This document shows positions 1-64,000 of a stretch of DNA of 64,000 nucleotides, piece after piece (position 1 is the first letter of the stretch; each line of letters starts with the position of its first letter). The translations under genes and the position numbers were made by a program. A model generated the notes under the pieces. The model saw only the letters and a list, made by a program, of their open reading frames with translations. It did not search any database and was not told the DNA's origin. This DNA comes from Octopus vulgaris (Eukaryota), in the NCBI GenBank assembly GCA_951406725.2, contig OX597824.1:29140001-29204000 (forward strand), in the 5' to 3' direction.

Positions 1-200
1 ACCGCTTTTAGTCGACCAAATCTACTCCAGGACTTATTCATTGTAAGCCTTGTGCTTGTACTATCGCTCTCTGGCCGAACCGCTAATTTACTAGGATGTA
101 AACACACCAGCATCGGTTGTCAAGCGATGGTGGGGTGACAAAGACAGATATACAAACAAGTATACACACACACACACGTACACATAAATATATATATGTC
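1..200 (-). mobile_element. tRNA-derived SINE family A, 3' portion
   Basis: Reverse complement of the body of the full copy at 43330-43730 (CGCTTGACAACCGATGCTGGTGTGTTTAC, TTAGCGGTTCGGC, GTCGACTAAAAGCGGT). Confidence 0.75.
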
Positions 201-297
201 ACCCATTCCCTTTCGGTTTTTCAATATGTGACCGCGTGTGTTTCGTTGACGATTTCCTTTCTCCGTCTTCCCTCCCTTGGACCTTTCATTTTTCTAT

Positions 298-332
298 GTT
301 TCTGACGATGAGCTCCGCTCGAAACGTTAATT
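298..332 (+). ncRNA. Minimal type I hammerhead ribozyme (helix I partly eroded) in a ~230-bp repeat
   Basis: GTTT-CTGACGA-T-GAGC-TCC-GCTC-GAAA-CG-TT-AATT. Intact core, 4-bp helix II, palindromic ACGT helix III; helix I has only 2 bp left. Confidence 0.6.
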
Positions 333-444
333 CCTCCTTCTTTCTTTCCTTTGCTGAGCGTCCACTAACACTATACTCTTTCAACGTTCACGCGTTGTTG
401 TGTTCTCTCTCTCTCTGTTTTTATGTTTGGATTAACTATATATG

Positions 445-499
<55 letters not shown>

Positions 500-500
<1 letters not shown>

Positions 501-690
501 TTTGTGTCTATGTTTTTCGCCCCAACATCGCACTACAACCGATGTTGGTGTGTTTTTGTCACTGAAACATAGCGGTCCCGCAAAAGAGACCGATCGAATT
601 AGTACTAGACTTACAAAGAATAAGTCCTGGTGCTGTTTTCTTCGACTAAAAGCGATGCTCCAGTAAGGCCGCATCCAAATGACTGAATAT
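500..690 (+). mobile_element. SINE family A, 3' portion
   Basis: CAACCGATGTTGGTGTG...AGTACTAGACTTACAAAGAATAAGTCCTGG...GGCCGCATCCAAATGACTGAA. Confidence 0.75.
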
Positions 691-710
691 ATATATTCAT
701 ATACATAGGC

Positions 711-757
<47 letters not shown>

Positions 758-1681
758 AAATATATATATATATATTCACACATTTATATAAATATATACA
801 CATACATGCGTATATATAACTGCGCGCGCGTGTGTGTGTACTTGTGTCTGACTTTGTGTGCGTGTGTGCGTGTGTGCATGTGTGTATGGATCTATGTTTG
901 TATGTGTGTGTGCGCGCGTACGGATGTGTCAACCGGAATATACTGGTAAAATCTCGCTGAGATTCATCCAACGTATATTATCTGAAAACTTAAGAAAGTA
1001 CTGGAAAATGTCCTAGATTGAGGATATGTCTATAAGATATATAAGTATTTGATTATATAAATATAGTCCCATAATCGTAGGCATTCTTGATCGCAGCTGA
1101 CCGTGGCTAAATAATCTTCCAGGAATGAGTTATTAGATAGAATAACGTAAGATATATTTTGTGTGATATAAATATATGTTTGTCATCTGCGGTCCGTCTA
1201 TAATCAAAGATCTAGTTGATCCAACTTGACCTGTGGCTATACAACAGCAAAGAATAAGATGATATAATTCTTGGTAAATCTCATCTGAAAAAAGAAAACG
1301 AAAATTACCATGCTGTACCATCTTTGATCTTGGGAATCCTTCAAACTGGGCTAAACAGCGACATGGTATTAAACATTTGATAACGTAGTCCTAGGTACAT
1401 TGTGTCTGAAAAAAAAAAAAAGAGGAACGATAAATGTTTCAAAGGTTAACCGTCAATAATTCAGTTTGAAAGCAAGAAAAGACAAGGCAGATAGCGGAGT
1501 CTAGATTGAAAACGCGTGGACTCGTGGTTAGGCTGTTGCAGCCACCATTACAAGATCGTGATATTAATTTCCAGGACGGATGGTCTTTATGTTCTTGAGC
1601 AAAACACTTTATTTCATTCTACTCCTAGATCTCTCACCCTATCTATCTGTCTGTCTATATATGTTTCTGTCTGTATCTAAT

Positions 1682-1737
<56 letters not shown>

Positions 1738-1807
1738 TGTGTGTGTGTGAGTGTGTGTGTGTCTGTATATATAAATATATATATATGTGTGTACGTGTGT
1801 GTGTCTG

Positions 1808-1898
<91 letters not shown>

Positions 1899-1909
1899 AT
1901 ATATATATA

Positions 1910-2775
1910 TATGAAAACTCACAGCTTATTTTACTGCGTATGATGAAAAATGTCAGCTGCTCATAGCCAGCCGACTAAGGTAACACTCTGCGGAGAATTC
2001 TTGCAGTTCCAAGCAATGATGATTCTTGTAGGAGTTCTATCATTACATTTGTGTCAGTCGTTTTGGGTGCTGATACTTCCAAGCGCGAATCACTATCGGT
2101 ATCCCGTCCACTCTTCATTGCCCAAAACCTGCATCTTTCCCACTTTAATCATAGTTGTTCATTTTTCGTCTTTGGATTTGGTTTGCAAGATTCTTTATAT
2201 GAGTTCGTGTGTTGAGAGTCAAGACTATTGAAAAGGTTGCAAGACGCAAGGAAAATTTTAGAAAATAAAAATAAGAAATAAGTGGAAATTTTACCGGTGA
2301 GTGTGTTAAATAATAAGACACTAAAAGAGAATGACTCTGCCTAGATATAGTTGTTCACTTTTCTTCTTATTCTTAGATTCTGTTGTCACCAGAACATACT
2401 ATGTTGATTATCAGGCATGTTTTATATTTTTCTGTTCACTACAAGAATGTCAGGTTCTCGGTGTTCAGTTTAATAGTCACACTGAATCATTGCCTCCCAA
2501 TGATTTTAGAATTGTCGTTCTCAAGAACAGCCTCTAGTGTTTGGTCATACCACGCCTTTGCTCTTTCTGAGCTATAATTTCCCATGAAGTCCCATTGGAT
2601 CATTCTTGTCACATTGTCATAGCGTCTTTTTTGCCAATTCCGGGTATTCACTAACAACGTATCATACTGTTTCACCCCTCTCACCATACATCCTGCATTT
2701 GCTACTCTCAGTAGCGTTATTAATTCTGCACTTTGCGTAGTTTGTCCTCAATGCTTGTACTGAGGACAAATTAAT
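1910..2775 (-). mobile_element. R4/Dong-clade non-LTR retrotransposon, degraded 3' end (CCHC knuckle + restriction-like endonuclease)
   Basis: Minus-strand frames give SKCRMYGERGETV (knuckle), KRRYDNVTRMIQWDF...WYDQTLEAVLENDNSKII, GIPIVI and ELLQESSLLGTARILRRVL, typical R4-clade C-terminal motifs. Stops and frameshifts present. Confidence 0.8.
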
Positions 2776-2809
2776 ATTGTTGTTGCTGTTGTTGCTGATG
2801 ATGATTGAG

Positions 2810-2970
2810 AGAGCACGTGAGCTGAAAGAATCGTTAGCGCGCCGGGCAAAATGCTTCACAGCATTTCGTCGATGAAATAAATACCTGTTGAACACTGGGG
2901 GTCGATGTAATCGACTTACCTCTCCCATCACCGAAATTGCTGGCCTGGTGCCAAAAATTGAAACCATCAT
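2810..2970 (+). mobile_element. SINE family B (Meta-domain-like), internally deleted
   Basis: GAGCTGAAAGAATCGTTAGCGCGCCGGGCAAAATGCTT head; CTGGGGGTCGATGTAATCGACT; tail GAAATTGCTGGCCTGGTGCCAAAAATTGAAACC. Confidence 0.7.
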
Positions 2971-3027
2971 TATTACCATTATTATTTTTTAATTATTTCT
3001 TTTTTCTTTTTTACTATTTTTATTATA

Positions 3028-3500
3028 GATTGAGAGTGCACTGCATGCCATCAAAGTGACACTGGGATACAAATATACGAAGCCCGATATACCCATCATA
3101 ACTACACGTTTGGTAAGGATACAAAAGGTGCATGAATCACAAACATATGTGCGCGACATGGTGATCTCATATCAAGATAAACAACACATGAACTTCCTGA
3201 TGGGACCCCGTTAGAAATTTCTTCAAGTCGAGTAGCCCATGACGCTCAAAATGTCACCGAATAAGGGTTCTTTAAGGGTAGTCATCGTAACACCCACGTT
3301 TCCAGAGATCAACTTTTGAAATTTCAAAATATTCCTCTCAACACGTAGTTATGATGTTACCCTACAACACCGGCTCGTGATCAGAGATGCACATATCATT
3401 AGCCATTAAGGGGCATGATCAACTGGTTAACGTCAAGCAACTGATAGGCAAATCTGTGATTTTGAGCGGAATATATAGCCCAGCATTTAAACCAAGAGGA
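3028..3500 (-). mobile_element. Unclassified interspersed repeat, second copy at 38220-38675
   Basis: Shared blocks in opposite orientation (GTGTCACTTTGAT, ATATGTGCATCTCTGATC, CCCTTATT, CATGTCGCGC). Confidence 0.65.
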
Positions 3501-3552
3501 AACGCTTCCAATTAGATAAGATGAGAAATAAAGCAAGCCACTACCTGGTACT

Positions 3553-3990
<438 letters not shown>

Positions 3991-4593
3991 CGGCTCCTGC
4001 TGATCATGTGGTTCCTGCTGTTGTTGCATTTATTCTGGCTGTTGATGCTTTTCTTGTCGCAATGGTTGCTGCTGCTGCTACTGCTTGTAGATACTGAAGC
4101 TGCTATTTTTGTTGCTGTTGTTGTTGTTGTTCTTCTTCTTCTTGTTCTTGTTCTTCTTCCTGCTGTTGTTGTTGTTGGTTCTCTTGTAGTTACTGTTATT
4201 GCAGTGTAAATGTATTGTCAAGATGTGGAATTATAAACATTCATTCTCGAAAAATCTCCACCCCCGAAACAACACAAACTCTCTCTACCTCACCTACACT
4301 TTCCTGCCCGCTCTCTGAGTCTCTCCCCCATTATTCTCTGCTTTCTCTTACTCTATTATTTCATTTACTATGCTCATTATCTCTCTCTCTCTCTCTCTTA
4401 CTCTCTCTCCCTATCTGTCTGTCTGTCTATATATGTTTCTGTCTGTATCTAACTAGCTATATATATATATATGAGTTTGTGTGTATGTGCGCGTGTTTGT
4501 GCGCGTGTATATATATACACACACATGTGTGTGTGAGTGTGTGTGTGTCTGTATATATAAATATATATATATGTCTGTGCGTGTGTGTGTCTG

Positions 4594-4631
<38 letters not shown>

Positions 4632-4945
4632 GTTTATACATATATACATATATACTCATATTATATACTCATATACATATATATATACACGTGTATATCA
4701 TATGAAAAATTTATATGTATCTCTCTTAGTATACTTTCACATATAAACACACACAAAAGTGCATACATAAATGAATACATACATATATACATACATACAT
4801 ACACGCAAACATGCCTACACACATACATTCATAAGAGTTATACACCCATACACTTCATCCTCTAACCTATAGTTTTAAACATTATTATTATTGTGGTTGT
4901 TGTTGTTGTTAGTGGTGGTAGTGGTGGTGGTGGTGGTAGTAGTAA

Positions 4946-4996
<51 letters not shown>

Positions 4997-5249
4997 GTTT
5001 TGTTTTTTTAATTATTTTTCCATCTCTAAATATTTTCCATCTTTATTACTTCTCCTTACATTTCATTCTCTCCCACCGTCTCTCTCTCTCCCTCCGTCTC
5101 CCCCACACTCACTCACTCTCTCTCTCTCTCTCTCTCCTTCCTCTTTCTCTCTCATTTCGTCTGTGAGTGAGGGTATATAAATGTATATACACAAACTAAT
5201 CTTTCTCTTTTTTTTAGGGATTTCACTATATTTTTAAAAAAATTACTAT

Positions 5250-5366
<117 letters not shown>

Positions 5367-5436
5367 CATGCATATATACATATATATAAACATATATATA
5401 CATATATAAAATATATATATATATACATAGATATAT

Positions 5437-5544
<108 letters not shown>

Positions 5545-5864
5545 CTATGCACATATTTATATGTATATATATAGCGTAGCACACCCTCTCTTTCACCCGC
5601 TCCCTTTCCCCTCTTCCTCTTCCCTCCCCCTCATTCACACACGCCTCGCTACAAATTAAGACAACAACCTCCCTATCATCCGCTTAATTTCTGACATCCT
5701 AAACCGCCATTTACTGTATGTTATCTTCATTTGCATGTGTTCAATCTCGATGCCAACAAACCAGCAAACCATCTACCAAGTAGGAACCATTATCTCAGAC
5801 ATCTCTATCAACAATTTCACTTCAAAAACAAACATCAAATAAGCCGAAACTAATTCGCTTCCAG

Positions 5865-5924
<60 letters not shown>

Positions 5925-5952
5925 CATCATCATTATCATTATCATTACTGCG

Positions 5953-6170
5953 ATGGCGAGCGGGCGGAATCGGCATCTTTCCGTCCGTCTTACGTTCTGA
6001 GCTCAAATTCTGCCAATTGTGGACTTTGCTTTCCATCTTTTCTTGGGTGGGGTGGGGAGCCATATAGTAAGTACCAGTAGCGCACTGGGGTCGATGTACT
6101 CGTCTATATTTTGCCCCCCCCCTCAAGAAAAAGTACTTCACGCCTTGTGCCTATAGTAAAAAGGTTTATC
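5953..6170 (+). mobile_element. SINE family B
   Basis: GGCGAGCGGGCGGAATCG head, TTACGTTCTGAGCTCAAATTC B-box region, TAAGTACCAG...CTGGGGTCGATG. Confidence 0.7.
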
Positions 6171-6179
6171 ATTATCATC

Positions 6180-6201
6180 ATCGTAACTACTACTACTATA
6201 T

Positions 6202-6264
<63 letters not shown>

Positions 6265-6378
6265 GACAACTACTATCACCACCACCACTACTACTACTTC
6301 TACGACTTCTACTACTACCAAAACCCACCACCACTACCACCACTACCACTACCACTACCACTACCACTACCACTACCA

Positions 6379-6452
<74 letters not shown>
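6180..6452. repeat. (ACT)n/(ACC)n microsatellite
   Basis: Directly visible. Confidence 0.95.
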
Positions 6453-6462
6453 GTTATTATTC

Positions 6463-6880
6463 AGGCGGTAAACTAGCAGAATGGTTAACGCATTGTACAA
6501 AATGCCGAGCGATATTTCTTCCGTCTTCATGTTCATATCAAATATTTTTGAGGTTGATTTTTTTTACCTTTTCCTACTTTGCGGTCGATAAAATTTAGAC
6601 CAGTTGCGCACCGGGGTCGATATAATTAATATCAGGGCCCCTGCCTAGAATAGAGCGAATTAATATTAAGGTTGTGAACTGACAGAACCGATGTCGCACC
6701 GGAAAACGATGTTAGCGGCATTTTGGTCCGGCTTTACATACTATTTAAATCCGCCGGCGTTTCCTTTGATCTTTTCACGGTCGACAAAAATACCAATTGA
6801 GCACCAGAGCCGAGGCAATCGACTACACCCTCCTCTCTAATTGCTGGCCTTGTGCCAAAATATGAAACCGTTATATTATT
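6463..6880 (+). mobile_element. Two degraded SINE family B copies in tandem
   Basis: Two heads (GGCGGTAAACTAGCAGAATGGTTAACG; GAACTGACAGAACCG), each followed by a GGTCGA core. Confidence 0.6.
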
Positions 6881-7254
6881 AATTGGACAGGCTTTTATCA
6901 ATCTATCTATTCCTAGCTTACCGCATTCTCTGTTTCTTTACTCTTTCACTTATATTCCTTTCATCCTTCCACGAGCAACCCTCTTGCGACCTCTAATTTT
7001 CTTCCCGTGCGCACCTGTGTATATATGTATTTATGTATGTATTTTATATGTAAATATATATGCGCTCATGGTTGCCCGCATATAAATGTATATATACTTA
7101 TATATGCTGATATATGACCTACGCTGGACTCCTCATTTGCATAATCACCGAACCTGGAGCTTAACTATAGTCTGTCCATAGCACTTACGCAACACTACCT
7201 GACACCTTTGGGTTTTATTGACACCATTACCTCTCATAACCTCACTCTCTCTCT

Positions 7255-7346
<92 letters not shown>

Positions 7347-7351
<5 letters not shown>

Positions 7352-7645
7352 TGCAGCGTGGAAGGTGTTTGTAAGCCATTTAAGAAACACACAAAAGCCG
7401 TTCGATTCACTTCAACATTTAAGTTTAATTTGTCAAAATATTTTCGTCGCTATAAGACCGCGACCTGTTCACTGACAAAAATCCGTGCTGCAAAAATATT
7501 TTGACAAATTAAACTTAAATGTTGAAGTGAATCGAACGGCTTTTGTGTGTTCTTAAATGGCTTACAAACACCTTCCACGCTGCAATTGTTTTCGTTCCAG
7601 CACACGATCTCAGATCAAATCACTTGGTATGCAAGTACATCTCCG

Positions 7646-7648
<3 letters not shown>
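7347..7648. mobile_element. Fold-back non-autonomous Penelope-type element inserted in (TA)n
   Basis: Near-perfect inverted arms 7347-7444 and 7493-7589, an HHR across the left arm/loop, and (TA)n on both flanks. Confidence 0.75.
7429..7479 (-). ncRNA. Type I hammerhead ribozyme with G3-C8 core variant
   Basis: TTTGTCA-GTGAACA-G-GTCGC-GGTCTTATA-GCGAC-GAAA-ATAT-TT-TGACAAA. 7-bp helix I, 5-bp helix II, palindromic AATATT helix III. Confidence 0.75.
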
Positions 7649-7701
<53 letters not shown>

Positions 7702-7966
7702 GTTTGAATGATTGTGTATAGAGGAAACATTCCTGTCACAACCTGGGACCTTGAAAACTGCTTAAATTCAAAAAAGTATACTGGTCCCTTAATATTTGAT
7801 ATTCAATATTTCATCTATTCAATAAGACAATCAATACTTCATTTCATTTTACTATATCTATTATATACACTATTTATACTATATATTCTATGTTCTACAT
7901 CAATATTATAAAGAATATAATTAAAATATAAAAACAGAGTTGGATTTCCTTTAAATAATATATACA

Positions 7967-8006
<40 letters not shown>

Positions 8007-8523
8007 GTATGTATGTATGTAGGTATGTATGTATGTATGTATGTATGTATGCACGTGTGTATGTATTTGTATAAAAGTATACACACTCGTATATATATGA
8101 GCGTGTGTTTGTGCGTGTGTATGTGTGTGTGCGCGTGTGATTATATATAAAATAATCTGTGGGAATATATGAATAAATAAATATATATATGAGTGTATGT
8201 ATGTCGGTCTGTGTGTACAGCCGTACATGCAAGTGTGTGTCTATGTATGGAATTATAATACGTTCTGGATGCCTTTTGCATTTATCATTAACGTTCGAAC
8301 GAGTTGAAAACACGGGCAAAAGAATTTACTTTTCTTCCAGATCGTGTAAAATACTGGACCAGATTGCAAAGTGTCTCTTGGTAAAATAAACATTGCAATA
8401 ACCGAAAAAACCAACATCGTTATTAAAACATCCACTTTCTTAGTAGTTTCCATATTTGCAAATACATCGTAGAGGGATGATAGAAAGACCGTGAGAGCGA
8501 AGCTGTGAATGAGAATTATATAA

Positions 8524-8611
<88 letters not shown>

Positions 8612-8694
8612 GTGTGTATATATAGATACATACGTATATATATATATGTATATTGTACATACATATATATATACATGAGTATATATATATATAT

Positions 8695-8752
<58 letters not shown>

Positions 8753-8766
8753 ATATATATACATAC

Positions 8767-8822
<56 letters not shown>

Positions 8823-9142
8823 GTATATATATATGTGTGTGTGTATGTGTGTATGTATGGGCGGGGGAGTATGTATCTGTAGTTGTGTGTGGGCCCTTAT
8901 GTGGTTTTTGAATTCATGTATTTTTCGTTAGCCATAATTGGCGAAGATTAAGAAACGAAGCGTACAAAAGACTACTTAGATCTTGTTAAAATATATGACG
9001 TTTAGAACATGGGAATATAGATGCATGCGCAGAAACGTATATATATTGACACGCGCTACTCAATATGCATGCATATACTCACTTACGCATATACACACAC
9101 ATATACATATATATATATATATATATACGTATATATATATAC

Positions 9143-9174
<32 letters not shown>

Positions 9175-9189
9175 GTATATATATATACG

Positions 9190-9221
<32 letters not shown>

Positions 9222-9311
9222 CATATATATACAGATGTATACATACGCATATATATATATATATATAAACTTGCTTAGAAATGGATGCGTGGCACACAAT
9301 CAAATAATGTT

Positions 9312-9632
9312 CTTTTACTCTTTTATATGTTTTTCAGTCATTTGACTGTGGCCATGCTGGAGCACCACCTTTTAGTGGAGCACGTCAACCCCAGTACTTA
9401 TTCTATTGGTCTCTTTTGTCGAACCGCTAAGTTACGGGGACGTAAACACACCAGCATCGGTTGTCAAGCGAAGTTGGGGGGGGGGAGACAAACACAGACA
9501 CACAAACATATACATACACATACATATATATAAACATATATACGACGGGCTTCTTTCAGTTTCCGTCTACTAAATCCACTCACAAGGCTGAAGCCGGAAC
9601 CATGTGGTTGGTAAGCAAGCTCCTTACCAACA
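9312..9632 (-). mobile_element. SINE family A with internal deletions
   Basis: Head GGTAAGGAGCTTGCTTACCAACCACATGGTTCCGG; tail GGCCACAGTCAAATGACTGAAA...TAAAAGAGTAAAAG. Confidence 0.8.
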
Positions 9633-9722
9633 GTAAACAATATGAAATACGAAAACAAAAGAGTTCAATACACAAACAACGAGAGAAACAAATGGAAGAC
9701 AGGACAAGTAACATAAAGACTG

Positions 9723-9790
9723 ACACTTCATCAGTTGTCGGCTGTCTATATACTCCTCATTTCGAGCATTCAACGACAATATGAGTCTTC
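9723..9790 (-). ncRNA. Non-circularly permuted hammerhead ribozyme candidate, copy 1 (within a ~350-bp repeat, 9634-9990)
   Basis: gaaga-CTCA-T-A-TTGTCG-ttga-ATGCT-C-GAAA-TGAG-15nt-CGACAA-CTGATGA-AGTGT. All three helices pair and covary with copy 2. Confidence 0.75.
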
Positions 9791-10127
9791 GAAGACAGTT
9801 GTTCCCATATCCACCAAAATAAAATCTGGGATTTATGGAGGTTCAAAGTTGGAAATAAAGACAGGACAGTGGAGATATACAAGGAAACCGAACGAAGATA
9901 AATATGGAATGTTGTTTGACGAGAACGAGGGTAAATAGCGAACGCTGGAAAAATGTTTTCTTTGACAAGAGAAAAGAGATATATATGTAGATCCATTTTT
10001 TAGGTAGGCCTACATAATGGATATACAGATGCAATATCCCTGCATATCTCACGTCTATTTCATTCTACTTCACTCTCTATTTCATGTCTTATCTAAAGTA
10101 ACTATCGCTTAGCGATATTCTTACAAC

Positions 10128-10175
10128 GTCTCCGATGAAGGGATATATAAAATATCCCGGAAACAGCTATATGAC
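10128..10175 (+). ncRNA. Degenerate type I hammerhead ribozyme
   Basis: GTCT-CCGATGA(U4C)-A-GGGATAT-ATAAA-ATATCCC-G-GAAA-CAGCTA-TA-TGAC. Confidence 0.55.
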
Positions 10176-10600
10176 CTACTATTTATAAATGTTCTAAAAT
10201 ATTTCATAGCCTTGGATATTTATTTCATTTTGTAAAGGTTGTGAATCCAACCAACTAAAGGATAATATCTATCTAATATACTGCTTGTAGAATACCCAAT
10301 TATTAATACACAAGTGTTTCTCACTGCATGACAATTACACTACTGAATGTAATAAATAGGTGAGGGTAAGAAGTTGTTTTACCCTTAATTTATACAGGAA
10401 TAAGAAAATGGAGGAGATCAAGAGCCGGCATTCCTCAACATTTAGAGATTATATTATGCTTATTTATTTATTTAATAAAACATTATAACAATATACATAC
10501 ATGTATAACATATTATGCTTTACATATATAATATATAAAAATATAAAAATACCAGTCATTATTAAAATATATAACGTAGAGCATAGGAAGTAGAATAATA

Positions 10601-10722
10601 TCTTACAGTTGTTTCAGCCAAGAGGTTACAGTACCCCAATTTACTTCCATCCTTTCAGTGAACTGAAGTATTTGGTAGATAAGATTAAGGTACTTGGGTG
10701 TGCCTCTGGGCTTCGTCAGAGA
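10601..10722 (-). ncRNA. Hammerhead ribozyme with extended helix II domain
   Basis: TCT-CTGACGA-AGCCCAGAGG...CCTCTTGGCT-GAAA-CAACTG-TA-AGA. Confidence 0.65.
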
Positions 10723-11136
10723 GTTTAGAAAGTTATAAATATAAATACATACATGTATGCACACTTACATATATATATATATATATATGAATATAAATAT
10801 ATATATGCGTGTGTATCTATATATGTATATGTTCCTCATTTATATACCTTTTCATTCGTACTTAACTACAATAATCTTAAAATAGATAGATCATTTAAAT
10901 TCCACTATTATTTCTCTTTTGATTATTTGTTTCTTTCCTCTATTTATACTTTATCTGATAAGAATAATATAATACGCATCATAATAATAATAACTGAGAT
11001 CTTTGTATGCACATACATATAAAAATAAATGTATACATATGTATTTATGTATATTTATGTATATGTATGTATATGTAAAAGTGTGTATATATGTATATAT
11101 TTATATTTATAACTTAACCTTATCAACTTTCTAAAC

Positions 11137-11258
11137 TCTCTGACGAAGCCCAGAGGCACACCCAAGTACCATAATCTTATGTACCAAATACTTAAGTTCA
11201 ATGAAGAGATGGAAGTAAATTGGGGTACTATGACCTCTTGGCTGAAACAGCTGTAAGG
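11137..11258 (+). ncRNA. Hammerhead ribozyme with extended helix II domain
   Basis: TCT-CTGACGA-AGCCCAGAGG...CCTCTTGGCT-GAAA-CAGCTG-TA-AGG; palindromic ACAGCTGT helix III. Confidence 0.7.
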
Positions 11259-11467
11259 TACTATTCTACTTCCTATGCTCGACGTTATATATTTTAATAA
11301 TGACTGGTATTGTTATATTTTTATATATTATATATGTAAAGCATAATATGTTATACATGTATGAATATTTTTATAATGGTTTTTTAACAAAATTAATAAA
11401 TAGACATAATATAATGTCTAAAAGTTGATGAATACCACCTTTGACCCCCTCCATTTTCTTATTACTG

Positions 11468-11540
<73 letters not shown>

Positions 11541-11572
11541 ATGTACATATATATATATGCATTTATATATAT

Positions 11573-11710
<138 letters not shown>

Positions 11711-11739
11711 ACCTAATTTGTGTCAGAGAATTTGGAGCA

Positions 11740-12200
11740 AGACTAAACGCCATATTTGACGATCACGTGGACAAATACGAATGCTCCGGCAACTAATTAG
11801 CGTTTATACAATTTGTTCTAACACAAAAATCGTTGTGAATGTTGTTATAAGACATTGTACTGATTCCAAGTATTGTTCTGACCACGTTGTCCGAGCGGAT
11901 CATGCAGGGATATTCAGTCTCTCGGATATTGTCTTGTATTTTAATGAAACATGAATTACAAACCCGAGCAACAAACACACACTGCGCATCCTTAAGAGCT
12001 AGATATAGATGTCATGATGAGATTGATAATAAGCTGCCATGTTGACGGTCTGGGAAACTTGTTCTTAATTTTGGTAAGCAAGATAAGAAAAACAAGATGT
12101 TTAGAAGTTTCTGATAGTTCCTACCACTATATATGTTCTCCTCAATAACAATTTGAATAGTAAGTGACCAGTATTGAAATATGACTCTCATTGACCAGAG
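11740..12200 (-). mobile_element. Possible Merlin (IS1016/ISXO2-like) transposase relic
   Basis: IQDNI...MIRSD...TMSY...FCVRTNCINAN resembles Merlin I..NI.PG..I.SD...Y...FV...TN.IE; heavily degraded. Confidence 0.3.
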
Positions 12201-12247
12201 TACCTCGGGTACATTTAATATACATGTATATTTATATCTATACATAT

Positions 12248-12312
<65 letters not shown>

Positions 12313-12351
12313 TAGATATCTATACATCTATACATATATACACACATATAC

Positions 12352-12414
<63 letters not shown>

Positions 12415-13113
12415 TGTACACACACATATATACATAAACATAAATTTATACACATGCACACACATATATGTAGATATATAAAGATATGCCTATACACACA
12501 CATACATACACACATAGATTTGCACTTAAACATGTATGGATTTACATGTGTGTAGCATGTATTTATATATATATGTAGAGACGGAGAGAGAGAGAAAGGG
12601 AGACAGAGTGAGCGGGAAAGAGAGAGATCATTCATACATACATACATACATACATACATACATACATACATACATACATACAAACATACATACATACAGG
12701 TAAGATCCATCGTCGTCATCTCCAGCAGGCTAACTTAATAGGATGTTCTGCTAGATAAACAGTCAAACAATGGATGAAGCATTATGTGGGAAGCGTATTT
12801 GAAGTAACAGTTCACGGAGATCTAGAAATACTCGGAAGCTAAACAAGTACGCCAGAAACACACAGGAAGTCCTTTAATTGTGACACTTATGCTCTTTGGT
12901 TCCGGTGAAGTCGTTTTGTATTGTATAGTGCCGCTCCAAACAATAACTTGGTAGCGCAAACCAATATAACCTTTGATCTGCAACCATATATGAAGTTCCC
13001 AAAATTTTGGTATTTGCCTTGTTCTTGGTGATTTTGTATGTGGTCAGTTAAGGCAGTGTGGTACTATGCAAGCCAAAATTTCTATTTTATAACACATACA
13101 TCGGACCTTATAC

Positions 13114-13356
13114 CTATTTCTATTTCTTTATTACCCACAAGGGGCTAAACACAGAGGGGACAAACAAGGACAGACATAGGTATTAAGTCGATTACATCGA
13201 CCCCAGTGCGTAACTGGTATTTAATTTATCGACCCCGAAAGGATGAAAGGCAAAGTCGACCTCGGCGGAATTTGAACTCACAACGTAACGCAGACGAAAT
13301 ACCGCTAAGCATTTCGCCCGGCGTGCTAACGTTTCTGCCAGCTCACCGCCTTCATT
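13114..13356 (-). mobile_element. SINE family B, near full length, with target-site duplication
   Basis: GGCGGTGAGCTGGCAGAAACGTTAGCACGCCGGGCGAAATGCTTAGCGG head; GCCTTTCATCCTTTCGGGGTCGATAAATTAAATACCAG Meta-like core; flanked by a direct repeat GGACCTTATACC. Confidence 0.85.
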
Positions 13357-13589
13357 GGACCTTATACCGTATACATGCTCGGTGATTTGTTTTCCTATTT
13401 TTGAGAGAGAAAAACTTGACCACATCTGCTGTGTCTGGGTTGCTTCCAGAAGCATGTGCCTCGCCCCTTGCGTATTTATTTCCTCTTCATTCATGGTTAA
13501 GTCACGATTGAGAGACAAGTCAATTCGTTCACAGTATCGCTGGAGCTGCAGAGGAAGCCAGGTTTGGGTTAAGTATAACCATATATATG

Positions 13590-45180: not shown

Positions 45181-45777
45181 TATGTGTTTGTGTGTGTGTG
45201 TTCTTGTGTTTGCTTAGTGCGTGTTAAAGCGTACGTGCATGTGTATATATGTGTGAGGGTATGTTCGTGTGTTAATGCGTGTGTTTGAGTGTGTGTATAT
45301 GTGCTTGTGTATACCAGTGCGTGTAAGAGTATGCGTGCGTGTGTGTAATTGTATGTATGTGTATTAATATGAATGTGTATGCAAGTGTATGTGTTTTTGT
45401 GTGTGTGTGTGTGTGTATTAATGTGTGTTAAAGCGTGAGTGCGTACATGTGTGTGAGTGTAAATGTGTCTGCGTTGGGTGCTTGCGTATATGACTGCGTG
45501 CATGTACGTGAGTGTGTGTATGCTTGAGTATGTTAACATGTATGTGTACGCCTGTATATGTGTGTCCGTCTGAGTGTGTATGAGTGCGTTTTAGGGCATG
45601 CATATATATGTGTAAGTTTCTATAGGTTTGTGTTGTGAACGTTTGTGTGTGCTAGTATGTGTACGCGGGTATCTATGGCCTGCGTGTCAGCACGCGCGTG
45701 AGAGTGTGCGCGCGTATTTTAACATACACATGCGCGCGTGTGGAAAGGTGTTGAAATGTCATGCATATCTAAGTGTA

Positions 45778-45779
<2 letters not shown>

Positions 45780-45810
<31 letters not shown>

Positions 45811-45941
45811 ATGTGTGTGCCTGTGTGTGTCTGTGTGTTTGTGTGTGTGTGTCTGTGTATGTGTTTGTGTGTGTGTTCGTGTGTGCTTGTATACATGCGT
45901 GTGTGTATGTGCATGTGTTTGTGCGTGCGTGCGTGTGTAGG

Positions 45942-45976
<35 letters not shown>

Positions 45977-46690
45977 CTGCTTATGTGTGTACCTGTGTGT
46001 GTGTGTCTGTGTATGTGTTTATGTGTGTGTGTTCGTGTGTGCTTGTATACATGCGTGTGTGTATGTGCATGTGTTTGTGCGTGCGTGTGTAGGTGTGTGT
46101 GTGTGTGTTTGTGTGTGCGTGTGTCTGCGTATGTGTGTATCTGTGTGTGTGTGTGTCTGTGTATGTGTTTATGTGTGTGTGTTCGTGTGTGCTTGTATAC
46201 ATGCGTGTGTGTATGTGCATGTGTTTGTGCGTGCGTGTGTAGGTGCGTGTGTGTTTGTATGTGTGTGTGTGTCTGCGTATGTGTGTACCTGTGTGTGTAT
46301 GTGTCTGTGTATGTGTTTATGTGTGCGTGTTCGTGTGTGCTTGAATGCATGTGTGTGTGCATGAACATGTGTTTGTGCGTGCGTGTGTAGGTGTTTGTGT
46401 GTTTGTATGTGTGTGTGTATCTGCGTATGTGTGTACCTGTGTGTGTACCTGTGTATGTGTTTATGTGTGTGTTCGTGTGTGCTTGTATACATGTGTGTCT
46501 GCATGTGCATGTGTTTGTGCGTGCGTGTGTAGGTGTGTGTGTGTGTGTCTGCGTATGTGTGTACCTGTGTGTGTGTGTCTGTGTATGTGTTTATGTGTGT
46601 GTGTTCGTGTGTGCTTGTATACATGCGTGTGTGTATGTGCATGTGTTTGTGCGTGCGTGTGTAGGTGTGTGTGTGTGTGTGTGTCTGTAT
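45780..46690. repeat. GT-rich minisatellite, ~6 units of 132-156 bp
   Basis: Marker GTTCGTGTGTGCTTG at 45875, 46031, 46181, 46329, 46471 and 46603. Confidence 0.9.
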
Positions 46691-46974
46691 TTGTTGATGA
46701 CTTTGTGAGCGTGTGTGCGCATGTGCGTTTGATTTTGTCTGTTATGTGCTGTCCTATGTATGGCTGAACGAGTATACAGATGTATGTGTATGTGTGCCCG
46801 CGTGTATGTATATATATGTATGTATCTATGTATATGTGGGGTGTATAAGTATATGCTTGTGTGTGTGTATGCGTGCCTGTATATGTGTGTGTGTATGTGG
46901 GTTTGTATATATGAGTGCGTGTGCGTGTGCAAAGGTGTGTTGGTGTTTGTGCATATTTATCTGTATGTGTGTTA

Positions 46975-47195
46975 GGCAGTGTGCTGGCAGAAACGTTAGC
47001 ACGCCGGGCGAAATGCTTAGCCGTAATTCGACTGTCTTTACCTTTTTGAGTTCGAATTCCACCGAGGTCGACTTTGCCTTTCATCTTTTCGAGGTCGATA
47101 AATTAAGTATCAGTTGCGTACTGGAGTATATATAATCGACTGGCCTCCTCTCTCACCAAAATTCGGGCCCTGTGCCTAGAGTAGAAAAGGATATT
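46975..47195 (+). mobile_element. SINE family B
   Basis: Head, Meta-like core, tail CGGGCCCTGTGCCTAGAGTAGAAAAGG. Confidence 0.82.
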
Positions 47196-47647
47196 TGTCT
47201 GTATGTAGATTTGTGTGTATTTAAGTATGTATTTTTGTTTTGCTCCATGTATGCTGGGGCACCACCATGAGGGATTTTAGTTGTACCAATCGACCCCAGT
47301 ACCTATTTTTTAAACCTTTTTTGAAGCCTGGTACTTATTCTATCGATTTCATACACCAGACCGCTGGCTTGCCGGGACGTAAACACACGAACAACTGTCG
47401 TGGAGCGCTGTGTCGAATGAACTCAGACACGCACACACACACTCACGCACACACTCACGCACACACTCGCGCGCGCACACCCAAACACACTCACGCACAC
47501 AAATACATAGCCCCACAAACACAAAGGAACGCGCGCACAAAAATTTATATATATGCATATGTATGTATGTGTGTGTTCACCATGGGCTTCTTTCAGTTTC
47601 CTCTTTACCTAATCCACTCACAATAGTAAAATATAAAATATCTATCA

Positions 47648-47713
<66 letters not shown>

Positions 47714-47730
47714 ATATATATATATACATC

Positions 47731-47812
47731 CACATCAGACGCCATGATGGATTTAAGGTGTAAGTAGAAGAGGTGGTCAGACTCTGTTTAAAGGGTAGAC
47801 AACCACCATATA
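47731..47812 (+). mobile_element. 5'-truncated RTE tail (inverted copy of 47943-48023)
   Basis: HIRRHDGFKV* plus a 3' UTR ending GACAACCACC(AT)n. Confidence 0.75.
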
Positions 47813-47826
47813 TATGTATGTATATA

Positions 47827-47907
<81 letters not shown>

Positions 47908-47942
47908 ATATATATATGTGTGTGTGTGTGTGTGTATATATA

Positions 47943-48630
47943 TATGGTGGTTGTCTACCCTTTATAGAGAATCTGACCACCTGTTGTACTTACACCTTAG
48001 ATCCATCATGGCGTCTGATGTGGCTTTTTAAATCAGACAATGTATTGAAAGGATACCTGCATAGATAGCATATCTAATTTGGACCACCAAGAACTTAGTT
48101 AAGTTCCGATCTTTCTGGATCTTAAGATGTCTTTTGAGGCCTCCATTATATTTGCAGACCTCATGGTATACATGGCATGGAAAGGTGTGCGCAAATATAT
48201 AGGCAGAGTAGTTGGTGGCGGTTCGTGGGTCCATGGGTCCGCAAATGAGATTTGAGCCCAGCAAGAGAAAGGCATGGTCTGTCATAAACTGTGCACACGA
48301 ATTCATCTGCTCAATTGCAACACTCTTCTTAAAATTTATCTCGAGTCTAGCATATGTCATCCTGTCCTCTTCAAAAGCTTTCACTCCATTCCACATTTTT
48401 GTTCGTCATCCAGCTCGATCCGAACCAAGGGTTTTCCAAGTGACATCATGATAGTCCTTATGCCGTCCCTAGACCCCTTTTTAAGTTTCCACCGTCTGCA
48501 TTTTCCCCTCTGCTTGTTCGCCATAAAACAGCTGTTTCTGCGTGCGTGCGTCCATACGCAATTCTAACAATAAGGCCAAGCCGTTTCATATGTGTCAAAC
48601 GAAGGCTAGCAGGCTTAAGTTCCGTACTGA
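47943..48630 (-). mobile_element. RTE-clade LINE 3' fragment with three C-terminal C2H2 zinc fingers
   Basis: KQLFYGEQAEGK, WNGVKAFEEDR, CTVYDRPCLSLAGLKSHLRTH, CHVYHEVCKYNGGLKRHLKIQ, CYLCRYPFNTLSDLKSHIRRHDGSKV* (stop 47990-47992); frameshifted. Confidence 0.8.
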
Positions 48631-48779
48631 CATCACCCGCACTCTTATAAAATTATTATAAAATCATAATAAAAAATATTCAGCCGTTCTCCATTATAAC
48701 GTTCGATTGTTGTCATCATTTACCAACTCAAAAGCAAACATTTATATACTAAACGTACGTACATACATACATACATACA

Positions 48780-48810
<31 letters not shown>

Positions 48811-49139
48811 GCACACACATATACACACGCACATACATTAATATTTAGGAACAGAATGACTCAAGTCTGAAAGTATCTTGCGTTGGCGTCTATCAAACAT
48901 GTTTGTTAAGTGCCATCGCACGAAACTATCGGATCTTGAGTAACTCACAGCTCGACAACCGATGTTTGTGTGTTTACTTCCCCGTAACCTAGCGGTTCTG
49001 CAAAAGAAATACAAAAAATATAAGTACTGGGATCCAATTCGTGAAGGTAGTGCCCCAGCAAGGCCGCAGTCTATTGATTGAAGCAAGTTAAAGATGGAAG
49101 AATAATGTTGCCTTGATTTGAAAATTTATCTCATAGACG

Positions 49140-49418
49140 CAGGTATGGCGTGTCGGTAAGAGGCTCACTTGAGAATCAAAACCACACGGTTTCGGGTTCA
49201 GATGCATAGTGTCTTCTACTATAGCCCTGAGCTATAGTATTTACATGGTTTCCTCTTGAAGCACATCTTCTTATTCCAATGCGGCTATGTGGTAAGTAGC
49301 TTGCTTCCTGGTTCAGTCCCATTGCATGCCACCTTGGACAAGTTTCTTCTACTATAGCCCCGGGCCGACCAAACCCTTGTAAGTGGATTTGATAGACGGA
49401 AACTGAATAAAGCCCATC

Positions 49419-49462
<44 letters not shown>

Positions 49463-49685
49463 GAATGTTTGTATATATGTTTGTGTGTCTGTATTTGTCC
49501 CCACACCTTCGCTTGACAAGCGATGGTGGTGTGTTTACGTCCCCGTAAGCTAGCGCTTCGGCAAAGGAGACCGATAGAATAAGTACTAGGCTTACAAAAA
49601 ATAATTCCTGGGGTCGATTTGCTCGACTAAAGGCGATACTCTAGCATGGCCGCGGTCAAAATGACTGAAACATGTAAAAGAATAG
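49140..49685 (+). mobile_element. SINE family A (partial head plus full copy)
   Basis: Family A diagnostic blocks. Confidence 0.8.
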
Positions 49686-49828
49686 ATATTATATTTGTGG
49701 GGGCGTATGCATAAGAGCTGAAAAACCTAAGAAATAATTTCTGCTGAGTGATAATAACATCAAAACATAAACATGAATATTTGTGCGCCCGTGTCTGTGT
49801 GTGTACGTCTGTATGTATGTGTGTGTAC

Positions 49829-49865
<37 letters not shown>

Positions 49866-50393
49866 TAAGTGTGTGTGTGTGTACTTGTGTGTGCGTGCAT
49901 GTGCATGTGTGTGTACGTGTGTGTTTGCCTCTGTGTGTGTGTGTGTGTGTGTGCCTTTGTGTCTGATTTTATTCGCCATCACCGTTTGACAACTGTTGTT
50001 GGTGTGTTTACGTCCCAATAAGTCCCCATTCATTATATGAAATTGATGGAACAAGTACCATAATTTAAAAAAAAAGGAAAAAATAGATAAATAAATACTT
50101 AAATGCTGGAGCCGATTCGTACGACCAAAATTATTCAAGGTGCATGAAAATTAAAAAAAATAAATACGTACTCACATACGCACAAACCCACACACATGGT
50201 TCTACATACAGATAAATATACACCAACACCAACACTCGTTTATACACACACATACGAAGATTTTTTTGGTATTATATATTCACCATTACATGTGTTTCAC
50301 TTACTAATATGAATGGCCGATTTGTAGATGTAGGAGAAAACAAGTAAGATATCGTCTATTCACATTTCTTGAGACCGAGAATCAAATGATATA

Positions 50394-50768
50394 TCTTTAT
50401 ATATAAAAGTAAGTCCTACGATTTAGATTCCTAACTACTGCCACATTTTGCGGTGCAGTTTAACCAAAACCGGGTATCTTATAGTCGTGATTCATATCAA
50501 GCTCTTCTGGGTATTAGCGCGCGTCTACGATGAGTCTACGATTAAAAAAAAAAATACCATAATTTTTTTCCATTTTAATGCATTTTTCTCGCTATTATAT
50601 AAGGGAAGTAACTCTCTAAAAATATCTACGATGAGTCAACGATTTAAAAAAAATTTACCATCATTTTTTTTTTTTCCATTTTTTGCTATCTTTTGGCTAT
50701 AACACTCTAAAAATGCTTATATAGTTATTTCCCTTACAAACCCGAGCAACGCCGGGCGATACTGCTAG
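50394..50768 (+). mobile_element. Non-autonomous Helitron
   Basis: 5' TC, 3' CTAG preceded by the hairpin CCCGAGCAACGCCGGG, inserted between A and T, no TSD; near-identical to 57945-58345. Confidence 0.88.
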
Positions 50769-50958
50769 TTTTAAATATATTTTAATCAGTTTGATTCCGT
50801 TTATTGCAACTTAAAGTTTCGCAGGCTCGTCAAACGAACGTAACTCGTTAGTCTGACTCTGTTTCATAATCTTTTCTGTTTAACCAGTCTAGTATCTAGT
50901 TTCCCTCTCTCTTTCCCTCGCTCCATGTGTTTCTCTGTCTCACTCTCTGTATGTGTGC

Positions 50959-50996
<38 letters not shown>

Positions 50997-51009
50997 ACTT
51001 CTTATTGAT

Positions 51010-52120
51010 TGACCGACTCACTCATTTAGACTCTTATTCACTCACCCTCTCACTCGGTCATTTAGTCAATCAATAAATCAGTCACTCAATCACTCATTCA
51101 CTCAATCACTCACTCACTCAAGTACTCATCAACTCACTCACTCGCCCACTCATTCACTCACTCACTCACTTACTCACTCATTCACTCACTCAATTACTCA
51201 ATCACACTCTCTCTACAACCCAATAACTTATCAATCATTCATTTCTCTCATTTCTCTCTCAATTTCTCTCTCTCTTTTTCTCTCTCACTCACTCACTCAC
51301 TCACTCACTCCTAACACTATCAAGTACGCCTTATCTTCATTATTGATGTTCAGAAATCAAACATCATTATCATCATACACTCCTTACTTAGGTGAGATCG
51401 GAAGAACACCTTGCATAATATAGTCCTAGATGCACTTTGCCATTAAACAAACAAAGAAGGTTAGTCATGGTTGGCAAGCCTTTGAGCATAGAACGGCTTC
51501 TTCAGCCACCGTCATCAACATTAGTACCACCACTACTACAACCACCATTCCACCGTCACCATTATTATCACTACCACCACCGCCGCCACCACCACTACTA
51601 CCACCACCACCACTGCTACCATCACCACTGCCACCATCACCACTGCCACCATCACCACTGCCACCACCACTGTCACCACCACCACTGCAGCCACCACCTC
51701 CACTGCCACTACCAAGACCACTGCCACGACCACCACAACCATCACCATCACTGCCACCACCGCCACAACTATCATCTCCATCACTACCACCACCACAACT
51801 ACCACCAACACCACTACTTTTGGCGCTACCATAACCATCATAGCCACCACTACTATTACTACAACCACTACCACCAATAACGCAACCACAACCACCACCG
51901 CTAACGTAGCCATCATCATCATCATCAACATCATCATCATCATCATCATCATCAACATCATCATCGACATCATCATCAACAACAACAAAAACTCATTGCA
52001 TCCACAACCATCACTATCATCACCACTATCACCATCACCAACCTTATCCCTCTAACCACAAAGACATACCGCATCGACAACCACAGCCTCCATCTCCATC
52101 ACCATCGCCACCACCATCTC
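51010..52120. repeat. Degenerate (ACTC)n followed by (CCA)n/(CAT)n tracts
   Basis: Directly visible; source of the poly-Pro/His ORFs. Confidence 0.85.
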
Positions 52121-53212
52121 TATTAACAACCCATCCCTCTATATAACCCATTGCGTATTCTATGAAAATCTCTTATTCCGCTCACACCATCTTAATACAT
52201 GACGTTCCTTCTTTATTAACTAACTAATCCCCAATCTTTCAAGTAAGCCATCTCTTGCCTGCTTCCTCCTCCTTCTTCATCCATCCACTTTTCTTATTCA
52301 CCCTATGCCGCCATTTTCTTGTCTTTTTTTCTCTTTTCTCTGGTGGTGTCTGATTTATTTTATTCTATTTAGTCATTTTCTTCTTATATCTTCTCTCTTT
52401 GCTATTTTACTCTTCTTTGTTTTTGAGAAGAAAAAGAACACAAAGAAAAGAAAAACAAACAAAAAAAAAACAGTAAAACTAAAAAGCAAACGAACCAACT
52501 ATAGCTACTTTCCTTTTTACTCCCACATCCAGCCTTCAAAATTAAAAAAAAAAAGAATGAAAAACTCCACGAAAAAACAAGAAAAACGATATAAAGATAA
52601 CACTGTTATCTTTATCTGTAGTCTTTGGTTATTTCCTGAATATATTCTCCAGCCTCCCCGCTTCCTAACTTTCTAAGATTCTCGTATAGTTTTCAAATTC
52701 CTGTTGTTTTAAAGAAATGACTGGAGCAGACGATTTTCATCGCCATCGTTGTTGCTGTCGTCGTCATCGTGGTCGTGGCCGTTGTTGTAGCGATGTTTGA
52801 CGTTCGTATAGTAGTTGTTATTGTTGTTTATTTGGTAGAAGATTACGTAGTCTTTTTTTATATTTTATTTATCATTATATATGTAGATGTTTTGATGATT
52901 TTTGGTTTTGGTTGTCTGTGTATGGTAATGGCTAACTATGTTTATGTATGTGTATGTGCTTGCGTGTATGTGCATGTGCGTGCGCATGTGTGTGTACGTG
53001 TATATGTGCAGATTTACTCTGTGCATGTGTGTGTGTGTGTGTGTTTTTACTTTAATATATTTTTGAGAGACACACGGTTCTGTTATATGCTTATCAACAC
53101 CTAAGTCTGAGTGTGAAAACATGGAGAACAACAATCATAAGGATGGATAGAGCTAGATGGAGATAGAAAGGTAGAAAGAGAGATGGGAGAGAAAGACTGA
53201 GAAACACAGAGA

Positions 53213-53257
<45 letters not shown>

Positions 53258-53711
53258 GGAGACGAGCAGAGTGACAAGGTGGGTGAAAGATAGAGCGAGT
53301 AAGACAACAGGAAAGATAGAAAGGGACGGAGAGAGGAAAAAAAGGAAGGAGAGGGAGGGGGAAAAACACACACACATACACCATACATACACGCAATTAC
53401 GCACATAAATGCACACAGACTCTCCCTTTCTCTCTCTCCCTCACACACATACACACACACACAAACACACACACACATACACACACACATACACACACAC
53501 GCATACATAAACACACACACGCACTCATAGATATACACATACACACGCACACTCACATGTACACACATAATTTCACAGTTTCAATGAGCCATACATCCGG
53601 TTAAACTAATCAATCGCAATCAATAAATTATCAAAATGATCAAACTCTTTATGATTATCGAGCCCTATATTCAGTTAATTTATCGCTGTTATTATATACA
53701 AATAAATGCTA

Positions 53712-53928
53712 AGGCAGCGAGCTGGCAGAATCGTTAGCTTACCAGGCAAAATGCTTAGCGGCATTTCATCTGTCTTTATATTCTGAGTTCAAATTCCGCC
53801 GAGATCGACTTTGCCGTTCATCCTTTCGGGATCGATAAATTAAGTACCATTCAAGTACTGGGTTCGATGTGAACGACTATCCCTCTCCCCCAAAATTCCA
53901 GGCCTTGTGCCTATTGTAGAAAGGATTA
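53712..53928 (+). mobile_element. SINE family B
   Basis: Full head, core and tail. Confidence 0.82.
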
Positions 53929-53958
53929 TATATAAATAGATAGCTAGATAGATAGACA

Positions 53959-54009
<51 letters not shown>

Positions 54010-54029
54010 TCGATAAACTTCTGTATGCC

Positions 54030-54063
<34 letters not shown>

Positions 54064-54861
54064 TATGTATGCATGTATATATACATATATATATACATAT
54101 ATATATACATATATATATATGTATGTATGTATGTATACACACATACACATATATATATTGGACAAACTTCTGCACAGTTTTCGTCAAACTAACAAGACGT
54201 TATTCAACTAACATCTTTAGTAGAAGACACTCGTCCAAGGTGATGAGGAGCAACGAGGCAGAAACCGGGACCATGAGATCGTCAAGCGAACTGCTAAACT
54301 GCGCGTGCGCACGCACATGCAACAAACACCATCACAACCATCACAACTGACAAACACGATGTGTTTATATATCATATAATTATGTATATATATGTATATA
54401 TATGTATATATGTATAAAGGATCATATTTCTTTCATCGCGAAAGCTATTCGGTTTCATTGATTAATACAACCTCTTTATATAAAGCATTTGATAACCCCA
54501 ATCAGCTGAACAGTTTAGAAAATTACTAAAGATAGTCAAAGCATGTTGATTTAATTGAATATAATCACGATCATCTTAGCAATAAATGGACCTTTTTTTC
54601 TCTCTCTCTAAAAATTAATATCTTAATTAATATCCGTATTTAACTAATCTTTGTTTGTTGCTAAGCATCAATAAAAACTGTTTTTGAATAGGCACAATAC
54701 CAATGTATGTTATGGATGTGAACAAATCGTTTGATTTCAGCGCTGTATATTGATTACCAGCATAGTCACGGGGGCCTGGACTTATTATTATTTTTTTTGT
54801 GGTGGGGGGGATAATACTCATTAATATTGAACTAATTATTTCCAATCACGATGGGAACATA

Positions 54862-55015
54862 TTCTTTGACGTTTGGTTTTCCCGAAGCTGAAGGAGATGA
54901 GTGAAGCTCTGATAAGGATCCAGAACACCTTCACTTTGGAGGACTTGACCTTCACGAAGTACCTAGAACGCTACCAGTTGGAGCGCCTTGATATCAAAGG
55001 ATCCTATATTGAACT
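54862..55015 (+). mobile_element. mariner transposase C-terminal relic (same type as 63400-63960)
   Basis: FPKLKEM.EALIRIQNTFTLEDL.FTKYLERY...IKGSYIE matches the mariner FPKLK...W..R...G.YFE ending. Confidence 0.6.
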
Positions 55016-56136
55016 CGTGGCACAAGTTGGTGCAACTAAATACGGTAAAACATTCCTTTCTTCACGCTAATGCCCTACAATTTCTAGCAGTCCAATAACA
55101 ATGATAGTAATTTTGCTGTGTCTTGGAAGGGTCATTATGCCAATGATAAACACACGCACTGGTTCTATTTTACTTATATTTATATCATCAATGAACTAAG
55201 AAAGCAGCTGTCAGAATCGTTAGTACATTGGGCGAAATCTTTGGCGGTATTTCGTCCGTCTTTACATTCTGAGTTCAAATTCCGCCGAGGTCGGCTTTGC
55301 CCTCGTCCTTCCGTGATCGATAAAATAATTACTAGTTGAGCTCTGGGGGCGACGTAATCTTGAAATAAGTTGGATTCCTGTAAGAACACCCAACGGCAAC
55401 GTAATCGACTTTTGCCTTATGCCAAAATTTGAAATCAGTATTATGAATCAACTAGTTAATTTTTTAACCAATTAACTAATAGCTTATTTAATGAATTGTC
55501 CGGCTAAACAATCAATTAGCCTCATTCGCGAAAGTCGTTTCGTCACCTCCGCGACCTCATCAATGATAAGCCCCTTCTACACCAGATCTACTCGAAGTAA
55601 ATGCTATGCCACCGCTTTGATGCGTTCAAAGTGCTTTATAGTTGCGTTCTACGATCTTTCAACATCTGTCTTTCAAATATTGTATTTTTAGCAACCCTCG
55701 GTTACTTGGAGAGCACATTCTATTTTCTTCTCACACACCCGACAGAAAACGGATATTGAAGCTACCCTCTTTCATTCCGATCAAAATCATTATTACCATT
55801 TTTTTTTTTTTTTTATCATTAGATCTGTCTTTTGTATCTCTAGACATTTTCAGTGACATAGCATAAAAATCTGGATGGCGATCACGACCCTTTTAAAGGC
55901 CTTTGGGAATAGTTGGTAGTATTGTAGAAGTTATCTTCAAGCTACAAGCAAGAACCGAATTCTTGAAATAGGATGGGCGCCAGTAAAAGCACTTAAAGTT
56001 GAGGTGAGGTTGTTAAACCTGGTTACAAACAACAGATAATGTATCATAGACATCTTTTCTTTGCTTTTTACTATTAGAGAGGTATTTCGCTTTCCTTCAC
56101 TCAATTATTTACTTGGTATTTCATCATCATTTGTGA

Positions 56137-56465
56137 AAGAGCATGGCTCAGTGATTAAAGCGTCGAGCTTACGACCGCCAGGTTGTGAGTTCGATAGCCG
56201 GACCGGGTTGCGTGTTGTGTTCTAGAGCAAGACACTTTATTTCACGTTGCTCCAGTTAACACACCTGTAAAAATGAGTTGCGACATCACTGGTGCCAAGC
56301 TGCATCGACCTTTGCCTTTCCCTTGGATAACATCAGTGGTGTGGAGAGGGGAGACTGGTATGCATGGGCGACTGCTGGTCTTCCATAAACAACCTTGCCA
56401 AGACTTGTGCCTCGGAGGGTAACTTTCCAGGTGCAATCCCATGGTTATTCATGACCGAAAGGGTC
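56137..56465 (+). mobile_element. tRNA-derived SINE family C
   Basis: A box TGGCTCAGTGAT, B box GAGTTCGATAGCC, GAGCAAGACACTTTATTTCAC core (also at ~1590-1620). Confidence 0.75.
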
Positions 56466-56517
56466 ACACTTTCATTTCATCATCAGATACCCCGGTGAAT
56501 GTTGTTGATAAAACATA

Positions 56518-56931
56518 GGCATTCCTATGTGGCAAGAAGTTTGGTCCCCAACCACATGGTTCCGCGTTCAACCCTCTGCATAACACCTTGGGCAAGGGTC
56601 TTCTACTATGGCCTCGGGCTGACCAAAGCCTTGTAAGTCGATTTGTAGACGGAAATTGCAAGAAGCCTGTGTACGTATGTGTGTGTGAATGTGTGTATGT
56701 GTGTGCGTATGCATTTCTGTGTATCTTTCGCTTTGTGTTTGTCCTTCACCACCGCTTGACAACCAATGTTGGTGTGTTTACGTCCTCGTAACTTAGAGGT
56801 TCGGCTTGGGAGTCCAGTAAATCAGTAACAGACTTTAAAAAATAAAATCATTATTAGGGTCGATTCATTCGACAAAAAAATTTGAATGCAGTGCTGCAGC
56901 ATGGCCACATTCTAATGACTGAAACTAATAA
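56518..56931 (+). mobile_element. SINE family A, tail interrupted by the family B trimer
   Basis: Diagnostic blocks; the tail resumes at 57531. Confidence 0.8.
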
Positions 56932-57530
56932 GGCGGCAAGCTGGCAGAAACGTTAGCACGCCAGGCGAAATGCTTAACGGTATTTCGTCTGCCGCTCCAT
57001 TCTGAGTTCAAATTCCGCCGAGGTCGACTTTGCCTTTCATCCTTTCGGGGTCGATAAATTAAGTACCAGTTACGCACTGGGGTCGATATAATTAACTTAA
57101 TCCGTTTGTCTATCCTTGTTTGTCCTCTCTGTGTTTAGCCCTTTGTGGGTAGTAAAGAAATAGGTATTTCGTCTGTCGTTACGTTCTGAGTTCGAATTCC
57201 GCCGAGGTCGACTTTGCCTTTCATCCTTTCAGGGTCAATTAAATAAGTACCAGTTACGCACTGGGGTCGATATAATCGACTTAATCCGTTTGTCTGTCGT
57301 TGTTTGTCCTCTCTGTGTTTAGCCCCTTGTGGGTAGTAAAGAAATAGGTATTTCGTCTGTCGTTACGTTCTGAGTTCGAATTCCGCCGAGGTCGACTTTG
57401 CCTTTCATCCTTTCGGGGTCAATTAAATAAGTACCAGTTACGCACTGGGGTCGATATAATCGACTTAATCCGTTTGTCTGTCCTTGTTTGTCCCCTCTGT
57501 GTGTAGGCCCTTGTGGGTAGTAAAGAAATA
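56932..57530 (+). mobile_element. SINE family B trimer (one head + 3 x 184 bp) with a 12-bp TSD
   Basis: Units start at 56979, 57163 and 57347; TGAAACTAATAA at 56920-56931 and 57531-57542. Confidence 0.9.
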
Positions 57531-57944
57531 TGAAACTAATAAAAGATAAGAGTTGATTATAAGGTGCAGTTATGGCTGTGTGGTTAAGAAGCTTTCTTTG
57601 CAGCCTCGTAGACTTTGGTTCAGTCTCAGTATGCGGCACCGGGCCGACTAATGCCTAGTGAGTGAACAGAGCGGGTGGCAGACGTGTATATATACTGAGC
57701 CACAAAATAATCATCGTACTGTAAAAGGTTATTTGTTTCACACACGATATTGAGATTATATGGATTTTATCACATTTCTAGGTAGTTTGACATATAGAAG
57801 ATATCACTGACCCACAACTCCACTCTCTTTTGGAAACACAAGGATTGCATGTAGGGTTTGAACGCGCTCAATTTTCGTGAACATGGTAATGCTTGCGAAC
57901 GCATCTTTATGAAAAGTATGATGCGGGTTAAAAACGGTGCTTCA

Positions 57945-58345
57945 TCTTTATATATAAAAGTGAAGTTGTGTGAGTCTCTGTCTCCTACGATTTAGATTCC
58001 TAACTACTCCCACATTTTGCGGTGCAGTTTAACCAAAACCGGGTATCTTATAGTCGTGATTCATATCGAGCCCTTCTGGGTATTAGCGCGCGTTTACGAT
58101 GAGTCTACGATTTTAAAAAAAATTACCATAATTTCTTTTCCATTTTAATGCATTTTTTCGCTATTATATAAGGGAAGTAACTCTCTAAAAATGTCTACGA
58201 TGAGTCAACGATTTAAAAAAACTTTACCATCATTTTTTTCCTATTTTTAATGCATTTTTTTGCTATATTTTGGCTATAAGTCTCTAAAAATGCTTATATA
58301 GTTATTTCCCTTACAAACCCGAGCAACGCCGGGCGATACTGCTAG
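57945..58345 (+). mobile_element. Non-autonomous Helitron
   Basis: A|TC...hairpin...CTAG|T. Confidence 0.88.
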
Positions 58346-58794
58346 TTGGGTATAAAAAGCACCCAAATTTACCAGCCTGTCATTCGTTTTTCCGAACGCA
58401 GTAAGCATGCCAAAACTGACACGAGCAAGCCATCGGACGTCTCCATGCTGGTCAACGTCTAAGAATCATTGCTAATGACTTGAACTGCAGGATTCGGACA
58501 ATTGAGTGGCTGAGGGAATGATACAATGTCACAAACAGCACGGATGATTGTCCACACAGTGACTGACCGAGGGTTACAACGGCACACCAAGAATTCCACC
58601 TGCACCGACAGCATTTGCAGTACCTGTATTTCAAAGGGCCAGCCTTGTCACACTCTGTGTCATGCTGAATCACCCCGAGAACTATGTTAAAGGTCTGTGT
58701 AGTGCACAGCCACTTACACGTTATTTTCACGAGCAGGCTGTTCCGTTGATTGGATCAACTGGAACCCACGTCGTCGTAACTGACGGAGTACCAC

Positions 58795-58849
<55 letters not shown>

Positions 58850-59053
58850 TAAAAGAAATAAAACATATGCATATATATAAACATATATGTACGTACCTAC
58901 CTCTACATGTACATATACACGCATATATGAGTACAGGACACCAAAGGGACGTCGAACACAAAGAGAAACGAAAACATAGACACAAACCAAAGGAACTGGA
59001 CATTTTTTTAAAAACAACAAAAAATGGAGTACAGGACAATTAACAACGAGAAA

Positions 59054-59121
59054 ACCCCTTCTTCAGTCGCTAAGGTTTCATCTACTCTACGTTTCGAAGG
59101 ATAAAAGCGAGACGTATCTTC
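59054..59121 (-). ncRNA. Non-circularly permuted hammerhead ribozyme candidate, copy 2 (within a ~370-bp repeat, 58925-59300)
   Basis: gaaga-TACG-T-C-TCGCT-ttt-ATCCTT-C-GAAA-CGTA-16nt-AGCGA-CTGAAGA-AGGGGT. Confidence 0.78.
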
Positions 59122-59829
59122 GACAAGAAACTTTCCTTCCTGCGAAAAGCAAATCAATTAAAATTCTGAGATCTTTTCGCAGAGGGGTAAAAAATGGTAA
59201 AAAAATGGTAAAAAAACAGGACAGTAACGACAGTACAAAAATATAAACAGTAAAAAAATAAACAGTAAAAAAAAAATATAAACAGTAGGTAAGTTTAATT
59301 TTCAGTGGGTCCCCCAGTACCGATTGACAACTACAGTTAATTGTTTACCTCACCTCAACGTAGCGGTTCGGCAAAAATCCACAGGTAGACTAAGTAGCAA
59401 ATAAAAAATCCTGGGTTCGATTATTTTCGACTAAATTCTTCAAGCTGATGCTCCAACAAATCAGGGACAAAAGATGATGAAGCATTAATATAATTGCCAA
59501 ACTTCTTGAGTAGTCTGTAGCAAAATTTTACTGAATACTTCCAACAATTTTTGGCTAACTGGAATATTTATTTTCTGATTTGAACTTCGATATAATATAT
59601 TACATTTTTTTTTTCACTTCAACGTTTGCTTATAACGAACTAAATTCCATTTCCATCCTCTTAACATACGGTTTGTCATACACAAGCAATAACTTAATAA
59701 TCTCCTTAAAATCAATCTCTTATTTTAAACAGGATTATTTTGTTTAGATTATTACAACAAATTCTATTTACGTCAACAAAATTCTCATATTCAATATTTG
59801 ATTTGACTCCTTGACATACGTACGTACGT

Positions 59830-59866
<37 letters not shown>

Positions 59867-59992
59867 CATATATAATTTTTTTTATTATTAAACTGTTATT
59901 AAAATATTGTAACTCCAACCAAGATTGATTGTGACGTGCTAATTTCTTTCGTTTATCCACTCACTCGTGTATCTGTGTGTGTGTGTGTGTGT

Positions 59993-60023
<31 letters not shown>

Positions 60024-60099
60024 CGTGTGTGTGTGTAGATAGATAGATTGATAGATAAATAGACAGATACATGTATATATATATACACGTATATATTTA

Positions 60100-60170
<71 letters not shown>

Positions 60171-60229
60171 ACATATATATACATATTTATATATGTAATA
60201 TATCATGCATGTGTGTATATATATATATG

Positions 60230-60287
<58 letters not shown>

Positions 60288-60301
60288 CACATATATATAT
60301 G

Positions 60302-60376
<75 letters not shown>

Positions 60377-61019
60377 CAGAGATATATGGTCTACACATAC
60401 ATACAAACTGAATTTGGAGCCTTAGTGGTAAACCAACCCGAGCACTTACTGCACATGCCTATTACATTACATCCTTCGACTCAATTTTATTTGCACTCTC
60501 CATATAAACATATGATATATTTAAGCAGCTATTCTTTTGAACATTAACAACTTTTCCTTTATTTTCTCAGAAACGACGACCTAATATTTTTCGATGGGGA
60601 AATTAAGAACATTAAACAAACAAACATATATAAAGTAATATACACAAAGGACATTTGGAATATCTATAATTCTCACTTCACCAAAGTTATATGCATGTAC
60701 AATGATATTAAAATACGAATTAAGGAACACAATCAAATATAGATGTAAATATATTGAAGTGTCAGATAGTTTTGTTTTTCGATTAGTTTCCATATTATTT
60801 TAAATAGACGAAAAGCTAACTTCATTTAATCGCAATATAATCACAGACAGGGAGCACAAACATTCGACATTATTTGTCACTTTATAATTCTCTTCACTTT
60901 CTTTCTTTCTTTCTCTCTCCCACCTCTATCTGTCTCTTTCTCAGTGATTTGTGTGATTGCTAATAGAGGAGGCGACAGCAGAAGCAATGGATACACACAC
61001 ACATACCTATATATATATA

Positions 61020-61050
<31 letters not shown>

Positions 61051-61267
61051 CTTGCAAATAATATAAAGGTTACTTAGAAGACACGAAGAAAGTGTTCCTT
61101 AATTTATATGTTTATAGGTAGAGAATGTTTTCCAATCTGCCAAAGAAATGGAATAAAATATAATATAAAAGAACAGTAGAATATTCACGTTATTACATAT
61201 AAGAACTTTTCTTATATCGCTTAAGACTACTCGTGGTTCTATTGTATATTATCAAAAGCATATATTG

Positions 61268-61505
61268 ATTTCAAATTTTGGCACAAAGCCTGCAATTTTG
61301 GGGCAGGGGTAAGTCGATTACATTGACCCCCTGTGCTCAACTGGTACTTATTTTATCGATCCCAGTGCTCAAGTGGTACATAATTTATGGACTCCGAAAG
61401 GATGAAAGGTAAAGTCGATATCGGTGGAATTTGAACTCAGAACGTAAAAACGGACGAAATGTTGCTAAGCACATTTCCTGGCGTGCTGACGATTCTACCA
61501 GCTTG
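61268..61505 (-). mobile_element. SINE family B
   Basis: Reverse-complement head and core with a short internal duplication. Confidence 0.78.
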
Positions 61506-61590
61506 TTACCATGCCAATAGCATATATTACCAATATAGTATTAACTCTTTGCATACTACCACCAAATTGAAGGCCACGTCCGTTTCTCTC

Positions 61591-61656
<66 letters not shown>

Positions 61657-61661
61657 TATAT

Positions 61662-61935
61662 GATACGTGACCGACCAGGCTATCAGATGTTGCTACACAT
61701 CGCTGGTCACAATGCGCTTCGCATTGTTTTAGCCTTCAAATAACGCCACCCCGCTGGCTAATCGAGCAGGCAACAGAAGAAAGAGTGAGAGAAAATTGCG
61801 GCGAAAGAGTACAGCAGGGATCACCACCACTCCCTGCCGGAGCTTCGTCGACCTTTAGGTGTTTTCGCTCAATAAACACTCACAACGCCCGGCCTGGGAA
61901 TCGAAACTGCGATCCTACGCTGGGCCATTGCGCCT

Positions 61936-61938
<3 letters not shown>
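61662..61938 (-). mobile_element. tRNA-derived SINE family D
   Basis: TGGAGGCGCAATGGCCCAG...GTTTCGATTCCCAGGCCGGGCG head. Confidence 0.65.
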
Positions 61939-61997
<59 letters not shown>

Positions 61998-62360
61998 GTG
62001 TGTGTATGCGTGTGTGTGAGTGTGTGTGTGTGTGTGTGTGTATGTATATGTAACGGTATAGCTATCTTCGGATCGAACTGGACCCCGTACTATCACACAA
62101 CAATGGAAGTTTAATGTGATTAGTGATAAGAGCCAAAATCTGAACTGTGAACTTGTCGTGCACTGAGAGCGTCGAATCCTTCTCTCCTACTCTCCTATTC
62201 AGACACTCTCACACCCTTGCACATATAAACACGTATGTCTTGTGTCCACTCTAGCAACTTTAGAACTTCAAAATCAAGCAATATACTCAACAGCAAAGCA
62301 GGGACGTGAGGAGAAGCGTTATAACCGTCCTAGTTTATTGCAAATTTAGTATAGCATTAC

Positions 62361-62915
62361 TATTGTGTTGTCCGGAAATTTCATGCCGATTTTTAATGGA
62401 AAGAAAAAGGTCAATGAATACTTGCCATTACCTTTTTAATCAACCAAATATGAGCCATTTTGTTGCACAACGTGTCTCCACCTTTCCTTTAACTTGAAAA
62501 TACCCTCTTCCCAGAAATGAGATGATTTTATAGCAAAGAATTCATCAAGGTATCTTTTTACGTCATCCAAGGAATTGAAACTCTGCAGAGACCTGAAAGA
62601 GTGCAAACCTGAAGGAGCAATATCTGGTGAATATGGAAGGTGGGATAACACATCCCAGCCGAGCTGCAGCAATTTTTGTCTGGTTCCCAAAGCATCAAGT
62701 GCCGAAAATGAACTTGCTTATCTTCCATTTTAAAGGGTTACAGAATTAACACAGGTTATATAGGAACATAAACGTTCTTCCACGAAATGATAGCTTAAAC
62801 TGTGCTCTAAATGGAGGTGTAGTCAAATCCTATTTTATGGACTCAACCATGTTCTAAAAATAAGTCGAAATGTAAGCTACTATAAATCGGCACGAACTTT
62901 CCGGACAACCCAATA
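62361..62915 (-). mobile_element. Internally deleted mariner (DD34D) element with TIRs and TA TSD
   Basis: TIRs TTG(T/G)GTTGTCCGGAAA(T/G)TTC(A/G)TGCCGATTT; ORF LGWDVLSHLPYSPDIAPS...FRSLQ...GIFKLKERW...NGSY. Confidence 0.92.
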
Positions 62916-62917
62916 TA

Positions 62918-63301
62918 TCTCTCTCTATATAAACGGCAGTTTGTCTGTCTGCGTGTCTGTGTGTCTGTCAGGTTGTACCCTCACCCTCACCACGACTTTC
63001 AACCGATTCTGATGAAACTTGACACACACATAGCCCAATGTCATAATTCAAAACTAACGCAGCGAAAAGTTTGAAAAGTTCCCCCAGTTCTGAAAAAAAT
63101 CGATGAATTCGACATGCGTTCGAGAATCAGAAACACAAACCACAGACTGTCTAGGGGACGCAACTCGACCTTTTTAACTCTCAAAAAAAGTTTACCATCA
63201 TTTTTTCCCCATTTTTTTGCTATTTTTTGGCTATAACTCTCTAAAAATGCTTTATAGTTATTTCCCTTACAAACCCGAGCAACGCCGGGCGATACTGCTA
63301 G
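62918..63301 (+). mobile_element. Non-autonomous Helitron, different 5' body and shared 3' end
   Basis: A|TC start; last ~115 bp match the other two Helitrons, ending CTAG|T. Confidence 0.85.
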
Positions 63302-63399
63302 TATCTAATAAGCTGAACTGCCAACATTTTATTCCAGATTGAATGAGACAACTGTAAAGGTACTTCATTTACATCTTACTAAACACTGCCACTTACAGT

Positions 63400-63960
63400 T
63401 GACTAGTTCGCAGACTACAGTCGGGACATGAAGACAAGTTAGAAGCTCACTATGCAATAAAACATTGTACTTAACTGGGTGAAAACGCTACAGAAACTTA
63501 CGGAATACCCCAGACTGGTTATGGATTACGTTATATGAGCCGAGCATCGGTTTTTTGCTGACACAAGAGGCTAGGCAAAGCAAGTCCACAAAGAAGCTTA
63601 TGGTGATCCCCTTTTTCGACAGCAAGGTCATCCGCTACATCACAACTGGTTTCCCTCTACCCAGTGGGTCGTCAAACAGTGCTTTGTGGAGGTTTTGATG
63701 GAGTTCAAGTAGAAAGCAAAAGGCTAGAGTACTAATATCAGGAAAATGCACCAATCCACTATTCTATTCTGGTAGTCAACCATTGATAAAGTTGAGCATA
63801 AAAACTGTACCTCGCTCTCCTTACACTCCAGAACACTCCAGTCCTTGCTCCCTGTGCTTTTGATCGTTCCCCAAGCTAAAACAAAAGAAGGTTGTGACAA
63901 GGGTTCTGGACACTTTCCCTTTGGAGGAACACCACGCATTATTTGTGCCTCCTTGAGGGT
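63400..63960 (+). mobile_element. mariner transposase relic with internal deletions
   Basis: YAIKHC..LGENATETYG, MSRASV, ARQSKSTKKLMVIPFFD, QENAPIH, LAPCAF..FPKLK, VVTRVLDTF. Confidence 0.8.
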
Positions 63961-64000
63961 AGCAATATAGTATTTTTTTTTAAGGCGCCGAGCAGGCAGA

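Follow-up and report, generated by a model that had tools for sequence, protein, structure and literature searches.

The window, a stretch of 64,000 nucleotides of the Octopus vulgaris genome (contig OX597824.1, positions 29,140,001 to 29,204,000), carries on its minus strand a truncated copy of a non-coding tandem-repeat family, here called F2, and within this copy lies a 68-nt stretch, 59054-59121, in which all the letters of the hammerhead core (CUGANGA, GAAA and NUH) are present. A counterpart at 9723-9790 sits in an older copy of a second family, F1 (Table 1). Both spans and their layout read on the minus strand as an earlier sequence-only reading of this DNA had stated, and a descriptor scan of the whole window, covering every hammerhead block order with helices of at least 4 bp and a span of at most 120 nt, returned these two sites only, both in the same order. 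The window motif is a hammerhead core with its blocks in site-GAAA-CUGANGA (SGC) order. When the genome (2.8 Gb, 227 contigs) was searched with a tight pattern made of the GAAGA leader, UH, CGAAA, GAGUA and CUGANGA, 1652 exact matches were obtained against 0 for the reversed control. The expectation that standard searches would miss the motif was borne out, with three Rfam matches to 58950-59250 at E<=10, none of them a hammerhead, and with 400 matches to the whole window, of which the 150 listed likewise include no hammerhead.

Table 1. Features of the window, with positions counted from its first letter, and loci of related type I hammerheads
Feature	Position or locus	Strand	Remarks
5'-truncated F2 copy, non-coding tandem-repeat family with units of ~880-900 bp	58835..59287	-	ends from blastn; 3' end enters TA tract
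(TA)n target tract	58796..58846	.	from sequence; overlaps the element's AU-rich 3' end
Older, decayed F1 copy with the same S-G-C core at 9723-9785	9626..9977	-	86-89% identity
Block J, A' strand (CCCCU)	59183..59187	-	predicted to pair with 59055-59059
Block J, hairpin H, 10-bp stem	59140..59182	-	between A' and B'; absent in F4
Block J, B' strand (GAAGGA)	59134..59139	-	predicted to be the actual 5' strand of stem II; the G at its start pairs with C11.1
Block S	59106..59116	-	helix III strand UACG; U16.1 = 59112, C17 = 59111
Block S, helix I strand UCGCU	59110-59106	-	begins just after the predicted cut
Block G	59088..59101	-	UCCUUC (3' strand of stem II, C11.1 = 59096), GAAA 59095-59092, helix III strand CGUA
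Block C	59055..59071	-	helix I strand AGCGA, core CUGAAGA 59066-59060, AGGGG (helix A)
Type I hammerheads with swapped 3-8 pair	3' UTRs of L125-L129 and L133; L096-L124, L204, L211, L217, L240; L227, L229, L230, L233, L238, L244		

The motif occurs once per unit of about 870-900 bp in at least four non-coding tandem families (F1-F4) and in thousands of copies, in agreement with the earlier proposal of a diversified set of mobile repeats built on a selected, rearranged hammerhead. Copy number and element ends, which that proposal had left to BLAST, came to 2761 candidates for F2 (39 further best-scoring copies at 96-99% identity) and 4640 for the older F1 (best matches at 86-89%), with a fixed (TA)n 3' end. 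F3 is very young, 35 of the 40 scored matches listed being identical at 100%, and has 1265 exact core matches, while F4 and its relatives gave 639 pattern matches against 4 for the control. Further small families with the same spacing of blocks G and C and other helices were also seen (L252, L260, L264, L271, L275 and others). The F2 ends, taken from blastn of 30 loci, are a constant AU-rich site leading into (TA)n on the 3' side and scattered truncation points on the 5' side; nearly all of the 29 other copies share the AU-rich end and then TA, and one of them (L028) ends after a tail of 30-40 nt into the next unit. Such a tail in partial tandems is described as a hallmark of Penelope-like elements (PLEs) in passages of Craig et al. 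2021 (PMC8557442). The insertion features of the Naiad type of PLE, namely (TA)n targeting, 5' truncation and a partial tandem with a tail, are all found. F2 forms partial tandems or arrays, one of which (L093) has seven units, and F3 forms dimers to tetramers; multimers from dimers to 7-mers imply that cutting is incomplete or that the templates are circular. The F1-F3 units show no similarity to PLE proteins and hold only two low-complexity ORFs, with no Naiad ORF (N-terminal GIY-YIG, C-terminal RT) in any of them. Parts of the F2 unit occur in sequencing runs under six organism labels, none of them catalogued as RNA, and contigs of three of the runs, which we guess to be RNA, cover the unit and show no ends.

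Helices I and III and the cleavage triplets stand as first described, and in 13 aligned F1/F2 copies changes on both sides were found at three of the five pairs of helix I and three of the four pairs of helix III. The predicted cut between 59111 and 59110 was also correctly placed, and the 5' ends of copies accumulate just 3' of it. Beyond helix III, the F1 and F2 copies carry a GAAGA/GAGUA pair (59117-59121 with 59083-59087 on the minus strand), which we take to resemble the bulged-G (loop E) motif, and in F3, F4 and Naiad this extension differs. For the fourth helix of type-SGC hammerheads, which links stems I and II distally, short candidates were seen by eye and left uncounted.

The sequence-only reading had claimed compensatory change in all three helices, and this claim holds for helices I and III, whereas the helix II that it proposed (AUCCUU/AGGGGU here, AUGCU/AGUGU in the F1 copy) is an accident, is not conserved and leaves the C before GAAA unpaired. 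With at least 4 bp it is formed in 50 of 53 F2 copies, 4 of 30 F1 copies, and none of the 22 F3, 17 Naiad and one F4 copies, and so fails in three of the four well-sampled families. The version in the F1 copy depends on AGUGU, where most F1 copies have AGGGU, and across the 13 F1/F2 copies the proposed helix II has 88% of cells paired and one pair changed on both sides. A direct stem II that is in register, free of inserts and at least 3 bp long is present in 3 of 123 copies. When inserts are allowed, F3, F4 and Naiad reach a median of 1-2 bp of direct pairing, and in F1 and F2 a weak stem can be made with one inserted base (median 4 bp, 2 of them Watson-Crick). Stem II as it defines the hammerhead class, between the strands that follow A9 and precede G12, is not what the motif presents, and two other helices, A and B, are predicted instead.

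These helices are formed with an upstream block, J (59134-59187), which is predicted to pair with both strands of stem II and to create a three- or four-way junction at the A9/10.1 step. The B' strand of this block pairs with the strand before GAAA (helix B) and the A' strand with the strand after CUGAAGA (helix A), leaving no unpaired bases at the junction of the window copy, in which helix A is worth -9.1 kcal/mol and helix B -6.5 kcal/mol, against -3.9 for the helix II proposed earlier. The extent given for the motif therefore stands for the core, and the true motif reaches about 66 nt further 5', to 59187. In the 13 F1/F2 copies 95% of the cells of helix A and 100% of those of helix B are paired, with three of the five helix B pairs changed on both sides, and over alignment A2 the whole model has 98.4% of cells paired and 11 pairs changed on both sides, as compared with 40-49% of cells for slid controls; these counts lean toward the model, since the 13 copies of A2 were preselected at a junction score of at least 16, and they are limited to F1 and F2 because MAFFT misaligned F3 and Naiad.

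A broader comparison took in 144 copies from five families, allowing the direct stem II 0-2 inserted nucleotides and removing upstream TA-junction copies and duplicate loci. Helix B outdid every in-register direct stem II in 126 of them (56/59 in F2, 28/37 in F1, 20/20 in F3, 10/13 in F4 and 12/15 in Naiad), and its first pair was a G with C11.1 in 139. The junction was detected in 46/53 F2, 19/30 F1, 21/22 F3 and 9/17 Naiad copies, and the J-type arrangement recurs with different letters in F1, F3 and Naiad. When the upstream region was shuffled, the junction score of the window copy was reached in 0 of 200 trials, as were those of L056 and L036 (0/200 each), and that of the Naiad copy L153 in 3/200; the F3 copy put through this test scored only 15 and was reached by 9/200 shuffles, the full F3 junction (score 21) coming from L025. 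The F1 copy of the window has a mutated J block, scoring 12 against 19 for the intact F1 copy L036. In F4 hairpin H is missing and A' lies 3 nt from B'; helix A is down to 3 bp in the octopus Naiad, and in F3 and F4 it requires a 2-nt insert. Nested folding of 59045-59195 was not unusual (z = -0.89), as is expected for a pseudoknot, and this yields no support. We infer that helix B replaces stem II while the backbone exits the core at A9/10.1 into helix A, and the window fold would then be a type-CSG hammerhead that has been opened at A9/10.1, with an extra helix to close it. The papers examined contain no natural hammerhead with an opened 9-10.1 link, so that catalysis by this fold is an extrapolation.

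The same arrangement, S-G-C order with a block J, is found in the 3' UTR of the octopus Naiad, where 11 of 30 loci with a Naiad RT are followed at 0.6-1.5 kb by the motif, in sense in every case. These carriers are decayed. A motif taken from the published Octopus Naiad consensus gave 898 matches at up to 2 mismatches against 0 for the control. Passages of Craig et al. 2021 (PMC8557442) report Naiads as lacking canonical hammerheads, with only 'HHR_core' or 'HHR_half_core' flagged, and mark eight Naiads, Naiad_Ovul among them, as 'HHR_half_core'. In the places of its supplement covered here (CTGATGA 1-60 of 62, CTGAAGA 4-22 of 43, CTGACGA 4-22 of 23 and CTGAGGA 4-22 of 25), layouts were read by eye and species were assigned from neighbouring headers and file order. 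Nine passages have a J-S-G-C layout, three of them by Acropora/Morbakka headers, two in part 12, one each in parts 9 and 19, and Naiad_Obim and Naiad_Ovul, with a mismatch or an extra base in three of the nine; six others, in parts 13-16, have a type-CSG layout, three of them beside nematode headers. These passages suggest a single rule, by which opening CSG between A9 and G10.1 produces J-S-G-C. Natural hammerheads do have single extra bases at A9/10.1 (the SGC-1 oligos of PMC10085705 and certain published table rows), and the portion of Perreault et al. 2011 consulted lists small core insertions, not inserted helices. A blastn comparison of the F1-F3 units with Naiad 3' UTRs found no sequence link, the fold and the block order being what they have in common.

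If the RNA is cut at the motif, reverse transcription is expected to end at the cut. Copies joined to a TA tract were therefore counted by distance from the predicted bond, on the minus strand, one per locus and with TA-joined ends only, and forward-strand TA-gap counts, which overlapping TA registers inflate, were set aside. In F3, 135 of 626 copies (22%) are joined to TA within 12 positions after the cut, and 34 more in the next 19 positions upstream, some of which are impure TA tracts joined at +1. A first downstream control for F3 overlapped the peak and was discarded; the site used in its place, with a TTATA microhomology, gave 5/683 (0.7%). In F2, 97 of 791 copies are joined within 11 positions after the cut and 28 in the next 20 upstream, with 111/1554 over the 31 positions of the downstream control, or per nucleotide 1.1% at the cut against 0.20% upstream and 0.23% downstream. 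The binomial p for near versus upstream is 8e-22 in F2 and 9e-28 in F3. The junctions lie mostly 3-11 nt inside the cut, often at short AT/TA microhomologies, and several are exactly at +1. Twelve of 29 F2 loci extend into the previous unit and none crosses the previous cut, a result that for L010 and L025 is drawn from the flanks because the reference stops at -871. The pile-up is indirect evidence of cleavage in vivo, and copies that start at the predicted cut make it likely that the motif cuts itself in the cell.

Taken with the modelled fold, these observations make it probable, in our judgement, that the motif is a self-cleaving hammerhead of new wiring, present once per unit in non-autonomous, retrozyme-like tandem retroelements of Penelope type and cutting the read-through transcript at 59111/59110. 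Of the other explanations, the one that survives best, though we hold it to be unlikely, is a plain type-SGC hammerhead whose stem II forms directly and in which block J is a lock that separates the stem-II strands until their release. Such a lock would suit the 4-bp direct stem II with one inserted base in F1 and F2, which resembles the validated SGC-1 oligos, the offset helix that nearly every F2 copy (50/53) can form, and the incomplete cleavage that full-unit copies require; yet a direct stem II is reduced to 1-2 bp in F3, F4 and Naiad, while the F3 pile-up is the strongest (135/626), the cnidarian and part-19 Naiad passages available show no direct pairing by eye, and B' consistently offers C11.1 a G, as G10.1 would.

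Somewhat less probable again is an RNA that folds as described and is non-catalytic, the pile-up being due to RT stalling, a protein nuclease, transcription start or microhomology. Most of the pile-up junctions do lie 3-11 nt past the cut and often at AT/TA microhomologies, but the TTATA control site reached only 5/683, the core letters are kept while every helix changes, and two families with unrelated local sequences both have the step at the predicted bond. It is most improbable that a canonical C-G-S hammerhead is put together from the blocks of neighbouring tandem units, or in trans, with the scrambled order incidental, for although arrays exist and dimeric hammerheads are described for retrozymes in passages of PMC7229834, all partners lie within about 135 nt of one unit, the canonical order would need three units about 870 nt apart, Naiad 3' UTRs carry one motif per element, and even then no direct stem II would form.

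With the split-stem hammerhead as the preferred reading, the read-through transcript of tandem units would be cut between 59111 and 59110, and since cleavage would be partial, a template would begin at one cut and in many cases still contain the following ribozyme in uncut form. An RT/GIY-YIG enzyme of Penelope type, supplied in trans, would use nicked (TA)n for priming at the AU-rich stretch about 280 nt downstream, and reverse transcription to the 5' end of the RNA would yield short copies starting from the cut and longer ones that hold one uncut ribozyme. The fold itself would descend from the 3' UTR ribozyme of Naiad elements.

The autonomous RT partner with the same motif that had been anticipated was not found for F1-F4, the RT-bearing carrier being the decayed Naiad at 11 of 30 loci. 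L082, with a GIY-YIG ORF upstream of the motif, was considered and rejected because the motif there is a nested insertion, present in one of 30 loci of its family and behind a TA tract. No S-G-C core was seen downstream of the endonuclease in C-terminal-endonuclease PLEs (endonuclease located in 46 of 50 loci), and the young 753-aa PLE family had none in its 3' UTRs. Among the best 150 scored matches to the decayed RT piece there was no intact Naiad, the matches being broken Naiad pieces or members of the C-terminal-endonuclease family; F3, meanwhile, is still spreading. No sequence link was found between F1-F3 and any RT-bearing element. Intact (TA)n-ending PLEs of the C-terminal-endonuclease type are present, with frames of 753 and 781 aa, and any ribozyme recognisable in them is a minimal type I hammerhead; by eye, the units and some of these PLEs have in common a short CACG-containing stretch after a TA-like boundary. 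We infer that F1-F4 are mobilised in trans by C-terminal-endonuclease PLEs.

Several other features of these PLEs were observed along the way. The window itself holds at 17700-21110 (plus strand) a nearly full-length, broken PLE with an RT, a C-terminal GIY-YIG and a CxxC linker, all by weak Pfam matches, together with an inverted 5' fragment and, by eye, a minimal type I hammerhead at about 20932-20976, a canonical counterpart within the window; near its 5' end, at 17449-17620 (minus strand), a pyrimidine-rich repeat includes a stretch that looks by eye like a decayed hammerhead. The type I hammerheads of C-terminal-endonuclease PLEs have a swapped 3-8 pair, U3-A8 in two families and A3-U8 in another, as against C3-G8, so that standard CUGANGA descriptors would miss them (Table 1). 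In the 781-aa family (L226, L231, L243, L245) the 3' UTR contains repeated TGATGACGTC and GATTGG boxes before a TATA-like site; we assume the former to be CRE-like and the latter CCAAT-like, and the boxes are probably a promoter for the next unit.

Taken a step further, and with somewhat less assurance than for the cleavage reading, the evidence favours the existence of a fourth movable block, that is, of an active natural topology opened at A9-G10.1 in which an upstream strand completes stem II through a three- or four-way junction. This topology would be the missing ribozyme of Naiads in cnidarians, arthropods and molluscs, with nematode Naiads being of type CSG, and in the octopus it would have escaped onto non-coding retrozymes that continue to spread although their Naiad parents have died. 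Naiads would have seemed a ribozyme-free clade of PLEs because the descriptors required the canonical order and a direct stem II. If true, non-circularly permuted hammerheads, until now a curiosity of metatranscriptomes, would become a high-copy feature of animal genomes, and a topology would be added to the six block orders considered exhaustive. A core that depends on an upstream strand would be a ready scaffold for switchable ribozymes, and the pile-up of insertion 5' ends would serve as a genome-only readout of ribozyme cleavage in retroelements, by which the role of ribozymes in Penelope-like elements becomes testable.

A literature search, outside which fell most subscription papers and the supplements of two 2026 preprints, found no paper in which non-circular or split-stem hammerheads are connected with Naiads, octopus or animal genomes, and the main-text passages available from a 2026 ribozyme survey contain no mention of octopus or Penelope. 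Among known systems, the non-LTR retrozymes are alike in being non-coding tandem units with one ribozyme each, from monomers to multimers, and in the available parts of Cervera & de la Pena 2020 (PMC7229834) and Li et al. 2026 (10.64898/2026.07.22.740005) they are proposed to be non-autonomous derivatives of Penelope-like elements. Those retrozymes have type I hammerheads and mostly units of 150-450 bp, whereas the octopus units measure about 870-900 bp and bear a split-stem, non-circular hammerhead in S-G-C order. Expression of non-LTR retrozymes yields linear and circular monomer RNAs. Naiads, so far as the passages of PMC8557442 describe them, share the (TA)n targeting and the partial tandems that bear a tail of 30-40 nt, and the octopus Naiad has the ribozyme layout in its 3' UTR; unlike them, F1-F4 encode nothing, and outside the fold no sequence shared by F1-F3 and Naiad was detectable.

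The closest ribozymes are those of Eckert et al. 2023 (PMC10085705), in the available parts of which the hammerhead is divided into blocks C, G and S with six possible orders, type SGC is validated and published only from metatranscriptomes, and type CSG is known from two metagenomic sequences. With type SGC (HRIMA-1) the octopus motif shares the order S, G, C, the core letters and a short linker between stems I and II, of 4 nt here and typically 3 there. That type has a direct G-C stem II, and the paper takes blocks to be uninterruptible, whereas in the octopus block C is broken up and stem II is predicted to draw its 5' strand from upstream; the published examples are metatranscriptomic, as against thousands of copies in an animal genome. 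Type CSG keeps the A9-10.1 backbone continuous and has neither helix A nor hairpin H, yet the octopus order results exactly when it is opened at A9/G10.1 and block C is shifted to the 3' end. As modelled from sequence, the split-stem wiring lies outside the six published block orders.
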